From the IMG/VR virus record IMGVR_UViG_3300049140_000186, positions 1 through 64,000 of that record: DNA of 64,000 nucleotides, one strand, 5' to 3'. The notes below the pieces were generated by a model. It was not told the origin of the DNA. It saw only the letters and a list, made by a program, of their open reading frames with translations, and ran no database searches. Source of the stretch: a virus. Its lineage: Duplodnaviria > Caudoviricetes. Shown here one piece after another: positions 1 through 64,000 of this stretch (positions within the stretch are counted from its first letter, which is position 1; every line of letters begins with the position of its first letter). Both the position numbers and the translations under genes were made by a program.

Positions 1-198
1 GTGCAGGAAGCAAAACACGAGGCTGAAATCGTATATGGCGCGGCGAAAATTGCCGATGCCATCGGTGAACCTAACGTTCGCCGCGTCTACTATATGCTGG
101 AAAACGGTCATATTCCCGGTGCGCGCAGGTGGGGGCGGCGCGGATGGGCTTTGAGCATTCCGGCGTTCAGGCGCGCTGTGCACGGGGAGGCCGCCTGA
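1..198 (+). CDS. Excisionase/AlpA-like HTH DNA-binding protein (may be 5' partial)
   Basis: 65 aa, GAAKIADAIG..RRVYYMLENGHIPGARRWG pattern typical of MerR-like Xis. Confidence 0.6.
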   Translation: MQEAKHEAEIVYGAAKIADAIGEPNVRRVYYMLENGHIPGARRWGRRGWALSIPAFRRAVHGEAA

Positions 199-199
199 T

Positions 200-436
200 A
201 TGACCGGGCTTCCTGTAGCCACGATCAAGAAGAACAGCCGCGAAGAGATCCGCATCTCTCTCGACGTGTTCAATGGGCATCGGTTGTTCAATATGCGCGT
301 GTTCTTCGAAGCAGAAGACGGCGCGATGCGACCGGGCAAAAACGGCTTGGCCTTCAAGGTCGAAAAGCTGGAAGAGTTTGCCGAAGCAGTCACAACCGGG
401 CTGATGACGGCGAAGTCGAAAGGCTTTCTCAAATGA
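200..436 (+). CDS. PC4/YdbC-family ssDNA-binding protein
   Basis: IKKNSREEIRISLDVFNGHRLFNMRVFF...RPGKNGLAF, PC4 fold signature. Confidence 0.8.
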   Translation: MTGLPVATIKKNSREEIRISLDVFNGHRLFNMRVFFEAEDGAMRPGKNGLAFKVEKLEEFAEAVTTGLMTAKSKGFLK

Positions 437-633
437 GCGCGGCGGCGGGGGAGGTAGGGGGCGGCCTTCGAGTCGCCTCTTCTGTAATGGATGCCGCCCG
501 CTGGCTTGCTGGTGGGGGTGCTGCGGACGGTGAAGCCGTGGTCCCTCAGCTTCGCCGCGACTTCGGCCTCTCTGCGAAAGAGGCAATCGACGCGATTCGC
601 GCGGCTCAACAGATACGGGGCGCGCGGGCATGA
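433..633 (+). CDS. Hypothetical protein
   Basis: ATGA overlaps with both neighbours. Confidence 0.6.
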   Translation: MSAAAGEVGGGLRVASSVMDAARWLAGGGAADGEAVVPQLRRDFGLSAKEAIDAIRAAQQIRGARA

Positions 634-1106
634 GCAAGAAATACAAGCGCAAAGGCCAGCAGAAATTTGTTCTGGTGTGGGCGGCGACGATGAAAACAGC
701 CGCGTGGGCTGACCTGACACCCGCCGACATCGCGGTCTATCTGCAAGTCAAATACCGATACAACGGGACGAACAACGGGGGCATTGTCTGCGGCTGCCGC
801 GAACTGGCAACTGCCTGCAACATATCGAAGGACACGGCTAATCGCTCGCTGGTGCGGCTCCAGGAGCGGGGCTTCATCAAGGCGGTGAAGCAGGGCTATT
901 TCCGTCCGGGCTCTTCGGAAGATGGGTCGCTCAAGAACCGCGCGACCGAATGGCGGCTGACCGAATATCCCTGTGACGTGACCGGGGAACTGCCGACTAA
1001 GGATTATCATCGTTGGGAGCCGAACATTATTTCGGTCGCGCCTCGGGGACAGCGGGTATCACTACAGGGACCGTCGACCCTAAAACTGGTGGCTGCCAAT
1101 GGTTGA
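630..1106 (+). CDS. HTH replication-initiator-like protein
   Basis: YLQVKYRYNGTNNGGI..GCRELA..CNISKDTANRSLVRLQERGFI winged HTH; iteron-like repeats at its 3' end. Confidence 0.65.
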   Translation: MSKKYKRKGQQKFVLVWAATMKTAAWADLTPADIAVYLQVKYRYNGTNNGGIVCGCRELATACNISKDTANRSLVRLQERGFIKAVKQGYFRPGSSEDGSLKNRATEWRLTEYPCDVTGELPTKDYHRWEPNIISVAPRGQRVSLQGPSTLKLVAANG

Positions 1107-1192
1107 CGGTATCACCACAGGGACCGTGACCCTGATACCCGGCCAAATCGGGTATCACCACAGGGACACATATATATCTACCACAGGGGATA
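1055..1192 (+). repeat. Iteron-like repeats GGTATCAC(C/T)ACAGGGAC (putative ori)
   Basis: Copies start at 1055, 1108 and 1151, with a degenerate copy at ~1174 after an AT-rich TATATAT. Confidence 0.75.
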
Positions 1193-1330
1193 CTGCGACG
1201 GGTAAGCGCTGTGCTAGCCCCCATGAGCGCAGCGTACCCAAAACGCAGGCGCTCGATGGGGGCGGTGTGTCGAGTGCTGCCCTACTCCCTACCTTCCTTC
1301 CAAAGCCTTCTGAAAAAAAGGGGTGCCGGC

Positions 1331-1624
1331 ATGGCTGAACATTCCTTTCCTCTCTTCGAATGGGACCCGCCCGCAAAAGTGGTGGCCTTCCCTTTATCAA
1401 GGAGGCTGGCAAAAATTCGGCGCGTCGCCGATCTGCTCGACAAGCGGCAAGGCTCCGAAGCGGATTCCTACTGGAAGACCACGGTGCGCGGGCTCGCCGA
1501 TCAACTGGCGCGGGCTGGTGTCCCTGCTGACGACATCAACCGTGAACTGCTGGAATTTCAAGAGGCGGTCCAGGCCGAACTTCGGCGGCGCTTCACAAGC
1601 TGGGAACCGGGGGACTGCGCATGA
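1331..1624 (+). CDS. Hypothetical protein (DUF6074-like)
   Basis: LFEWDPPAKVVAFPLSRR..KIRRVA motif. Confidence 0.55.
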   Translation: MAEHSFPLFEWDPPAKVVAFPLSRRLAKIRRVADLLDKRQGSEADSYWKTTVRGLADQLARAGVPADDINRELLEFQEAVQAELRRRFTSWEPGDCA

Positions 1625-1926
1625 TGACGGAAGATGAACCCGGTTTGCCGCTCGGGGATGCGGTCGCGAAGCCTGAACCGCAAGCGGATGCTAGCGAACC
1701 GTACCTGCCGCTAGAAACGGAAACTGGCAGCAAAATCGATTGGAACAACAGCGAGGATGTAATCGTGCGGGAACAACGGTCGATTGCGGTCTATCGGAAC
1801 CGTTATGGCGGCGTCGTCATCCTGGAAGAGGCCGGCGCGCTCGATGACGAAGACATGTGGATGGTGCTGTCTTCTCAAGAGGCGCTTCGCCGGCTGATAG
1901 CCGCGCTTCAAGAGCATTTGGAATGA
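1621..1926 (+). CDS. Hypothetical protein
   Basis: Coupled ORF, 101 aa. Confidence 0.6.
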   Translation: MMTEDEPGLPLGDAVAKPEPQADASEPYLPLETETGSKIDWNNSEDVIVREQRSIAVYRNRYGGVVILEEAGALDDEDMWMVLSSQEALRRLIAALQEHLE

Positions 1927-1987
1927 TGATGCCTCGCGTGCATGCGCGTGCGCGCGCGTGAGGGCAACAGAAAAGGGCAATTGGCAC

Positions 1988-2509
1988 ATGAACAAGCACG
2001 TTGACACGAAATGGCCGTGGTATGCGGTCCAGACCGATCCCATGGCGGAAATCAAGGCGGCTCGCGAATTGAAGCTGGGCGGCTATGAAGCGTACTGTCC
2101 GACTTGGCGCAAGGAGTACCGGCATCACCGAACGAAAAAGTGGACATCCAAGGAATTTGCTCTTTTTGGCCGCTACGTTTTCATTCGCCTTGCGGCGGAC
2201 CTGGGCGGGCTCGAAACATTCGACGGTGTTCAGGGCCTTCTCCGAACCAAGCAAGGCTTCGCGGTGCCGATCGATGAAGACGAGATGGCGCGGCTCAAGC
2301 GGCTTGTCGACACTGGCGTCTTGGACCAGATGCGCGACCACGGCCTGAAGATTAAGCCCGGTCCCGTGCGGATTGAGGAAGGGCAATTCGTCGGCCTCGT
2401 CGGGCTGCTGGAAAGCGTGAAGGATGCCGGGAGGGCTCGGGTGCTTGTGGAAATCCTCGGGCGTTCGGTGCCTACGGAAATCGAAGTCGAGAACCTGGTG
2501 CAAGTGTGA
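1988..2509 (+). CDS. NusG/RfaH-family antiterminator (NGN + KOW)
   Basis: WYAVQT..AE..AARELK..GYEAYCP; LFGRYVFI; C-terminal KOW VRIEEGQFVGLVG. Confidence 0.85.
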   Translation: MNKHVDTKWPWYAVQTDPMAEIKAARELKLGGYEAYCPTWRKEYRHHRTKKWTSKEFALFGRYVFIRLAADLGGLETFDGVQGLLRTKQGFAVPIDEDEMARLKRLVDTGVLDQMRDHGLKIKPGPVRIEEGQFVGLVGLLESVKDAGRARVLVEILGRSVPTEIEVENLVQV

Positions 2510-2811
2510 TGGCGCAAGACATCGGCGCAATAGACTTCGCCGACTTCACGCGGCAAGCGGGCAAGCCTGACCGCGCCGAAATCAAGGTCGGAAGCCTGCC
2601 AGCTTTCACCGCATGGATAGAGCGGCAAATCCCGCTCGTCCGTGACGATAGCTATCTCGGGCGGGGCGCTTCATTCGTTGGCGTGCCGGTGGTCCATAGC
2701 AGGCTGGTTCCCGGCAACATGGCTGTGCTGCTGGTCAATGATGAGGTGCAAGCCGTCGTAAGGCTCGATTCGGCGGGGTGTCGGACAATGGACGCAGACA
2801 ACCATCTGTAA
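2506..2811 (+). CDS. Hypothetical protein
   Basis: Overlaps the NusG-like stop. Confidence 0.55.
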   Translation: MMAQDIGAIDFADFTRQAGKPDRAEIKVGSLPAFTAWIERQIPLVRDDSYLGRGASFVGVPVVHSRLVPGNMAVLLVNDEVQAVVRLDSAGCRTMDADNHL

Positions 2812-2938
2812 TTGTTCACGTTATCAGGAGCCGGGACGCACGGAAGACGCAGCCGGGACGCAAGCACCTGGGGACACTCGGCGGGACAGTGCGCGGGACG
2901 CATCATAGGAATAAAAGCCGAAACAGTGTTCATAGAAC

Positions 2939-2967
2939 TTGCAACGAAGGCGATTCCGTGCGATATT
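2939..2967 (+). promoter_or_regulatory. Putative sigma70 late promoter
   Basis: TTGCAA-N17-GATATT downstream of the antiterminator, facing the terminase genes. Confidence 0.45.
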
Positions 2968-3071
2968 GTCGGGGTTGATTTGCGTCCGTCTGTGCGGGGC
3001 CATTTTGCGCTACACGCCGGGACGATGTGGGGAACCTTCCGCCCCCACGGGTAGGGCATATTGCCTGGAAT

Positions 3072-3356
3072 TTAGCTTAGAGTTCCCCATTCGTCCGACC
3101 AGCGCGCGTCACCTTCGAGCAGAATCACAACGCGCTGTAACGCTAGACTTCTCTGGGTTCGGATGGCGTGGTTCAAGACATCGGGCACGGGTTGTGGGTT
3201 ACCGAGAGCGGGTCCCACTATCATCCCGTAGGAGCCCATTCTAGGGTCCCAATCAGCCTCGGCTACCGTTTGGCCGTCAACAACGAAGACGCGAACGGTC
3301 ACCGCATCTGGCGTTTCATCGGTGTAAACGCGCTCAAAGACGTTGGCAGAAGGCAC
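3072..3356 (-). CDS. Hypothetical protein (antisense cargo)
   Basis: 94-aa ORF, 5 nt from the upstream minus-strand ORF. Confidence 0.5.
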   Translation of the reverse strand: MPSANVFERVYTDETPDAVTVRVFVVDGQTVAEADWDPRMGSYGMIVGPALGNPQPVPDVLNHAIRTQRSLALQRVVILLEGDARWSDEWGTLS

Positions 3357-3361
3357 GTCAG

Positions 3362-3595
3362 CTACTCCACACCCATGATAAACGGGATGGCCCCACCCTG
3401 CGCCTCACGCTTTGCCTTCTCTAGGAAAGCAAGCCGATCATCGGCCTCATAGTGCCTGATGGTTTCAAGACTAGATCGTGAAATGCGAAATCTGCCGCAG
3501 GTCGGACAGATCATCTCGGCGAAATCTCCGATGCGCGGTAGAGCCTCTCTCGCCGGCTCATTCGACACGGGGCAGTCGTCATTGCTCCAGTCCAT
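3362..3595 (-). CDS. Small Cys-rich (Zn-ribbon-like) protein
   Basis: CPVSN...CPTCGRFRIS; AAGGAG SD before the ATG at 3595. Confidence 0.6.
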   Translation of the reverse strand: MDWSNDDCPVSNEPAREALPRIGDFAEMICPTCGRFRISRSSLETIRHYEADDRLAFLEKAKREAQGGAIPFIMGVE

Positions 3596-3808
3596 TGCTC
3601 GCTCTCCTTCCGAGAGATAGCAAAGCACCAACACTGTTTTCGGGCAAGCGCCCGTCATCGAATCTGCCCCGGTCCTTTCAGCGCTGATACCGGCTACGCG
3701 TCCAAAAGCTTCCGCTCGATCCTCAGAAGAATTCGGTGGGGCAGTGCGCTAAGGGGTTAGCGTCCATTGGACCGGGTAAGCGGTTGCGCCGGAACCTCTC
3801 TAACAAGC

Positions 3809-4015
3809 TCAGTTGGTTCGGCCGCCTCTCGACTGCACCATGTCGAGGAACTGCTGTAGGTTCCCGACCATCGCTTGGGCACCTTCCTCGTTGATGGCGA
3901 ATTCGAAGGTCAAATCGCCGGTCTGAAGGGTAAGAACGGCAACTATCGTCTGGCCATCTTCCGATTCCACGGCGTCCATTGCGAAGCCGGTCACGGGCAT
4001 TGGGGTATCGGTCAT
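3809..4015 (-). CDS. Hypothetical protein
   Basis: 68 aa, MTDTPMPVTGF. Confidence 0.5.
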   Translation of the reverse strand: MTDTPMPVTGFAMDAVESEDGQTIVAVLTLQTGDLTFEFAINEEGAQAMVGNLQQFLDMVQSRGGRTN

Positions 4016-4026
4016 GACGGTTCCTT

Positions 4027-4245
4027 TCAGTCCAGCGGCTCGCCTGGGTATGTCTGCTTCCAGAGCATTCGGTGACTCGCTGCGACTATCTGGCGGATGC
4101 CAGTCAACTCGCCGTAGAGGCCGACAAGCGCCGCGCCAATGAACACGGCTGTCCAAGTGTAAGCGCCGTCGAATTCCCACCAGTTCACTATCAGCGGACC
4201 AACCGCGAAAAACAGGTTGGTAGCTCCTTGGCCTAATTCCTTCAT
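4027..4245 (-). CDS. Small membrane protein
   Basis: Hydrophobic segments; GAGGGG SD. Confidence 0.5.
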   Translation of the reverse strand: MKELGQGATNLFFAVGPLIVNWWEFDGAYTWTAVFIGAALVGLYGELTGIRQIVAASHRMLWKQTYPGEPLD

Positions 4246-4297
4246 TGGTTTCCCCTCCGCAGAACCTTCCCATACTAGCAAAGAAAATCCCCAGCAC

Positions 4298-4750
4298 ATG
4301 AGCGATTTAACTGCAAAGCGGGAAGCGTTCGCACTGGCCTATGTCGAGACCGGCAACGGCTCCAAGGCCTATCGGCAGGCGTTCGATGTCGGGAAGGATA
4401 CCAAGCCAGAAACCATCTGGTCGGAAGCCTCTCGCCTCCTGGCTGACCCTAAGGTGTCCGCAAGGGTGGATGAGCTCCAGGCGACGGCTCGCGACATGGC
4501 GCTAGTCTCGGTCGGGACGCTGACCAAAGAGCTAGAAGAGGCTCGGTCAATGGCGATGACAGAGAAGACGCCTTCGGCCGCTATCAGCGCCACGATGGGC
4601 AAAGCCAAGCTACATGGCCTGCTGGTTGAAAAGGTCGAGGCAACCGGGAAAGACGGTGCGCCGCTGGTGCCTGAGACATCATCCCGCGAACTGGCGAAGG
4701 CTATTTCCTACCTCCTGGCAAAAGGCCTGAAAGCGAAGGCTGGTGGCTGA
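4298..4750 (+). CDS. terS: Terminase small subunit
   Basis: LTAKREAFALAYVETGNGSKAYRQAF..ASRLL.DPKVSARVDEL; immediately upstream of TerL. Confidence 0.85.
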   Translation: MSDLTAKREAFALAYVETGNGSKAYRQAFDVGKDTKPETIWSEASRLLADPKVSARVDELQATARDMALVSVGTLTKELEEARSMAMTEKTPSAAISATMGKAKLHGLLVEKVEATGKDGAPLVPETSSRELAKAISYLLAKGLKAKAGG

Positions 4751-6323
4751 CGCGGTAGCAGTCGACCTTCGGGCGCTCGAATCCGTCATAAGCCAACTAT
4801 CTGCCGAAGACCGGCAGGAACTGGTCGCTATGGCCGCTGGCGAACTCGCCAAGCCGTTCCGGCCTAATCCTGGGGCTCAGACCGAAGCGTTGGAAAGCCT
4901 TGCTGATATCCTGCTGTATGGCGGGCAAGCGGGCGGCGGCAAGTCGGCGCTGGAAGTCGGGTGCGCCGCTAACAATCACATGTCGGGGCTGATCCTCCGA
5001 CGCGAAGCTTCGCAACTAGACGGCCTGATTGAGTTCTCCCGGCAAATCCTCTCCGATCACGGAGAGTTCGTCGGCGGCAACGATAACGTCTGGAAGCTGA
5101 ACAACGGGGGCCGCATCAAGTTCGCCGGCCTCAAGCAACCCGACGACTGGCGCAAGCACGCTGGCAATGCTCGGGATTTTATCGCGTTCGATGAAGCGGG
5201 TGAGTTTCTAAAGGAACAGGTCTTCTCGCTCATAGGCTGGCTGCGCACCACGAAAGAGGGGCAACGCTGCCGGGTCATCCTCGGGTCAAACCCGCCGCGT
5301 GGTGGCGATGGCCTCTGGATGATTGAAGAGTTCGCGCCGTGGCTCGATCCCAACTATCCGAACCGGGCTCTGCCTGGGGAACTGCGCTGGGCTATCGTGG
5401 TCGGCGGCACAACGGAATGGGTCGACGGTCCTGGCGCATATGAACGTGGCGGCGAAGAGTACGTCGCAATGTCCCGGACCTTCATCCCGGCCGGTCTCGA
5501 TGACAACCCGTATGTCGACCCTGGCTATAGGGCTCGCCTCCAGGCTCTCCCGGAACCGCTTCGCTCGCAACTGCTGTACGGCGATTTCCAAGCCGGCCGC
5601 GAAGATGACGAATGGCAACTGTTCCCTGGTGAGTGGGTAAAGGCCGCACAAGCAAGGTGGAAGCCTGACGGCTATCAGGGCCTCAAGATGACGGCTCTGG
5701 CTGTCGACGTGGCGCAAGGTGGCCCTGACAGTTCGACGCTCGCCCCTCGATACGGGACATGGTTTGCGCCGCTGGTCGTGAAGCCTGGCGCTGAAACGCC
5801 TGACGGGCCTGCAATCGGGGCAATGGTCTTCGGGGCTCGTCGTGACGGTGCTGGCGTCATCATCGATGTGGGCGGCGGGTATGGTGGCGGCGCGGTAACG
5901 TTCCTCAAGGACAACGGCGTCTCTGTCTCGGCCTACAACGCCTCGCACACCTCAACGGCTCGCTCGAGCGATGGGCAGTGGACTTTCCTTAACAAGCGGG
6001 CCGAAGCGCATTGGCGTCTTCGTGAGGCTCTAGACCCTTCGCAAGAGGGCGGGTCCATCATTGCTCTGCCTCCGGACCCTTTGCTGCTCGCCGATCTGAT
6101 CGCCATCCGGTGGAAGCCGGTAAAGGTGGCGACAATCCAGGTTGAAGAGAAAGTCGCAATCAAAGCTCGGCTCGGGCGCTCTCCTGATCGTGGCGACGCG
6201 GTTGTCATGGCCTGGTCGGAAGGCACGAAACTAGCAATCCGCAAGCTGCATAGCGATGCGCTAGGCGGGCGGCTCCCTCAAGTGGTGGTCGGCCATGCCG
6301 GCGCAAAGAAAGGTCGGCGGTAA
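4743..6323 (+). CDS. terL: Terminase large subunit
   Basis: Walker A YGGQAGGGKS, Walker B FIAFDEAGEF, SNPP motif, nuclease AVDVAQGG and SPDRGDA. Confidence 0.92.
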   Translation: MADAVAVDLRALESVISQLSAEDRQELVAMAAGELAKPFRPNPGAQTEALESLADILLYGGQAGGGKSALEVGCAANNHMSGLILRREASQLDGLIEFSRQILSDHGEFVGGNDNVWKLNNGGRIKFAGLKQPDDWRKHAGNARDFIAFDEAGEFLKEQVFSLIGWLRTTKEGQRCRVILGSNPPRGGDGLWMIEEFAPWLDPNYPNRALPGELRWAIVVGGTTEWVDGPGAYERGGEEYVAMSRTFIPAGLDDNPYVDPGYRARLQALPEPLRSQLLYGDFQAGREDDEWQLFPGEWVKAAQARWKPDGYQGLKMTALAVDVAQGGPDSSTLAPRYGTWFAPLVVKPGAETPDGPAIGAMVFGARRDGAGVIIDVGGGYGGGAVTFLKDNGVSVSAYNASHTSTARSSDGQWTFLNKRAEAHWRLREALDPSQEGGSIIALPPDPLLLADLIAIRWKPVKVATIQVEEKVAIKARLGRSPDRGDAVVMAWSEGTKLAIRKLHSDALGGRLPQVVVGHAGAKKGRR

Positions 6324-6565
6324 TGGATCTGAAACAGACGCTCCACGGCATGACGCTGCTGGGCATCGTGGCCGCTGCTGGCCTCGTCCAGGGCAACGAA
6401 ACGGCGTGGCAGATGGCTGGCCTGTGTGCGGCCATGGCCTTCGTGACGGAAGAACTGCGGACGGCAGGCGACGCGTGGGCGCGTCCATCCCTGCATGTGG
6501 CGGCATTCATCACGGCAATGGTGTCCTGGGCTGCGGCATCCATCGCCGCGACTTCCCTGCTCTGA
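6323..6565 (+). CDS. Small membrane protein
   Basis: Hydrophobic 80-aa ORF coupled to TerL. Confidence 0.55.
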   Translation: MDLKQTLHGMTLLGIVAAAGLVQGNETAWQMAGLCAAMAFVTEELRTAGDAWARPSLHVAAFITAMVSWAAASIAATSLL

Positions 6566-6586
6566 ACGGAAAAGGAAACAAATCCT

Positions 6587-6775
6587 ATGTCGAACCTCTT
6601 CAAAAAGCCGGAACAGCCGAAGCTTCAGCCTGTGACCCGCATGCCGGATCAGGAAGACCCTGCCATCAAGGAAGAGCGTCGGAAGCGTGCTGCCGAGATG
6701 CGGGCGCGTGGCGGTCGGGATTCGACCATCATGTCTGACAATCTGGTCGGCGCTACCGGCAAGCTGGGGGCCTAA
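6587..6775 (+). CDS. Conserved small virion-module protein upstream of portal
   Basis: Strong SD; ..GGRDSTIMS..LG C-terminus typical at this position. Confidence 0.7.
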   Translation: MSNLFKKPEQPKLQPVTRMPDQEDPAIKEERRKRAAEMRARGGRDSTIMSDNLVGATGKLGA

Positions 6776-8416
6776 ATGGCTATCTCCCGCCCGGTTCAAG
6801 ACATCATTGAGCATGGGAACCGTCTGTTCACGCAGAAGGAACCTCTCAATATCCATTGTCAGGAGCTGGCGGAACACTTCTACTATGACCGGGCCGACTT
6901 CACGGGCTCGCTCAACATCGGCGATGACTTCGCTGCGGGCTCCTTCACCTCCCGCGCCTCCCTCTATCGTCGGGAACTCGGCGACTCCTACCGGACGTTT
7001 CTGCGGCCTCCTGACTTCTTCGAAGTGAAGGCGCTGGATGATGACCGCAACAAGCGCTCTGACGCTCGGGAATGGCTGCAATACGCTACGAAGCTCCAGC
7101 GCTCGGCCATGTACCGGCAGGGGGCGTTCTTCACTCGGGCAACCAATATCGGCGACCATGACCACGTGACCTTCGGACAAGCGGTGCTTGATGTCTGCCC
7201 GACAAAGGAACGCAACGCGCTCTATTACAAGGCGTGGCATTTCCGCGATGTGGCCTGGGCCGAAGACTACACTGGCGCGATTTCGGACGTTCACCGCAAC
7301 GAGACGTGCGACCTGATCAACGTCGTCCAGCTATTCGGCGACAAGGTACCGGAAGCGCTGCGCAAGGACGCGGGGAAGACGCCTCGCCGGCCAATCAAGC
7401 TTCGTCATGTGGTAGTGCCTTCGGGCTCCTATGACCTGGGCTATACGCCTCGCAAGGGGCAGGATTGGGCCTCTCTGTGGGTGATGCCTGACGAAGGCGA
7501 AGTCATTGAGAACATAGCGCGAAGCTATCGCGGCTATGTCATTCCTCGGGCTGCTACCGTCTCGGGCTCGCAATATGCCCGCTCGCCGTTCACCTCCATC
7601 ATTCTGCCGGATGCCCGCACAACGCAGGCTATCGAACGCATTCTGCTTGAAGCCGGCGAAAAGGCGATTGACCCGCCGATGATTGGGCAACTCGACGTTG
7701 TGCGCTCCGATGTCGGCCTGTATGCGGGCGGCATTACCTGGCTCGATGCGCAGTATGATGAACGCCTGGGCGAAGGCCTGCGACCTCTCAACATTGACAG
7801 TTCGGCGCTGCCGCACGGCTCGGACATGGCTGCCCGGTTCGATATGGTCATCCGTGAAGGCCTGATGCGCAATCAAATCAGCCTGCCGGAAACTTCGGGC
7901 AAGACGGCCTACGAAGTCCGCAAGATTGTCGAACAGCAAATGCGGGCGCACATTCCAATCTTCGAACCTGTCGAGGTGGAATACAACGAACCGCTCTGCG
8001 CCGAGACGTTCGCCGTCATGCGCGCCATGGGTGCGTTCCCGGTCGATGAAATCCCGCAATCGCTCCAGAACTCCAGCATCGAGTTTTCTTTCAAGTCGCC
8101 GATTAAGGAGCTGGAAGACGACGGCATGCGTCACAAGTTCGTCGAGGGCATGGAACTGCTCTCGGTCGCGGCCAAGGTCGACCCGCTCGTCGCCAAGCTT
8201 CCGAACGCCGTGGAAATCTCGAAAGACCTGTTGCGCGGCACGGGCTGGAAAGAAAGCTGGATCAACGACGACAAGGCGCTGGCGAAGGCTTCGGAAGCCA
8301 TGGACGCCGAAATCCAGGCGCAAGGACAGGCCGAAGCGGTGGGTGGCGTTGCCGCTGCTGCCGGCAAGGCTGCTCCGATGGTCAAGGCGATGGCTGACAT
8401 GGGGCAAGCTGCCTGA
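6776..8416 (+). CDS. Head-tail connector (portal), T7/BPP-1 type
   Basis: 546 aa; DHVTFGQAVL, EKAIDPPMI, KTAYEVRK motifs; position after TerL. Confidence 0.88.
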   Translation: MAISRPVQDIIEHGNRLFTQKEPLNIHCQELAEHFYYDRADFTGSLNIGDDFAAGSFTSRASLYRRELGDSYRTFLRPPDFFEVKALDDDRNKRSDAREWLQYATKLQRSAMYRQGAFFTRATNIGDHDHVTFGQAVLDVCPTKERNALYYKAWHFRDVAWAEDYTGAISDVHRNETCDLINVVQLFGDKVPEALRKDAGKTPRRPIKLRHVVVPSGSYDLGYTPRKGQDWASLWVMPDEGEVIENIARSYRGYVIPRAATVSGSQYARSPFTSIILPDARTTQAIERILLEAGEKAIDPPMIGQLDVVRSDVGLYAGGITWLDAQYDERLGEGLRPLNIDSSALPHGSDMAARFDMVIREGLMRNQISLPETSGKTAYEVRKIVEQQMRAHIPIFEPVEVEYNEPLCAETFAVMRAMGAFPVDEIPQSLQNSSIEFSFKSPIKELEDDGMRHKFVEGMELLSVAAKVDPLVAKLPNAVEISKDLLRGTGWKESWINDDKALAKASEAMDAEIQAQGQAEAVGGVAAAAGKAAPMVKAMADMGQAA

Positions 8417-8682
8417 TGGAACGGCCTCATATCGCTTTCATGCCGGCGAAGTACGATGACTTGGACGTTGAGGCTATCAAGGCGATAGCTGCCGGCAATG
8501 CTTCGCCCGGTCAACAGCAACGCGGCCTCAACTGGATCATACACAAGGCGGCGATGACCTACGATGAACCTTTTGTTCCCGGCCAAGTGGATCTGACTTC
8601 GCACCTCACCGGGCGGGCCAATGTTGGCCGGCAAATCGTCAAGCTGGTGAACGTGCCAATTGACCTTCTCTCCAAGAAGTAA
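8416..8682 (+). CDS. Bbp19-like phage protein
   Basis: LNWII..AAMTYDEPFVPG...GRANVGRQI. Confidence 0.6.
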   Translation: MERPHIAFMPAKYDDLDVEAIKAIAAGNASPGQQQRGLNWIIHKAAMTYDEPFVPGQVDLTSHLTGRANVGRQIVKLVNVPIDLLSKK

Positions 8683-8700
8683 AACCCCGAAAGGCTGATT

Positions 8701-9702
8701 ATGGCTGATGATACCATTGCGGCGGGCGCTACGGCGTCTGCTGGTGACACTGGCGCTGTCGATACCTCGGCTGCTGCCGTTGCCTCTCCTGCGGCCTCTG
8801 TAGCGGCTCCTGCTGCGGCGGCGGCTGCTGACCCGGCGAAGGCAACCGAAGCTGCTGCTGCGGCTCCTGCGGCGGTCGACAAGGGCAAGGAACCACCCGC
8901 TGCCGACGAAGACGGCCCGTGGGGCAAGGACTGGCGCGACAAGCTCGCCAAGGGCGACGCGAAGAAGCTGGCTATGCTCGGCCGGTTTGCCTCTCCCGAA
9001 GCTCTCCTGGCTGCTCAGGAAGAGGCTCAGCGCAAGATTTCCGAAGGGCTCAAGCCGAAGGGCAAGCCCGGCGACAAGGCGACCGCTGACGAATGGGCTG
9101 CCTACCGCAAAGAGCATGGCATTCCCGATGAAGTCGACGGCTATGTGAAGGCGATTCAACTGCCGGACAAGCGGGAGATAGGCGAAGAGGACAAGCCGAT
9201 TGTCGAAGCCTTCGCTGCTCGGGCTCTGGCTCGGGGCGTGGCTCCTGCCGACATGGCGCACATGGTCGACGAATACTATGCAATCCAGGAAGCGCAGATC
9301 GTGGCGCAAGAGGATGTGGACGCTGCTTACAAGCGCGAAAGCATGAAGGCGCTGCGGGAAGAGTACGGCGGCGACTTCGATGTCAACGTCGCGGCGATGC
9401 GGCCCTATTTCGACGGCTTCGATTCCGACTTGTTCGGGAAGCTGATGTCCGGCCGCATGGCTGACGGAACGAAAATCGGCAATGACCCTAACATTGTTCG
9501 CTTCTTCGTCAGCAAGTCGCTCGCCGAAAACCCGATGGCGACAGTTGTTCCCTCGGGTGGCGGCAATATCGAGACGCTCAACAGCGAAATCTCCAGCATG
9601 GAAAAGCGCATGCGCGATGACCGTGTGAACTGGGGAAGAGACTCGGCGGCGCAAGAGCGCTACCGCAAACTGATCACGGCCCGCGACAAGCTCAAGGCCT
9701 GA
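8701..9702 (+). CDS. Capsid scaffolding protein
   Basis: Ala-rich N-terminus, DWRDKLA..., located between portal and capsid genes. Confidence 0.75.
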   Translation: MADDTIAAGATASAGDTGAVDTSAAAVASPAASVAAPAAAAAADPAKATEAAAAAPAAVDKGKEPPAADEDGPWGKDWRDKLAKGDAKKLAMLGRFASPEALLAAQEEAQRKISEGLKPKGKPGDKATADEWAAYRKEHGIPDEVDGYVKAIQLPDKREIGEEDKPIVEAFAARALARGVAPADMAHMVDEYYAIQEAQIVAQEDVDAAYKRESMKALREEYGGDFDVNVAAMRPYFDGFDSDLFGKLMSGRMADGTKIGNDPNIVRFFVSKSLAENPMATVVPSGGGNIETLNSEISSMEKRMRDDRVNWGRDSAAQERYRKLITARDKLKA

Positions 9703-9706
9703 TACA

Positions 9707-9862
9707 TCGCCCGGCAAGACGGCCAACCCGCTTAGCGGCTCCGTCTTCAGGCGAACTCACCAAAAACAGCCCGTAACAGCGCCGAACGCTGGTCTAGCGG
9801 CTCCGGGGAAACCCGGACAACCCGCGACGCCTGCTTACGGACAACCTGCCAACGGCTCCCGA
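9707..9862 (+). ncRNA. Candidate structured cis-regulatory leader of the capsid gene
   Basis: Hairpins at 9707-9754, 9777-9791 and 9792-9828; repeated internal loop (A/C)CAAC opposite CU. Confidence 0.5.
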
Positions 9863-9887
9863 TCCCTCAACAAAAGGAATCTGGACC

Positions 9888-10730
9888 ATGGCCGACACGG
9901 CATTCCAGACACAGTACCGACAGGAATACATCGCTGGCTTCGAATCCGGCGAATCGCCTCTCCGCACGGCGGTTACGACCGAATTCGTGCGCAAGGGCAA
10001 TGAAGCCGTCTTTCTCGTCGCCGACAGCGGCGGTGCGGAAGCGGTAACGCGCGGCGCGAACGGCCTCATCACCGCTCGCTCTGACAACCTGAGCCAGACC
10101 ACGGCCACTCTCGTCGAATGGCACGATCTGGTCCGCAAGACCGACTTCAACGTGTTCGCCTCGCAGGGTGACCAGAAGCGCATCATGCAGGACACGTCCC
10201 TGAACGTGATGAACCGCAAGGTCGATGATGACATCATCACCGAACTGGCAACCGGCACGGTCGACACTGGCGCAGCGGCAACGGGTTCTCTGACCCTCGT
10301 CACCAAGGCTATCGGCATCCTCGGCCTCGCCAAGGTGCCGATTCAGCAGATCGACAACATGTGGGGGCTCATCACTCCCGCCATGCTTGCCTACCTGATG
10401 CGTGATGCGACGTTCTCGTCTCGCGATTACGTCGACATGCAGCCGCTGGCTGGCGGTCCCATCAAGCGCGTTCTGCGCTGGGCGGGCTGCAACTGGCTGA
10501 TGCACCCGGACCTTCCGGGCGTCGGAACCTCTGCTGAGAAGTGCTTCCTGTTCCATCGCGCGTCCATCGGGCATGCGGTCGACACGTCGAACCTCGAAAG
10601 CAAGGTCGGTTACGACGACGAACAGGGTTACTCCTGGGCTCGTACCTCGGCCTTCATGGGCGCGAAGCTGTTGCAGAACAGCGGCGTCGTTGTCGTCAAC
10701 CATGATGGCTCTGCCATCGTCGGCGCATAA
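9888..10730 (+). CDS. Major capsid protein
   Basis: 280 aa; FQTQYRQEYIAGFESGESPLRTAVT; position after scaffold; strong SD. Confidence 0.85.
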   Translation: MADTAFQTQYRQEYIAGFESGESPLRTAVTTEFVRKGNEAVFLVADSGGAEAVTRGANGLITARSDNLSQTTATLVEWHDLVRKTDFNVFASQGDQKRIMQDTSLNVMNRKVDDDIITELATGTVDTGAAATGSLTLVTKAIGILGLAKVPIQQIDNMWGLITPAMLAYLMRDATFSSRDYVDMQPLAGGPIKRVLRWAGCNWLMHPDLPGVGTSAEKCFLFHRASIGHAVDTSNLESKVGYDDEQGYSWARTSAFMGAKLLQNSGVVVVNHDGSAIVGA

Positions 10731-10743
10731 GGAGGGCTGACAC

Positions 10744-11001
10744 ATGGCCTATGAAACCACCAACCCGCCGAAGTGCGTTCTGTCCGGCTTCGGCGGTTCC
10801 GCTTCGATCTTCGTCTACACGGATGGGGATGCCCATACCGCTGTCGACGAGGCCGGCTACTTCACCAACGGCAAGCTCCTTGGCATGAAGGTCGGTGACA
10901 TCGTGTATGTCCAGAACACCACTGGGTACACGACCACGCTGCACTCTGTCAGCGTGGTGTCGGGTGACGCGGCCACCGTCTCGGCGGCTGTCCTGGCCTA
11001 G
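10744..11001 (+). CDS. Putative capsid decoration protein
   Basis: GYFTNGKLLGMKVGDIVYV, directly after the capsid gene. Confidence 0.6.
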   Translation: MAYETTNPPKCVLSGFGGSASIFVYTDGDAHTAVDEAGYFTNGKLLGMKVGDIVYVQNTTGYTTTLHSVSVVSGDAATVSAAVLA

Positions 11002-11012
11002 TTCCAGGGCTT

Positions 11013-11043
11013 GGCGGGGGCTGTAACAGGCTCCCGCCTTTTT
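11013..11043 (+). terminator. Rho-independent terminator
   Basis: GGCGGG...CCCGCC stem followed by TTTTT. Confidence 0.75.
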
Positions 11044-11072
11044 CATTCATCTGATCCGAAAAGGAAGCCGCT

Positions 11073-11444
11073 ATGGCAAACCAGAACATGACGGCGCTTG
11101 TGCTGGCTAATGCCACGGCAAGCGCGAACGGTGCCGATTTGGAGAACGTGTCCGGCAGGGCCGCGCATGTCGTGATCGACATCACTTCGATTACCGGCAC
11201 GGCTCCGACCGCGACCTTTACGGTGCAGGGCAAAGACCCGAAGTCGGGCAAATACTACACCATCCTGGCATCCGCCGCGCTCAACGCTGCCGCAACAACG
11301 GTTCTGCGCATTGGGCCTGCGCTGACGGCTGCCGCCAACCTCGTCGCAAACGATGTCATGCCGCGCGCCTTCCGCGTGATCTGCACCACGGGCGGCACAG
11401 TGACCGACCTTGATGCAACCGTTGGCGTCTCGCTCGTCGACTAA
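11073..11444 (+). CDS. Virion structural protein (beta-rich)
   Basis: Thr/Ala-rich 123 aa in the structural operon. Confidence 0.65.
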   Translation: MANQNMTALVLANATASANGADLENVSGRAAHVVIDITSITGTAPTATFTVQGKDPKSGKYYTILASAALNAAATTVLRIGPALTAAANLVANDVMPRAFRVICTTGGTVTDLDATVGVSLVD

Positions 11445-11467
11445 ACCCCAACCTGGAGAACAGCCCT

Positions 11468-11902
11468 ATGGCATTGAACGTCAACGGCCTTCGTGCGGCC
11501 GAAAGCAAGCGCGTCGTCTATCGCATCGACCTGGCGGCGGACGTGAAAGTCGAAGACCTGTTGCTGCCCGATTTTTGGGTGCACGTCTCCCGACAAATGC
11601 GCGTCGATGACCGCATTGAAGTCATGGCCTGTGAACGCAAGTGGTTCGCCGAACTGACGGTGCTGGAAGTTTCCAAAGCCGGCAACGGTGGCGCTCGGGT
11701 GGCCTATATCGTCGGGCCTGTGGCTCTGACGAACGCGGCCGAAGTCGAGAAGCCGGCGACGCATGAAATCCGCTGGGGCGGGCCGAAGGGTCAATGGCAG
11801 ATTATGCGCGTCTCTGACAAGGCGGTCGTTAAAGGCGGCATTGAGACAAAGGAAGCGGCATCGACCTGGCTGACCGGGTTTGCGCTGGAAAAGGCGGCCT
11901 GA
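11468..11902 (+). CDS. Hypothetical phage protein
   Basis: 144 aa with SD GGAGA. Confidence 0.7.
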   Translation: MALNVNGLRAAESKRVVYRIDLAADVKVEDLLLPDFWVHVSRQMRVDDRIEVMACERKWFAELTVLEVSKAGNGGARVAYIVGPVALTNAAEVEKPATHEIRWGGPKGQWQIMRVSDKAVVKGGIETKEAASTWLTGFALEKAA

Positions 11903-11905
11903 CCG

Positions 11906-12529
11906 ATGGCCGATCGCCTTTCCCTCTATAACGGCGCGCTGATCAAGCTCGGGCAGCCGCGTCTTTCGGCCCTGACGGATGAGGGCAAGGGGCGGCGTGC
12001 GCTCGATGCCTGCTACGACAAGGTAGTCAAGCGCTGCCTGGAAGGCGGCTTCTGGAACTTCGCGCTGCGCTTCGTCCAGTTCACGTCTGACCCGTCTTAC
12101 AATTCGGAATGGGGCTATCAGAAGATTTTCGCGAAGCCGGATGACTGGCTGCGGACTGCCGGCGTCACCTATGACGGGCACGGGCGTTCGCCGCTGCTCG
12201 ACTATGACGACAGGCAAGACTTCTGGCTGGCGGATGTCGACCCGATCTATGTCCGGTACGTCTCCAACGATGTCGATTATGGGCTTGATCTAGGCCGCTG
12301 GCCTGAGAACTACACCACCTTTGTCGAATACGACCTGGCGCACGAAACCTGCGAGGAAATCACCGGCTCGGCTGAAAAGAAAAAGAACCTTGAAAAGGAC
12401 CGGGAGACGGCCGGCAAGAAAGCATCGAACACGGATGCCATGAATGAGCCGGTGACGCGTTTTGCGCCTCCTGGCAGGCTTGTGCAAAGCCGTGGTAGCT
12501 GGTCGCGCGGGTCGAGCGGCGCTCGATGA
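11906..12529 (+). CDS. Tail tubular protein A (T7 gp11-like adaptor)
   Basis: YNGALIKLGQ..., WNFAL, FAKPDDWLR. Confidence 0.8.
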   Translation: MADRLSLYNGALIKLGQPRLSALTDEGKGRRALDACYDKVVKRCLEGGFWNFALRFVQFTSDPSYNSEWGYQKIFAKPDDWLRTAGVTYDGHGRSPLLDYDDRQDFWLADVDPIYVRYVSNDVDYGLDLGRWPENYTTFVEYDLAHETCEEITGSAEKKKNLEKDRETAGKKASNTDAMNEPVTRFAPPGRLVQSRGSWSRGSSGAR

Positions 12530-15255
12530 AGACCAACGTTGCGCTTCTCGCGATGAACCGGGGGCTGGTGTCGTCAACTGCGCTCGCCCGCGTTGATGTC
12601 GATCGCATCCGGCTAAGCGCCGAAACGATGACGAATTGGCTGCCGAAGACGCAAGGGGCAATGTTTCTGCGTCCAGGCTTTGGATATATCGGCACGAACA
12701 AAAACAACGCTTTCGGCGTCGACATTCCGTTTGTCGCCGCGACCGATGACACGGCGCGGCTGGAACTCGCTGACGGCGTGATGCGGGTTTGGGTCGATGA
12801 CGAACTGGTGACGCGCGTTGCGGTCACCACGTCCATCAGCGCGCTAACCTCTTCGGCCAACTGGACCGATCAATCTACCAGTGGCGGAATCGTCTCGCAT
12901 GGCGGCTCGGGCCTAACGCTCAACGCGACCAATGTTGGCGGCGAAGCCAAGGTCCAGCAAACTGTCACCTGCTCGGGCTCGAATATCGGCAAGCGGCATG
13001 CAATCAACATCACCGTAACGCGTGGGCCGGTCACTTTCCGGGTTGGCTCCACCACGGGCGGCGATGAATACATCTCGGAAACGACGCTGCGCACGGGCTC
13101 GCATAGCTTGGCGCTGACGCCTACCGGGAATTTCTACGTCCAGTTCCAGACCGACAAGGACGTGAACCGGATCGTCGCAAGCTGTGCCATCGACGCGGCT
13201 GGCACGATGGAACTTTCCATCCCCTGGACCGCTGCCGATCTGCCTTTTGTCCGGTACTCACAATCCGCCGATGTGGTCTTCGTGGCCTGCGACGGTCATC
13301 AACAGCGTCGCATTGAGCGGCGGGCTGTCGATAGCTGGTCCGTGGTGCTCTACAAACCGGATACGGGGCCTTTTTTTGCGTCCAGGACTGCGGCGGTAAA
13401 GCTGAAAGTCGGCGCGACCAACGGCAACACGACGTTGACGGCGAACAAGCCGTTCTTCAAGTCGACGCATGTCGGGGCTCTCTTCCGCCTGTTCAACGAA
13501 AGCGTTTCCCAGACGTATTTTCTCGGCGCTGACGGTTCCTTTACGGAGCCGTTCCGGGTGACAGGTGTAATTGACGATTCTGGCGTAGCCGGCGGCTACA
13601 ATGACCGAGACTGGACCTATGAAATCAGCGGAACCTGGTCCGGCACGCTGAAATGGCAACGTTCTTTCGATGGAGAGGATACAGGCTATAAGGAATTCAG
13701 GTACAAGACTGGTGAGACGACGGTCGACATCGCCGCAAATCTCGCGTCCACCGGCAACGAGGACCACGACGACAACGCGGCCATCTATTACAAATTGGGT
13801 TTTGCCGAAGGAGACTATACGTCCGGCACCGCGACGGTCACGGTTGATTATGACGGCGGTGGCGGCTTTGGCGTCTGCCGGGTGGTTAGCTTCATTTCGT
13901 CAACGGTCGTCAATGTCGAGGTTCTGGATCGCTTCAACACTGCGGAATACACCGACAGTTGGCAGGAAGGCATCTGGTCCGATAGGCAGGGCTGGCCCTC
14001 GGCTGTAACGCTTCACAAGGGCCGGCTCTGGTGGCTGGGGAAAAGCCGCTTCATCGGGTCTATTTCCGACGATTACGAGAACTTTGACCCGGACTTTGAA
14101 GGCGACGGCGGCCCGATCAACAGGACGCTCGGGGCCGGGCCGGTCGATACAATCAACTTCTCCCTCTCGCTCGGCCGCCTGATCGTTGGCACGTCGGGTT
14201 CGGAATACTCGATCAAGTCCACGTCCTTCGATGAACCGCTGACGCCACAGAATGCACAAGCCGGCGACCCGTCAACGCAAGGGTCACGGCAGGGCTGCGA
14301 CGCGGCAAAGGTCGATAATCGCGGCATCTTTGCTCAACGCTCCGGGAAGCGCCTGTTTGAACTGATCTTCGACCCGGACACATACGAATATGCGCCGCGT
14401 GACCTGACGCTGCTCTGTCCGGACCTGACCGGCTCGGCCAAAGTCGTCGGCATGGCGGTCCAGCGGCAACCCGACACGCGCATTCACGTCTGGCTCGATG
14501 ACGGCTCGGCCGTGCTGCTGACCTATGAACCGGCCGAAGAAGTGACTTGCTGGTCGCGTATCGCTCCCGGTGGCTCGGGCTTTGTCGAGCGGGTCACGGT
14601 CCTTCCGGGCGAAGATGAAGACCTGATCTATTACAAAGTGCGCCGTACCGTTAACTCGGCGACAGTGCGCTATACCGAAAAGATGGCGCTGGAATCTGAA
14701 TGCGTCGGCGGCACGATGAACAAGCAGGCTGACAGCTTCGTCATTGTCTCGGCCGTCACGGGAACAACCGTGTCGGGCCTTTCGCATCTGCGGGGGCATT
14801 CGGTCGTGACCTGGGGCGGCGGTGCCTATCTCGGAACCTATACGGTCTCGGCGGGCGGAACCATCACGCTTTCGGCCGCCGTCACGGCAACCGATGTGTT
14901 GGTGGGCCTCGGATATGACGCGCTCTACAAGTCAACCAAGCTGGCCTATGCGGCGGCGGCGGGAACGGCTCTCAACCAATTGAAGCGGGTCAACTATCTC
15001 GGCTGCATCCTACGCAACACGCATAATGACGGGCTCTATTTCGGGCGGGACTTCGACAACATGGACCCGCTGCCGCGTCTGATCGACGGGCGGCCGGTCA
15101 CTACGACCGAAGTCTTTGCCGAATTCGACAAGCCGGCATTCCTCTTCCCTGGCGAATGGGACACTGACAGCCGGCTTTACCTCAAGGCCTCTGCTCCGAA
15201 GCCGTGCGAAATCATGGCTGCGGTCCTGTCTGTGGAAGCGCATGACAAAGTCTAA
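12526..15255 (+). CDS. Tail tubular protein B (T7 gp12-like nozzle)
   Basis: 909 aa; QGAMFLRPG, YSQSADVVF, GWPSAVTLHKGRLW. Confidence 0.82.
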   Translation: MKTNVALLAMNRGLVSSTALARVDVDRIRLSAETMTNWLPKTQGAMFLRPGFGYIGTNKNNAFGVDIPFVAATDDTARLELADGVMRVWVDDELVTRVAVTTSISALTSSANWTDQSTSGGIVSHGGSGLTLNATNVGGEAKVQQTVTCSGSNIGKRHAINITVTRGPVTFRVGSTTGGDEYISETTLRTGSHSLALTPTGNFYVQFQTDKDVNRIVASCAIDAAGTMELSIPWTAADLPFVRYSQSADVVFVACDGHQQRRIERRAVDSWSVVLYKPDTGPFFASRTAAVKLKVGATNGNTTLTANKPFFKSTHVGALFRLFNESVSQTYFLGADGSFTEPFRVTGVIDDSGVAGGYNDRDWTYEISGTWSGTLKWQRSFDGEDTGYKEFRYKTGETTVDIAANLASTGNEDHDDNAAIYYKLGFAEGDYTSGTATVTVDYDGGGGFGVCRVVSFISSTVVNVEVLDRFNTAEYTDSWQEGIWSDRQGWPSAVTLHKGRLWWLGKSRFIGSISDDYENFDPDFEGDGGPINRTLGAGPVDTINFSLSLGRLIVGTSGSEYSIKSTSFDEPLTPQNAQAGDPSTQGSRQGCDAAKVDNRGIFAQRSGKRLFELIFDPDTYEYAPRDLTLLCPDLTGSAKVVGMAVQRQPDTRIHVWLDDGSAVLLTYEPAEEVTCWSRIAPGGSGFVERVTVLPGEDEDLIYYKVRRTVNSATVRYTEKMALESECVGGTMNKQADSFVIVSAVTGTTVSGLSHLRGHSVVTWGGGAYLGTYTVSAGGTITLSAAVTATDVLVGLGYDALYKSTKLAYAAAAGTALNQLKRVNYLGCILRNTHNDGLYFGRDFDNMDPLPRLIDGRPVTTTEVFAEFDKPAFLFPGEWDTDSRLYLKASAPKPCEIMAAVLSVEAHDKV

Positions 15256-15604
15256 GCCCGAAGTCGTGCCGCTCAAGCATGAGCATCTGGAACGGTTCTA
15301 TGGCGCAAGCGGGCGGCATCCGACCGTCAAGGGCATTGCTGCCTTCGTCGATGGCGAACTGATCGCGGTTGCGGGTTTCCGATACATGCAGGGGAGCGTC
15401 ATTGCCTTCTGCGACCTGACGGACAAGGCGCGGCCCTACAAGGTCCAGATGCACAAGTATGCGCTCCTGCTGATGAACGAAGCCAAGACGCGCCACAAGC
15501 GGATCGTGGCGATTTGCGACGAAGACGAACCGACCTCGGCGCGGTGGCTCGCGCGGCTCGGTTTCAAGCCTGGCGAAGGAAGGTTGTGGGTATGGCGGAC
15601 TTAG
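15242..15604 (+). CDS. GNAT-like / T7 gp13-like protein
   Basis: C-terminal SARWLARLGF; position after the nozzle gene. Confidence 0.6.
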   Translation: MTKSKPEVVPLKHEHLERFYGASGRHPTVKGIAAFVDGELIAVAGFRYMQGSVIAFCDLTDKARPYKVQMHKYALLLMNEAKTRHKRIVAICDEDEPTSARWLARLGFKPGEGRLWVWRT

Positions 15605-16104
15605 GACTAACAACGCTCCTGTCCCTCGGCGCGACTTTGATTGGCGGTGGCGTCACGGCTGCCGGCACAATTGCGGCCGGCAATGCGCAGGAATCGGCCG
15701 CTGAGTTTCAGGCTAAGCAGCTTGAACAGCAGGGCAGGGAAGAGCGCGCGGCATCCCAGCGTGAAGCCCAACGCGTCCGCAAAGAGCGCGATTTCATTCT
15801 CTCCCGGCAACAGACGGTAGCGTCGGCGTCCAACCTCGGCGCTCTCGATGAAACCGTCCTCGATCTGGCCGGCGATGTCTCGGAAGAGGCGGCGTTGCAG
15901 GAAGGCTTGATCCGCTACGGCGGCGAAGAGCGTGCGAAGGGCAGGACCGCACAGGCTGCGGCTTCCCGCATGGAAGGCAAGGCGGCAAAGACCGGTTCAC
16001 GGTTTAGCGCGGCCGGCACAATCATGGGCTCCATCGGCTCTTTCGGCAGCGAGTGGGCGCGGGCAAATAACAGTCAGCCGCCGTACCAGTCGAGGTACGC
16101 ATAA
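15592..16104 (+). CDS. Internal virion (ejection) protein, gp14-like
   Basis: Gly/Ala-rich hydrophobic N-terminus, QQTVASASNLG, Ala/Gln-rich coil. Confidence 0.7.
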   Translation: MADLGLTTLLSLGATLIGGGVTAAGTIAAGNAQESAAEFQAKQLEQQGREERAASQREAQRVRKERDFILSRQQTVASASNLGALDETVLDLAGDVSEEAALQEGLIRYGGEERAKGRTAQAAASRMEGKAAKTGSRFSAAGTIMGSIGSFGSEWARANNSQPPYQSRYA

Positions 16105-19100
16105 ATGGCGCTGAAACTTCCTGGCGCGGAAGACCTCGGCGGGCGTCCAAGCGCCCGGGCTGGGCGTCCTATTGCCTCCTATGACACGTCGGCAATCGGG
16201 CGTGGTGCTGCGCAACTCGGCTCGGGCATCATGTCGATGGCTGCCGATCTGCGGCAGATGGACGTGAACAAAAAGGCCAAGGTCGACCAGGCAACGGCAT
16301 TCGCAACGAAACGCCGTGCGATGGAGTTCGCGGCGACGCAGGAAAAGGCGTTGGTCGAGGCCGGACAGGCGGCGGAACCTGGTGCCTTCGGCTTCAAGGA
16401 AACCTATCAGCAAAGCTACATCGACGCGGCCAAGGAATTTTATCAGTCGGTGCCGGAAGACCTCAAGCCGCAATACGATGTCGAACTCTTCGACATTGAA
16501 AACAAACTGGCGACGCAGGCGCAGACATTCGAAAAGGCGCAGCGGTCGAGCTACTACAAGGCCGAAGTCGACACGGGGCTAACCCGGATCGAAAGCGACC
16601 TGTACGCAAACCCGGACAGTTTCGAAGAATCCGTCTGGAAGGGTGAGCAGTTCATTGACGCGCTGCCTGATGAAGACATTGGCCCTATCGAAAAGGAGGC
16701 CATGCGCCGGGGCTGGAAGGCCAAGGCGCAGTTGGCGGCGCTGTCCGGCATGAAGCCGGCCGAACGTCTCAGGGCGCTTGGCGAGGCTCCTGGCGGCGAT
16801 GACATCATCAATGCGATGATAGGCGTGGAAAGCGGCGGCGACCCGTCTGCTGAGTCTCCTGTGGGCGCTCTCGGCCTGATGCAAGTCATGCCGGGGACTG
16901 CGGCCGAAATCGCGGCGGAAATCGGGGACAGTGGCTTTCCTCGCTCGCCGGAAGCACAAGAGGCCTATCTGAAAGACCCGGACGTTTCAGTCAAATACGG
17001 CTCCTTCTATTATCAGAAGATGCTTGCCCGCTATGACGGCGATGTCGAGGCGGCGCTTGTGGCCTACAATGGCGGACCCGCTCGGGCTGATGCCTGGCTG
17101 CGGTCGGGGCGCAACGATAGCGTCATCCCGCAAGAGTCCGCCGACTATTACAAAAAGGTCATGGGCCGCGCTGGTAAGCAGGCCTCGGGCGAAGCTGACG
17201 GCAACGCGAATGCCTTCCTGAAAACCCGCCTTGTCGGGCATGGTGACGACCATATCGACGGCATGCGGCCTGAGATGCAAACCCGCCTGGCCGCGATGTT
17301 CAATTCCGCGCCTCCCGGCATTCGCGAAAAACTCGGCATCTTCTCGGGCGCTCGCTCGGTTGACCGGCAGGCCGAACTATGGGCGGCGGCGCTCAAGAAA
17401 TACGGCTCGCCGGAAGCGGCACGCAAATGGGTAGCACCTCCCGGCAAGTCAGCGCACAACCACGGCTCCGCCGCCGACCTGTCCTATGATGGCAAGTCGC
17501 TGGCGCATGCGCCGAAGGAAGTTGTCGCGTGGGTCCATGCCAACGCTGGGAAGCACGGCCTCAAGTTCCCGCTCGGGAATGAGAACTGGCATGTCGAATT
17601 GGAAGAAACTCGGGGCGGCAAGGGCTATCGAGTGGATCCCCGATTTGCCGACATCGATTATGCGTCGCGCGAAGTCATCGCCGCCAAGGCGCAAAAGGAA
17701 GCCGACGACATCGCGGCAACGACCGCGCTGGAAAGCAAGGCGGCTTACCTGGCGCATGACCAGCGCGTCGGGCTCGATATCGAATTAGGCAACATCGCTA
17801 CCGAAAACCAACTGCTGGATGACCCGCTGCTAGACGATGGCGACCTGACGAAACACATCAAGGCCTATCGTGCGAAGACCAAGGAAGAGGCCGACGTGAA
17901 GGAACTCGTCGCGGCTATCGTGGTCGGCGACAGGGCTGCCGGCGCGGTGAACGGCTTCGATGTCGACGAACGCAAGAAAGGCGACAAGGCTTATGAGGCT
18001 ATTCTGAAAGCTAGCGGCCCGGAGAATGCCGAAGTAGTCACGCAAGCCTTCGTTGCCGGCACTGGCTATGTTCCGAAAGACGTTCAATCGGCGCTGCGCC
18101 AAGGTGCGCTGGCAAGCGACCCTGCCGTCTTCGCCTCGGCAATGTCTCGGGCTGACGCTCTGGAAGTTCTGGCGCCTATTTCCTTCGGCTCGTTCGAAGG
18201 CGGTTCGGACGTGCGTGAAAAGCTCGGCCTGTTCCGGCATTTCGTCAACGACAGGCAAATGTCGGGCGAAGCTGCGGCGGAACGCATAATCCGCATGAAA
18301 GACCCGGCGCAAAAGGTGAACCGCGAAATCCTGAAACCGGAAGCGGACAAGTTCGTCAAGACGCTGACGGTCGACCAGGTAACCGCGGAATTTGATCCCG
18401 GCATCTTCGGTGCGGAGCCGGGCGCGGGCGTGATGCCGGTGCAAGTGAACGGGCTCCTGGCCGAATACCGGGAGATTGCCGAAGAAAAGTTCTATGAGGC
18501 GGGCGGCGACACTGGTGCTGCAAAGGCGCTCGCGCTTACCGAACTCAAGACGCGCTGGAACGTCAGCAATGTTTCCGGCAAGCCGAACCTGATGCGGCTG
18601 CCGCCCGAAATCCACTATCCTGCCATCGACGGCGGGCACGAATACCTTCGAACCGATGCGCTCAAGACTGCCGAAAGCTACGTGGCCGACACGTTTCCGG
18701 GGCGCAAGGTCGAGAACGTCGCAATCGTGTCGGACAAGGCGACGCGGGCCGATATCGAAATGGGACGGCCTCCGCGCTATCGCCTCTTCTACCAGTATCA
18801 GGAAAACGGGCAGACACGCTTTGACGAAGTGTTCGAAGGCCTGTGGGGCATGGATGGCAAGGAACTGAAAACCCTTGGCTCCACGGCTCAAGAGAATGCA
18901 AGGAACCGCTTCCTGCAAACCCGAACGCGCAACGACACTGCCAATCAAGTCGAGCGTGACGCGGCAGTCGAGGCTGAACGCGCGCTAGACGAAACGGTCG
19001 GGCCGGACTGGATGAAGGCGAACGCTGCTGCCGCTGCGCGTGAGCGTGGCCGCATGGACGCTGACACGGTGCGCGCGGGCGTTCCTGTGGTGGAACCTGC

Positions 19101-19206
19101 CGCGCCCGAACCTATCGACCCGGCGACACTCCCTGACACTCCTGGCATGGCGCGCAAGCGGACTATCGACCGCGCCGTGTGGGGCTCTTCGGAACCTAAG
19201 CTGTAA
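16105..19206 (+). CDS. Ejection protein with lytic transglycosylase (SLT) and M15 D,D-peptidase domains
   Basis: VESGG..AESPVGALGLMQVMP..AYNGGP (SLT); PPGKSAHNHGSAAD..ENWHVE (M15). Confidence 0.85.
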   Translation: MALKLPGAEDLGGRPSARAGRPIASYDTSAIGRGAAQLGSGIMSMAADLRQMDVNKKAKVDQATAFATKRRAMEFAATQEKALVEAGQAAEPGAFGFKETYQQSYIDAAKEFYQSVPEDLKPQYDVELFDIENKLATQAQTFEKAQRSSYYKAEVDTGLTRIESDLYANPDSFEESVWKGEQFIDALPDEDIGPIEKEAMRRGWKAKAQLAALSGMKPAERLRALGEAPGGDDIINAMIGVESGGDPSAESPVGALGLMQVMPGTAAEIAAEIGDSGFPRSPEAQEAYLKDPDVSVKYGSFYYQKMLARYDGDVEAALVAYNGGPARADAWLRSGRNDSVIPQESADYYKKVMGRAGKQASGEADGNANAFLKTRLVGHGDDHIDGMRPEMQTRLAAMFNSAPPGIREKLGIFSGARSVDRQAELWAAALKKYGSPEAARKWVAPPGKSAHNHGSAADLSYDGKSLAHAPKEVVAWVHANAGKHGLKFPLGNENWHVELEETRGGKGYRVDPRFADIDYASREVIAAKAQKEADDIAATTALESKAAYLAHDQRVGLDIELGNIATENQLLDDPLLDDGDLTKHIKAYRAKTKEEADVKELVAAIVVGDRAAGAVNGFDVDERKKGDKAYEAILKASGPENAEVVTQAFVAGTGYVPKDVQSALRQGALASDPAVFASAMSRADALEVLAPISFGSFEGGSDVREKLGLFRHFVNDRQMSGEAAAERIIRMKDPAQKVNREILKPEADKFVKTLTVDQVTAEFDPGIFGAEPGAGVMPVQVNGLLAEYREIAEEKFYEAGGDTGAAKALALTELKTRWNVSNVSGKPNLMRLPPEIHYPAIDGGHEYLRTDALKTAESYVADTFPGRKVENVAIVSDKATRADIEMGRPPRYRLFYQYQENGQTRFDEVFEGLWGMDGKELKTLGSTAQENARNRFLQTRTRNDTANQVERDAAVEAERALDETVGPDWMKANAAAAARERGRMDADTVRAGVPVVEPAAPEPIDPATLPDTPGMARKRTIDRAVWGSSEPKL

Positions 19207-22200
19207 TGCCGATTCTCACCTATCCAGAAGACCGGCCGGCGCTCGCCTCCTTCCGTGGCATCGACTACGGGCAGGCTGTGGAAGAGGCCGAACCGGCTCC
19301 TGCACTCTCGGCGACGCTGGGCGCTGCCTTCCGGCAGGATAACGTCGTGGGCTCGATCGCCAGCAACAAGCTTGCCGGCATCGACCTGGCCGAACCAGAA
19401 GACGGCTTTACCGGCGAAGTCCTGTGGGCCGACATACAAGGCACGCCATACGAAGAGCATTGGGACCGGTTCTCCACGGTGTTTAATCGTCGCGCCTTCA
19501 ATGCGATGAAATCGCAAATCGACATGGAAACGGAAGACCGGCGCACGCTCGCGGCCTCTGGCTGGGCTGGCGTCGCCTCGTCTTTCGGGGCTGCCGTGTT
19601 CGATGTGCCTTCCCTGATACCTGGCGGGGCGCTGGTGCGTGGTGCGACTGCCGGGGCTACCGTGGCAAGGTCCGCGCTCTCAACCGCTGCTGCGGGCGTG
19701 CTGGGGGCCGGCGTGTCAGAAATAGCATTGCAGGCGACGCAGCAAACCCGGCCGCTGGAAGAAAGCGCGCTGGCCGTTGGCGGCGGCGCGGTCCTGGGCG
19801 GCCTGCTCGGTGCCGGTGTCGGGGCTCTCTACTCCAAGGCTGAACGTGCTGCGGCTCTCCGCGTCATGTCCGAAGCGGCTGCAAAGCGTCGGGTGGAAGA
19901 CCAGAACCTGGCCGAACTGCGCGACGGCATCGCGGAAGGGCAAAGCGCTGGCGCGGCGGCGGTCGACCGTCCTGTGCTGGAAGACTTCGACATTGCGGGC
20001 ATGGGCGCTGCTGCGGTCGGCAAGGCAACGGCAAAGCTGAACCCGCTCCTGCGGTCGGCGCAAAGCCCGTCAGCGGTGCATCGGTCGATCATGTCTGAAA
20101 TGGCCGAAACCGGCTATTATCTCGAACGCAACGCTCGCGGCGAAGGAAGCCTGGCAGTCGAAAGCACGGTCAAATATTGGGACCGGGGCGCGCTGACCAA
20201 AGGCCTGACCGATATGCGCCAAACCTTCGAAGAGGGGCGCAAGAAAGGCCTTAGCCTAGCTCCTGACAAGTTCCGCGAAGCTATCTCGTTCGCGATGCGC
20301 CGCAATGACGAAGACGCGTTGAACCCTGCCGTGGCTGACGCCGCGCGTAAGTGGCGCTCAACCCTGTTTGACCCGCTGAAAGACGAAGCTATCGAAGTCG
20401 GCATTCTGCCTGCCGACGTGCAAGTCAAGACGGCGACCTCATACCTGACCCGCCTATGGAATGCGCCTCGGCTCAATGCCGGTGAAGGGCGGTTCAAGGA
20501 AATCGTGCGTCCCTGGCTCGACGACCAGCTTTCGCAATTGGAGTTCAAGGCCGATGAAATCAGGATCGGCAACCGGATCGTTGACGCGGAAAAGACCCGT
20601 GAGGCGTTCGAAAAGGCAACGACCCGGCTGGATAGCCTGGAAGACCGCTTAAGCGAGCGTAAAGGCTCCAGGGAGCGCAAAGGAAAGGCGCTGGAAGAGT
20701 TGCAGGGCACGCGCTTTGCCGTGATGGCCCAACGCGCTCCTAAGCCTCTGGTGGCCGCTCTGCGTGGCGCTGACGAAACGGCGGCGATGATTGACGTGGT
20801 GCGGGAAGCTCGGAAGGCTGAACGCTCGGCCAACAAGAAAAAGAGCTTCGGCGAACGCAACCCGATCCTCGCGACTATCAGGGCCAAGGGCGGCGCTCGC
20901 GTCGGCTCCAAGCTCGATAACGAACTGCGCGCAATGGGCGTCACGCCTAAGACGAATCCCGGCCTGTTCGTGAAGCGCGGCGGTATCGGTGATGTCGACA
21001 ACTTCGTGAAGTCGGAAGACGAGATATTCGCCGATCTACCCGACGATGGGGCCGGCTATGTCAATCCTGTCTCGCTCATGGAAGCGCTGCGCGATGAACT
21101 CGCCGGCAATCCCCTGCGCACTGCCGATGAACTGGCGGCCGATGACATCCTGGAAAACCTCGATGCCGTTGCAAGCGAATGGCTGGCAAGCGTTGGCCTG
21201 CCTGAGAATGCGACCGTGAAGGATGTGCGGGCGCTGATTGGCCGCGTCCTGGGCGCTGAAAGCAATCTGGAAGGCATGGACAGTCGCATCTCCCGTTTCG
21301 AGCGTGAGATTGAAGAGTTCGACGAAGCTACCGACCGCATCGTCAATGAACGCCTCATAAGCGAGACGGAAGCCAAGACGATTCGCGAAGAGTTGAACAA
21401 GCTCGAAACGGAACTGGAAGCGGTGGCCGATCTGGCGAACGCCTCGCCGCGTGTCTCGCTGGTCGTCGACTATGCCACAACCCGGCGTGACCTGTTCAAG
21501 AACAAGCTGACGGAACGGACCCTGCGCAAGCGTGTCGACGCTCTCAAGCGATTGGAAGCGGAAGGCAACGCGAACGATGAAATCCTGGCGGAACTCGCCG
21601 CGAAGTCGACCGACCTCGGCCGGCTGCAAGCGGCAATCGAGGGTTTGAAGGCGAAGGCCGACAAGCTGGAACCGATGGTTCCCAAGGTGAAGCAGGAACT
21701 GCCGGAATTTCTCTCGCCGGAAGACCGGGCCGATTATGTCAACGGCATCGTCGACGACATTTTCAGCCAGCTTACCGGGCGGGCCAATCGCGGCATGCCG
21801 TCCTATGACATGACGGTTTCGGCGCGCGGGCCTTTGAAGGAACGAACCTTCAACATCCCTGACCACCTCGTCGAGGAATTCCTCGAGCATGACATTGAAC
21901 TGATTGCTCGCCGGTATGCCCGCGTGATGGCTGCCGACGTCGAACTGGCGCGGCTGGACCGTCGCCTGGGCGGACCTGGCAAGCCTGACCTGCAAGGGCA
22001 GATCGATCGCATTCGCGGCGACTATAACGACCTTCGGACGAGCCTTATCGACTCGGCGCTAGACCCCAAGGCAAAGGAAGCGGAGCTGGCGCGGCTGGCA
22101 AAACGTGAGCGCAACGATGTGGATGACGTGGCCGGCGTGCGTGACCTCCTGCGCGGGCAATACAAGGTCGACAGTCAGCACACGAATTTCGCTCGGGTGC

Positions 22201-23444
22201 TCAAGGGCGCGACCACGTTCAACTTCATGACGAAAATGGGCGGCGTCCTGGTGGCGTCTCTGACCGATGCTGTGCGGCCTGCCATGGTGCACGGGATGGG
22301 CCGCTATATGTCCGAAGGCATCACGCCGCTGCTGACCAATCTCAAGGCTGTGAAGCTTTCTGTCTCGGATGCGAAGCTGCTCGGCGCGGTCACGGAAAGG
22401 ACGCTGCAATCTCGCCTCGCGACCATGGCAGAACTGGCGGACCCGTACGCGATGAACTCGCCGTTCGAACGCTTCCTGGATAACGCGTCGAATATCTTTT
22501 CCAAGATGACGCTGTTGCCGTGGTGGAACGACATGCACAAGTCGATCGCCTCGGTTCTCGTCCAGAACCGGGTGCTTAAAAACACGCTCGTCGACTATGA
22601 AAAGCTGGATCCCCAAGAACTGCGTTACATGGGCTTCCTCGGCGTCGACAAGTTCATGGCGGAACGGATCGCGAGGCAATTCCGGGAGTTCGGGCAAGTC
22701 GGGGGGAACGTGCACGTTCCCGGTGTGGAAGAGTGGACCGATGAAGGCGCGCGCCGTGCCTTCGCGGCGGCTCTCAACAAGGATGTGGATTCGATCATCG
22801 TAACGAAGGGCGTGGCTGATGTGCCGCTCTTCTCCCACACGCCGGCCGGCCGGGCGCTACTCCAGTTCAAGACCTTCGCGCTGGCGTCTAATCAGCGCGT
22901 TCTGATGCGCGGGTTGCAAGACGGGCCTGGCTCGATGGTCACGGGCATTGTCGGCATGTCTGCAATTGGCATGCTGATCTATTGGCTAAAGCAGCGGGAA
23001 TCCGGCCGCGAAGTTTCGGACAATCCTGGAACGCTGATGGCGGAAGGCCTGGACCGCTCAGGCATCTTCTCGATTGGGTTCGAAATCAACAACACCTGGG
23101 AAAAGCTGGGCGGGTATGGCCTTTACCGGCTGGCCTCGGGCCGCTTCGCCAGCAAGACGCAACAGCAACCGGCATCGCGCTACGTGACCCGCGACACGTT
23201 CGGCGCTCTGCTCGGGCCTTCGTTCCAACTTGGTTCCGACGTGGCTCAGACGCTGGCGCTGCCGGCGCGGGTGACAACCGGTCAATCCGACCTGGCCCCG
23301 GCCGACATCAACCGCGCGGTCGGCCTAACGCCTTTCCAGTCGCTGCCGTACTGGCGATGGATAATCGAAGGGGGCTTCGGCCTCCAGGACAACGCCTCCT
23401 TCCGGGGCATCGAACCGGAACTGAAAGAAGCGGTCGACGACTAA
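19206..23444 (+). CDS. Large internal virion (ejection) protein, gp16-like
   Basis: 1412 aa; SYLTRLWN, KERTFNIPD, LLQFKTF in the C-terminal part. Confidence 0.75.
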   Translation: MPILTYPEDRPALASFRGIDYGQAVEEAEPAPALSATLGAAFRQDNVVGSIASNKLAGIDLAEPEDGFTGEVLWADIQGTPYEEHWDRFSTVFNRRAFNAMKSQIDMETEDRRTLAASGWAGVASSFGAAVFDVPSLIPGGALVRGATAGATVARSALSTAAAGVLGAGVSEIALQATQQTRPLEESALAVGGGAVLGGLLGAGVGALYSKAERAAALRVMSEAAAKRRVEDQNLAELRDGIAEGQSAGAAAVDRPVLEDFDIAGMGAAAVGKATAKLNPLLRSAQSPSAVHRSIMSEMAETGYYLERNARGEGSLAVESTVKYWDRGALTKGLTDMRQTFEEGRKKGLSLAPDKFREAISFAMRRNDEDALNPAVADAARKWRSTLFDPLKDEAIEVGILPADVQVKTATSYLTRLWNAPRLNAGEGRFKEIVRPWLDDQLSQLEFKADEIRIGNRIVDAEKTREAFEKATTRLDSLEDRLSERKGSRERKGKALEELQGTRFAVMAQRAPKPLVAALRGADETAAMIDVVREARKAERSANKKKSFGERNPILATIRAKGGARVGSKLDNELRAMGVTPKTNPGLFVKRGGIGDVDNFVKSEDEIFADLPDDGAGYVNPVSLMEALRDELAGNPLRTADELAADDILENLDAVASEWLASVGLPENATVKDVRALIGRVLGAESNLEGMDSRISRFEREIEEFDEATDRIVNERLISETEAKTIREELNKLETELEAVADLANASPRVSLVVDYATTRRDLFKNKLTERTLRKRVDALKRLEAEGNANDEILAELAAKSTDLGRLQAAIEGLKAKADKLEPMVPKVKQELPEFLSPEDRADYVNGIVDDIFSQLTGRANRGMPSYDMTVSARGPLKERTFNIPDHLVEEFLEHDIELIARRYARVMAADVELARLDRRLGGPGKPDLQGQIDRIRGDYNDLRTSLIDSALDPKAKEAELARLAKRERNDVDDVAGVRDLLRGQYKVDSQHTNFARVLKGATTFNFMTKMGGVLVASLTDAVRPAMVHGMGRYMSEGITPLLTNLKAVKLSVSDAKLLGAVTERTLQSRLATMAELADPYAMNSPFERFLDNASNIFSKMTLLPWWNDMHKSIASVLVQNRVLKNTLVDYEKLDPQELRYMGFLGVDKFMAERIARQFREFGQVGGNVHVPGVEEWTDEGARRAFAAALNKDVDSIIVTKGVADVPLFSHTPAGRALLQFKTFALASNQRVLMRGLQDGPGSMVTGIVGMSAIGMLIYWLKQRESGREVSDNPGTLMAEGLDRSGIFSIGFEINNTWEKLGGYGLYRLASGRFASKTQQQPASRYVTRDTFGALLGPSFQLGSDVAQTLALPARVTTGQSDLAPADINRAVGLTPFQSLPYWRWIIEGGFGLQDNASFRGIEPELKEAVDD

Positions 23445-23650
23445 CAGGAATCGTCCGACCGGCCGCCCGAAGTCCAGCACTTTTCCGGGTTTCCCCACTT
23501 CGTATCGCTGACGCTTAGGCCGATGCCGAAAACGAGGATGAGCGTGGTGAGGCCGATGGCTGCCCACGGGCAATCGTACTGAATCCATAGGCTGAAACGC
23601 TTCGCTGCGGACATCCGCACGGGCGTCTTCTGAACTCCAAACGCTTCCAT
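23441..23650 (-). CDS. Small membrane protein (antisense moron)
   Basis: One hydrophobic helix; convergent with the large virion gene. Confidence 0.4.
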   Translation of the reverse strand: MEAFGVQKTPVRMSAAKRFSLWIQYDCPWAAIGLTTLILVFGIGLSVSDTKWGNPEKCWTSGGRSDDSC

Positions 23651-23710
23651 CTCCCGCCTCTCTCAGCCTCGCCAAAAGCGGGGCCGCTTTCACGTAAGGA
23701 GCCTTCAAAT

Positions 23711-25441
23711 ATGGCAACCTCGGCTGTCGATCAGATTACCGGCAACGGTGAAACCGTAGCATACAAGGCTCCGGTGCGGCTAGCGACCACCGGAAACATC
23801 GCTCTCAGTGGTTTACTAACCGTCGATGGCGTCGTGACGGTGGCAGATGACCGCGTTGGCGTCATTGCCCAAACCGACCAGGAAGAAAACGGCATCTACA
23901 TTGTTTCCTCTGGCGTCTGGCGTCGGGCTCGCGATTTTGATTCCAGCCGTGACATCACCAAGGGGACGCGCTTTGCCGTCACTGATGGCGCGACGCTGGC
24001 TGGCTTCGAATACCGGATCACGACGGCCAACCCGATTTCGATTGGAACGAGCAGCATCGTTTTTGCCCGCGCCGATCTGGTCGGGCAGGCGGCGCTTGAG
24101 GCAGACAGGGCAGAAGATGAGGCCGACGAAGCCGAAGCACAAAGGATACTCGCAGAGGCCGCCGCCGCATCGATAACCATTGGCGGGCAGCCAGTCACTC
24201 CCGGCGCGACCGGTTTGGGAATCCTGGCTACGGGGACGAGCGCTGCCTTTTTCCTGGCCGCCGGCATGGAGACCGCGAACGCCAACGTTGTAGTCGGCTC
24301 TGGTGCCGCAGCGGGGATTACGTCGGGGTCCAACTCGGTTGCTGTCGGCAAGAACGCGTTGAACGCTCAGACGACTGGAGGGCAAACGACAGCGGTAGGT
24401 TTCGAGGCCGCAACCGAACTGACGACCGGCACCAACACTACCGTCTTTGGCTACCGCGCACTTTTCAAGGAAACCGTGGGCAACAACAATGCTGTGTTCG
24501 GCTATCGCGGAATGTTCTTTGCGACTGGTGGCTGCGCAAACAATGTGGCCCTCGGTTACGGCGCGCTGCACGGCGGCCACAACACCGAACCGACGAGCAA
24601 TTTCACCGGCGACAACAATACTGCGGTCGGCTTCGAGTCGATGTATTACTCCGCAACTGGAACGGGCAACGTCGCGGTCGGTATGTATGCCCTGAACGGC
24701 TCGGACAACCGTTCGCCGCTCACGCCGACCAATTCCGCAAGCCGCAACGTCGCCGTGGGCTTTGAAGCCCTCCAGGTTCTCGACACCGGAAACGATAATA
24801 CGGTTGTTGGCTATCAGGCCGGCGAGGACATGACGACGGGTTCCAACAACGTTCTGATCGGCGAAGAAGCCGGCTCCGCAATGACGACCGGATCGCGAAA
24901 CACTCTGGTTGGCTCTGACACGCATGCGCTGCTGAACGGTGATGACAACATCGTCATCGGCTACGGCGCATCCTGCACGTCCAGTGCCAACAGCAACCAG
25001 ATGTCGATTGGCAATCTGCTCCGGGGTAACTTGTCCAGCAAATTCCTGGGCGTGACAGACGGCGCAGCCGCCCCTGCGACGGCGCTTCATGTCCGACACG
25101 CCACACCCATCGTCCGCATTCAGGACAACGACAGCGCGGGCGCAGCGGCAGTGCCGCAAATCCAGCTTTACGATAGCTCCGTCCGCGTCGGTTTCTTCGG
25201 CAAAGCATCATCTGGCAACGCGCATATCTCGATCATCAATGATCAGGCAGGCGGCGACATACTTCTGGAGCCGGGAGCGGGCGGGTCTGTCGTGCTGCCA
25301 GCTTCAACCACATCAGGCGCACCGCTTAGTATGCTTGCGGGCACAGCCCCCACGTCCCCTGTTAACGGCGACATCTGGTTCGACGGGACGGATTTGAAAA
25401 TGCGCGTTGGCGGCGTCACCAAGACTTTCACGTTGGCTTAG
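23711..25441 (+). CDS. Tail fibre/spike with N-x-A-x-G-x-x-A-L beta-repeats
   Basis: N-terminal KAPVRLATTGNI..DGV..RV..Q..ENGIY anchor; many NTAVG/NVAVG repeats. Confidence 0.8.
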   Translation: MATSAVDQITGNGETVAYKAPVRLATTGNIALSGLLTVDGVVTVADDRVGVIAQTDQEENGIYIVSSGVWRRARDFDSSRDITKGTRFAVTDGATLAGFEYRITTANPISIGTSSIVFARADLVGQAALEADRAEDEADEAEAQRILAEAAAASITIGGQPVTPGATGLGILATGTSAAFFLAAGMETANANVVVGSGAAAGITSGSNSVAVGKNALNAQTTGGQTTAVGFEAATELTTGTNTTVFGYRALFKETVGNNNAVFGYRGMFFATGGCANNVALGYGALHGGHNTEPTSNFTGDNNTAVGFESMYYSATGTGNVAVGMYALNGSDNRSPLTPTNSASRNVAVGFEALQVLDTGNDNTVVGYQAGEDMTTGSNNVLIGEEAGSAMTTGSRNTLVGSDTHALLNGDDNIVIGYGASCTSSANSNQMSIGNLLRGNLSSKFLGVTDGAAAPATALHVRHATPIVRIQDNDSAGAAAVPQIQLYDSSVRVGFFGKASSGNAHISIINDQAGGDILLEPGAGGSVVLPASTTSGAPLSMLAGTAPTSPVNGDIWFDGTDLKMRVGGVTKTFTLA

Positions 25442-26147
25442 CCGACGCCTGCTCTAGGGCGTCAAGCACTTGTGACACGCGCGTATAGAAGCCGCGCATC
25501 GAGGGAATAGCGTGCTCGATGTATGGTTTTCCAGTTTGACCGAAAGTGATGATGGGCCAAAGTGTGTAATGAACCATAGCGTCTGGCGAGCAATAAAGAA
25601 ACGTCAAGGTCTTCGTCTTCTCGTCCCACGAATTACGCACTGAAACTTGCCGCCCACCCAAGATTTGAAAGTTGTCTGTCGCCATCAATGCGGTGCAAGA
25701 CAGATATCGATGGTTATTCTGGTTTCGTAGATCATTCAGCCGAACCAAGGTTTCATCGCCGCCACGATATGGTTTGAAACTGAGCATGACTTCGTGAAGG
25801 GCGGCCGGGATGTCTCGACATGCACTTTCTTTGAGAATCTTCCTGACATTCTGCTCGTCGCTCCCGAATGGGAACTTGGTTTTCTCAGGCTTGACGCCGG
25901 GCTGCATGGTTGCGCTAGCCGCAAAGACAGCCTGATCGAGAACACTTCGAGCGTTTGTGAAAAAGTCATTTGCAACGACCTGCATGTCCTCAGGCGGATC
26001 TTTCATCGTTGCAGAATGCACCCCATTTTTGATTGTCACCTCATAGGGCTTTGACTGCTGAAACTTCTCGTTTAGGTCTTCTATTTCCAGCAAAAACTTT
26101 TCAGCTCTGGCTAAGACACGCTTCGGACTGCCGAACATGGACCCCAT
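25428..26147 (-). CDS. Uncharacterised low-GC moron, possible HEPN-like protein
   Basis: NARSVLD...FP...PY...LRNQNNHR; homologous motifs in 50526-51338. Confidence 0.65.
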   Translation of the reverse strand: MGSMFGSPKRVLARAEKFLLEIEDLNEKFQQSKPYEVTIKNGVHSATMKDPPEDMQVVANDFFTNARSVLDQAVFAASATMQPGVKPEKTKFPFGSDEQNVRKILKESACRDIPAALHEVMLSFKPYRGGDETLVRLNDLRNQNNHRYLSCTALMATDNFQILGGRQVSVRNSWDEKTKTLTFLYCSPDAMVHYTLWPIITFGQTGKPYIEHAIPSMRGFYTRVSQVLDALEQASAKPT

Positions 26148-26157
26148 CCTTTTGGAT

Positions 26158-26409
26158 TCACTGCTGACGATTGAACAATAAGCGCAGCAGGTTGGCTGCT
26201 CTCTCGTTCACTTCCAGGACTGTGTCCTCAGACAAAGATGCGTCCTCATTCATTTTGATGGCGGTGTCTACGATGGAATCGCGCTCGGCCTGTGAGAGAA
26301 CACCCTTGTCTCTGAGGCGAGCCACTAGAACCTGCAACAGTGTTAGGGTCGCTGTGGTTATGTCTTTGTCTTCGAATCTGTAGGGCATGCCGTAATCAAT
26401 CCTCCCCAA
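26158..26409 (-). CDS. Hypothetical protein
   Basis: 83 aa, 10 nt upstream of the moron. Confidence 0.5.
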   Translation of the reverse strand: MGRIDYGMPYRFEDKDITTATLTLLQVLVARLRDKGVLSQAERDSIVDTAIKMNEDASLSEDTVLEVNERAANLLRLLFNRQQ

Positions 26410-26441
26410 GTGGCGAGGTTACACCGGGAGCGCTGCGGAAC

Positions 26442-26690
26442 CTACTCCGATTTCGGCTTATGCCCCGGATGCAGTTCGGCCCTCGGCGTCTGCATCCACG
26501 GCGCTTTGTCGCCAGTGACGGCCTCAATGGCCGTGACGATTGCCGCATTCAGTTCTGTCAGCGCCCGTGATTGGTCGCTCGACGGTGCGATGATGGGAGC
26601 GCAGCAGGCGCGGTGCAACTCCGTCGCCGCTTTCATGAACCGGTCGATTTCAGGTTGGGTGATGTAGGTGAGTTTCTTACGCCTGGACAT
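26442..26690 (-). CDS. Hypothetical protein
   Basis: 82 aa with SD GGAGA. Confidence 0.6.
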   Translation of the reverse strand: MSRRKKLTYITQPEIDRFMKAATELHRACCAPIIAPSSDQSRALTELNAAIVTAIEAVTGDKAPWMQTPRAELHPGHKPKSE

Positions 26691-26754
26691 GGCAATCTCC
26701 GATGGGTTGAGAATCGCCGCACTAGGACATTATTCCTCACAAGCGGGGCTTGGA

Positions 26755-26940
26755 TCAATCCTCGTACTCGGGCTGGATACCGTGCAGCCTGCAAATCTCA
26801 CGCAGTTTTTGCCGCTGTCTGACGATGCCGGAGGGAAGACGGACCTCCACGCCAAGGCGCTTCAGCTTGCGAATTGTGGCCTGAGCGTTGACCACGCGCT
26901 TGTCTGAAGTGGCGGGTGAGGTGGGCTGTTCGTCGTTCAT
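26755..26940 (-). CDS. Hypothetical protein
   Basis: 61 aa with SD AAGGGC. Confidence 0.5.
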   Translation of the reverse strand: MNDEQPTSPATSDKRVVNAQATIRKLKRLGVEVRLPSGIVRQRQKLREICRLHGIQPEYED

Positions 26941-26963
26941 GACGGCCCTTTATTCCTCAGTCG

Positions 26964-27590
26964 CTATTCCGCTGCAAGGGCGTCCAGATAGGTGGTCTTG
27001 GTTCCTGGGATAAGAACATCGAGCGAGACGGTCTGGAACGTGTCGTACTCGCGATTATAGGCGCGCAGGTACACCTTCGCCTGTGCAGCCATGTCGTTGA
27101 CGTTTATCTCGCCTTCCAGAATTGCGAGGCAGAGACTGGAAACCACATCGTCTCGTATGAAGCGGGGAAGGCCGCTGGGCAGAGCAGCCATGGCGCGGCG
27201 ATAGACTTCTTCCGGTGAGGTTCGGACCCGCCGGATCGAGCACCGTTTGAGCTCATATTTCCTCCATGCAGCCCTGCACACCTCCGGATGTTTCAATGCG
27301 TACTGCCGGTTATATTCGGCGATGTGCTCTTTGTGCGTAGCGCGCCATCGATCTCTTGCGGCTTTGGCCTCGTCTGGGCGCGACTGTCTATTCCGCTTCT
27401 CGCGTTCGCGCTTTGCTGCCAAATGCGCCTGTCGATACTCGCGCTGGTAGGCCTTTACCTTCTCGGTCTGTTGATAAAGTCGCTGCTTTTCGCGGTGTTT
27501 GGCTCGCCCCTTCGCTGTCTGCTGGTAACGTCGCTGCTTTTCGCGGGCCTTGGCTAGTTCTTCTTCGGTGTGAGGCTTCTTCGCAGGCAT
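26964..27590 (-). CDS. Basic repeat protein with a sigma-region-like C-terminus
   Basis: REKQRxYQQT repeats; DDVVSSLCLAILEG...VSLD. Confidence 0.6.
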   Translation of the reverse strand: MPAKKPHTEEELAKAREKQRRYQQTAKGRAKHREKQRLYQQTEKVKAYQREYRQAHLAAKREREKRNRQSRPDEAKAARDRWRATHKEHIAEYNRQYALKHPEVCRAAWRKYELKRCSIRRVRTSPEEVYRRAMAALPSGLPRFIRDDVVSSLCLAILEGEINVNDMAAQAKVYLRAYNREYDTFQTVSLDVLIPGTKTTYLDALAAE

Positions 27591-27657
27591 AGGTGCCCCC
27601 CTGATAGGATCGGTGCCTGCTCAGTACATCCGGCGCAGCTAGGCTCCGCCTGCTTGG

Positions 27658-27673
27658 TTAACAAGTAGTTAAC
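27658..27673. promoter_or_regulatory. CtrA-binding site
   Basis: TTAA-caagtag-TTAAC; matches TTAA-N7-TTAAC on both strands. Confidence 0.7.
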
Positions 27674-27729
27674 CGACCTTCTCACCACCCCCGACAACTC
27701 GTCTGCTGCCTCGGCGGAAAGGGACATCC

Positions 27730-28482
27730 ATGGACCGCGCGAAATTCTATGGCGTCTTGCGAACGCGCAATTCCGGCCTGTTCGGAACCTCGCTTTCGAA
27801 GTCTCAAGTCGCCGGTATGGAAAACCTGCTGGACGTTTGGGAACGGTACTATGCGGCCGATCCGCTTGACCAGTTGGCTATCGGCCTCGCCACGTCCTAC
27901 CTCGAAACGGCGCACACAATGCAGCCGATCAAAGAGCGCGGCGCGCGGGCGTACTTCGACAAATACGAACCTGGAACACGCCTCGGGAAAATCCTGGGCA
28001 ACGTCCTGCGAGGCGATGGCTACCGCTTCAGGGGGGAAGGGCACGTCCAGAACACGGGGCGGGGCAATGCTCGCAAGGCTACTCAACGCCTCAATGAAGT
28101 GTTTGGTCTTGGCATTGATCTTGAGGGCCGACCGGAGATGCGCGGCGATCCGTTCATCTCGGCGCACTCCCTGTTCCTCGGCTGCCGTGAAGGCTGGTGG
28201 ACCGGCAAGGCCTGGAGCCATTATCTCGACGGCATCGACGAAAGCGACGCGGAAGACCTTCGGGAGTTCATCGCCTCGCGCGCCGTGGTCAATGGAAAAG
28301 ACAAGGCCGAGTTGATCGGCCGGTATGCGCTGGCTTTCGAGCGGGCGCTGAAAGCGGCGGGCTACAGGCCTCGCAAGGCTGCCCCCGCGCCTTCGGTCCC
28401 CGCCAAGCCTTCAACGCGTCTAGCGCCTGCCTCTGACGGCTGGCTGGCATGGTTCCTCGACCTCCTGAAAGGAATAATCTGA
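27730..28482 (+). CDS. Endolysin, GH19-like lysozyme fold
   Basis: YLETAHTMQPIKERG...FRGEGHVQNTGRGN; hydrophobic C-terminal tail. Confidence 0.8.
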   Translation: MDRAKFYGVLRTRNSGLFGTSLSKSQVAGMENLLDVWERYYAADPLDQLAIGLATSYLETAHTMQPIKERGARAYFDKYEPGTRLGKILGNVLRGDGYRFRGEGHVQNTGRGNARKATQRLNEVFGLGIDLEGRPEMRGDPFISAHSLFLGCREGWWTGKAWSHYLDGIDESDAEDLREFIASRAVVNGKDKAELIGRYALAFERALKAAGYRPRKAAPAPSVPAKPSTRLAPASDGWLAWFLDLLKGII

Positions 28483-28483
28483 C

Positions 28484-28666
28484 ATGGAACGCTTTACGGC
28501 GCGTGCGCGCAAATACCTTGTCGCTGGCATGGGCATCGGTCTGCTGATCGGGCTGCGCCATTTGGACATCGACATTCCCGGCCTGCCTGACATCGTGCGT
28601 GACCTGATCGTCGGCGCTGTCGCCATGGAAGCCGTCTATCAAGCGCCGAATGCAGGGGAAGCCTAG
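28484..28666 (+). CDS. Putative holin
   Basis: 60 aa, two hydrophobic segments, directly after the endolysin. Confidence 0.55.
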   Translation: MERFTARARKYLVAGMGIGLLIGLRHLDIDIPGLPDIVRDLIVGAVAMEAVYQAPNAGEA

Positions 28667-28668
28667 AG

Positions 28669-28983
28669 ATGAACGAGACGCCGCAACGCATGGCCGAACT
28701 CTCCGAAGAGACACGGGAGTTCCTAAACGACCTGAGCAGGGAAGACATTGCCACGCTGAAAACCGGCCTGCCGCTGATCCGCATGATTGTCGGCTTCGGC
28801 AAGGTCACGAAATGGCTGGCGATAACCGACGCTCGGCCTGGTCGTCGGCTTCGTCCTGTTATGGGAATCGCTTGTAAAAATCGTGGCATGGTTTCGGCCT
28901 GCGGCCTGGGCCTTTGCTGAATGGCGCGCGCAAGCGGCCGGCACGAGCCCGCGTTCTCTTCGGGAACATATCGGCCCGAGCTA
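28669..28983 (+). pseudogene. Frameshifted membrane protein of the lysis cassette
   Basis: Removing one base near 28827 restores WLAITTLGLVVGFVLLWESLVKIVAWF. Confidence 0.55.
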
Positions 28984-29052
28984 GGTTCGATTTGCGGACC
29001 GTAGGGGTCCCAAACTTTCACGGTCCATGGCCTCAGTTATCCCGGGGCCGGA

Positions 29053-29089
29053 GCCCGCCGCACTCCTTGAAACCTTGCGGCGGGCTTTT
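29053..29089 (+). terminator. Rho-independent terminator ending the lysis cassette
   Basis: GCCCGCCGCA/TGCGGCGGGC stem followed by TTTT. Confidence 0.8.
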
Positions 29090-29100
29090 CGTTTGGGGCG

Positions 29101-29430
29101 TCAGCAGCCCTTGTTCCGCTGAGCGGAGCTGATGGCTATCACTTCGCCTTTGTGCTGCGCGACAGCTCCTTCCTTGTCGCCGCCTGTAAGACTGCTCATC
29201 GGGACGCCTATCAAGAAGACCCCAACGGCGTCGCCGGTCTGCGCCTGCCGCTGTTGCGCGGATACCGCGTTTAGCGCGGTCGTGGACTTCTGATGCTCGG
29301 CCGCCAACTGGTTACAGCTTAACCCTGAATAGGCGTTCACCGGCATCGACATTGGCGTTATGGCGTCTGGTCCCTTCGCGCATGCCGTCAACAGCAATGC
29401 GGTCGCCAACAGCGCAATCTTCTTCATCAT
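29101..29430 (-). CDS. Lipoprotein
   Basis: MKKIALLATALLLTAC lipobox. Confidence 0.75.
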   Translation of the reverse strand: MMKKIALLATALLLTACAKGPDAITPMSMPVNAYSGLSCNQLAAEHQKSTTALNAVSAQQRQAQTGDAVGVFLIGVPMSSLTGGDKEGAVAQHKGEVIAISSAQRNKGC

Positions 29431-29483
29431 GATTTGATTCCCCCAATCCCCGATCCAGCATAGCCGCATTTCAATTCGAAAGG

Positions 29484-29885
29484 CTAGCGGCTCTCTGCCG
29501 CTCGGTAGCGGCGCTGCTTCCAATCGTAGGCGACGCCGGCCGGGACGATAAAGCCGTTGCGCGGCAACGTATCCGCCAACTTGGCGTTTGCGTCTCTGAC
29601 CCGCCCGGCTTCCTGCTGGCGCTTAGCCTTTCTAATCCTGGGCAAGTCCTGCTCGTGGGTCTTCGCCTCGGCGCATGCGAAGTGGGCCGGGCCGCAATTG
29701 GTGTTCGTGTCCGGGCCTAGCAGGGCCAACGCGCGCTTGTGTTCGATAATCCATCGGTCTTTTTGGCGGTGGATCGGCTTACCGCAAAGGCAGCATGGCG
29801 CGATGTTGTGGGCCGTGCAGTTCTCCGAAAAGATATGCTGTCGGCGCTGCGGGCTCATGCGGCCTCGGGGCGTGTTGGCGGTCAT
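29484..29885 (-). CDS. HNH endonuclease
   Basis: CCLCG...EHKRALALLG.D..TN...AHFAC..KT. Confidence 0.8.
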   Translation of the reverse strand: MTANTPRGRMSPQRRQHIFSENCTAHNIAPCCLCGKPIHRQKDRWIIEHKRALALLGPDTNTNCGPAHFACAEAKTHEQDLPRIRKAKRQQEAGRVRDANAKLADTLPRNGFIVPAGVAYDWKQRRYRAAESR

Positions 29886-30178
29886 CTATCGTCCTCACCG
29901 ACGATACCGCCCTCGTTTTCTAGGATATCGATCCCGCGAACTTCCCGCCGATTGAACTTGAGACGCACGCCTGCACCTCCACCGTTCTCAGGAATGAACA
30001 CGACGCCCGCCGCCTCAAACGTTCTCCGCAATACGTCCAACGTCGCATGCTGCGGTTCGGACCTTCCGGCCTCGAAATTGCGAATCGTCGCATTTCCTAT
30101 CTTCGCGGCGTTCGCGAGCTGCTGCTGCGACCAGTTAAGCAGGGCGCGAGCTGCGCGGCATTGGGCTGAGTTCATCAT
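29882..30178 (-). CDS. XRE-family HTH repressor (no S24 domain)
   Basis: QCRAARALLNWSQQQLA.AA.IG.ATIRNFEAG. Confidence 0.88.
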   Translation of the reverse strand: MMNSAQCRAARALLNWSQQQLANAAKIGNATIRNFEAGRSEPQHATLDVLRRTFEAAGVVFIPENGGGAGVRLKFNRREVRGIDILENEGGIVGEDDR

Positions 30179-30198
30179 GAAATCACCTTAACACGGAG

Positions 30199-30280
30199 TA
30201 TCGTTATACGCTAGCCATAGCGAAAATCGCTTGCATTAACGTTAACGAACGCATATCGTTATCCATAGCGATAATCGCTA
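30199..30280. promoter_or_regulatory. Three 15-bp palindromic operators of the element A switch
   Basis: TATCGTTATACGCTA (30199), TAGCGAAAATCGCTT (30218), TAGCGATAATCGCTA (30266) between divergent genes. Confidence 0.7.
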
Positions 30281-30297
30281 GCAAGGGAGCTACCCAC

Positions 30298-30849
30298 ATG
30301 CCGAACACCGCTGTTCGGGCTGCCGCCGAAGGCATGCCCTCAATCAACCGCCGCCGCGCCATCCTTAGCGCTGGTGCCGCCGCTGCGGCCTTGGCCGTGA
30401 CCAGCCTGCCGGCCGAACCGGCGACGGCCGATGCCGAACTGCTCCGGCTCGGCCAAGAGCTTGACAGGCTCCGCCCTGAATTTATTCCGCTCAAAGACGA
30501 GGCCGACGAATTGCTACAGGTCTGGCTAGACGAGTGTCATCGGCGCGGCGTGTCGCTTGACTCCGATGCCTCCCATGCATTTGCCGAAGAGATTGGTCTC
30601 CAAGCGGCGGAACGGCGCGCTCAACCTTTGGAATATGCCGTGGGCCGCACGACAGATGCTATCCTTGCCGCCTCCGCGACGACATTGGCGGGGCTTGCAG
30701 TGAAGGCAAAGGCACTCCGCCTCGAAGCCTTGCGTAACAGGCCGGAAGTTGAACCGACCGACGCCGAATATGAGGAAATGGATTTCGACGAAGAAATGGT
30801 CCTGCGCTTCATATTTGAGATAGAGCGTTTGGCGGGAGCGGTGTCATGA
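30298..30849 (+). CDS. Hypothetical phage protein
   Basis: NRRRAIL N-terminus; ATTLAGLAVKA motif. Confidence 0.7.
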   Translation: MPNTAVRAAAEGMPSINRRRAILSAGAAAAALAVTSLPAEPATADAELLRLGQELDRLRPEFIPLKDEADELLQVWLDECHRRGVSLDSDASHAFAEEIGLQAAERRAQPLEYAVGRTTDAILAASATTLAGLAVKAKALRLEALRNRPEVEPTDAEYEEMDFDEEMVLRFIFEIERLAGAVS

Positions 30850-31121
30850 AGCCTGCTCAACTCGGCGACGCTGACCTATTCCAGCTTGGCGAGGAAATGA
30901 AAGCGGCTCACGCCCGCTGGGCGGCGGCTCCCGATGATAGCGCGGAACCGCTGTTCGCAATTGCAAAGCGCGTCTTTGCCATCCCGGCATCGACAGTTGC
31001 CGGCATGCTGGTGAAGCTTCGGGTGGATCAGATGCAAGAGGCGTGGGAATATGAAGGCGCGGTTTCGGACGAAGCCATGGCCTCGGTCGCGGCGGACATC
31101 AAGCGCTTGGCGGGGAACTGA
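30846..31121 (+). CDS. Hypothetical phage protein, related to the previous gene
   Basis: PASTVAGMLVKL motif shared with 30298-30849. Confidence 0.65.
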   Translation: MKPAQLGDADLFQLGEEMKAAHARWAAAPDDSAEPLFAIAKRVFAIPASTVAGMLVKLRVDQMQEAWEYEGAVSDEAMASVAADIKRLAGN

Positions 31122-31145
31122 TCAACTGGACAACTTGTCCACGTG

Positions 31146-31179
31146 AAAGCCCGCCACGGTTCGCCCTGGCGGGCTTTTT
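31146..31179. terminator. Bidirectional terminator
   Basis: AAAGCCCGCCA/TGGCGGGCTTTTT between convergent genes. Confidence 0.8.
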
Positions 31180-31181
31180 CT

Positions 31182-31418
31182 CTAGGGGGCGCTATCGGCC
31201 CCCGGTCGTTCATCGAACATAACCGCATAGCCCAAGGCGATGGCGGTTTTTGATATTGCAATTGCTAGCTCCTCGTCAGGGGACACAAAGTCTCCCGACA
31301 GCATCCGGAATTTCCCGATGGCGTTGGAGGTAGACAGCAGCGACCCCCCGTGGGCGATATGGGCACAGGCATTCACCGCCGAAAGCAGATCGTCTCGATC
31401 GAACTTGCTGTTGTCCAT
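31182..31418 (-). CDS. Hypothetical protein
   Basis: 78 aa with SD GGGGAG. Confidence 0.5.
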   Translation of the reverse strand: MDNSKFDRDDLLSAVNACAHIAHGGSLLSTSNAIGKFRMLSGDFVSPDEELAIAISKTAIALGYAVMFDERPGADSAP

Positions 31419-31584
31419 GACAGCTCCCCAAAAGGTCGAGCCCCTTCGATGGTCTCAACCCTTGCCTGCCGACTGGGTTCCATCGGGAGAGCCGGCGCGC
31501 CGCCTTTGGTACGGAACCAACCATCGTTCGTCCCCCGCCACCGTTCGCCCTGGCGGGCCTGATGATCGGCTGGTGTGACATCCT

Positions 31585-31860
31585 TCATTGGACGGGTTTC
31601 GCCGGGCTAGCTCCAAAACCAGCATCGATAATCTGAAGGGCATAAGTTTCGACATAACCAACCATCTCTGCCTTGACCTGATCGGGCTCCGTCCCCTCGA
31701 CGTTGGCCCGTCTAACTGAATTTGAGACGATCTGCTTCATCGCGGACTGAATTCCCGCTTCGGGTGCGAGCTGGTGCAGCATTTGTAATGTCGCCTTGAG
31801 AACAAACTCTTGAGCTGCAATTTTGCCCTGAATTTCCAGGATCGTGTCACCCTTAATCAT
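31585..31860 (-). CDS. Hypothetical protein
   Basis: MIKGDTILEIQG...; low-GC ORF. Confidence 0.5.
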   Translation of the reverse strand: MIKGDTILEIQGKIAAQEFVLKATLQMLHQLAPEAGIQSAMKQIVSNSVRRANVEGTEPDQVKAEMVGYVETYALQIIDAGFGASPAKPVQ

Positions 31861-32050
31861 CCGTGCACTCCATTGTTTTCCTTCTTTTTTCTCTATCACC
31901 ATGTCGCGCTCATGTCGCACGGACTTGCCGATAGTGGCAGGAAACCCTTGGAAATCAACGGTAGCCATTTGCAACATGGCGCGACATGAAAGAACGGCGT
32001 CAAAGCAAGTCTAGGCGGTTCAAGGGGCTGATTTCATTAAAGAAAGTGGT

Positions 32051-32124
32051 TGGCTGGGGAACCTGGATTCGAACCAGGACTAACGGAGTCAGAGTCCGTG
32101 GGTCTACCGTTAACCTATTCCCCA
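32051..32124 (-). tRNA. tRNA-Gln(CTG)
   Basis: TGGGGAA/TTCCCCA acceptor stem, ACGGA-CTCTGAC-TCCGT anticodon arm, GGTTCGAATCC T-loop, encoded CCA. Confidence 0.97.
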
Positions 32125-32169
32125 AAAGGTGATTAAAAACAACCACTTGGCGAAATGGGGCGAGGGGAG

Positions 32170-33252
32170 TTAGACACTCTTTTTGCCTCGGTTAGACAAA
32201 ACTCGTTCCCGTTTCGAGCCGGCTTGTATCACATTTGCCATGTCGATCAATACCCCGGACACGTCCGCGCTCGAAGAATAATGCGCCGCCATCTGCGCCG
32301 TCTCTTGGCCGAGATAGTCCTTGATCTGATCGAGCGAATAGCCGAGGCCGCGTAGCTCGGCCGCCACTGAGTGGCGCAGGCCGTGCATGGTCAACCCTTG
32401 GTCGGCCAGCTTGCGAGCGACGCACTTCGCGAAATACTTCCTGATCGATGCGGTGAAGCCCATCTCGGTCCATGGCTTCTTTGCCGAATTCAGGCAGAGC
32501 AACGTGACGTCGACATCGGCGACCGGAACGGCATCGAGGTATTCGTCGAGGATCGCCTTCAACTCCCCCAGCACCGGCAGCTTCATGATCTTGCCGGTCT
32601 TGCCGGTTCGAAAGCTGATGTAACCGTGTCGATACGCCATTCGGGGCAGCTTGAGTATGTCGCCGCGGCGAATGCCAAGGAAGCGTGCCAGGGCCAGCGG
32701 CACCTTCAGATGCAGCGGCGCCGCCGCTAGCACATTGGCCCTCTCTGCGGCCGTCCAGGGCCGGTTTTCTTTGCGCCGGTCGGCGGCGATCTTGGCCTTC
32801 TCCAGCTCGAGGCACGGATTGGAATCGACGAGCTCATATTCCTTGCCGTGCCTGAACGCGGATGACAGCATCGCCATCATGTGATTGGTGAAGGCGCCGC
32901 GCTTTTTCTTCACCGTCTTGTCGCGCAACTTGGCCATGAAGCCTCCGGTCATCAGCACGAGCGGCGTGCCTGCAATCGGCTTCAGATGGTCCATATACTG
33001 GTGATAATCGGCGCGGGTGCGCGGTGCGAGATCGGTGAATTTGGGCGACTTCTTGTAGCTTTCGAGCAACCCGCCCAGCGTGCCGGCCAGCGCCTGCTTC
33101 GGCGCATGCAGCTTGTCGAGCCGGTCGATCTCGGCGGCAAGTGCGGTGCCGGTCAATGTCGCGTCGATCGCGGTACCGGACTTGCGGTGATAGGCGCGCT
33201 GGTTCCCGTAGCGGTCCGTGTAGCGCTTAATTCCCTTCACCGTCACCCTCAT
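32170..33252 (-). CDS. int: Tyrosine integrase
   Basis: GIRRGD (R), HGLRHS (HxxR), LGQ and HY catalytic Tyr; adjacent to tRNA. Confidence 0.93.
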   Translation of the reverse strand: MRVTVKGIKRYTDRYGNQRAYHRKSGTAIDATLTGTALAAEIDRLDKLHAPKQALAGTLGGLLESYKKSPKFTDLAPRTRADYHQYMDHLKPIAGTPLVLMTGGFMAKLRDKTVKKKRGAFTNHMMAMLSSAFRHGKEYELVDSNPCLELEKAKIAADRRKENRPWTAAERANVLAAAPLHLKVPLALARFLGIRRGDILKLPRMAYRHGYISFRTGKTGKIMKLPVLGELKAILDEYLDAVPVADVDVTLLCLNSAKKPWTEMGFTASIRKYFAKCVARKLADQGLTMHGLRHSVAAELRGLGYSLDQIKDYLGQETAQMAAHYSSSADVSGVLIDMANVIQAGSKRERVLSNRGKKSV

Positions 33253-33466
33253 CCAGAAGCCCCAGCCAGTCGTCGCCCGTCATCGGCTCGGATTTGCTCT
33301 GGTTGTCCAGCCACTTGTCAAGCCTCTTCACGTCATACAGCACGCGGGCGCCGATCTTGACCGGGGGGACCGGCACATGGCTTTTCAACGTGGCGACGCC
33401 GACGCCGCAGTAGTTTGCCGCCTCGTTATCCGACAGCATGCGCTTTGTCGGCAAGGGCAGCTTCAC
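33227..33466 (-). CDS. Excisionase-like HTH protein
   Basis: LSDNEAANYCGVG...PVKIGARVLYDVKRLDKWLD, overlapping int. Confidence 0.75.
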   Translation of the reverse strand: MKLPLPTKRMLSDNEAANYCGVGVATLKSHVPVPPVKIGARVLYDVKRLDKWLDNQSKSEPMTGDDWLGLLDEGDGEGN

Positions 33467-33933
33467 AGCTTGATCTCCTCACAAGCGGGGCGGTTGGCGA
33501 TATCGAGCAGCACGTCGGCATGGCAAGGCTCGCCTGGTTTGCACCAGCAGGCGAGGTTCTTGCCGCGGAGTTCTCGATTGATCTCGTCTTGTATAGGAGC
33601 CGGACGTTTGGCCACGAGCGTCGGCGAAACCGAGATAGGTTTTTGCTCGCCTGCAACCTCAGCATATAGGCCGCAATCTTCGGTGCCGATCATGGCCCCG
33701 CCGAGGTATTCCTTGAACATGGCAACCGATGCCGCTTGGCGACCGATCCGATCCCCCTTGAAACCATATGAAATCGCAGTCCAGCAATGGCTGCTATCGC
33801 GTAAGTTAAAGGGATTTCCCCATTTCGTTGGACGCGCGACGTTGACCGCCTCGAGGCCGTTGACCTCAAGCGAATGCGCCTGCAGGTCGAAGCCGCGCCG
33901 GCGGGAGAGGCGGAGGCGGACGGGCTTGGTCAT
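33463..33933 (-). CDS. DUF4326-like protein
   Basis: VARPTKWGNPF...LRGKNLACWC...CHADVL. Confidence 0.85.
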   Translation of the reverse strand: MTKPVRLRLSRRRGFDLQAHSLEVNGLEAVNVARPTKWGNPFNLRDSSHCWTAISYGFKGDRIGRQAASVAMFKEYLGGAMIGTEDCGLYAEVAGEQKPISVSPTLVAKRPAPIQDEINRELRGKNLACWCKPGEPCHADVLLDIANRPACEEIKL

Positions 33934-34955
33934 TCGACTTCGCTCTCCCCGGCTTTAGGGCGGGCGGGGAGAGGCATCCAGTGTGTTGGCTCGAAATCGT
34001 ATTCGCCGCAGTCGATCAGGTCAGTTATCCATCCCTGAACAGACGAGTGAACGTACCAATACGCCTCGGCTGCAACGGTGTGGTCACCGTCCAAATGGCA
34101 AGGCCACGCTAGAATGCGCGTTCCGTCCTTCGGCGCGGTTTCCATCGTCCGCCACGCCCTCCCGTCCAGCAGGCATGTGTCGCTGCCGATAGGCTGGGGC
34201 GCTGGTGTGGTGGCTAGCGGGTGCGGCGCGTACTCCGCTGGATCGACAGGGCTCTCGCCTTCAATATCCCACCAGTAGCCTTGCTTGTGATCGGTCCAGA
34301 CTGCCTCATAAACGCGGCCGTCCTCGTCGCGGACCCAGAAGGTGTCAGAATTGCGCAAGGTGATATCGCCGAAGGTCTGAACGGTTGCGATGCTACGATC
34401 TGCTTCCGAAATCGGATGCCAGACGATGGCGGTCCCTACAGGCTGGGGCGCTTGGGTGGCGTATGGTGTCGACACACTCTGCCAGCCCTCTGGCGGGGTG
34501 TCGGGCTGGGGTGCTGGAGGGGTGGCTAGCGCGGCAAGGACGTTCCGAAGGTCTTGGGCGCGCACTGATATGGTGATTGCCTCATCGCGATGCGCCGCCT
34601 CGTGAAGCCGCTCAATCGCATCGGCAACTCCAGGGTACACATCCGGTGCGCGGCTAAGGGCGGCGATGGCTTCGGTCAACTCGCTAAGCATCGCAACGGC
34701 GGACGCCCAGTTTTCATCCTCGCCAAACTCCTTTATGGCCGCCAGTTCTTCCCGCGCTCGCTCCACCAGCCCCGAATAGTCAGACCGAAGCCCGGCTGTG
34801 TCACTGCCGATAACGGAGGGGGAGGCGAGCGCGTCGATGGCGTCGGCTAGGGCCTGTAAATCGTCCTCCGCAAGCGTGGCTCCATAGCAATACGCGATGC
34901 GGTTCAGTCGGTCGGGCAGCCCCTCGCCGGGGGTGTCTGATTGAGCGTTGATCAT
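33930..34955 (-). CDS. Composite early protein with a DUF551-like C-terminus
   Basis: WRTMETAPKDGT...PTHWMPLPARP. Confidence 0.7.
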   Translation of the reverse strand: MINAQSDTPGEGLPDRLNRIAYCYGATLAEDDLQALADAIDALASPSVIGSDTAGLRSDYSGLVERAREELAAIKEFGEDENWASAVAMLSELTEAIAALSRAPDVYPGVADAIERLHEAAHRDEAITISVRAQDLRNVLAALATPPAPQPDTPPEGWQSVSTPYATQAPQPVGTAIVWHPISEADRSIATVQTFGDITLRNSDTFWVRDEDGRVYEAVWTDHKQGYWWDIEGESPVDPAEYAPHPLATTPAPQPIGSDTCLLDGRAWRTMETAPKDGTRILAWPCHLDGDHTVAAEAYWYVHSSVQGWITDLIDCGEYDFEPTHWMPLPARPKAGESEVE

Positions 34956-35347
34956 GGCTTGCTTCTCGCGTTTCTGATGATGACCATCGCCATGTCGTTG
35001 TCGCCCTTGACGCCATAGAGGGCCAAGGCAACATGGAGAGGATCTATGCCGGTTGATTTCCAGTAGGCGCGCTCGTCGCCCATGCGCTGCTGTCGGTCGT
35101 GCTCGTCGCGGTGCAGCGGAACAGCCCAGCGATCATCCGCCTTTTCCGATTTCCCGCGCTCACGCTTCCCGTAGCGAGGATCGGCATAGGAGACATGGGC
35201 CGCGTCAACCGGACGCTTGCCGGTCACGATACACGGCAGCTCATGCAGCCATTTGAGATAGGTGGCGTCCTTCATTGTTGGGCGCTTGCTGCCCTTTGCA
35301 GGCGCAACGGAGAAGGCTTCGGGGTGTCTGGGGAGACGGAAGGCCAT
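34952..35347 (-). CDS. DUF968-like (HNH-related) protein
   Basis: YLKWLHELPCIVTG...AAH...DDRWAVPLHRDEH. Confidence 0.7.
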   Translation of the reverse strand: MAFRLPRHPEAFSVAPAKGSKRPTMKDATYLKWLHELPCIVTGKRPVDAAHVSYADPRYGKRERGKSEKADDRWAVPLHRDEHDRQQRMGDERAYWKSTGIDPLHVALALYGVKGDNDMAMVIIRNARSKP

Positions 35348-35592
35348 CAGACCAGTTTCTCCCTGATCTTCGGGTCGACGAACTGCTCCAGGTCGCCGCG
35401 CTCCATTGCATCGGCAAGTTCACGAAGGCCGGCCGGCGTGATCTGAAAGAAGCTGTCGCCGCCCTTGCCTCGGGCTGCGAGCAGGCCGCGCTTGGTCAGA
35501 GACCTCGCTACAGCGTCGCCGACAACGAGCAGACCGAACGGACGGCCGAGTCCGGCGAGTAGTTCGAGTTGATGCTTGCCAAGGCGGGCCAT
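35347..35592 (-). CDS. Hypothetical protein
   Basis: Coupled ORF, MARLGKHQLELL. Confidence 0.55.
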   Translation of the reverse strand: MARLGKHQLELLAGLGRPFGLLVVGDAVARSLTKRGLLAARGKGGDSFFQITPAGLRELADAMERGDLEQFVDPKIREKLV

Positions 35593-35798
35593 CAGCGCCA
35601 CTCCCGCCCACAGGAAGCCGCCAAGCTGGAATTCGTCGCCCGGCGCATGTCGGACAGCAGCGGCCGCCATTCGGCCTTGTGCGAGCGCCGTTCGTCGATC
35701 TGCCGGGCAATCGCGGTCCGCTTGCGCTCTGCGTCTCGGATGATGCGCGCGGCACGGCGGCGAGATAGCCATGCGAGGAAGTCAGCGAGGGGGCTCAT
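35592..35798 (-). CDS. Hypothetical protein
   Basis: Coupled ORF, MSPLADFL. Confidence 0.5.
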   Translation of the reverse strand: MSPLADFLAWLSRRRAARIIRDAERKRTAIARQIDERRSHKAEWRPLLSDMRRATNSSLAASCGREWR

Positions 35799-36574
35799 GA
35801 CAGCAGCCCCTCCAGATACTTCCGCGCCGCGGCCGCCGCGAGTTCGCCCTTCGCCACCTTGTCGGCCGTCGTCATGCAGGCTTTGACGAAATCTGCCTCC
35901 GTCGGCATGTCCCGTTTCCAGCAGTCCTTGGCGAACTCGATGTTCTTGAGGCGATCCTCGAGCGGCAGGTCTTCCGCCGCGAGCGCCAGGAATTTGGAAA
36001 GGCATTCGCGCTTGTCGGCTTCGCTGGCTTGCGAAACACCGGGAGCCGGCTCCACGGCACCACCACCTTGGCCCGTTTCTGGACGCTCGGCTTCCGGCTC
36101 CTCCGCTTGCGCGGATGGGTCGGCAGCGGGAGGAGAGGGGGAATCCTCGCCGCTGCCTTCGTCCTCGGCCTGGGGTGAGGCTTCGGACGGTTCACGAAAT
36201 TGTACGGGATGGTCCGGGTTCGCGCCGAACTTGAACATCAGTTCGATCAGGTCGGACATCTCTTCCTTGGATAGGTCCGACGAGGAGGTAGACAGGTTGA
36301 CGAAGCCATCGCCGTCGATGTTCGGCACAAGGCGAAGTTCTCGCTTCAGCCCGGCCATTAAAATCAGCTTCCAGTCGTCAGGGGCCAGTTTCAGGCCGTG
36401 CCAGCGAACTTGGGTCGCGACTTCCGTCAGCATCGCCCACATCTTGGCGTTCTGCTCGTCGGTGCGGCGGGGAGCTTTGAACTCAACCCGCGTTCCCGGC
36501 TTCAGCGACCAGCACCAGTCGGCCGCTCTGCGGCGCTGGAATTCGGTGTCGAGTACGACCAAGGCCCGGCTCAT
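35795..36574 (-). CDS. ninB: NinB-family recombination protein with acidic extension
   Basis: RRTDEQNAKMWAMLTEVA.QV.WHG.KL...WK. Confidence 0.8.
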   Translation of the reverse strand: MSRALVVLDTEFQRRRAADWCWSLKPGTRVEFKAPRRTDEQNAKMWAMLTEVATQVRWHGLKLAPDDWKLILMAGLKRELRLVPNIDGDGFVNLSTSSSDLSKEEMSDLIELMFKFGANPDHPVQFREPSEASPQAEDEGSGEDSPSPPAADPSAQAEEPEAERPETGQGGGAVEPAPGVSQASEADKRECLSKFLALAAEDLPLEDRLKNIEFAKDCWKRDMPTEADFVKACMTTADKVAKGELAAAAARKYLEGLLS

Positions 36575-37182
36575 GCCGCCACCTGTTCATAACGGCGGAT
36601 GCGCTCGACCATCAACGCCAGTTCATCGTTGAACCGATCGACCTCGCCGGCCATGTTTTGGATGTAGTCTTCGTCGCGATAGACGCGGACGCGCAGCAAA
36701 GGTAGCTTCGGCCAGTAGGAGCAGAAATCCCACCATTCGCGCTCGGCAACCCAGAGATTGCCTTGCACCTGGGCCTTGTGCTCGGGCGGCAGCCTGTTGA
36801 GGATCAGCCGCTCTATTTGGATATGAGCTTCTGCCGTTTTGATCTCGAGGCCGCCGTTGTCGCCGACGAGGCTGTCAGGGCTGCCGCCCTTCGCGCCGTT
36901 GCGGATGAATCCAACGCGCCGGATGCCGGCGTCATGGACGAAGGCATAGAGTTCGCGCGCCTCGTCCTCCATGACGTTGCCGCGCTCCATCTGCTCGCTT
37001 TTGTAGGACGCCATCGGCGCGCCGGTCAGGATCTCTCCGGCCAGCTTGCGCATGTACTCGCTGCGAACTTTACCTTCGCCCTTCGCCATGACTGTCGCAA
37101 ACCGTGAGGCGGTCGGCAGTCCGGCACGCACAGCAAACCATTCCGGCGTGCCCTGTTCGATGTCGTCGAAAATCTCGATCAC
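36571..37182 (-). CDS. YqaJ/lambda-type exonuclease
   Basis: EQGTPEWFAVRAG..TAS, SPDSL, GLEIK, QVQGNLW. Confidence 0.88.
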   Translation of the reverse strand: MIEIFDDIEQGTPEWFAVRAGLPTASRFATVMAKGEGKVRSEYMRKLAGEILTGAPMASYKSEQMERGNVMEDEARELYAFVHDAGIRRVGFIRNGAKGGSPDSLVGDNGGLEIKTAEAHIQIERLILNRLPPEHKAQVQGNLWVAEREWWDFCSYWPKLPLLRVRVYRDEDYIQNMAGEVDRFNDELALMVERIRRYEQVAA

Positions 37183-38033
37183 GCCGATTTCCTCCGGCGC
37201 ATTTCCAAGACCTTGACGGCTTTGTCGAAGTCAGCCGCTGGCAAGTCGGGCACGGACTCGATCTTCGCCCACTGGCAGAAGTTCGGAGTTGGGGTGGCCG
37301 TTTCCTCGCACAGTCGGAGGACGGTCTTGACTTGGTCATCGCTGATCGGGCCGCCATCGATCGACTCCGCCAACTTGCCATCGTCATCGTGCGCGACCGC
37401 GAGCCCCAAGGCGGCCTTCAACGTGTAGCGCTGCAAATAGGTTATCGTTGACCCGATTTGCTGGATCGAGTTCTTGTTGCCGGATCCATCGCGGCCGGCG
37501 GCAAGCGTCGTCTCCTCGTAGTGGCCGTCACGGTGCGCAAGGACGCAAGTCACGCGGACAGGCTGATCGGGTTCCGCCAGCGTTCGATAACGGTAGGACA
37601 GTCCATTCTTGGCGAGGACCGGGCCGACCTGGCGCTCGATCTGCGCGAGGTCTTCGAACTTGTAGTTCGTATCGGATTTGCCCCCTTTCCCTTCAAACGC
37701 CACTCGGCGGTTGGTCAGGATCGGCGCGAACTCTGATTTGGCCGCAGCCATCGCCGCATCGAACGCCTTGCGCGCTTGGTTGGCTTCCTCCCGGTCGCGT
37801 AGGTCCATCATCATTTTGAGGGTTTCGGGATTGACGCCCATTTCCAGCGCGCGGCCGACCATCTCCATCGGAGTCATGGGCGAACGGTTGGCTGCGGGCG
37901 CAACGGCCGTTTCCCGTCGTTCGACCATCGCTTGGCCGGCCTTCTGCACGACCTCTGCGTTGACCTGGCCTATGCTCTGGATGCCGTCGACGTCATTGTC
38001 GAGGATGTCGATCTGTGCGTTGTGCGTGTTCAT
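37179..38033 (-). CDS. erf: ERF-family single-strand annealing protein
   Basis: QQIGSTITYLQRYTLKAALGLA..DDDG. Confidence 0.88.
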   Translation of the reverse strand: MNTHNAQIDILDNDVDGIQSIGQVNAEVVQKAGQAMVERRETAVAPAANRSPMTPMEMVGRALEMGVNPETLKMMMDLRDREEANQARKAFDAAMAAAKSEFAPILTNRRVAFEGKGGKSDTNYKFEDLAQIERQVGPVLAKNGLSYRYRTLAEPDQPVRVTCVLAHRDGHYEETTLAAGRDGSGNKNSIQQIGSTITYLQRYTLKAALGLAVAHDDDGKLAESIDGGPISDDQVKTVLRLCEETATPTPNFCQWAKIESVPDLPAADFDKAVKVLEMRRRKSA

Positions 38034-38224
38034 GCTGCTCTCCTGGTAGCGAGGTTCTGTTCCATCTCGCGAAGCAACCTGCGCAGCTCGTGCGACAGTT
38101 CGGATGCGAGCATGATTTCCAAGGCGGCGCGTTGATCCTCACGGGTCGGGCGCCAGAGTTCGCGGGTCGGCGCTTCAAGCGCGGCGACGGCATTGGCGAT
38201 GTAGGTGGCTTCGCAGGCGCTCAT
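38030..38224 (-). CDS. Hypothetical protein
   Basis: Coupled ORF. Confidence 0.5.
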   Translation of the reverse strand: MSACEATYIANAVAALEAPTRELWRPTREDQRAALEIMLASELSHELRRLLREMEQNLATRRAA

Positions 38225-38337
38225 CGCGGCATGTCCAGTGCGGCTACCACCAGCCAGCCGGCGCATATGAGCGCGCATGTCAGGCGGGGATGGCGGGTGA
38301 GCCAGACGCATCCGGAGGTGAGGGCGGCGTCCATCGC

Positions 38338-38748
38338 TCAATCCCCGCTGTCGACGGTCATATCGAGACCGCACTTGGAGCAATGGCCGGGATGCCAGCC
38401 GCGCCGCGACTGCTCTGCCGTCCCTGTGCCGTTGAACTCGTGCTTGCAGATGGCGAAGCGCATGACGCGCGGTGCCGGCGTGGGATACGAGGAGCCGTAG
38501 CGGACGGCATAACCTTGGCCGTTCAGCCCGCCGCCTTGGCCGCCGGACAGGTAGAACTGCGTCCACTGTTTGCGACCGTCGATGCTGGAATATCCCCATT
38601 TCGGCGTCCAGCCGTGCCCAACCGAAGCAAGGTCATTCAGGAAGCGAAGCGGGTCGATGTCCTCAATGTTCGGGAGCGGAACCTTGCCCTCGACGATCGG
38701 CTTCAAATCGTCATCGAACGAATAGCCTTTGCGCTTGTCGGTCATCAC
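38338..38748 (-). CDS. Hypothetical protein with a C-terminal Cys/His motif
   Basis: CKHEF...GWHPGHCSKCG. Confidence 0.65.
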   Translation of the reverse strand: MMTDKRKGYSFDDDLKPIVEGKVPLPNIEDIDPLRFLNDLASVGHGWTPKWGYSSIDGRKQWTQFYLSGGQGGGLNGQGYAVRYGSSYPTPAPRVMRFAICKHEFNGTGTAEQSRRGWHPGHCSKCGLDMTVDSGD

Positions 38749-38933
38749 GAGCGTTCCATCTCTTCGAGTTCCTTGATCGCCCGCACGGCGATGAAATGAG
38801 CGTTCTCAAGACTGCCCTTGGTGCTGGCTATTCCCATGCGGGAATCCAGTTTCCAGTGCTCGATCCAAGCCTTGAGCATGATCACGTCTTGGCGGACGCG
38901 GGCGGCGGAGAGGGCGGTTTCGGTTGCCATCAC
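38745..38933 (-). CDS. Hypothetical protein
   Basis: Coupled ORF. Confidence 0.55.
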   Translation of the reverse strand: MMATETALSAARVRQDVIMLKAWIEHWKLDSRMGIASTKGSLENAHFIAVRAIKELEEMERS

Positions 38934-39253
38934 GCGCGCCAGTCAAATGAAGAAAGCGCGTAGGCCATCCCGATCTGGTCCATGCGCTGCTCGCACTCTG
39001 AAATCGCGCGGACCTGTTCGAGGTAGAGCGACAGGCGCCACGGCAGCAGCTTCTCGCAACGCTCGACATGGGCCCGGTTGTGGACCAGAACGCCGCACGC
39101 AAGCAGCTTGTCCCGCTCGTCGATCGTTCTCCGGTACTGCTTCACGAACCGGATGCTCTCGACGACTTCTTGGGAGTTGATCCGCCATGCATCGGCAAGG
39201 ATCGGATCGAATGTCGAAGCCGTTGCTGTGTTGATATTGGGGGTGGCGTTCAT
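38930..39253 (-). CDS. First gene of the leftward early operon, hypothetical
   Basis: SD GAGGG; directly downstream of the OL operators. Confidence 0.6.
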   Translation of the reverse strand: MNATPNINTATASTFDPILADAWRINSQEVVESIRFVKQYRRTIDERDKLLACGVLVHNRAHVERCEKLLPWRLSLYLEQVRAISECEQRMDQIGMAYALSSFDWRA

Positions 39254-39325
39254 GGTTCCCTCATTGCCTTGGTGGCGGTGCCCGGCAGATCGGCGGAGCT
39301 TCTTCGTGCCGGGGTATGAGAGGAA

Positions 39326-39395
39326 CGTACGTAATGTACGATAGATAGTCAAGTACGTTTTGTACGATTTTTGTTGCGATCAGGAATTTGTACGA
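39326..39395. promoter_or_regulatory. OL operators CGTAC-N5-GTACG
   Basis: Copies at 39326 (perfect) and 39352, half-site at ~39390; same motif as OR. Confidence 0.75.
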
Positions 39396-39857
39396 TTATG
39401 TCTGTCGCCGTTGCGATCGCGCTGGCCACTGGCTCGCCGTGCAAGGATTCGCGATGTGGGGGGTTAGATTATCCTACGCCACGCACGGGAACTGAGGATC
39501 GACAAGCGGTAACATTGTCGTGGCATCGTGTCCCATCCCGGCTCCAGCCGTCAGGACGTGCCAAGGCTCCCAGCTTCCTAGGGCTCACGCTCGAGGGGGT
39601 TTGGGGGTTCTTGGCCGGAACCCTCCCTCACCATCCATCAGAACGAAAGAGCTTACTGGAGGTTAAGCCTTCAAGAGAGTTGTGAACGTAAACACGCAGG
39701 CTCACCGGACGTTTCGATCGGCAACTCCCCTGCCGATCGCGTGCTCCAACAGCAGCGCCACTATCCCTCAATAGAAAGCAAGGCGTGGGCTGCCCGCCTG
39801 GCCCGACGTTGCGAACCGGGCGACCTGGCTCAGTCGCCTTCGTCCGAAATTATCTTC

Positions 39858-39882
39858 GGAACTTCGGCCTGCCGCCGCGCTT
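39858..39882 (+). promoter_or_regulatory. EcfG/RpoE2-type promoter
   Basis: GGAAC-N18-TT, 24 nt upstream of the DUF768-like ATG. Confidence 0.55.
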
Positions 39883-39906
39883 ATAGTCTCCCGAAGGAGA
39901 CGCGGC

Positions 39907-40206
39907 ATGAGCGCTACCAAAGAGTTCTTCGAGACATGGCTACAGGAGAACGTCGGCAACCTTCCCGCCAAAGGTGAGGTGAGCGTTGCCGTCCTGGCTC
40001 AGCAATTTGAGCAAGATGCCGAAGCCGCCGGCTATGGTCACGCGGTACGGGAAGACGAGATCGGCAACATCGAGGGCGCCATAGAGAAGGCGCTGAATCG
40101 AGCTAGGACTGGGGAAGAGGCGCAAGTTGCCGTCCCGGCCGAAGATAGTGATCTGGCGCCCGTCATGGAGGCGCTAGAGGTCGAGGACGCGAAGAGCGGG
40201 CCGTAG
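39907..40206 (+). CDS. DUF768-like small acidic protein
   Basis: MSATKEFFETWLQENV...LAQQFEQDAEAAG. Confidence 0.65.
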   Translation: MSATKEFFETWLQENVGNLPAKGEVSVAVLAQQFEQDAEAAGYGHAVREDEIGNIEGAIEKALNRARTGEEAQVAVPAEDSDLAPVMEALEVEDAKSGP

Positions 40207-40219
40207 TCGTTGCTTGAGC

Positions 40220-40453
40220 CTAGCCATTTTTGCGGGCTCGCCGTGGTTGCCCCTTCGTCAAGAGATCAACAGCCTGGGTCAGTAGGTTTACGGCTTTCTG
40301 CCTATCGTCATCGCTCAGATCGAACGACCCCGCTAGCCTGGCCGAAATCTCCGCATTGATGCTGCGCTCGTTCTCGGCGGCAGCGACCTTGAGCCGCTTC
40401 ATGAGATCCGGCTGCAAACGTACATGAAAACTGGAAGCATCAGGCTGTGGCAT
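40220..40453 (-). CDS. Arc-family ribbon-helix-helix protein
   Basis: FHVRLQPDLMKRLKVAAAENERSINAEI.ARL. Confidence 0.85.
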   Translation of the reverse strand: MPQPDASSFHVRLQPDLMKRLKVAAAENERSINAEISARLAGSFDLSDDDRQKAVNLLTQAVDLLTKGQPRRARKNG

Positions 40454-40619
40454 GCCCGAGTTATGGCCGAAAGGTTCAGCCGTCGAAATGGTCCCACTGA
40501 GTGGTACATATATCCCACAGCTAGTGCCAATATCCCACCTTAACAGGTAACGGCAAATTCGTACTTGATCGCCCGTCCCAAATTGGAACACTGCAATCGG
40601 CAGTGGAAAAAAGAATATC

Positions 40620-40931
40620 GTGCGGTTGACTCACCGACAAGGAAAATGTTCCTATTCAGTAGCACGAAGGCGACAGGGGTTTTTTGGTTTGGGCAAAGAG
40701 TGTGCAGAAAGTTCAGGTGCCGGCGTCAGCAGGCGATCGGTTGTTGCAGGGCTGTTCGCTGGCGCCGTGATCATCCCGGCGGTCGCGGAATCGGCCGTCG
40801 ACCCATACGAGAGGGTCAGGCTGGATGCCGAAGCCTTAGCGGCCTCGATGAAGGCGCTGCATGGTGGGGAATGGAGCGTCAGGGCAAACCATGATCGCTG
40901 TTACGTCGCCGTCTCGCGCGACTTCTCGTAG
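40620..40931 (+). CDS. Hypothetical protein (start uncertain)
   Basis: SRRSVVAGL segment; divergent from Arc. Confidence 0.45.
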   Translation: MRLTHRQGKCSYSVARRRQGFFGLGKECAESSGAGVSRRSVVAGLFAGAVIIPAVAESAVDPYERVRLDAEALAASMKALHGGEWSVRANHDRCYVAVSRDFS

Positions 40932-41260
40932 CGGTCCATTTCGAATTCGGCGAAGTCGATAATGCGCTCCTGAATCTCCGCTGGTTTACCAGCCGCTCTC
41001 GCCAGGACATCACGTAAGCGGTCGAGAGGTGTCTTGGGAGAATCCTCGCTCTCTTCGCCAAAGAGCAGCCAGCCGGCGCGAACGCCGAAAAGTCTGGCGT
41101 ACTGTTCCGCGGCCTTTTTGGAAATCGGCCGGTTGCCATTCTCATGGCTCGTCAGCGTGTGCTGATTGATCTCGCGGATAGCGCGCGCTGCTTCGGCCGG
41201 GCTCTTGAAGCCGGCATCCGCGCGCGCCTTCTGCAGGCGATGTTTGGGCTCTTCCTTCAT
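40901..41260 (-). CDS. CI-like XRE repressor lacking an S24 peptidase domain
   Basis: RLQKARADAGF.SPAEAAR...HENGNR.I...A..YARLFGV..GWLLFGE. Confidence 0.85.
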   Translation of the reverse strand: MKEEPKHRLQKARADAGFKSPAEAARAIREINQHTLTSHENGNRPISKKAAEQYARLFGVRAGWLLFGEESEDSPKTPLDRLRDVLARAAGKPAEIQERIIDFAEFEMDRYEKSRETAT

Positions 41261-41261
41261 T

Positions 41262-41336
41262 CGTACAAGATGACCGATTTTTATCGTCCAAGGTGTACGA
41301 TTTTGCCTTGACGTGCCGTCGTACGTATTGTACGAA
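41262..41336. promoter_or_regulatory. OR operators (three) and PR
   Basis: CGTACaagatGACCG (41262), CGTCCaaggtGTACG (41285), CGTACgtattGTACG (41320); TTGACG at 41308. Confidence 0.8.
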
Positions 41337-41345
41337 ACTGCGCTT

Positions 41346-41582
41346 ATGAGCGAACCATCATCCATTTCCGACCTCATTTCCAATTGGCGGACCATTGCCG
41401 AGTTCGCCTCCGACGTCGGTTGCGGCTACGAGGCCGCCCGCAAGATGCGTGACCGCGAAAGCATCGCGCCGGAACATTGGGCCAAGGTCATCAGCGTCAG
41501 CGACGCCAGGGGCATCGAAGGCGTGACATACGAGTGGCTTGCCCGTCGCCGTACAACTCCAGCCGCAGGTGAGGCGGCATGA
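41346..41582 (+). CDS. Cro-like HTH protein
   Basis: LISNWRTIAEFASDVG....ARKMRDRESIAPEHW; divergent from cI. Confidence 0.8.
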   Translation: MSEPSSISDLISNWRTIAEFASDVGCGYEAARKMRDRESIAPEHWAKVISVSDARGIEGVTYEWLARRRTTPAAGEAA

Positions 41583-41626
41583 TGGCTATCACCTTCACCG
41601 CGCCGCCGGAGGAAGGAGCGATTTGA

Positions 41627-42472
41627 ATGCGCTGGCTTCCGCAGGTCTATTTCATCCAGGACAATGCCGGCCTCGTTAAGATTGGCTATTCGGCCAATCC
41701 GTTGGCCCGGCTCGGCAATCTGCAAAGCGCACACGCGACAGAACTTCGGATCATCCGCGTGATCGACGGGGGAGAGCGCACCGAAAGGTGGCTGCATCGC
41801 CGGTTCGACGATCAGTGGGTGCGCGGAGAATGGTTCAATTTCCACCCCGACATGATGTCGGTGATCCCTCCGGACGAGTTGCCAGTACGCGGTCAGGTAA
41901 AGCCTAAGCTCCGGCTGACCTTGGGCGAATTCCTGAAAATGCAGGATCAGTTCGGGGCGCTTGCCGGCCATGATCGCCTTTTGGCGCTGACGCTCGTTCA
42001 ATCGTTCTGGGAAGATGACGTGGCGGCGTTCATCGCGTGGGTGCGAGATCGCGTACAGGCTCCACCCGAAGCCGACCCGCTTCAATCCACATGGGATGCC
42101 GCCGGCGAAGCCGAGCGCGAAGCATTCATGGCGCGGAACAATCTCACGAGATCGGACGGCGGCGCATTCGCTGCAGTGACGGTGAAGGACCAACGGGCGA
42201 ACGCCGCTGGCGTTGAACCGTTGCCGTCCGAAGCCAATCCCCCATCGTCCAAGGCTAACTCCTCCCGGCCGAAGGCGATGCCTGCTCGCGAGGCCGAAAC
42301 TCCTCCCTCGGTCTCGCGGGCTATCCCATCCAGCGCGTTGAGCAAGGCTGGTCAGATCCGATTGCTCCGCCCGAACTGCCGTCATGCCGATGACCTCGAG
42401 AAATGCGCGGGCTCCGCCCGGAGGCATTGCCGTAGCTGCGAAGTTGCGAGCGCGGAAGGCGAGGCGGCATGA
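41627..42472 (+). CDS. GIY-YIG (T5orf172-like) domain protein
   Basis: VYFIQ...LVKIGYS.NP..RL..LQ...ERWLHRRF...GEWF. Confidence 0.8.
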   Translation: MRWLPQVYFIQDNAGLVKIGYSANPLARLGNLQSAHATELRIIRVIDGGERTERWLHRRFDDQWVRGEWFNFHPDMMSVIPPDELPVRGQVKPKLRLTLGEFLKMQDQFGALAGHDRLLALTLVQSFWEDDVAAFIAWVRDRVQAPPEADPLQSTWDAAGEAEREAFMARNNLTRSDGGAFAAVTVKDQRANAAGVEPLPSEANPPSSKANSSRPKAMPAREAETPPSVSRAIPSSALSKAGQIRLLRPNCRHADDLEKCAGSARRHCRSCEVASAEGEAA

Positions 42473-42657
42473 AACAGGGACAGCGCCTCAACCTGAAATT
42501 CTCGGTAGCCGACAACGACCGCATCATCTCGATGCACAAGGCCGGCTATGCCGTTCCCGACATTCGTGTGGACTTCGCCGGCGCCTCTGAAATCGAGGTC
42601 GACCGCATCATCCGCGAATTCGGTCTTGTCCCCCGCTACAGGAGGGCAAGCGCATGA
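42469..42657 (+). CDS. Hypothetical protein
   Basis: Coupled ORF. Confidence 0.55.
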   Translation: MKQGQRLNLKFSVADNDRIISMHKAGYAVPDIRVDFAGASEIEVDRIIREFGLVPRYRRASA

Positions 42658-42857
42658 CCTGGGCCGCTCTCTCCGAACTCGGCTGGACGCTACTGCCGGC
42701 CTCCACTGGCGTTGCCGGCTATCTGCTCGGTGGGGCCGCAGCGGCGTATCGCGTCGACAAGCGTCAAGCCGCGCACCGTGATCTTTCGGCTCAGCTTCGC
42801 CGCCCGGTCGACCTCTACCCGAGTGACGTTTCCGGGTTTTGGGAGGCGCGGCGCTGA
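42654..42857 (+). CDS. Hypothetical membrane protein
   Basis: Coupled ORF with a hydrophobic N-terminus. Confidence 0.5.
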   Translation: MTWAALSELGWTLLPASTGVAGYLLGGAAAAYRVDKRQAAHRDLSAQLRRPVDLYPSDVSGFWEARR

Positions 42858-43062
42858 TGCGAACAGATCGTCGTCATTTGCCGGCCGATCAAACCGATAT
42901 TCAAGTTGACGGACCCCGTTTTGCTTCCCGGCTGACCGGAGCCCGTCAATCACCTGAGACCGCATCGTTCACTTCCTTCATCCCAGCTTTCGACTTTGTG
43001 CCGGGCGTACCCGGTTTAGTCGCTGCCTCTGACACGCACAGGTGTAGCGAAGGAAAAATGTC

Positions 43063-43461
43063 ATGCGTGACAAGTGTTCTGACAGGGACAGCAAAATGTT
43101 TGTAGCGAGTATTGATGACCCGGTTTGGCTTGGCGGCGAAGCCAAGCGAATGGCGACGGAGCTCCTCGAGAAAGAGAAGCGGCCGATCGGCGATACTATC
43201 GAAGCGGCAGCCTATCGGCTCCAGACCCGGCACCGGGTCGCCGTCGCCCCGATCATTCTCCAGTGCTGGAACCGGCCGCCACGCGAGATGAAGGTCTCGC
43301 GCTGGATGACTGTCTTCTACGTCCACTGGAAGGAGTTCGGCACCAAGGCGGACCAAGCCTACGAGGAAAAGAGGAAAACAACGAATGCCCATCCGGCGCT
43401 TGTTCGGCTTGCTGATTTTGTGGCTGGCCGAACTCTTCACCAAGAGGAAACCCAGCAATGA
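43063..43461 (+). CDS. CII-like HTH protein
   Basis: SD AAGGA; GDTIEAAAYRLQ helix; position after cro. Confidence 0.5.
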   Translation: MRDKCSDRDSKMFVASIDDPVWLGGEAKRMATELLEKEKRPIGDTIEAAAYRLQTRHRVAVAPIILQCWNRPPREMKVSRWMTVFYVHWKEFGTKADQAYEEKRKTTNAHPALVRLADFVAGRTLHQEETQQ

Positions 43462-44108
43462 CTGAAACGTCCTACGACCCATACAATCCGCTCGTCCCAG
43501 AAAAGGCGGCGAAGAAGAAATCCAGCAGTTCGAAGGTTGTCCCGATCAAGCCCGGACCAGCGGACGATGCGGTCGCCGCGGTCAATCTCGCGAAATTCCA
43601 ACGGGCAGCCGAAACGCTGGCGTCGGCAAACGGCGTCTATCGAAACGTCGTCAAGCATGTCGAGGCCAAGGGCATCCACATGAAGGCGGCGAAGCGAGCC
43701 GTCGCCATCGCCAAGTCAGACGACCGCGCCGAGATCGTCGAGGAGTTGAAGCGGCTCACCGAATATCTCGCCATTCTCGGCGTGCCGTTTACTCGCGAGC
43801 AGCTTGATCTTTTCCGCGTCGAGGAGCCGCGCACGCCAGGCACCGACAAGGCAACGGCACAGGGCCGCTATGCCGGCATCATGGGCCACGGCAAGGAGGA
43901 CAATCCCTACGCGATCGACAGCGAGCAGGGCCAAGCCTGGATGGCCGCATGGCACGCCGGCGGCGAAGAGCGCGACCTGATCTTGGCGCTCGAACCTGCG
44001 GAAGGCTCGGAACTGATCAAGGTGACGACGATCCTTTCGAAGAAGCCGCCGAATAGCGGCCAGCGTGCGCGTAGGCCGGCCGGGAGCCTGTCCCGGCAAT
44101 CAATTTGA
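43458..44108 (+). CDS. GapR-like/RMF-motif phage protein, probable frameshift near the 3' end
   Basis: VEAKGIHMKAAK; NPY..DSEQGQAWMAAW; alternative frame GDDDPFEEAAE*. Confidence 0.55.
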   Translation: MTETSYDPYNPLVPEKAAKKKSSSSKVVPIKPGPADDAVAAVNLAKFQRAAETLASANGVYRNVVKHVEAKGIHMKAAKRAVAIAKSDDRAEIVEELKRLTEYLAILGVPFTREQLDLFRVEEPRTPGTDKATAQGRYAGIMGHGKEDNPYAIDSEQGQAWMAAWHAGGEERDLILALEPAEGSELIKVTTILSKKPPNSGQRARRPAGSLSRQSI

Positions 44109-44180
44109 TCTTTGGGGGACCGGGCATGAAAATCTCAAGCATCCTACTTTGGCCGTTCGGCGGAGAACCGTCGATCTCGG

Positions 44181-44591
44181 GTGAACTCTCCGGCGCTCAG
44201 CGAACGGTTGGAGGCATTCGCCTTCGCCGCCGAGACCGGCATTCTTGATGAAGCGCGGTCATCCGTCGGTGACGCTCTCGACAACCTTCGCGGCCTACGA
44301 GAGCGCATCCTGGCAACCATCGAACATCACAAGTCCAGAGTGGCGAAGCACGAAGGCGAGCGTTCCGAGTGCGACCGTTCTATCGCGGCATTTGAACTGG
44401 CGGCTGCCAAGCTCAAAGACACCGACAATCCCCGGCTGGAGCTCGCCCCGAAGGCCAAGGCGGAGCCGGTGCGCGAGGCGGCGACCTATTCGGGCCCGGG
44501 AGAGGTGCCGAAGCCCGCGGACGCGCCGCCAGTCGAGGATGATCCTGCCTTCGACGAGATCGAGGACGAAGAATTGGACGAGGTCGCCTGA
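44181..44591 (+). CDS. Hypothetical coiled-coil protein
   Basis: 136 aa with an acidic tail. Confidence 0.55.
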   Translation: MNSPALSERLEAFAFAAETGILDEARSSVGDALDNLRGLRERILATIEHHKSRVAKHEGERSECDRSIAAFELAAAKLKDTDNPRLELAPKAKAEPVREAATYSGPGEVPKPADAPPVEDDPAFDEIEDEELDEVA

Positions 44592-44854
44592 TCATCATGC
44601 GCCTCATCCTCGGCAAGAAGGGCGGCCTGCTGCGCCGCTCGGGCGAAGGCCCGTCTCGCGTCTTCCGCAGAAATGTCTCCCCGGAGCGCACGTTGCAAAG
44701 CGGTGATTGTCATCTCGTGGATATGGCCAGAGCGCTCCGGCCATTTGTCGTTCGCAAGGCATTTCAGCGCCTCCCAAACAGTGTGGACCAGGCGAGTTTT
44801 GCCGGCCTTGCCGAAGCTGATGCGAACCGGACGATCAAAGCGGATCTGTTTCAT
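44486..44854 (-). CDS. DUF982-like protein 1 (domain ends ~44600; tail reads into the neighbouring gene)
   Basis: FDRPVRI...V.TVWEA...L...WP.....A...F..AA..A.LL. Confidence 0.8.
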   Translation of the reverse strand: MKQIRFDRPVRISFGKAGKTRLVHTVWEALKCLANDKWPERSGHIHEMTITALQRALRGDISAEDARRAFARAAQQAALLAEDEAHDDQATSSNSSSSISSKAGSSSTGGASAGFGTSPGPE

Positions 44855-44864
44855 GGCTTAGTCG

Positions 44865-44889
44865 AACGTCGGTCGCGTCCCAATGTTCC
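44865..44889 (-). promoter_or_regulatory. EcfG/RpoE2 promoter
   Basis: GGAAC-N16-CGTT, 10 nt before the ATG. Confidence 0.8.
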
Positions 44890-44911
44890 GCACATGAAAC
44901 CGATCACACCG

Positions 44912-45163
44912 TCAGGCCTCTTCCAGCAGCACGCCGGCCTCGCGGGCGGCCTTGACGAATTCCGCCCAGGCATTGTCGCAGGTACCCAGGCCGTTGGACG
45001 CCTCAATGCAAGCCATACGAGCCCGAAGGTTGACTCGACCCTTGTTCGGCCAACGGGGATCCCGCAGCAATTTCGCGGCCTCCTCCACAGTGGCGACGCT
45101 GATTATCAGTCCGATTTTGCCAAATCGGATAGGCACTGGCGAAGGGAAAAGCTTCATTTTCAT
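44912..45163 (-). CDS. DUF982-like protein 2
   Basis: FPSPVPI...VATVEEAA..L...WP...A..AC...FVKAAREAGVL. Confidence 0.85.
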   Translation of the reverse strand: MKMKLFPSPVPIRFGKIGLIISVATVEEAAKLLRDPRWPNKGRVNLRARMACIEASNGLGTCDNAWAEFVKAAREAGVLLEEA

Positions 45164-45172
45164 GAGCCGTTG

Positions 45173-45197
45173 AACTCCAGACTTTCAAGGCAGTTCC
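45173..45197 (-). promoter_or_regulatory. EcfG/RpoE2 promoter
   Basis: GGAAC-N16-AGTT, 9 nt before the ATG. Confidence 0.7.
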
Positions 45198-45454
45198 CGT
45201 ATATCCATGGCGATCAAGACGCGGGCTTCCTCCGCCGCGTCCCTGAAAGCAAGCCGCGCCTCGTCGGGCGTGGCTTCACCCCGCAAGGCTTCGATCAGCT
45301 TCACTGCGGCGCGCTCGCACGCCGGTCCATGCACCGGCCAATCATCGGACATCAGGATTTCTGCGGCCTCCTGAATGGAGGTGACATTCCGGATGACGCG
45401 TCCATGCAGGACTTTCACAGGCGGCCGGAACCAAGTTCTGCGGGGACGGGGCAT
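45185..45454 (-). CDS. DUF982-like protein 3
   Basis: WFRPPVKV...VTSIQEAAEIL..DWP..G...A...AF..AAEEARVL. Confidence 0.85.
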   Translation of the reverse strand: MPRPRRTWFRPPVKVLHGRVIRNVTSIQEAAEILMSDDWPVHGPACERAAVKLIEALRGEATPDEARLAFRDAAEEARVLIAMDIRELP

Positions 45455-45524
45455 GCATAAGCTCACATTGGACCCATCAACCACATTCGGCTGGTGTCTG
45501 TTTCTGGGCCGCCGAATGACAAGA

Positions 45525-45764
45525 TCAGGTGAATTTCAGGATGCCGGCTTCACGAGCGGCTTCAACGAAAGCGGAATGGGCGTCGAGCAACGGCCGCTGC
45601 CCTTCCAGAATTTTGAGGCATGTTTCGGTGGCGTCCCGGTGGCGCGGACCGCGGCGCGGCCAGCGGACGTCCAGCAAGGCTTGGGCTGCGCTTCTAGCGC
45701 TGGCGACCGAGCGGGCTACTCCGAGTTCGATTTCGACTGCCTCTGCAAATCTCTTGTCGGGCAC
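45525..45764 (-). CDS. DUF982-like protein 4
   Basis: FAEAVEI...VASARSAAQALL..RWP..GPRHRDA..TC...AFVEAAREAGIL; SD AAGGAAG. Confidence 0.85.
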   Translation of the reverse strand: MPDKRFAEAVEIELGVARSVASARSAAQALLDVRWPRRGPRHRDATETCLKILEGQRPLLDAHSAFVEAAREAGILKFT

Positions 45765-45791
45765 TTGCACCTTCCTTTGTTGGGCCAACTG

Positions 45792-45816
45792 AACATCTCG
45801 ACGGACCCAAAGTTCC
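45792..45816 (-). promoter_or_regulatory. EcfG/RpoE2 promoter
   Basis: GGAAC-N16-TGTT upstream of the SD. Confidence 0.7.
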
Positions 45817-45826
45817 GGAGGGGCCT

Positions 45827-46381
45827 GTGATTATTTTGGGCCTCGACATCGCTACGACGACGGGCTTCGCTTGGTATGAGCCCGGCTCATCGCTGTCATC
45901 TATCAAAACCGGCCTGATCAAGGCCGAAGGCGAGAATGCCGAGGAAAAGGCCGCGTCGATCGCGCAGCAGCTCGTGGCGCTGATCAAGCCCATGCGGCCG
46001 GATTTCGTCGCCGTCGAGCAGCCAATGCGCAACGTGGTCTCGTTCAAGAAGACGAAGCAGACGCTAGCCGGGCCCGTCGACGAGCAGACGATCAACCCGA
46101 ACGCGCTGCAGCTTTCCAGCCTGACCGGCGCCGCCATAGCGGTCATCGCTGCCTATCGCATCCCATGGGAGACGATCCCCTCGTCGACCTGGAGGAAGCA
46201 TTTCCTCGGCATGGGCCGCTCTCCCGGCTTTGACCGCGCCATGTGGAAGCGCGCCGCGGTCGAGCGCTGCCGGGTTTTCAAGATCGCGGTGAAGAACGCC
46301 GATGCTGCCGAATCCGTGGGGATCGCGATGGCCGGCGAGGCGACGCAGACATTCAAGATGATCGGGGCGAGGGCTGCGTGA
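45827..46381 (+). CDS. RuvC-like Holliday junction resolvase
   Basis: ILGLDIATTTGFA, VAVEQP, NADAAESVGI. Confidence 0.8.
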   Translation: MIILGLDIATTTGFAWYEPGSSLSSIKTGLIKAEGENAEEKAASIAQQLVALIKPMRPDFVAVEQPMRNVVSFKKTKQTLAGPVDEQTINPNALQLSSLTGAAIAVIAAYRIPWETIPSSTWRKHFLGMGRSPGFDRAMWKRAAVERCRVFKIAVKNADAAESVGIAMAGEATQTFKMIGARAA

Positions 46382-46386
46382 CCTTC

Positions 46387-47052
46387 TCAATCATCATCAA
46401 TAACACTGGTGATCGCCCTTGCGAGACGCTTTTCGTGCTCTTGGCCGAGGACCCGGTACTTGATTTCGAACTCGAACCTCGAGGCGATGGTCACCGGGTC
46501 TGTCACGGGTTCTCCGTTACGCGACAGGTGGATCTTCAGCGATCGCTCGGGTGGTGGCTCGTTATTTCGGTCGGTCCAGCCTTGGATAAGGAAGCTCCCG
46601 CTCTCACCCGCTCTAATTTGAGCGCGCCTGGAGAGGCGGCTCGCATCTTTTTTGTCGCTCAAATCCTCAACGGTAACATCGTTGCCGTTTCGGATTGTGA
46701 CGTCGCCCACCATCACCCGCCGTCGGTTCCAGTTCCTGACGGTCAGATAGATCTCGCGCGCGCGCCGGTTGCGGTAAATAAGGAAATCAGGCTCGGGGTC
46801 CCCGACAATAAAAGCCGTCTGGCGACGGGCTTCGACCACCTGGTGCCAAAGGATCGGGAGTGTGACGACGGCAGCGACGAACGCCGCCCAGCCACTGAGA
46901 GCGCTCACCCATTCTCGGACGCAGTGCTCCTCACCGACAACGCACCACGAGAACTCAGCCAGCACGGACGCCGCGATGAAGTAGGCGGCAAACCCGCCGA
47001 CAAGCGGGCCAACAATCACGTTGAACCAAAATATGAATTTCTGCTCCCCCAT
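46387..47052 (-). CDS. Membrane-anchored hypothetical protein (moron)
   Basis: Two N-terminal TM segments; antisense to the operon. Confidence 0.65.
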   Translation of the reverse strand: MGEQKFIFWFNVIVGPLVGGFAAYFIAASVLAEFSWCVVGEEHCVREWVSALSGWAAFVAAVVTLPILWHQVVEARRQTAFIVGDPEPDFLIYRNRRAREIYLTVRNWNRRRVMVGDVTIRNGNDVTVEDLSDKKDASRLSRRAQIRAGESGSFLIQGWTDRNNEPPPERSLKIHLSRNGEPVTDPVTIASRFEFEIKYRVLGQEHEKRLARAITSVIDDD

Positions 47053-47096
47053 GTCCGTTTGAATAGCATGGGTTCGGATCAGTTGGCGAGGGTGGC

Positions 47097-47294
47097 ATGA
47101 AGCACGCCCGCGACATGAACCCACGCGAGATCGAGCGCATGTGCGCCCGCGTCTATCTCAATGAGGCGCGTCGGCGGCGGGGGCAGTCTTTTGCCGCCAC
47201 ATTGCTCCAATGGGCGAAGAACGCCCGCAACCGCGCGAACGCGTGGCGGCCCGCTCCACCTGCACAGGGCGATCTGTTCGGAGGTCGGCAATGA
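47097..47294 (+). CDS. Hypothetical protein
   Basis: ARVYLNEARRRR...LLQWA.NA...QGDLF. Confidence 0.6.
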   Translation: MKHARDMNPREIERMCARVYLNEARRRRGQSFAATLLQWAKNARNRANAWRPAPPAQGDLFGGRQ

Positions 47295-48730
47295 ACGCTC
47301 ATCCCCGCGAGTTCCGCGCCCCGCTCCCCGATGCCATTGAGGCCGAACAGGCCCTACTAGGCGCGGTTTTCCTCGACAACTCCAATTACTGGAAGGTCGC
47401 GGGCTTCCTGCAGCCCAAGCATTTCTCCGAGCCGGCGAACGCCTTGGTCTATGAGGTGGTCGGCAAGATGATCGCCGAGGGCCGGCCGGCCAATCCGCTG
47501 ACGATCAAGCCGTACATTCCAGCCGCTGACATGATCGGCGAGATCAGTTTCTTCCAGTATGTCATCGAGCTTGGCCGCCAGGCTGTCGGCGGGGCCGCGG
47601 TGTACGAGAACGGCCGCGCGGTGATGGAGATATGGGCCCGGCGGCAGTTGATCGCGGCGGCGCAAGACCTTGAGGCGCTGGCGCGCAACATGCCGATCGA
47701 CATGACGCCGGAGAAGATCATCTGCCACACGGCCGGCGACCTCACCAGGATCGCGCAGGAAGGCAACGAACGGGCCGCATCGCAAAAATATGGCGTGGTG
47801 CTGCCGAAGGCCGTCGACAAGGCCGCGAAGGATAGCGGGGACACTGCGTCCCGCATTCCATGGTTCCTGCCGGAGATCACAGCAGCGCTGGGCGATGTCC
47901 GTCGCGGCAACCTCGTCGGGCTCATGTCCGATTCCGGCGGCGGCAAGACCTCGTTCTCTCTCCAGCAGTGCCGGTTTGCGGCATCGCGTGGGTTCAAGAC
48001 GGCGTTCTTCTCCATCGAAATCACGGACGAGGAAGCTGCGCTCCAGGCCGCTGCACAGCAGACGCATATCCCGCTAGGTCGGATCGACGCCTTCACGCTC
48101 CAGACCAAGGAGAAGGAAGCCCTGGAGGGCGAGATGACCATTTCCGCCGATCTGCCGTTCTACATCGTCGGGTTTGGCGAATGCTCGCTTTCGGACGTCC
48201 GGATCAAGGCGGAAGCCATGGTCAAGAGCCAGGGGCTGGATTTGATAATGATCGACCACGCCAAGATGATCGCCCTGCCCAATCCGAAGGACATCTTCGC
48301 CGACCGGGTGAACGCGCTCTACCGAGGGCTTAAGGCGCTGGCAAAGACGCTGAACGTCGCCATCGTCATCCTGATCCAGCGAAACGATGATTGGAAGAAG
48401 CGCTGGCAGTCAGGCGGCATCATCCGCCCGATGATGGGCGACGCCTATGGCGGCTCGGGTGTGAAACAGAACCTCGACGTGTGGTTCAGCCTGTACCGTC
48501 CAGAGCCGCTCTACAAGGAACTGATCCCGCAAACGCAGCGGCAGGAAAAGCGCGAAGAGCTGATCCAGAAATACGAACGCTCCCGCGGCAAGGCTCAAAT
48601 CATCAACCACAAACGGCGGCGCGGCGAGCCGGGCGTTTCGCCCGAAATCCGCTTCGAGGCCGAATACACCATGTTCGCATCGCTGGCCGAAGATTTGCCG
48701 CCGGCGTTCGAAGGATTCGAGGGCTTCTGA
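47291..48730 (+). CDS. dnaB: DnaB-like replicative helicase
   Basis: N-terminal AEQALLGAVFLDN; Walker A SGGGKTS; FSIE; IMIDH. Confidence 0.85.
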   Translation: MNAHPREFRAPLPDAIEAEQALLGAVFLDNSNYWKVAGFLQPKHFSEPANALVYEVVGKMIAEGRPANPLTIKPYIPAADMIGEISFFQYVIELGRQAVGGAAVYENGRAVMEIWARRQLIAAAQDLEALARNMPIDMTPEKIICHTAGDLTRIAQEGNERAASQKYGVVLPKAVDKAAKDSGDTASRIPWFLPEITAALGDVRRGNLVGLMSDSGGGKTSFSLQQCRFAASRGFKTAFFSIEITDEEAALQAAAQQTHIPLGRIDAFTLQTKEKEALEGEMTISADLPFYIVGFGECSLSDVRIKAEAMVKSQGLDLIMIDHAKMIALPNPKDIFADRVNALYRGLKALAKTLNVAIVILIQRNDDWKKRWQSGGIIRPMMGDAYGGSGVKQNLDVWFSLYRPEPLYKELIPQTQRQEKREELIQKYERSRGKAQIINHKRRRGEPGVSPEIRFEAEYTMFASLAEDLPPAFEGFEGF

Positions 48731-49068
48731 TGACCACCAAGCCTTGGCGCTCCGGCCATTTCAAGAACGGCTACGTCGGCGAGTTCCTGCCATGCGGGCA
48801 GCGGACCTGGCGCATGGTCAAATCCAATGGCGAGCCGATCATCTTCGCGACGGCCCGTGCAGCCATCAGCGCGGCGGAGAACGCATACATCGCCCGGCTT
48901 GAGCCGACGATCCGCGCCACGCTGCCGGTCAATCCTGATCGTCTGGAAGCCAAGCTATCGGCAGAGGCGGAGCAGTGGATCAGATCGAGCCGCGAGGACA
49001 AGCAGAAGGCGCAGACGCAACATCGGGCCGGTCGACGGCCTTTGCAGATTTTGACCGGGAGAGCGTGA
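48730..49068 (+). CDS. Hypothetical protein
   Basis: Coupled ORF. Confidence 0.6.
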   Translation: MTTKPWRSGHFKNGYVGEFLPCGQRTWRMVKSNGEPIIFATARAAISAAENAYIARLEPTIRATLPVNPDRLEAKLSAEAEQWIRSSREDKQKAQTQHRAGRRPLQILTGRA

Positions 49069-49340
49069 TGGCACGGGATACACGAGACCCTGAGAAGCGC
49101 CAGGAGTGGAAAGTCAGGAAAAGCCTCGAAATCCGGGCGATGATCCGGGAAGCATCCGAGAACATGAAGGCGGCAGGTGTGCACTTGGACGTTTACGATC
49201 GCGTCCCGCCTGAACAAGTGGCCGCCCGCAGGATTTGGGACAGTTTCTCCGATAGACGGACCCTGACCGGCAGGTTGCTCGGCGACCCCATACCGGAGCG
49301 GTCCGCATGGTGGGAAAAGCGGATGGAGGCTGCGGAGTGA
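49068..49340 (+). CDS. Hypothetical protein
   Basis: LTGRLLGDP.PERSA motif. Confidence 0.6.
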   Translation: MARDTRDPEKRQEWKVRKSLEIRAMIREASENMKAAGVHLDVYDRVPPEQVAARRIWDSFSDRRTLTGRLLGDPIPERSAWWEKRMEAAE

Positions 49341-49777
49341 CAGACCCGCGCGTCCAATCCCTGTGCGACGAGTTCGGCGTGATCATCGTGCCGAAATCGG
49401 CCTATCCGGGGCCGGGAGAGACGCGCGCCGTCGGCACACTGCAGAAGATCATCGGCCGCCACGGCATGGAACATGCGCGCCTGGTCATGACGACGCTGGC
49501 GGAGACCGAGAACAACAAGCTCGCCTTAGAAGGCGCGGCTTTCGGCGCGGCATCCGATCTGATCCGCGCCAAGCCGGAATGGGTCGAGGACACCGACAAA
49601 TGGTATGCGGTGTGGGATCGCTGCCCGGTCGGCGAGCTTCAGGCTCTCACCCACGAGCTCCGCGGCTTCGTCTCGATGCGAAGCGCTCTCGCTGGGCTCA
49701 TCTATGAGCGCATGTGGCGCGCGTATGGGCCGCGTTCAATTCAACCTGATTTGCTTGATGATAGGCGGCGGCCATGA
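49337..49777 (+). CDS. Hypothetical protein
   Basis: Coupled ORF, PGETRAVGTL. Confidence 0.6.
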   Translation: MTDPRVQSLCDEFGVIIVPKSAYPGPGETRAVGTLQKIIGRHGMEHARLVMTTLAETENNKLALEGAAFGAASDLIRAKPEWVEDTDKWYAVWDRCPVGELQALTHELRGFVSMRSALAGLIYERMWRAYGPRSIQPDLLDDRRRP

Positions 49778-50460
49778 ACATAGGCGACATTGCACAGACC
49801 TTCATCCGGGCGGCCGAGATCGACCGCAACACAATGGAGCATGTCGGGCCGGCGGCGTTGCGGGCTCAACAGCTTCCGTATGTCCATACCTTTGCGGACA
49901 AGGCCGGCTGGCGAAAAGAACCCGGCGACAAGCTCGCCAAGGGCGAAGACCCGCTCGCCGACGAGCGCAAGGCATTCTGGGAGCGCATCGGCCTCATGCC
50001 GACGGCGGCCGAGATCAGCGCCATGGAGGTCATATTCGTCTGGCTGACCGGTCTCGGTGACGATTGCGAGCGCCGCGCCCTTCTGGCTTGGGCCCGGGCA
50101 AAGGCAGGTGGCAAATCATTCCGACGCTGGTGCTTCAAGGTCGAGGGCATCCATCCGGAGACTGGCAGAAGGCGGAAAGACCGCGCTTTGCAGCGGATTT
50201 CAGATCATCTGGCCGGAAAACGCGATTTGCATGACGAAAACCGGGAAATCAGGGTGTTGGCATGCGGGCATGAAATCAGCGATGTTTCCGATACGATCGC
50301 AGAAGATGCGGGCAAGCGTGACGGGCTCAATAGCTGGCTTGCCGACGATGCGTTCACCTCCTTCATTTCAAACGAACCCGCCTCGGCGTTCTCATGGGCA
50401 GCCAAGCGCAACGAGCGCCGGCGCCAGCAAGAGGCGAAGCGGCGGAAGGAGGCGGCATAG
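49774..50460 (+). CDS. Putative late-transcription regulator (Q position)
   Basis: Last early gene; C-terminal HTH-like FRRWC..EGIHPETGRRR. Confidence 0.5.
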   Translation: MNIGDIAQTFIRAAEIDRNTMEHVGPAALRAQQLPYVHTFADKAGWRKEPGDKLAKGEDPLADERKAFWERIGLMPTAAEISAMEVIFVWLTGLGDDCERRALLAWARAKAGGKSFRRWCFKVEGIHPETGRRRKDRALQRISDHLAGKRDLHDENREIRVLACGHEISDVSDTIAEDAGKRDGLNSWLADDAFTSFISNEPASAFSWAAKRNERRRQQEAKRRKEAA

Positions 50461-50525
50461 GTTTCAGAGACTTCGCCCAACCCTCTAGGGGGGCAGGCGC
50501 GGCCCCGGTCGCTTAGAAGGCCACG

Positions 50526-51338
50526 TCAAAAAAATGGCCTGAAATACTCCAAAATCAAACGGACCTGGCCAGTGAGTCTCACCAGAGTCGGACCAAGCTC
50601 AACTAGATCTTCTCCCGCCACAAGCGACACATTTGCCCTTACATCGAAGGTCTGATTGACCTTCACTATGGGGTTCTTCGTTCGCCACCGGAAAAACACC
50701 TCACCTTCTCGGAGGGGAAGAATAACTTCAATATTTGGCTGGACGTTTTGACCTGCGGCTTCTTCAGACGCAAATTCAACTCCGCCCGCAAAATTCATCG
50801 CCGACGTCGCCAACGTTGCGGCGACAGGGGCCCGATGTTTGTCCGAAATATTTATTCGGTGGAGGAGCAGCAAGGGATCATCCTGCGGCATTCCCTCACA
50901 GACACCATCCTGGGTGCGACCGGAGCGCTGAAATGGCTGGATATCGCGTAGCGCGGTCGCTGCCGCGTCAGGGAGCTGCGGTAGAAGCCCCTTTGTATTT
51001 TGGGCGAAATCGGCGGCGGTTACTGAAATCGGGAACTGTATATAGCGAGGTTTTGGCGGTGGGTCGCATTTTAATCGGGCGAGAGCGTACGTTAAATTGT
51101 CGAGCGCGCTGCGGACGTTATGCAAACATTCGCCGGCCGGCAGCCCAAATTGGTCAACTGCCGCTTTCGCCAACGCCTTGAGGTGAATCTCAAAGCCTAG
51201 CCTGTCTGGAAGGAGAGCGCCCACTCCTGTTAGCGGGCTATCGGCCGCCCATTGCTGAACCAATTGGACAAGTTCGTTTGCCTGGACCTCTGCTCGGTTC
51301 ACCCGCAAATCAATGGGCTTTAAAAACTCTGCGCTCAC
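50526..51338 (-). CDS. Uncharacterised low-GC moron, possible HEPN-like protein
   Basis: HNVRSALD...FP...QPF...RINISDKHR; same family as 25428-26147. Confidence 0.65.
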   Translation of the reverse strand: MSAEFLKPIDLRVNRAEVQANELVQLVQQWAADSPLTGVGALLPDRLGFEIHLKALAKAAVDQFGLPAGECLHNVRSALDNLTYALARLKCDPPPKPRYIQFPISVTAADFAQNTKGLLPQLPDAAATALRDIQPFQRSGRTQDGVCEGMPQDDPLLLLHRINISDKHRAPVAATLATSAMNFAGGVEFASEEAAGQNVQPNIEVILPLREGEVFFRWRTKNPIVKVNQTFDVRANVSLVAGEDLVELGPTLVRLTGQVRLILEYFRPFF

Positions 51339-51387
51339 CGCCCATTCTTTCTGAAAAACAATCAAACCCCGCCACAGGAAATCAAAC

Positions 51388-51684
51388 ATGGCCCGCGGTG
51401 GCAATAGACCTGGAGCCGGCCGGAAGCGCGGTGCACCGAATAAAGCATCGGCAGCACGCCAAGCGAAGGTAGCCGCAACCGGTATCACACCTCTCGACTA
51501 CATGCTGAAGATCATGCGCGACCCGGAGGCCGACGACGATCGGCGAGACGAGATGGCGAAAGCCGCTGCTCCTTATGTTCATCCCAAGCTCGCCTCGGTC
51601 CAGCACACCGGCAAAGATGGCGGTCCTATCCAAACCGAGACACGGACATGGAGGGATGTCTTAAGGCAAGAGGGTGACGAGTGA
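51388..51684 (+). CDS. terS: Terminase small subunit
   Basis: GGNRPGAGRKRG.PNK...PLDYML...AKAAAPYVHPKL. Confidence 0.8.
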   Translation: MARGGNRPGAGRKRGAPNKASAARQAKVAATGITPLDYMLKIMRDPEADDDRRDEMAKAAAPYVHPKLASVQHTGKDGGPIQTETRTWRDVLRQEGDE

Positions 51685-53099
51685 ATGCTCATGCCCCTCT
51701 CACCAATCCCGCGCTCTATGACTTCTGGGAGCAGGTATTTCTGGGGCAGGTGGACACTGCCGTCCTTCATGGAGGTCGCTCCAGCTCTAAAACGAGGGAT
51801 ACTGCTTGCCAGCTTGTCAGGCTGATCGATCACGTTCCGGTCAAGATGCGCGTGCTGTGCATCAGGCGTTTTCAGAACCGCATTCAGGAATCGGTCTATA
51901 CCGAGCTTAAGTGGGCGATCAATCACCTCGGGTTGAGCGGTTCGTTCGCCATCCAGAAGACGACGATCATCCACATTCCCTCGGGTTCGGAGTTCATCTT
52001 CTACGGCATCGAGCGCAACCTTGAGGACATCAAGGGCACGTCCGATATCGACATTCTTTGGGTTGAGGAGGCGGAAAAACTCACTGAGGATCAGTGGATC
52101 GTCATCGCGCCGACCATCCGTAAGGAAGACAGCCTGGCGATACTGCTGTTCAACCCGAAATTCGTCACGGACTATGTGTGGCGCAACTTCGTCGTGAACG
52201 TTCCGCCACATTGTGTCGTCAGGCGCATAAATTACACGGAGAACCTGTTCCTCTCGCAGAAGGCTTTGCGCGACATCGCCTTGATGAAGGATCGCGATCC
52301 CGAGACCTTTGAGCACATCTACGGGGGTGTACCGCTAGGGGATAGCGAGCTTTCGATATTCAAACGCCGTTGGCTCGATGCCTGCGTGGACGCCCACAAG
52401 GTGCTGGGCATCAAGCTTACGAGCCGAAATATCGTAGGCTTCGATCCCGCTGACGATGGCGAGGACAAGTGCGCCACGGCCGATAAGATCGGCGGCGTGT
52501 TTGCAGATGCCGAGGACTGGTCGTCGGGCAAGGATGAACTCGTCCAGAACGCCAAGCGTGTCTGGGCCAAGGCGAAGAACCTAAAGTCCTCCGTTTCCTA
52601 CGACACGATCGGCGTCGGCGCGTTCGTCGGTGGCTATATAGACGAGCAGAACAAGGCCAACAAAGCCGACGTGGGGCATCATGCCTTCCATGCTGGCGGC
52701 GCGGTGATGGACGGCGACAAGCCGAGCGATCCGCACAACAAGAATAGCCCGCTGAACAAGGACGAATATCTGAACCTCAAGGCGCAGGCTTGGGCGAATA
52801 CGGCCCGCAGGGCGATGTTGACGTTCAACGCCATCACCCGAGGGCAGCCAATCAAGCCAGAGGATATTCTGTCGTTCTCGTCCGAAATGGGCGCTCAGAA
52901 ACTGGATGCGCTGTTCACCGAACTGTGCGTGCCATGGTGGGTGGAACGCGAAGGCAAGAAGCGCGTCGTGCCGAAGGTGAAGCTCAAGAAGGACTTGGGC
53001 GTGAAGTCGCACAACCTCGCTGACGCGGTGATCGCCGCTGACAATGTAAATATGGCGGGCGCCTACACCATCGCCGACCTGAAGAAAGCCTTCGCATGA
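51681..53099 (+). CDS. terL: PBSX-family terminase large subunit
   Basis: HGGRSSSKT, RRFQNRIQESV, WVEEA, FNP, GFDPADDG. Confidence 0.92.
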   Translation: MNAHAPLTNPALYDFWEQVFLGQVDTAVLHGGRSSSKTRDTACQLVRLIDHVPVKMRVLCIRRFQNRIQESVYTELKWAINHLGLSGSFAIQKTTIIHIPSGSEFIFYGIERNLEDIKGTSDIDILWVEEAEKLTEDQWIVIAPTIRKEDSLAILLFNPKFVTDYVWRNFVVNVPPHCVVRRINYTENLFLSQKALRDIALMKDRDPETFEHIYGGVPLGDSELSIFKRRWLDACVDAHKVLGIKLTSRNIVGFDPADDGEDKCATADKIGGVFADAEDWSSGKDELVQNAKRVWAKAKNLKSSVSYDTIGVGAFVGGYIDEQNKANKADVGHHAFHAGGAVMDGDKPSDPHNKNSPLNKDEYLNLKAQAWANTARRAMLTFNAITRGQPIKPEDILSFSSEMGAQKLDALFTELCVPWWVEREGKKRVVPKVKLKKDLGVKSHNLADAVIAADNVNMAGAYTIADLKKAFA

Positions 53100-54472
53100 A
53101 TGATCTCGTCAAACCGCGTATCCGCATGCATGCGGACGGCACGGTCACGTTCATGGACGGCTTTGCCAATCTCCTGTCGGGGCTTGGCCTCGGCAATCCG
53201 AAGACCGCGGCGAACACCTATCTGCTGAATTGCTCGCAACAGGATCTCGAATCGGCCTACCGCACGTCGACCTGGTTCGGCAAGATCGTCGATATCCCGG
53301 CCGATGATGCGACCCGGGCATGGCGCTCATGGCAGGCCGACAAGGAACAGATCGAGCTTCTGGAGGCGGAGGAGAAGCGCCTGCAGGTCAGGCAGAAGGT
53401 GCGCCAGGCGCTGATCTGGTCGCGCCTGTACGGTGGCGCCGTGATTATCCCCGGCGGTCTGCCCGGTGCGCCTGACAAGCCGTTGCCGATCGATCGCGTG
53501 GGGAAGGGGACCATCAAGTTCCTGACCGTGCTGCACCGGTTCGACGACATCACGCCGCTTAGCGTTGTCCGCGATCCGCTGAGCGAGTTCTACGGGCAGC
53601 CGGAGTACTGGACCATCAACGGCCAGAGCGGCCAGCAGACGACGCTCCACCCGTCCCGCGTCATCCTCGTGAACGGCCGCAAGACGCCTTCACGGCTCGG
53701 CGGCGAGGAAATCTGGGGCGATAGCGTCTGGATGCACCTCGAGGACGCGGTGCGCAACGCTGACGCCGGCGCTGCTGTTGTCGGCGCGCTGATGCAGGAA
53801 GCCAAGATCGACGTCGTCCGTGTCCCCGACATGATGATGGGCATGGCGACCGCTGAATATGAAGCGGTCATGATGAAGCGCTTCCGCATGGCGGCGATGC
53901 TGAAGAGCGTTTCCAACGTGCTGCTGCTCGACAAGGATGACGAGTGGGATCAGAAGCAGATCACATGGGCCGGCATTCCCGATGTGGTGACGCTGCTGCT
54001 CACCATCCTGTCCGGCGCGGCCGACATTCCGGTGACGCGCCTGATCGGGACCAGCGCCAAGGGGCTGAACGCCACGGGTGAGGGCGATCTGCGGAACTAC
54101 TACGACAACGTCAATGCCAAGCAGGATCTGGTCCTGTCGCCCGCGCTGACGCCGCTCGACGAAATGCTGATCCGTTCCGCGCTCGGCTCCCGGCCGGCCG
54201 AGGTCTGGTATTCTTGGAAGTCGCTATTCCAGCCGACCGACAAGGAACAGGCCGAAGTCGACAAGCTGGAAGCCGAGACGACGAACATCTACGCGACCTC
54301 CGGGCTTCTGCCTACCGATGCGCTCGCCAAGACGGTTCAAAACCGCATGATCGAAAGCGGCCGCTGGCCCGGCCTTGAGCAGGCGCTTGAGGAATCGAAG
54401 ATGGAGCTTGAGGCTCCCGATCCGGCAGAGGATCCGGACGCAGAGCCAGGCGACCGCATTGAGGAGATTTAG
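53096..54472 (+). CDS. Portal protein (DUF1073/Anti-CBASS Acb1-adjacent head type)
   Basis: KIVDIPADDATR.W, SRLYGGA, IPVTRL.G.S.KGLNATGEGDL.NYYD. Confidence 0.85.
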   Translation: MNDLVKPRIRMHADGTVTFMDGFANLLSGLGLGNPKTAANTYLLNCSQQDLESAYRTSTWFGKIVDIPADDATRAWRSWQADKEQIELLEAEEKRLQVRQKVRQALIWSRLYGGAVIIPGGLPGAPDKPLPIDRVGKGTIKFLTVLHRFDDITPLSVVRDPLSEFYGQPEYWTINGQSGQQTTLHPSRVILVNGRKTPSRLGGEEIWGDSVWMHLEDAVRNADAGAAVVGALMQEAKIDVVRVPDMMMGMATAEYEAVMMKRFRMAAMLKSVSNVLLLDKDDEWDQKQITWAGIPDVVTLLLTILSGAADIPVTRLIGTSAKGLNATGEGDLRNYYDNVNAKQDLVLSPALTPLDEMLIRSALGSRPAEVWYSWKSLFQPTDKEQAEVDKLEAETTNIYATSGLLPTDALAKTVQNRMIESGRWPGLEQALEESKMELEAPDPAEDPDAEPGDRIEEI

Positions 54473-54711
54473 CGGGAGCGCGCCGCCATTTCTCTCAACA
54501 GCATTTCGGCCATCGCTGCGACCTCCTGCAGGTCATACTCGTTGCCTTCTGCGTCGATCTCCTGGCCGCTGTGCCTCATTCTGATATCGAGTGCATCAGG
54601 CGGCTCTGCGTAGCGGTGCGTCGAAAAGGCCGCTCCGGTGCCACGATGCTGCACCTCTTGGTCGCTAATTACCTCGAATTGATCTCTCGTCACTGGCGTC
54701 GTCGACATCAT
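54469..54711 (-). CDS. Small hypothetical moron
   Basis: SD GGAGG; antisense, between portal and minor head genes. Confidence 0.6.
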   Translation of the reverse strand: MMSTTPVTRDQFEVISDQEVQHRGTGAAFSTHRYAEPPDALDIRMRHSGQEIDAEGNEYDLQEVAAMAEMLLREMAARSR

Positions 54712-54772
54712 CGGTCCTCCGTTTCACAGACCATATCCGATGCTAGGCTCGGCGCGAACTGCGGATTTTTTA

Positions 54773-55594
54773 ATGAAAATCGACCTCCGCCGCATGGCTA
54801 AGGCGCAGGGCATCCGCAAGCCTCGCATTGAGACCGCCGCCATTGTGACCACCAAGGCGCAAGCCGACGATCTGGCGCGGCTCTACATTCGCACGGTGCG
54901 GATATGGGCCGTTGGCGCCCGCGACCGCATCAAGCCTGCCTATGCCCGCGCGCTGACAGAGCAGAAGGCAATGGGCGGCCTGACGCTGGACAGGGCCGGC
55001 GATGTGGAAGTCGAGATCGAGGCCGTGAACAACGAGGCGGTCCGCTCGATCTTCACATTTCGCGGGCTGCTTCAATCATGGGCCGAGACCATCCAGTCTT
55101 GGCACATGCGCCGGTTCGTCTCGCAACTGGTCTATTCGACGAATGTGGACCTCTCGACGCAGATGCATGCCGGCGAGGTGCAGGAGACGATAGAGGACGT
55201 GCTCGCCCGCAACATGGCGCTGATCCGCGACGTATCGGACCAGGCGCGGGGTCGGATTTCCGACATCCTGTTCCGCGGGCTGCAGAACCGAACGCCGGTC
55301 AAGGAAGTGGCGGCAGAGATCGCCAAGGTGACGGGGCTTGCGCGCACGCGGGCATTGAACATCGCCAGCGACCAGACCGTGAAGCTTTCGGCCTCGCTCG
55401 ATCGCCAGCGGCAATTGCAGGTCGGCATGACCAGCTTCGAATGGCGGCATAGCGGGAAGCTGCATTACCGGCCCGCGCACAAGGCGAGGAACGGCAAGGC
55501 GTTCGCCTGGAACAGCGATGTCGCCCGCAACGATGCGCCCGGCATGGCTCCGTTCTGCGGATGCAAGACCAAGGGCGTGCTGGAACTGGATTGA
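54773..55594 (+). CDS. Minor head/head morphogenesis protein (SPP1 gp7-like)
   Basis: RALNIASDQT.KL...WRHSG...R..H...PG..PFCGC. Confidence 0.85.
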   Translation: MKIDLRRMAKAQGIRKPRIETAAIVTTKAQADDLARLYIRTVRIWAVGARDRIKPAYARALTEQKAMGGLTLDRAGDVEVEIEAVNNEAVRSIFTFRGLLQSWAETIQSWHMRRFVSQLVYSTNVDLSTQMHAGEVQETIEDVLARNMALIRDVSDQARGRISDILFRGLQNRTPVKEVAAEIAKVTGLARTRALNIASDQTVKLSASLDRQRQLQVGMTSFEWRHSGKLHYRPAHKARNGKAFAWNSDVARNDAPGMAPFCGCKTKGVLELD

Positions 55595-56001
55595 TGGCGG
55601 TCAAAGGCTCTCAGCGCCACGCCGCGCGGCTCAAGGCCATGCGTCAGGTCAGCCAGCAGGTAACGGCCGCGCTTTACAGTGCCGGTCAGGATATCGAGCT
55701 CGACGCCGAACAGTCGATCACCATGGGCTCAGTCAGCGGATCCGGTCACGTCCCGTCCGCTCCGGGCCAGCCGCCGAACGCCGATACGCGGTTTCTGGAC
55801 AGCAATATCGAGACCACGATCGAGGGGCAAAACCCGCCGACCGTGCACGTGACATCGAATGCGCCATACTCGGCAGCGCTCGAATACAGCACATCGAAAA
55901 TGGCCGAACGCCCGTTCATGCGGCCGGCAACCGAGAAAAACCGCGCCAAGGTAGGCCGCAAGGTCGCCAACGCCGTCCGCGTGACGATCAGGAGAGGATG
56001 A
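55594..56001 (+). CDS. HK97 gp10-like neck protein
   Basis: SAPGQPP..DT..L..I...APYSAALEY.TSKMAERPFMRPA. Confidence 0.75.
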   Translation: MAVKGSQRHAARLKAMRQVSQQVTAALYSAGQDIELDAEQSITMGSVSGSGHVPSAPGQPPNADTRFLDSNIETTIEGQNPPTVHVTSNAPYSAALEYSTSKMAERPFMRPATEKNRAKVGRKVANAVRVTIRRG

Positions 56002-56372
56002 TGGCAGACAGCTTTCTGGATACCGCTGGCGGCCTTCAGCAGGTCGCCGACGTCAATGTCGTGATCAAGGACCAGCAGCTCTATGTGGCTACCGATGGCT
56101 CGATGCAGTCTGCCTTGGCCATCACTGCCGGAGCAGGCGGGGCCGTGGTGACGGACGGCGAGAACACGCTCGTCAGCAACTCGGCCCTCACCGAATCCGC
56201 CAACGGCACGCTAGAAGTCGCGAATGGCATCTTGGTTGGCGTGACGCTCGACCCTTCGGTTTTCATCGTCGGGGATGCAATGGCGCTGCAGGTCCCGGTG
56301 AACGGCACCTATGTCGATACCGTGAATTTCGCCGTTTCCAATGGCGTGATCACGGCCATAACGCTCAGCTAG
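55998..56372 (+). CDS. Hypothetical structural protein
   Basis: beta-rich 124 aa, SD GGAGAGG. Confidence 0.6.
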   Translation: MMADSFLDTAGGLQQVADVNVVIKDQQLYVATDGSMQSALAITAGAGGAVVTDGENTLVSNSALTESANGTLEVANGILVGVTLDPSVFIVGDAMALQVPVNGTYVDTVNFAVSNGVITAITLS

Positions 56373-56380
56373 AGGCAGTC

Positions 56381-57502
56381 ATGAACTTCACCGACGCTGT
56401 ATCCGTCGCGGGAACGCGCCGGCTTGATGACGGCTATCTGGTCGCGACGGCGCGCTCTGTCCGCACAGGCATCCAGATATATTCCGGCTCAGAAGTCGGC
56501 AAGCCTGAACTGGCGACGGTCAGGGTCTATCGCGCGCCCGACCAGGTGTTCGCACAGGACAGCCTGCAGTCGTTCAGCCACGCACCGATCACGAACGACC
56601 ATCCCTCGGAAGGGGTGACGTCCGACAACTGGAAGGCTCTTGCCGTCGGCGAGGTCAGCACTGCCGCCAAGCGCGACGGAGAATGGGTCGTGCTGCCGCT
56701 GATCCTGAAGGACGCTGCGGCCATCCAGGCGGTTGTAGACGGCAAGAGGGAACTGTCGGCCGGCTATACCTGCGAACTCGACTTCACGCCCGGCGTCACC
56801 GCCGACGGCGAACCCTTCGACGCGCAACAGCGTAATATCAAGATCAACCATCTCGCGCTCGTCGATCGGGCTCGGGCCGGTTCACAGGCTCGCATCGGTG
56901 ATGCGAATTCGTGGGGCATCAGCCCCGTCCACATTCCCGAAAAGGAAAAACCCATGACGCTCAAGACGGTTACCGTCGATGGCATCCCTGTTGAAGTGAC
57001 CGATCAGGGTGCCACGGTCATCACCACGCTGCTGCAGCGCCTCGCTGACGCGGCAAAGAAGGTTTCGGATGCCGAGACCGCTCACAACACGGCCATCGCT
57101 GCCAAGGACGCGGAGCTCGCCAAGAAGGATGCCGAGATCGACGACCTGAAGGGCAAGGTTCTCGATGCCAAGGCAATCGATGCGAAGGTCACCGCCCGCG
57201 CCGACCTGATCACCAAGGCCAAAGCCGTCGCTCCCGATATCCAGACGGACGGCAAGTCCGATGACGATATCCGCAAGGCTGCCGTCGTCGCCAAGCTCGG
57301 CGATGCCGCGATCAAGGACAAGCCGCAGGCCTATATCGACGCCCGCTTCGATATCCTCGCCGAGGATGCCGGTAGCGCCGACACGGTCCGCGATGCCATA
57401 ACGCATCTGCGGCCGGGCACGAACCTCTCTGACGCGGCCAAGCTCGAGAAGGACGCTCACGCGGCCTATCTGGCCCGCTTCGATCGCAAGAAGTCGGCGT
57501 AA
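56381..57502 (+). CDS. DUF2213 prohead protease/scaffold
   Basis: RTGIQIY.GSE, PITNDHP, ELSAGY, NHLALVDRARAG. Confidence 0.88.
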   Translation: MNFTDAVSVAGTRRLDDGYLVATARSVRTGIQIYSGSEVGKPELATVRVYRAPDQVFAQDSLQSFSHAPITNDHPSEGVTSDNWKALAVGEVSTAAKRDGEWVVLPLILKDAAAIQAVVDGKRELSAGYTCELDFTPGVTADGEPFDAQQRNIKINHLALVDRARAGSQARIGDANSWGISPVHIPEKEKPMTLKTVTVDGIPVEVTDQGATVITTLLQRLADAAKKVSDAETAHNTAIAAKDAELAKKDAEIDDLKGKVLDAKAIDAKVTARADLITKAKAVAPDIQTDGKSDDDIRKAAVVAKLGDAAIKDKPQAYIDARFDILAEDAGSADTVRDAITHLRPGTNLSDAAKLEKDAHAAYLARFDRKKSA

Positions 57503-57536
57503 GCGCCGGCTCCCTCACCATTCACCGCAACCTGAT

Positions 57537-57560
57537 GGCCGGCCACTGAGCCGGCCTTTT
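57537..57560 (+). terminator. Putative terminator
   Basis: GGCCGGC/GCCGGCC stem followed by TTTT. Confidence 0.55.
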
Positions 57561-57577
57561 CAATTGGAGAGAAGCGA

Positions 57578-58048
57578 ATGCCTCCCCTTCAGACGACTAT
57601 CCCGACTTCCATGGCTGCCGGGGCCGTTGGCCGCCGACAGAATATGGAGGAGTGGAACGGCCTCACCGGTCTGGCGGAAGATACCGTCGCCAACCCGATC
57701 GGCTTTGCCCAGCCCGTCATGCGCGGAACCGCAGGCGAGCAGGTCAAGAAGTACGCCGCTGCCGGAAACTTCCGCGGCATCACCGAAGCCGATGTCACCA
57801 TCGGCGCTGACACTTATCCCGAGGGCTACAACGTCCCCGTGATGGAAAGCGGCGTGATCTGGGCGCTCGCCGGCGGCGCGTGCACGGCCGGTGGCCTTGT
57901 TTACTGGATCGCTGCCTCTGGCAAATACACCAGCACGGTCGGCACAAACCTGCTGATCCCGAACGCCGAGTTCGACAGCGCTGCCGCTGCCGATGGCGAT
58001 CTCGTGCTGATCCGCCTGCGTCGCATCCCTGCGGCTCCGGCCCCGTAA
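57578..58048 (+). CDS. Head decoration/cement protein
   Basis: IGFAQPV, V.VMESGVIW; between protease and capsid genes. Confidence 0.7.
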   Translation: MPPLQTTIPTSMAAGAVGRRQNMEEWNGLTGLAEDTVANPIGFAQPVMRGTAGEQVKKYAAAGNFRGITEADVTIGADTYPEGYNVPVMESGVIWALAGGACTAGGLVYWIAASGKYTSTVGTNLLIPNAEFDSAAAADGDLVLIRLRRIPAAPAP

Positions 58049-58104
58049 CCCCTCAACGACCGAACGCCGCGAGGCAGTCCAGTCCCTTAGAAGGAACCTT
58101 TTCC

Positions 58105-59109
58105 ATGCACTTCAACATCCTCGACGCGGATCCGGCGCTGGTCTTCAGCTTCGCGCGTCAGCAGAGCCATGTGCTCAATGCCCGCATTTACGAGATCGAG
58201 TATCCCGAAATGGATTACGCCGCTCTCGTGCCGATCAACCGGGATTATCCCGAATGGGCGTCGGGCGTCGACACCTTGATCGGCGACATCGTCGGTAAGG
58301 CCGAGTGGCAGTCCGGCTATGCCAAGGACATCCCGCTCGCCGACACCACGCTCGCCATGGTGTCGACCAGCTTCGACATGTACGCGGTCGGCTATCAGTG
58401 GAATATCGAGGAGCTCGGCAAAGCCGCGTTCCAGGGTTTTCCGCTGACCAACCGACGCGCCGAGGCCGCGCGCCGTGCTTCCGAGGAGTTCCTCTGGAAT
58501 AACGTGCTCACCGGCTCGACCACGAAGAAGTGGACCGGGCTGATCAACAGCTCCTACATCACCCCTGTGTCGGCTCCGAACGACGGCACCGGTGCCACCA
58601 CGGCTTGGGTGAACAACTTGGGCGTCGGTCAGAAGACGCCGGAGCAGATCGTCCGCGACATCAACATCATGATCATGGGGCCGATTGCGAACCCTGATCA
58701 GGTGATCACGAGCTCGCTTGCGGATACCCTTCTGCTGCCGTCGCTGGCCTACCGGTACATCGCCGGAACCCCCTACGGCGTCACCAGCCCCGGCATGTCG
58801 ATCCTGCAGTACGTCATGTCCAACAACGTCTACCGGCTGCGCACCGGCCGCGATCTCATGATCCGCGACCTGGCTGAACTGTCGCGTGCAACAACTGTTG
58901 GCATTGCCGGCGGCGGCCGCGGCATCGGCTACCGCAACAGCGTGGACGTGCTCGAGCTTCCGCTGCCGATGGCGTTCCGCTTCCTGCCTGTCTACCAGGA
59001 CGGTCCGCTCAACTTCGTCGTGCCGGGCATCTCCCGTACCGGCCCGATCGACGTCAAGCGTCCGCTGTCGATGCGCTACCTCGACGGCATCACGCCTGTC
59101 CCGGCCTGA
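58105..59109 (+). CDS. Major capsid protein (DUF2184-like)
   Basis: GKAEW.SGYAKDIP, GYQWNIEEL, GLIN. Confidence 0.85.
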   Translation: MHFNILDADPALVFSFARQQSHVLNARIYEIEYPEMDYAALVPINRDYPEWASGVDTLIGDIVGKAEWQSGYAKDIPLADTTLAMVSTSFDMYAVGYQWNIEELGKAAFQGFPLTNRRAEAARRASEEFLWNNVLTGSTTKKWTGLINSSYITPVSAPNDGTGATTAWVNNLGVGQKTPEQIVRDINIMIMGPIANPDQVITSSLADTLLLPSLAYRYIAGTPYGVTSPGMSILQYVMSNNVYRLRTGRDLMIRDLAELSRATTVGIAGGGRGIGYRNSVDVLELPLPMAFRFLPVYQDGPLNFVVPGISRTGPIDVKRPLSMRYLDGITPVPA

Positions 59110-59172
59110 TCGGCAACATGATCGCGGCCTCGGCTCCGGCCGGGGCCGTTCTTTCCCACCGGAGAAACGGCA

Positions 59173-59490
59173 ATGCACACGATCAAAAATCTCGTCAACT
59201 CGCCGTATGACATTCGGCTGGTAGACGGGACAACTGCCCGCCTGCCGGCGCGCGGCGAGCTCACGGTCGACGTCGATCCGATGCATCTGCCGCTCTATCG
59301 GACGCTCGGCTATTTTCAGCTTACCGAAATTGAGGGCAATCCGAAGAAGGCTACTGTCCTTCCCGACGAGGAAAAGGCTCAACTTGCGAAGCTGCGCGCC
59401 GAATACGCCGAATTGACCGGCAAGAAGCCGTTCGGCGGCTGGAAGGCCGAAGAACTGCAGAAGCGCATCGACAAGGCGCTGGAGGGCTGA
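59173..59490 (+). CDS. Hypothetical head-associated protein
   Basis: C-terminal YAELTGKKPFGGWKAEELQKRI. Confidence 0.7.
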   Translation: MHTIKNLVNSPYDIRLVDGTTARLPARGELTVDVDPMHLPLYRTLGYFQLTEIEGNPKKATVLPDEEKAQLAKLRAEYAELTGKKPFGGWKAEELQKRIDKALEG

Positions 59491-59492
59491 CC

Positions 59493-59963
59493 GTGGCCGC
59501 CTACGATCCGGTCACGCCTGCCGAATTCAAGGCAGCGAAACCGCAATTTGCTGCGGTTGATGATGCCGTGGTTCAGAGCTATCTCGACATGGCCGCGCGC
59601 GTCGTCGACCAGTCGTGGACCGCTGGCGACTATAAGAACGCCATCATCGCTTTCGCCTGCCACCTGATGACGCTGGAAGGGCTCGGCACCGATGCCGCAA
59701 GCCAGTCGCATGCGTCCGGTGCAGCCGAATATGAGAGCATCAAGTCCGGCGTCCTGACGCTGACCCGGTTCCGTGCCGCTGCCGGCGCGACCACGCCCTA
59801 CATGGACTGGCTGAATTCAACGCCTTGCGGGAAGTATTTCGTGTTCCTGCTGAGGCTCAATCGGGGCGGTCCGCGTGTCGCGACCGTCTCCACTGCAATG
59901 CCGAGCGGCTACGCCAAGGATTGGTGCGGCCCGGCATATGGCTGGCCCGGGGTGTTTTACTGA
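59493..59963 (+). CDS. DUF4054-like head-tail adaptor
   Basis: FKAAKPQFAAV.D...ACHL...LNSTPCGKYF. Confidence 0.75.
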   Translation: MAAYDPVTPAEFKAAKPQFAAVDDAVVQSYLDMAARVVDQSWTAGDYKNAIIAFACHLMTLEGLGTDAASQSHASGAAEYESIKSGVLTLTRFRAAAGATTPYMDWLNSTPCGKYFVFLLRLNRGGPRVATVSTAMPSGYAKDWCGPAYGWPGVFY

Positions 59964-60337
59964 TGGCCGGCCTTCTCGACACGAATGCGCTGCAGGGCAT
60001 CTTCGGCTCTGTCCTGTCGTCGATCTATGGCGACGGGCAGTTGATCCGCGTGACGATGGTGCGCCAGCCGGGCGGAAGCAGCATCCCGGTCGAGCAGGCG
60101 CCCGTACCGATTAAAGTGCAGGTCGACGCCTGCACTGAAGCGATGCGCCAGCAGCCGGGCTACACCGATACCGATGTGCGCCTGCTGATCCTCCAGAGCG
60201 GCGTTGCGGGAGCGAAGCCGACAACCGACGACATCGTGATCGCGCAAGGCCAGCGCCGTAAGCTCTTCGGCATCACCGAAGATCCGGCGAGGGCTTATTG
60301 GGAAATGCGCGGAATAAGGGATGCGACCGATGGCTGA
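59963..60337 (+). CDS. Head-closure-like protein
   Basis: KPTTDDIV...EDPARAYWE. Confidence 0.65.
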   Translation: MAGLLDTNALQGIFGSVLSSIYGDGQLIRVTMVRQPGGSSIPVEQAPVPIKVQVDACTEAMRQQPGYTDTDVRLLILQSGVAGAKPTTDDIVIAQGQRRKLFGITEDPARAYWEMRGIRDATDG

Positions 60338-60587
60338 TCGCTGGTTCCGTGTCACCGCCGAGCGCTTCGACTGGATCATTCGTCCCGGCCTGATGAAGTC
60401 GTTTCGCAAGGGCCAGATCGCCTACGAGCCGACGGCCTGCGTCGAATATGGCCTGTCCATCGGTGCGATCGAGACCATCGCCAAGCCGAAGAACGCCAAG
60501 GAACGTGTTCAAGGTCCGAAAGACTGCGGGCGGCTACGAAAACAAAATCCAGTCAACGATTGTCGTCAGCGGGCAGGGGGGCAATGA
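60330..60587 (+). pseudogene. Neck-region small gene with a chimeric 3' end
   Basis: Phage-like through ..AKPKNAK (~60500), then out-of-frame read-through of the spike sequence. Confidence 0.55.
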
Positions 60588-61254
60588 CGGAACCTATGCG
60601 TTCTGGACTGCCGCGCCAATTTCGACGGGCGGGAAACTGTACTGCACCGGCTATCGGACTAGCGGTCCCTACACCGTCACCGCACTGTTTGAAAGCAGCA
60701 ACGGCGGATGGGATTGGACATTTACGGCCATCATTGCGTCGGACCCCACCAAAGCATTTTCGGAAGCCGCGATTGTCAAGTGTCTCAACGGCGATATGGT
60801 GGCAGTTATTCGAGAGGATAGCGGCGCTGGTCGCCCTCTCTACCTATCGCGGTCTGCCACTGGCGTTACATCGTGGACAACACCCGCCCTATTGTCGGGA
60901 ATCCAGGGAACGCAGCCGTGCCTTCTCCTCCTGCCGGACGGTGACATTCTCTTGCTGGTTGGACACAGGACGGGCGGCTCTGGACTGGATGTCTCAGGGG
61001 TGCTGAACGAGGCAGGGCTTGCCAACATAACTGGCATCGCATGCTGGCGTTCGACCAACAACGCGGCGTCGTGGACAAACCGGGTTATCCTCGCCCCCAT
61101 GTGGTCAACAGACGGTGGGCAACCGATGGCGGTTAGTCTCGACGTTGGGAGAGTTGGCATGCTCTGCTATCTAGCGCCCGGCGCAACCAACGCTGATTAT
61201 GGCGTGGAGCCAGGGATTTACTGGATCACGTTCAACGGCGACAACATCGTTTGA
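60500..61254 (+). pseudogene. 5'-truncated BNR/Asp-box (sialidase-like) tail spike
   Basis: Three Asp-box-like motifs (SSNGGWDW, SATGVTSW, STNNAASW); no credible start or SD. Confidence 0.65.
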
Positions 61255-61263
61255 TCTTCTAGT

Positions 61264-61467
61264 TTATCGCCTGCGCAAGAGGTTAGCGCGCGGGGCCGGT
61301 TGATAGTTGTAGACGCGAGGCGCGTCCTTTTCGCCTTCTTCTTCGAGCTCTTCGTTGTCTTCTTCCCAATCGGCAGCATCATCGAAAGTTCGCTGAGTGA
61401 GCAGGTAGCGCTCATACTCATCGTCGTTCATGTCGTTCAAAATGGCTGGGTCGATGGGTTTAGGCAC
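61264..61467 (-). CDS. Small acidic protein
   Basis: SD GGAGG, GTG start. Confidence 0.5.
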   Translation of the reverse strand: MPKPIDPAILNDMNDDEYERYLLTQRTFDDAADWEEDNEELEEEGEKDAPRVYNYQPAPRANLLRRR

Positions 61468-61502
61468 GGTGCTTCCTCCGTAGGGTTGGGCGGGTGCGTT
61501 CT

Positions 61503-64000
61503 TTATGCAATCTTCCTCTGCTGGTGGTCGTGCATCTCATTCGCACTCGCCAGCTGCCGTGTTGCAGGCATCGCGGGGATTCCTTCCAGAACTCTATCAA
61601 CGGCGATTGTGACGTAAGGATCTCCGTTGACGATGAGTTCGCTCAGTTTCGCTTCATCCCACTTTGGGATGCCGACATTGTCATTGGTGATTGGGCGCCG
61701 GCTATAGGTATTCGGGAGGGCCACATCCTCGGTTCCCATATAGTGCAGCAGCCCCATCGCCTTTCTCCTGAGCGCTTTTGACGGCGGTCTCATGTGCTCT
61801 TGCGTTAACATCCGGGAATAATGCTCCCTGTCAACGGGGTAGTGCAGGTCGACCGGATAATCATGCCGGCCAAAGTGTGAACACATCACCACTGGAATTC
61901 CCAGACCGGTCAGTTCCAGGCAGGATGTTCCATTCCAGAGAACAGCGAGATCAATCAACCCGGCGATCTCGTTGACGTTGTAATCCGTGTGTCCCAGCAC
62001 AATGACATTTTCAGGAAGGGACGATGAGATAAGGTCCTCAAGTCTTTCGGTGAGATCCAGTGCAATCTCTGGCCGGAGTTCATGAGGGTGAGGTTTGATC
62101 AGCAGCAGAGTGTCGGTACCTGCGACGGACTCGATCGAGTGGTTCAGCCAATCGGTCATATCGATATGAGCCGGGCCGCCGTCATAAGGTACGGCAAGAT
62201 CGCACGGAACTTTGCCCAAGCAGCAAACGACGCGACGGCCGACCTTGCGCGCCTCAAGAATTCTCTCGTGAGCAGGGGCCTGGATGTCGACGAGGCGGCG
62301 GTTGCGGTTTTCATTGATCATCAGATCGAACCGCCGATCGATCTCCTCCGATTTGCGATTGGCCCGATACCATTTCTCAAAGCGGGGACGGATAGCCAAA
62401 AATGGAGCGCGGCAAGTCTTGTGAAGGGTCATGTCGACCACGGCCATTGAGCCGGAATATTTGCTTCCAAGGTTCGAGTAATAGTTTTCATACGCTACAC
62501 TGGCCGAGACGTAGCGCAAATTCGGAAGGTCGCGGGACAGGGCGAAATCTCGGATTACCGAATAGGGACTGACGTGGCTGTTGCTGCCAATGAGGATAAT
62601 CGGCTGGCTCGTCGATTTTGCCACGGCTTCGACTTCAAGGCACTTTCGCAGCATGTAGTCAGATGACCTAAGGAGGTGGTCAAACTGCTCCTTTATGACC
62701 GCATCATCCAGTGTGATCGTCGCACGGCGGAACTTGGTGGAAAGCCGCTCATAGATCCCCTGGTAAAAGTTCACGCCGCAAGCCTCGACCAACCTCGCTG
62801 GCCAGTCGACATGCCAGTCGAGTTCCACGTTACCGTCTGTTCTGTCTTGGATTGCGCAATTGAAAAGGCTGCCAGCCGGGCCAGAAATCCCTGGACTGTC
62901 CAGCACACCTTCGAGAAGCGAGCCTACCGCATAACCCTGGCGCTTCAGTTCGACGAGGATAGGGCCAACCAGGGCGAGAGTATTGAAACAGTTGAGCGAG
63001 GCAAGAAGCGCGACCCCTGCGGGATCGCTCGGCTGGGGCATCGAATTGATGATCCGGCTGGTCTGGTCGAGAAACCTCAGGCGCTCCAGCTTGGTCTGCA
63101 CTGCAACGCGGTTCTCCAGTTTGTCGTCGGGCACGACCGTCGTGTTGATACGATGGTAGGCCTCCATGAAGCTTGAGCGTTTCCACGCCAGCGACCCGGC
63201 CAACTTGTGTTTCAGCTGCGTGAGAGCCGGCTGCTCATTGGGAGTTGGCTCGAGGTCCACGTCGTGCGGCGATTGAGATGTGCGCAGTCGGAACTCACAA
63301 ATTTCGACATCCGCCGGCGTCATAAGCGGCCACAGAACCCTAATTTCCTCCTCTTCCAAGATTCTGAGTCGGATGATCTGTGCAGCAATTATCGAGGTCA
63401 GGGAAGATTGTTTCAAGGCTTCTTTACGATAAGGCGCGTTGCCGGCGACAACGCTGATCGCTTCACGAATGCCCGATGCATCAGAGTTGACGACGTGGAA
63501 TGCAAGATCTGGCAAACCAGCAGGAAGCCCGGGGATCCCCGCAAGGGAAGACCTCAATTGCTCAGCAATTCGGCTTCTGATGTTCTTGCGGGCTTCGGCG
63601 TCCCGCTCGACTTTGAACGGATGTTGGTTTGTTAGAAGGCCGAGCCTAATCAGTGTAAGGGGGCTAATTCCCTCCATCCCATTCAGTATTTTGGCCGCCA
63701 CCTCATACTGGAGACTGCCGAGCGCCAAGCGGAAGTAAGATCTGGCAAGGTTATGGTCGAGGATTGTTTTCATCCTGGAAATTGGGACCTTCGGGAAGGA
63801 ACTGATGGACCGACCGTTCAGATTCTTCAGGCCGACAACAAGCGTTTCGATAAAAGCTTTGCAGTCGCGTTTGGCGATATGCCTGCCGCGCGGCCCGTTA
63901 AACCAGTCGATGTAGAACTCAATGACCTGTTTTAGATCGTCATATCTGACCATGTCGCGGAAAAAGATGATCAGAGACGGGAAAATGCCGATGAACGCTC
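61503..64000 (-). CDS. Capsule polysaccharide synthesis/modification protein (KpsC/KpsS-like GT-B C-terminus), 5' partial
   Basis: LLIKPHPHE, LWNGTSCLELTGLGIPV; frame stays open to the window edge. Confidence 0.6.
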   Translation of the reverse strand, partial: AFIGIFPSLIIFFRDMVRYDDLKQVIEFYIDWFNGPRGRHIAKRDCKAFIETLVVGLKNLNGRSISSFPKVPISRMKTILDHNLARSYFRLALGSLQYEVAAKILNGMEGISPLTLIRLGLLTNQHPFKVERDAEARKNIRSRIAEQLRSSLAGIPGLPAGLPDLAFHVVNSDASGIREAISVVAGNAPYRKEALKQSSLTSIIAAQIIRLRILEEEEIRVLWPLMTPADVEICEFRLRTSQSPHDVDLEPTPNEQPALTQLKHKLAGSLAWKRSSFMEAYHRINTTVVPDDKLENRVAVQTKLERLRFLDQTSRIINSMPQPSDPAGVALLASLNCFNTLALVGPILVELKRQGYAVGSLLEGVLDSPGISGPAGSLFNCAIQDRTDGNVELDWHVDWPARLVEACGVNFYQGIYERLSTKFRRATITLDDAVIKEQFDHLLRSSDYMLRKCLEVEAVAKSTSQPIILIGSNSHVSPYSVIRDFALSRDLPNLRYVSASVAYENYYSNLGSKYSGSMAVVDMTLHKTCRAPFLAIRPRFEKWYRANRKSEEIDRRFDLMINENRNRRLVDIQAPAHERILEARKVGRRVVCCLGKVPCDLAVPYDGGPAHIDMTDWLNHSIESVAGTDTLLLIKPHPHELRPEIALDLTERLEDLISSSLPENVIVLGHTDYNVNEIAGLIDLAVLWNGTSCLELTGLGIPVVMCSHFGRHDYPVDLHYPVDREHYSRMLTQEHMRPPSKALRRKAMGLLHYMGTEDVALPNTYSRRPITNDNVGIPKWDEAKLSELIVNGDPYVTIAVDRVLEGIPAMPATRQLASANEMHDHQQRKIA

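Follow-up and report, generated by a model that had tools for sequence, protein, structure and literature searches.

A structured RNA leader carrying three copies of one internal-loop module lies directly upstream of the capsid gene in diverse phages

The 185-nt gap between the scaffold-like gene and the major capsid gene in the 64,000-nt stretch of Caudoviricetes prophage DNA analysed here (the window) contains a structured RNA element with three copies of a single internal-loop module. The leader is strongly supported as a structured RNA family that is absent from Rfam and falls into an established class, that of cis-acting leaders or operators of mRNAs. The family is large and is found in widespread, apparently uncultured temperate phages with a T7-like head module. 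We put at about even odds (probability near 0.5) that a phage protein, with the scaffold-like protein as the leading candidate, reads the leader as a multivalent operator by which capsid and scaffold synthesis are balanced.

In the window, the leader is embedded in a T7-like head module that extends from the terminase to the capsid gene (Table 1). The sequence-only reading had described the spacer as a series of hairpins that repeat one asymmetric internal loop, and its coordinates proved exact throughout, both for the spacer itself (9703-9887, between ORFs 8701-9702 and 9888-10730) and for the motifs within it (copy 1 at 9716-9747 with an extension at 9707-11/9750-54, copy 2 at 9797-9825, and the letters of copy 3 at 9838-9859). 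The long strand of the motif, the 12-nt sequence CGGMCAACCYGC, occurs in three mismatch-free copies in the spacer and nowhere else in the 64 kb. The only clean modules across the window are the two local ones in the leader, and the window's own virus record contains the leader element in single copy.

Table 1. Features of the head module and of the capsid leader, in window coordinates.
Feature	Position	Strand	Remarks
Small and large terminase	4217-6323
Portal, Head-tail_con	6776-8416
88-aa ORF between portal and scaffold-like gene	8416-8682
Scaffold-like all-alpha head-assembly gene, 333 aa	8701-9702	+	F96 = codon 8986-8988, motif LGR-F-ASP
Leader gap, 185 nt, scaffold-like stop to capsid ATG	9703-9887	+	Covariance models R1 and R2 match 9705-9852
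Hairpin H1, module 1, long strand 5', stand-alone	9707-9754	+
H1 helices	basal 9707-11/9750-54; stem 9716-22/9741-47; inner 9728-31/9735-38	+
H1 internal loop	long strand CCAAC 9723-27; short strand CT 9739-40	+
Linker between H1 and domain 2, C/A-rich, unpaired	9755-9776	+	Weak sequence conservation
Domain 2, one long irregular hairpin with modules 3 and 2 nested	9777-9848	+
Domain 2 outer helix	CAG 9777-79/CTG 9846-48	+	Weaker: 82% paired, uncalled by RNAalifold
Module 3 loop	short strand CG 9780-81 opposite long strand ACAAC 9841-45	+
Module 3 helix	CCG 9782-84/CGG 9838-40	+	95% paired; best supported part of copy 3
Domain 2 middle helix, covarying	9788-92/9830-34	+
Module 2 (H2), short strand 5'	9797-9825	+	GCGG-CT-CCGGG-GAAA-CCCGG-ACAAC-CCGC; GAAA cap
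Fourth short-strand-like element, CGGCTCC	9853-9859	+	Partner in copy 3 as first drawn; lineage-specific alternative partner of CTG 9846-48
Hairpin pairing Shine-Dalgarno AGGA (9875-78) with upstream CCT	9858-9884	+	Precedes ATG 9888
Major capsid gene (Pfam Phage_capsid_2, phrog_3437), downstream of leader	9888-10730	+	Served by leader

The MFE fold of the 185-nt gap recovers copies 1 and 2 (z = -2.5). Together with strong covariation and the RNAalifold result, it bears out the hairpins drawn for these two copies in the sequence-only reading. In H1, helices 1-2 are 90-95% paired among relatives and show compensatory changes in all nine pairs, and the hairpin is recovered by RNAalifold. Helices 7-8 of H2 are 95-96% paired, with compensatory changes in 8/8 pairs. 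Stable GNRA, UUCG or CUUG tetraloops close many hairpins of the leader family.

For copy 3, the long strand proposed earlier is real and conserved, but the local hairpin topology assigned to it is wrong for the family. In the MFE fold, the third long strand is paired with an upstream segment and not with the downstream partner suggested before. Helix 9782-84/9838-40 contains a C-G pair in 85 of 85 sequences, next to a pair that is C-G in 70, U-A in 11 and U-G in 4, and was recovered independently by RNAalifold. As CGG 9838-40 thus pairs with CCG 9782-84, copy 3 encloses copy 2, and both have their short strands on the 5' side. The complete local copy-3 hairpin is found in 10 of 35 sequences (1.8 expected), nine of them being the window and its close relatives and the tenth a single further locus, L013; its near confinement to the window's close relatives rules it out as a family-wide feature. 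A bare CYG...CRG contact with the downstream segment can form in 23 of the 35 sequences, compared with about 10 expected, and alternative local pairing of the copy-3 strand is possible.

Capsid homologues were collected from GTDB (18 loci, from Mesorhizobium, Pseudaminobacter and other alpha-, beta- and gammaproteobacterial MAGs), from IMG/VR (565 confirmed, 80 kept) and from metagenomes (547 confirmed, 80 kept). Visual inspection of the 300 nt that precede the capsid gene shows GGAYAACCCG-like strands in a constant order, also where capsid identity is as low as 55%. A MAFFT alignment of 129 upstream regions was too gappy, RNAalifold found no structure in it, and it was replaced by iterative covariance models. 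The first model (R1), for which the window and 12 close relatives served as seed and the structure was written from the window's fold, gave full-length matches at 46 of 100 non-redundant loci (E < 0.004), each immediately 5' of the capsid gene and on its strand. The second (R2), which is R1 rebuilt once on its own matches, identifies an element of ~145 nt in 83 of 100 diverse phage loci, in each case on the + strand and directly 5' of the capsid gene.

In an 88-row alignment, the proportion of paired cells is 90.6%, both partners have changed in 25 of 27 pairs, and the covariation score is 0.446, compared with at most 0.072 when partners are slid by 1-3 columns; the alignment was fitted to the covariance model, which favours structure, but the margin is large nonetheless. 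The observed values were reached by none of 500 shuffles. RNAalifold's own prediction, made from a 46-row alignment, recovers six of eight helices. At paired positions, G-U combinations outnumber A-C combinations by 70 to 47, which is a weak strand signal only. The covariance-model alignment also contains the same loop in swapped topologies, as noted earlier from the window, and the loop is conserved among homologous spacers, in the form N-Y-A-M-C opposite C-N, with covarying helices around it. Selection on RNA structure, argued earlier from a loop kept through permutation, is confirmed by the double changes, the covariation score and the shuffles.

The element corresponds to no named Rfam family, as had been surmised. 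A search of window positions 9400-10200 against Rfam 15 at E <= 10 returned only a spurious Giardia U6 match (13.7 bits against a gathering score of 100), and the same database gave nothing at gathering score for twenty homologous loci. Among 50,697 phage records, blastn and tblastn searches with the spacer and the capsid gave a single match, a capsid of 25% identity from a human-faecal 'Bacteriophage sp.'. The capsid family comprises more than 560 IMG/VR contigs and no isolate among the phage collection, and the whole phage group appears to be uncultured. A catalogue published in 2023 contains about 10,000 candidate structured RNAs from IMG/VR, five of which are located upstream of the major capsid protein domain PHA00201 (PMC10690425). 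These candidates are unnamed, and the text of that paper gives neither structure nor function for them; the leader element may be among them.

The module has the consensus 5'-G[N-Y-A-M-C]C / 5'-G[C-N]C and forms a 5x2 internal loop between G-C-rich helices, in which A3 is conserved to about 96% and C5 to about 100%. The leader has three modules in two topologies that differ by a swap of strand order. They are located 40-180 nt upstream of the capsid start, and the last one ends about 40 nt before the ATG. Scanning IMG/VR for the H1-type pattern gave 108 matches, of which 36 lie 113-209 nt upstream of a capsid homologue, two more lie upstream of a more divergent Phage_capsid_2 member, and several lie just past the start codon of a scaffold-like ORF. 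Partial R2 matches are likewise present at the start of the scaffold-like ORF. A strict module finder gives a density of 3.16/kb for capsid leaders and 1.59/kb for the first 120 nt of scaffold ORFs, against 0.034/kb for the remainder of the + strand and 0.021/kb for the - strand. Modules in scaffold ORFs are single, occur in 16 of 84 loci (about 19%), with two additional cases once start sites were corrected, and start mostly 10-23 nt after the ATG. Across loci, the tripeptide encoded at this site varies (DNP, ANP, DTP, VTP, ATP, ASP), whereas the RNA motif is preserved together with its helices. No module is present at the scaffold start of the window itself. The element is always found 5' of Phage_capsid_2 genes or within scaffold-like ORFs, with no link to nadA.

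Loop position 4, which is A or C, varies in a concerted manner across the three modules. The combination is AAA in 51 phages, CCC in 10 and mixed in 8; agreement among modules is 0.918 compared with 0.657 after shuffling, a value that none of 2000 shuffles equalled. The state of position 4 has changed many times on the capsid tree. In phylogenetically independent pairs, position 4 of H2 and of H3 changed the same way in about 6.8 of 7 cases and in opposite ways in none (p about 0.016). H1 shows the same trend, short of significance. Where a module is present at the scaffold start, its position 4 agrees with that of H3 in 8 of 9 phages.

The loop type is also associated with a single residue of the scaffold-like protein. 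Among 80 unique phages (62 A-type and 18 C-type), Tyr occupies the scaffold column of F96 in 16 of 17 C-type phages, whereas none of 60 A-type phages has Tyr there (p = 1.2e-15); residues of the A-type include Phe (46), Met (8) and Leu (3). F96 is part of a conserved turn, L-x-R-(F/Y)-x-S-P. The next scaffold column reaches 2.3e-6 and the best capsid column 4.6e-4, and the best columns of the 88-aa and 85-aa ORFs reached about 1e-3 in an earlier, smaller sample. When scored on the capsid tree, the F96 column and the loop type changed the same way in 7.5 of 9 independent pairs and in opposite ways in none (p about 0.016). The corresponding count for a tree of the scaffold itself is four of six supported pairs, the other two being unchanged and none opposite (p = 0.125). 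The F/Y association could stem from co-inheritance, the scaffold gene adjoining the leader. However, residue 96 is more than 700 nt away from the leader and beats every closer column by nine orders of magnitude, which argues against linkage.

Our AF2 model of the scaffold-like protein (pLDDT 77) has a disordered N-terminal region of 70 residues and places R95-F96 in a turn between two helices. The protein shows no known RNA-binding fold and no relation to PDB sequences or PDB folds, and comparison with T7 gp9 gave an hhalign probability of 0.1%. We infer its scaffold role from the position of the gene and from the predicted all-alpha, N-terminally disordered architecture. Two other small ORFs of the module were considered as partners and rejected. 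ORF 8416-8682, which is kept in most relatives and has the motifs QQxRAL and GRRFVGLQIVKL, is absent from 4 leader-bearing loci and present in 8 loci without the leader. The AF2 model of its product has four helices (pLDDT 82), with no Foldseek match, no PDB match and a best VIA Z of 4.2. ORF 10744-11001, whose product is probably beta-rich as judged by eye from the alignment, reaches at best a loop-type association of p = 0.0025.

In 10 of 82 loci, H1 begins 6-25 nt after the end of a sigma70-like promoter, compared with 0.8% of control windows; at these loci the element therefore constitutes the 5' end of the capsid transcript. No promoter was detected upstream of the leader in the window, so that the leader is probably internal to a polycistronic RNA there. 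The sole terminator-like site in 8400-11500 is located at 11013-11038, after a small ORF 3' of the capsid gene, and fits a capsid-centred transcription unit that ends at this point. It is also the terminator-like site nearest to the gap 9703-9887, which contains none of its own, that is, no hairpin followed by a U-run. An intrinsic terminator or attenuator was rejected, as the leader hairpins have no U-run. Nor is there support for a family-wide switch that masks the Shine-Dalgarno sequence, the mean probability that this sequence is unpaired being 0.41 in capsid and 0.44 in scaffold start regions.

At positions 9705-9852, the capsid mRNA has a structured 5' leader. According to the reading we favour, each of its three modules is a putative recognition site for a phage-encoded protein, and the three together would form a multivalent operator. 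The candidate reader is the scaffold-like protein encoded just upstream, which may recognize the module via its L-x-R-(F/Y)-x-S-P turn. The free pool of this protein would set the translation and/or stability of the capsid mRNA, and in the ~19% of relatives with a fourth module in the scaffold ORF it would set scaffold synthesis as well. In this manner the two shell proteins could be kept in proportion, either by repression or by activation. The last module stops ~40 nt short of the capsid ATG, so that occlusion of the ribosome site in a simple manner is not obvious. A multivalent protein-binding site for the control of capsid versus scaffold had been among the candidates of the sequence-only reading. 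It gains indirect support from the modules in scaffold ORFs, the concerted loop changes and the co-variation with F96, and it is from these that we infer binding and regulation.

Several of these observations could also be explained without a phage partner, by a compact 5' structure that either blocks 5'-end-dependent decay of the capsid mRNA or brings in a conserved host factor, such as the 30S subunit, S1 or an RNA chaperone, to give a high output of the two head genes. Capsid and scaffold are the proteins required in most copies per virion, and both the promoters 6-25 nt before H1 in 10 of 82 loci, which put the element at or near the 5' end of the transcript, and the stable tetraloops on many hairpins are in line with such a function. 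We nevertheless regard it as unlikely: a plain stabiliser has no need of conserved loop letters, of three copies or of concerted A-to-C switching, an enhancer would be oddly placed as a stable hairpin that starts 10-23 nt into an ORF, and the co-variation with a single residue of the scaffold indicates a phage partner. Less probable again is a processing or elongation signal, which could be an RNase III/E site that parts the capsid message from the upstream polycistron, or put-like or NusG-paralog-dependent antitermination. T7 RNase III sites are irregular duplexes of about 20 bp with an internal loop, and domain 2 resembles them as a long irregular duplex with asymmetric internal loops, with both the duplex length and the loops of a T7-type site present. 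The lack of a detected promoter upstream in the window, which places the leader inside a polycistronic transcript, and the terminator-like site downstream would also suit this type of signal. However, RNase III sites do not need a conserved loop sequence, the single modules in scaffold ORFs would imply cleavage within coding sequence, and no hairpin with a U-run after it is present. Moreover, in relatives in which the element comes right after a promoter, there is nothing upstream to separate. Hardly credible is a signal at the DNA level, with repeated sites for a late-gene regulator, or a chance arrangement. While the 10-12-nt long strand is indeed a direct repeat, the helices around the repeats are maintained by compensatory changes, their orientation relative to the gene is invariant, and conservation of the element extends to capsids of only about 55% identity.

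We consider it very unlikely that the leader is a riboswitch-like sensor with the modules as small-molecule pockets. The NAD+-I (nadA) riboswitch consists of tandem ADP-binding bulged stem-loops, each with an 8-nt ACANCCCC bulge and nothing opposite, in which the bulge C's reach a distal AGYG loop, at a distance of 7 bp, to form tertiary pairs (PMC7297122, PMC6859854). In the phage leader, the long strand with its first paired bases, ACA[A/C]CCC, is similar to the ACANCCCC bulge, which is the closest sequence signature among the known systems compared, and the loop letters are highly conserved. Both RNAs have tandem bulged stem-loops (PMC7297122, PMC6859854), that is, repeated similar domains in a 5' leader (three modules in the phage), and both have a conserved strand ACA-N-CCC whose C's pair with G's. 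However, the phage RNA has a 5x2 internal loop in place of the 8-nt bulge, with two nucleotides opposite and a closing pair that is G-C and not C-G, and the C's that follow the loop are in ordinary, local and covarying Watson-Crick pairs (CG 59, UA 9). Its alignment contains neither the 7-bp P1a nor P1b nor an AGYG loop, its three modules are in two topologies and adjoin a capsid gene without a link to nadA, and Rfam gave no match even at E <= 10. Of the defining features, only the tandem stem-loops are shared; as the bulge architecture and the nadA association that define NAD+-I are absent, the phage leader is not a member of this class. The concerted loop changes and the association with a scaffold residue better suit a protein. 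A narrower version, in which the modules, as relatives of the ADP-binding ACANCCCC domain, bind a ligand and gate capsid and scaffold synthesis according to the host nucleotide or NAD+ state, is a shade less probable than a sensor in general. If it were true, the phage may sense, for example, NAD+ depletion by defence systems.

A multivalent operator read by the scaffold-like protein would share features with other phage systems. Post-transcriptional autoregulation of the scaffolding protein gene of phage P22 was reportedly described by Wyckoff and Casjens in 1985 (J Virol 53:192). As in P22, the free pool of scaffolding protein would feed back post-transcriptionally on head-protein synthesis, so that expression is coupled to assembly. 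In contrast to P22, the presumptive regulation here involves a defined, covarying RNA module that is located mainly in the capsid mRNA and only sometimes in the scaffold mRNA, and the P22 proteins are unrelated to the scaffold-like protein and the capsid studied here. We know of no RNA operator that has been defined in P22.

Like the operators for MS2 and PP7 coat protein (at the replicase start), T4 gp32 and RegA, the modules would be small structured sites at or near starts that set the stoichiometry of phage products, with a putative reader in our case. The modules in scaffold ORFs, 10-23 nt after the ATG, resemble these operators in position, whereas the capsid-leader sites are 40-180 nt upstream of the start and not over it. 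The recognition element also differs, being an internal loop here and a hairpin loop or bulged A in the known operators. The genomic slot, between a scaffold(-like) and a capsid gene in a T7-like head module, is that of the T7 gene 9-gene 10 junction. The 5' hairpin at T7 phi10 (L287:1125-1145) has the loop ACAAC, a 5-mer of the long strand described here. In contrast to the leader in the window, phi10 has one plain hairpin, without repeats or a 5x2 loop, and no ACAAC hairpin is present in the phi9 leader. We rejected phi10 ACAAC as a related motif; without an internal loop and absent from phi9, it is probably a chance resemblance.

If the proposed circuit is true, the leader would be the first case in which an RNA operator for the assembly-coupled control of shell proteins has been defined in a phage, a form of control that to our knowledge has so far been only a phenomenon in P22. 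The loop base (A or C) and the scaffold residue (Phe or Tyr) form a testable specificity pair. If binding is confirmed, the module, which is small, portable and occurs in either strand order, would be a useful RNA-protein recognition unit.

Some relatives deviate in the surroundings of the leader. At two loci (L081:1914-2804 and L097:1937-2824), the ORF directly 5' of the capsid leader starts M-R-G/P-I-H-E-N-T-V-I...N-A-C-H-L-x-C-A-x-C. From this radical-SAM-like CX3CX2C motif, an enzyme gene appears to have been inserted between the scaffold and capsid genes. In an IMGVR_UViG contig (L279, - strand), the capsid ORF starts ~160 nt past the H1 match and ends after ~9 codons (MAATAFQTQ*), and similarity to the capsid picks up again ~1.2 kb downstream; this may be an intron, a homing-endonuclease or another mobile insertion at the very start of the capsid gene. 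Alphaproteobacterial MAG loci (L007-L009) contain a REP-like palindrome, CCCCTCACCTTAATCCTCTCCCCGCAnGCGGGGAGAGG, 60-150 nt upstream of H1. In a sub-lineage whose leader is without H1 (L042, L045 and L037), a long inverted repeat, CTACAAGTAAAACTT...AAGTTTTACTTGTAG, is located upstream of the leader and overlaps a promoter-like TTGATA...TAGTAT, an arrangement that looks like an operator-controlled capsid promoter.

Follow-up and report, generated by a model that had tools for sequence, protein, structure and literature searches.

A candidate general-stress-wired moron cassette of four DUF982 genes in a temperate rhizobial prophage

Described relatives of the locus

Prophages are known to carry morons that possess their own host-read promoters, examples being bor and lom of phage lambda, and prophages of E. 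coli contain genes that are tied to RpoS. Lambda is furthermore the source of paQ, a CII-activated antisense promoter located inside gene Q. The closest described rhizobial counterparts of the locus analyzed here are SMb21480 and SMb21470, two genes of the S. meliloti RpoE2 regulon (Schlueter et al. 2013, PMC3616915), for which Table S18 of that publication gives an increase upon rpoE2 overexpression of 3.28 and 1.42 (signal log ratio), respectively. The positions of both genes coincide with matches to the protein family DUF982 (PF06169) on pSymB; the papers reporting these genes neither name nor discuss that family.

Thousands of DUF982 members are present in rhizobia and their relatives, falling into 2,884 clusters at 50% identity that consist almost entirely of stand-alone small proteins; the family has a solved structure and almost no literature. 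The publications retrieved with DUF982 or PF06169 as search terms contain mentions that have no bearing on function, and no mention was found of Atu1219 from Agrobacterium tumefaciens, whose structure was obtained by structural-genomics NMR (PDB 2KPQ; PF06169 profile E 3.5e-19). A literature search also returned no paper on EcfG-regulated prophage genes. The box read by EcfG/RpoE2 (ECF15) consists of a -35 element GGAAC, a spacer of 16-17 nt and a -10 element (C)GTT, with GGAAC-N18-19-TT as its published minimal form. This agrees with the definition given for RpoE2/EcfG (GGAAC, 16-17 nt spacing, then GTT or TT), where the boxes are located 5-11 nt upstream of the transcription start site (PMC3738161).

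In the current work, a stretch of 64 kb of viral DNA (here referred to as the window) was analyzed, which represents a prophage with genes for an integrase, NinB, ERF, a RuvC-like resolvase, DnaB, a terminase and a portal protein. We consider it likely that four DUF982 genes in this window constitute a general-stress-wired moron cassette of a temperate rhizobial prophage, and not an undescribed system.

Four counter-oriented DUF982 genes and their promoter boxes

The four genes are all encoded by the minus strand, so that they oppose the rightward early/replication operon, and are located between a small early gene and the gene for the RuvC-like resolvase (Table 1). Their assignment to DUF982, which had been proposed in an initial annotation of the window, was confirmed by a Pfam scan with PF06169 (a profile of 73 positions), in which all four ORFs scored above the gathering cut-off of 22.2 bits (E 7.5e-18 to 1.7e-10) and covered the profile from positions 1-3 or 8 to positions 72-73, a six-frame search being in agreement. 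The paralogs are highly diverged, as had also been noticed, with a pairwise identity of 32-38%. Since the four coding sequences represent intact, Pfam-scoring domains, the encoded proteins appear to be under selection.

Table 1 Positions of the DUF982 genes, the promoter boxes and the flanking genes in the window
Feature	Position	Strand	Details
Early gene, 136 aa (flank at the lower coordinates)	44181..44591	+	no family match
DUF982 paralog 1, 122 aa	44486..44854	-	PF06169 E 7.5e-18, 64.7 bits; domain at residues 8-80
EcfG-type box GGAAC-N16-CGTT	44865..44889	-	10 nt ahead of paralog 1 ATG
DUF982 paralog 2, 83 aa	44912..45163	-	PF06169 E 1.7e-10, 41.1 bits
EcfG-type box GGAAC-N16-AGTT	45173..45197	-	9 nt ahead of paralog 2 ATG; -35 inside last codons of paralog 3
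DUF982 paralog 3, 89 aa from probable ATG 45454	45185..45454 (open to GTG 45484)	-	PF06169 E 1.7e-13, 50.8 bits
Degenerate motif GAAAC-N17-GGTT	45479..45504	-	ahead of paralog 3
DUF982 paralog 4, 79 aa from most likely GTG 45764	45525..45764 (open to TTG 45788)	-	PF06169 E 1.6e-11, 44.4 bits
EcfG-type box GGAAC-N16-TGTT	45792..45816	-	27 nt ahead of paralog 4 GTG
RuvC-like Holliday-junction resolvase gene, rightward early operon	45827..46381	+	phrog_159 E 1.2e-17; Pfam RuvC match weak

The genes had been described as filling the gap between their neighbours exactly, which proved incorrect: paralog 1 has no stop codon at position 44592, and its frame continues to 44486, thereby running into the convergent early gene over a length of 106 nt. 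The tail encoded in this manner is Ser/Gly-rich and is specified antisense to the 3’ end of the early gene. Provirus L005 possesses a 121-aa orthologue of paralog 1 in which both the tail and the overlap are kept, and the last ~42 residues of the early gene product match the C-terminus of a 613-aa ParB-like protein of the same provirus. With respect to translation starts, that of paralog 4 is most likely GTG 45764, which is preceded by a putative Shine-Dalgarno sequence (AAGGAAGG); the orthologue of Mesorhizobium sp. 1B3, being 79% identical, has an ATG at the corresponding site. The start of paralog 3, chosen by alignment to the other paralogs, is probably ATG 45454.

As is characteristic of a moron, the cassette sits amid conserved phage genes and outside the syntenic backbone of related phages. 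It has only the paralog 1 unit in common with provirus L005 and only the paralog 4 unit in common with the Mesorhizobium chromosome, the latter shared DNA extending from 45537 to 45821 and therefore corresponding exactly to the paralog 4 gene plus its promoter, so that the earlier description of the locus as an array of promoter-plus-gene units holds. The base composition of the cassette is no different from that of its flanks. No relative of the cassette was detected by DNA search of the phage collection, no match to paralog 1 by a first scan of the genome collection, and no Rfam match in the region 43000-47500; a tblastn search of plasmids gave one weak match, and paralog 2 had an identical counterpart only in one metagenome contig.

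All four upstream motifs reported by the initial annotation are present, and its proposal that each gene has an EcfG promoter of its own can be retained for paralogs 1, 2 and 4, whose GGAAC boxes agree with the EcfG/RpoE2 definition, but not for paralog 3, which is preceded by GAAAC. The variant GAAAC-N17-GGTT is not supported as a paralog 3 promoter, as it occurs four times in sense and four times in antisense orientation among 95 DUF982 genes; it is probably not an independent EcfG promoter. Judging from the arrangement of the sequence, paralog 3 is more likely to be read through from the promoter of paralog 4, and no terminator-like site is present between these two genes. In a simple scan of the minus strand, sites resembling intrinsic terminators were detected neither inside the cassette nor behind it.

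GGAAC-N16/17-GTT occurs six times on the two strands of the 64-kb window, as compared to approximately three expected occurrences, and three of these six sites are located on the correct strand at 9, 10 and 27 nt before DUF982 starts. The chance of such a placement before three DUF982 starts is ~1e-8 by rough estimate. The minimal box is not enriched across the window (13 occurrences versus 12 expected) and the weight of the argument is therefore carried by position only. In provirus L005 the paralog 1 box retains its -35 and -10 elements and their 16-nt spacing despite a diverged spacer sequence, and Mesorhizobium sp. 1B3 retains the paralog 4 box. Within the window, the divergently oriented RuvC-like gene is preceded by a Shine-Dalgarno sequence that directly adjoins the -35 element of the paralog 4 box. 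The prediction of two nearly leaderless transcripts agrees with the positions of the boxes: the ATG codons of paralogs 1 and 2 follow the TT of the -10 element by 9-10 nt, a distance compatible with leaderless starts. Paralog 1 is without a Shine-Dalgarno sequence and its mRNA is therefore predicted to be leaderless, as is that of paralog 2.

Box and fold across the DUF982 family

Using 95 distinct DUF982 genes as a sample of the family and their antisense strand as a control, the published minimal RpoE2 box was found upstream of 43 genes in sense and of three in antisense orientation, while GGAAC-N17/18-GTT was found upstream of 22 and two genes, respectively (Fisher p 1e-5). A survey of prophages, as had been suggested earlier, gave a similar picture, the minimal box preceding 16 of the 33 DUF982 genes in other viral contigs as opposed to 1/33 on the antisense strand. 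In seven cases, taken from the window and from five further loci of the sample, an ATG is located 7-10 nt past the -10 element, which fits both the published distance of 5-11 nt between box and transcription start (PMC3738161) and a mapped rpoE5 promoter (PMC6180224). Some DUF982 genes do not use the general-stress sigma factor: SMb20551 of S. meliloti has an RpoD-type promoter with a mapped transcription start site. Certain box-bearing DUF982 copies on pSymB, and the pSymB copies near 572-577 kb, are not among the listed rows of the rpoE2 table. As judged by these counts, the link between box and DUF982 is a property of the family and not of the prophage in the window. Considering that the pairing of gene and promoter is common across the family, the present case is real but fairly ordinary.

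Other rhizobial proviruses contain two to six DUF982 genes each, which stand alone or form arrays of at most three and are mostly counter-oriented amid genes for primase, helicase, methyltransferase, repressor and integrase; counter-orientation inside early or replication modules was observed in most of 16 viral loci examined. Outside phages, the promoter-gene units occur on rhizobial chromosomes and on pSymB. The chromosome of Mesorhizobium sp. 1B3 carries a five-gene DUF982 array beside toxin-antitoxin modules in a locus without phage genes, and many other copies lie alone on the chromosome, surrounded by conserved metabolic genes. When 150 ORFs flanking DUF982 genes in genomes were scanned with Pfam, no recurrent neighbour family emerged, the only families detected being those of one orthologous Phyllobacterium locus, and the only domain fusions detected were DUF982-DUF982 tandems, which are present in several clusters.

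As modelled, a DUF982 protein is a stand-alone unit of ~80 aa in which a beta-hairpin is followed by a three-helix bundle. Paralog 2, as modelled with AlphaFold2 (pLDDT 87.5), superimposes on 2KPQ with a Z score of 10.8, an rmsd of 2.3 A over 82 aligned residues and a TM score of 0.76. In a Foldseek search of the PDB and a full VIA-align sweep, 2KPQ was the only match, the remaining rows being generic helical bundles with Z scores of at most 5.5, and a search of the ESM Atlas retrieved DUF982 clusters only. None of the four proteins matched PADLOC defence or PHROG profiles. Conserved catalytic residues are absent, and DUF982 products would therefore most likely act by binding.

Interpretation of the cassette and comparison with known systems

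The general-stress-wired moron cassette would have arisen by insertion of four separate, long-diverged DUF982 genes against the rightward early/replication operon. In the lysogen, in which the lytic genes of the phage should stay repressed, stress or stationary phase would free EcfG (the ECF15 sigma factor controlled by PhyR and NepR), and host RNA polymerase would then initiate at the three boxes to allow synthesis of the DUF982 proteins. For paralogs 1 and 2, translation would take place on nearly leaderless mRNAs, whereas the mRNA of paralog 4 would be Shine-Dalgarno-led and would probably carry paralog 3 as well; the products are cytoplasmic proteins of ~80 aa that most likely act by binding. 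PhyR-NepR-EcfG is assumed to be present in the host on the basis of the taxa in which DUF982 occurs. Dependence on EcfG in this host, the transcription starts and a benefit to the lysogen are what we infer; the link to the host general stress response, which the initial annotation had put forward, is backed by the family-wide enrichment of the box and by the rpoE2-induced DUF982 genes recorded for S. meliloti.

It is highly improbable that the boxes are read by another ECF sigma factor or are non-functional in the host, the cassette then being constitutive or driven by a phage promoter. AAC at -35 and GT(T) at -10 are indeed common to several ECF groups, the consensus of S. meliloti RpoE6 (ECF26) is similar to that of ECF15 (PMC6180224), and a complete CGTT is present in only one of the three boxes (the others having AGTT and TGTT); however, what has been published as the RpoE2/EcfG site is GGAAC followed by 16-17 nt and then GTT or TT, DUF982 genes show a more than ten-fold enrichment of the box in their upstream regions, its core elements have been maintained despite drift of the spacer, and two family members of S. 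meliloti are rpoE2-dependent by experiment according to the table cited above. A very slight probability is given to the view that the array supplies diversified binders for conflicts between phage and host or between phages (such as decoys, anti-defence or superinfection exclusion), with arms-race diversity and neighbours that may form hetero-oligomers. Consistent with such a role are the tandem arrangement of strongly diverged paralogs, seen both in prophages and in an island rich in toxin-antitoxin modules, the large number of stand-alone small-protein clusters and the natural fusions, but the model of a natural DUF982-DUF982 fusion consists of two good domains joined by a disordered linker without confident packing (pTM 0.47), and the searches of PADLOC and PHROGs, the absence of a recurrent neighbour among the 150 flanking ORFs and the many single copies in metabolic neighbourhoods argue against it.

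Alternatively, transcription itself could be the main function, with stress promoters firing against the early operon, so that collision or antisense RNA would reduce RuvC-like and DnaB gene expression and a stressed cell would be inclined to keep or establish lysogeny. This appears unlikely, even though three promoters face the operon with no terminator-like site in or after the cassette, most of the 16 viral loci show the counter-orientation as well, and at least 106 nt of the convergent early gene are shared with the frame of paralog 1 and hence with its transcript, an overlap kept in L005. Counter-orientation is expected for any lysogen-expressed moron because lytic genes are then not driven, the coding sequences are kept intact with proteins under selection, and the same promoter-gene units sit in non-phage loci such as the Mesorhizobium sp. 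1B3 array and pSymB. Because of these non-phage units, a brake on induction would at best be a side effect. Quite unlikely, too, is the broader proposal that the units are phage-spread mobile general-stress effectors by which host EcfG is read twice, namely through small binders altering the stress physiology of the lysogen and through antisense transcription restraining lytic replication, diverged copies being stacked against replication operons.

The locus was put forward earlier as the best candidate in the window for an undescribed system, a standing that it loses since DUF982 with the box is common in rhizobial chromosomes, pSymB and prophages, and no partner, fusion with another domain or defence link was found; the cassette reveals no new mechanism. 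Its value lies in tying DUF982 to the alphaproteobacterial general stress response, with the box present ahead of nearly half of the sampled genes, and in the finding that temperate rhizobiophages repeatedly carry DUF982 units counter-oriented in early modules, which provides a concrete condition and a regulator for functional tests.

When compared to described systems, SMb21480 and SMb21470 are of the same family, occur in tandem arrays and have GGAAC-type boxes and, in the data of Schlueter et al., measured sigma induction; they differ in being megaplasmid genes that are not phage-borne, SMb21480 being the last gene of an operon. Atu1219 shares family and fold with the paralogs of the window, and differs in being a single chromosomal gene.

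With lambda paQ the cassette shares a comparable geometry, i.e. a promoter that opposes the lytic operon and answers a lysogeny-favouring signal, whereas paQ RNA is non-coding and the cassette transcripts would encode conserved proteins, the same units being found outside phages. The likeness is to morons such as bor and lom, which are also extra genes amid conserved phage genes with a promoter of their own and are active in the lysogen without recourse to the lytic programme, as the cassette would be. From these classical morons the cassette differs by its EcfG-type box, by four units in a row of which two are predicted to be leaderless, and by the lack of detected terminators. If this interpretation is true, the cassette is prophage cargo that is wired to EcfG instead of RpoS.

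DUF982 genes and promoter boxes of the prophage

The provirus record, of 73.8 kb in IMG/VR, encodes four minus-strand ORFs (paralogs 1 to 4, numbered from the lowest coordinate), all of which exceed the gathering threshold of the Pfam family PF06169 (DUF982), while the long plus-strand ORFs overlapping them are without comparable Pfam support. Pairwise identity among the paralogs is 32-38%, and every paralog resembles DUF982 genes from other loci more closely than its own array mates: paralog 1 shares 73% identity with a gene of another provirus (L005), paralog 4 shares 79% with one of Mesorhizobium sp. 1B3, and paralogs 2 and 3 reach 40-45% with genes of various Phyllobacteriaceae. Because identities are higher outside the array than within it, the array is either old or of mixed origin, and not the product of recent local duplication.

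Several gene limits of the initial annotation were revised. The frame of paralog 1, previously taken to stop at 44592, continues to 44486, 106 nt into the convergent early gene, and its L005 orthologue, of 121 aa, shares both this form and the overlap. The start of paralog 4 is most likely GTG 45764, which is preceded by AAGGAAGG and is represented by an ATG at the equivalent position in the Mesorhizobium orthologue, and that of paralog 3 is probably ATG 45454. The last ~42 residues of the convergent 136-aa protein (44465-44591 (+)) form an acidic tail ending in ELDEVA, matching the C-terminus of a 613-aa ParB-like protein of L005 (L005:4267-4390 (-)); in both phages this tail is encoded opposite to the 3' extension of the paralog 1 gene, and a 6-nt indel leaves both frames open.

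The boxes had been located correctly in the initial annotation. GGAAC-N16/17-GTT occurs six times in the window versus approximately three expected, and three of the six immediately precede DUF982 start codons in the coding orientation. The published looser box, GGAAC-N18-19-TT, was found 13 times versus 12 expected, representing no enrichment across the whole window, and the promoter argument therefore rests on position and conservation. In L005 the paralog 1 box retains both GGAAC and CGTT, spaced 16 nt apart, and also the 10-nt distance to the ATG, with most spacer positions being different, and Mesorhizobium sp. 1B3 retains the paralog 4 box and leader. The DNA shared with the 1B3 chromosome (45537-45821) comprises exactly gene, promoter and five bases, and that shared with L005 is limited to ~44465-44899; these extents back the earlier idea of promoter-plus-gene units.

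RpoE2 boxes are located 5-11 nt upstream of transcript 5' ends (Sallet et al., PMC3738161), and for the rpoE5 promoter the mapped start is the seventh base beyond TT (PMC6180224). Since the ATG follows TT by 10 nt (paralog 1) or 9 nt (paralog 2) and no Shine-Dalgarno sequence is present, both transcripts would have leaders of ~0-5 nt. Three of the four units agree with the sequence definition of ECF15/EcfG promoters. The box previously assigned to paralog 3 (GAAAC) was not upheld, this variant being equally common in antisense and sense orientation across the family; transcription of paralog 3 is probably by read-through from paralog 4, given that no terminator-like site was seen between the two.

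The box across the DUF982 family

The sample of DUF982 loci combined viral contigs with genomes of Phyllobacterium, Mesorhizobium, Pseudaminobacter, Rhizobium and others, and boxes within 200 nt upstream were counted, the antisense strand serving as control. GGAAC-N17/18-GTT was found in sense orientation for 22 of 95 distinct genes and in antisense for 2 (Fisher p 1e-5), the published minimal box (GGAAC-N18-19-TT) for 43 and 3 of the same 95, and the latter box for 16 and 1 of 33 viral-contig genes (this contig excluded), all counts being somewhat inflated by orthologous loci (e.g. about nine Phyllobacterium orthologues) in numerator and denominator alike. The link to an EcfG-type promoter is a trait of the family. 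Recurrent designs are an ATG that follows the -10 by 7-10 nt (seven cases, in the window and five other sampled loci) and a Shine-Dalgarno-led start 21-45 nt downstream.

Published Sinorhizobium meliloti expression data agree with this family-wide link. Among eight DUF982 matches on pSymB of strain 1021, two correspond in position to genes listed by Schlueter et al. 2013 (PMC3616915, Table S18), for which rpoE2 overexpression gave signal log ratios of 3.28 (SMb21480, 1403374-1403634) and 1.42 (SMb21470, 1397735-1398016). An exception in sigma use is the DUF982 gene SMb20551, which has an RpoD-type promoter with a mapped start.

Prophage surroundings and distribution

The window holds two phage-like elements, the second with its own terminase and portal (51.7-54.5 kb). 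The cassette lies within the rightward early operon in opposite direction; its base composition is not unusual and it has no Rfam match.

Features of the window
Feature	Position	Strand	Remarks
First phage-like element	4000-25500	+	large structural-looking ORFs, 4.7-25 kb
Second prophage	32000-64000		begins at integrase
Integrase	32170-33252	-	
NinB and ERF			leftward operon
99-aa acidic protein	39858-40206	+	ATG 39907, GGAAC-N18-TT 24 nt before it; no Pfam hit with E of 0.01 or below
Arc-type gene	40220-40591	-	
Rightward early operon	from ~41.6 kb		MUG113/T5orf172, several small genes, RMF-domain protein, 136-aa gene
MUG113/T5orf172 (GIY-YIG-like) domain protein	41627-42472	+	first gene of rightward operon
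RMF-domain early protein, 216 aa	43458-44108	+	PF04957 at residues 130-171, E 1.5e-7, above cut-off
136-aa early gene	44181-44591	rightward	convergent with paralog 1
DUF982 ORFs	within 44486-45788	-	
RuvC-like resolvase	45827-46381	rightward	
245-aa protein gene	46387-47124	-	second counter-oriented gene, between RuvC-like and DnaB genes
DnaB	47210-48730		
GGAAC-N19-TT box	47290-47315	-	CATT -10; inside dnaB
Large terminase	51681		
Portal	53096		

The MUG113/T5orf172 gene and the small gene after it overlap at stop and start, an arrangement suggestive of translational coupling. The 216-aa protein also matches phrog_26995, and an RMF (ribosome modulation factor) domain is unusual in a phage early gene. 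The 245-aa protein, which carries a hydrophobic segment near the N-terminus, matched no Pfam, PHROG or PADLOC family, and the box inside dnaB is ~166 nt upstream of its gene.

DUF982 is patchily distributed: of 151 genomes sampled from the order only 8 carry it, six of them with 11-16 copies; Phyllobacterium endophyticum has 23. Among other proviruses, G001 carries six genes as two trios flanking a ParB-like gene, against its direction, and G003, G004 and G002 carry four, three and two, respectively. Around the DUF982 genes at 16 viral loci most flanking ORFs lie on the opposite strand, with matches to primosomal proteins, DNA methyltransferases, primase/helicases, DnaB, integrases, repressors and HNH endonucleases, so that counter-oriented DUF982 units in the early/replication module are a recurring trait of these phages. 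DUF982 is not confined to phages: a five-gene tandem array in a Mesorhizobium sp. 1B3 chromosomal island (L085:6400-13500) neighbours a RES-domain toxin with Xre/DUF2384-like antitoxin, a PIN (VapC-like) toxin with antitoxin (VapBC-like), a MORN-repeat gene and a lipocalin gene. In this array GGAAC-N16/17-NGTT occurs within 200 nt upstream of the first DUF982 gene only.

Protein, proposed role and relation to known systems

The AlphaFold2 model of paralog 2 (pLDDT 87.5) shows a beta-hairpin followed by three helices, and the only structure that resembles it convincingly is 2KPQ, determined by NMR for Atu1219, also a DUF982 protein without assigned function. Conservation falls mainly on hydrophobic residues and alanine, together with a Trp-Pro pair, and the DUF982 alignment contains no conserved candidate catalytic residues. 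The family comprises 2,884 clusters at 50% identity, nearly all single domains of 80-140 aa, and the only fusions found are DUF982-DUF982 tandems, which are probably fused array neighbours. Natural two-domain proteins (P0003-P0007, P0001; 127-226 aa) occur in several clusters; the model of one tandem has two good domains with a disordered linker between them (pTM 0.47), and so offers no evidence for a fixed dimer. No neighbour families recur around genomic copies, and the DUF982 proteins of the window have no PHROG or PADLOC match.

We consider it likely that the cassette is a moron cassette wired to the general stress response, three units of which would be read by the EcfG holoenzyme of the host when the lysogen is under stress, yielding four small binding proteins. 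The lack of detected terminators, the overlap of paralog 1 with the convergent gene and a geometry resembling that of lambda paQ would suit transcriptional interference by the cassette promoters; however, promoter-gene units of the same kind are found outside phages and the DUF982 proteins are conserved, for which reasons interference is an improbable primary role and is regarded as a possible side effect. There is little support for the boxes being read by a different ECF sigma factor or being non-functional, or for a role in phage conflict; we judge both readings very unlikely.

The paralogs are clear PF06169 members, and the arrangement of the cassette fits the moron concept except for terminators, none of which were found in it. 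The searched literature holds no account of the family-wide DUF982-EcfG box link, of the recurrent leaderless design or of rhizobial prophages repeatedly carrying DUF982-box units; box link, leaderless design and prophage carriage are extensions of known kinds rather than a new kind of system.
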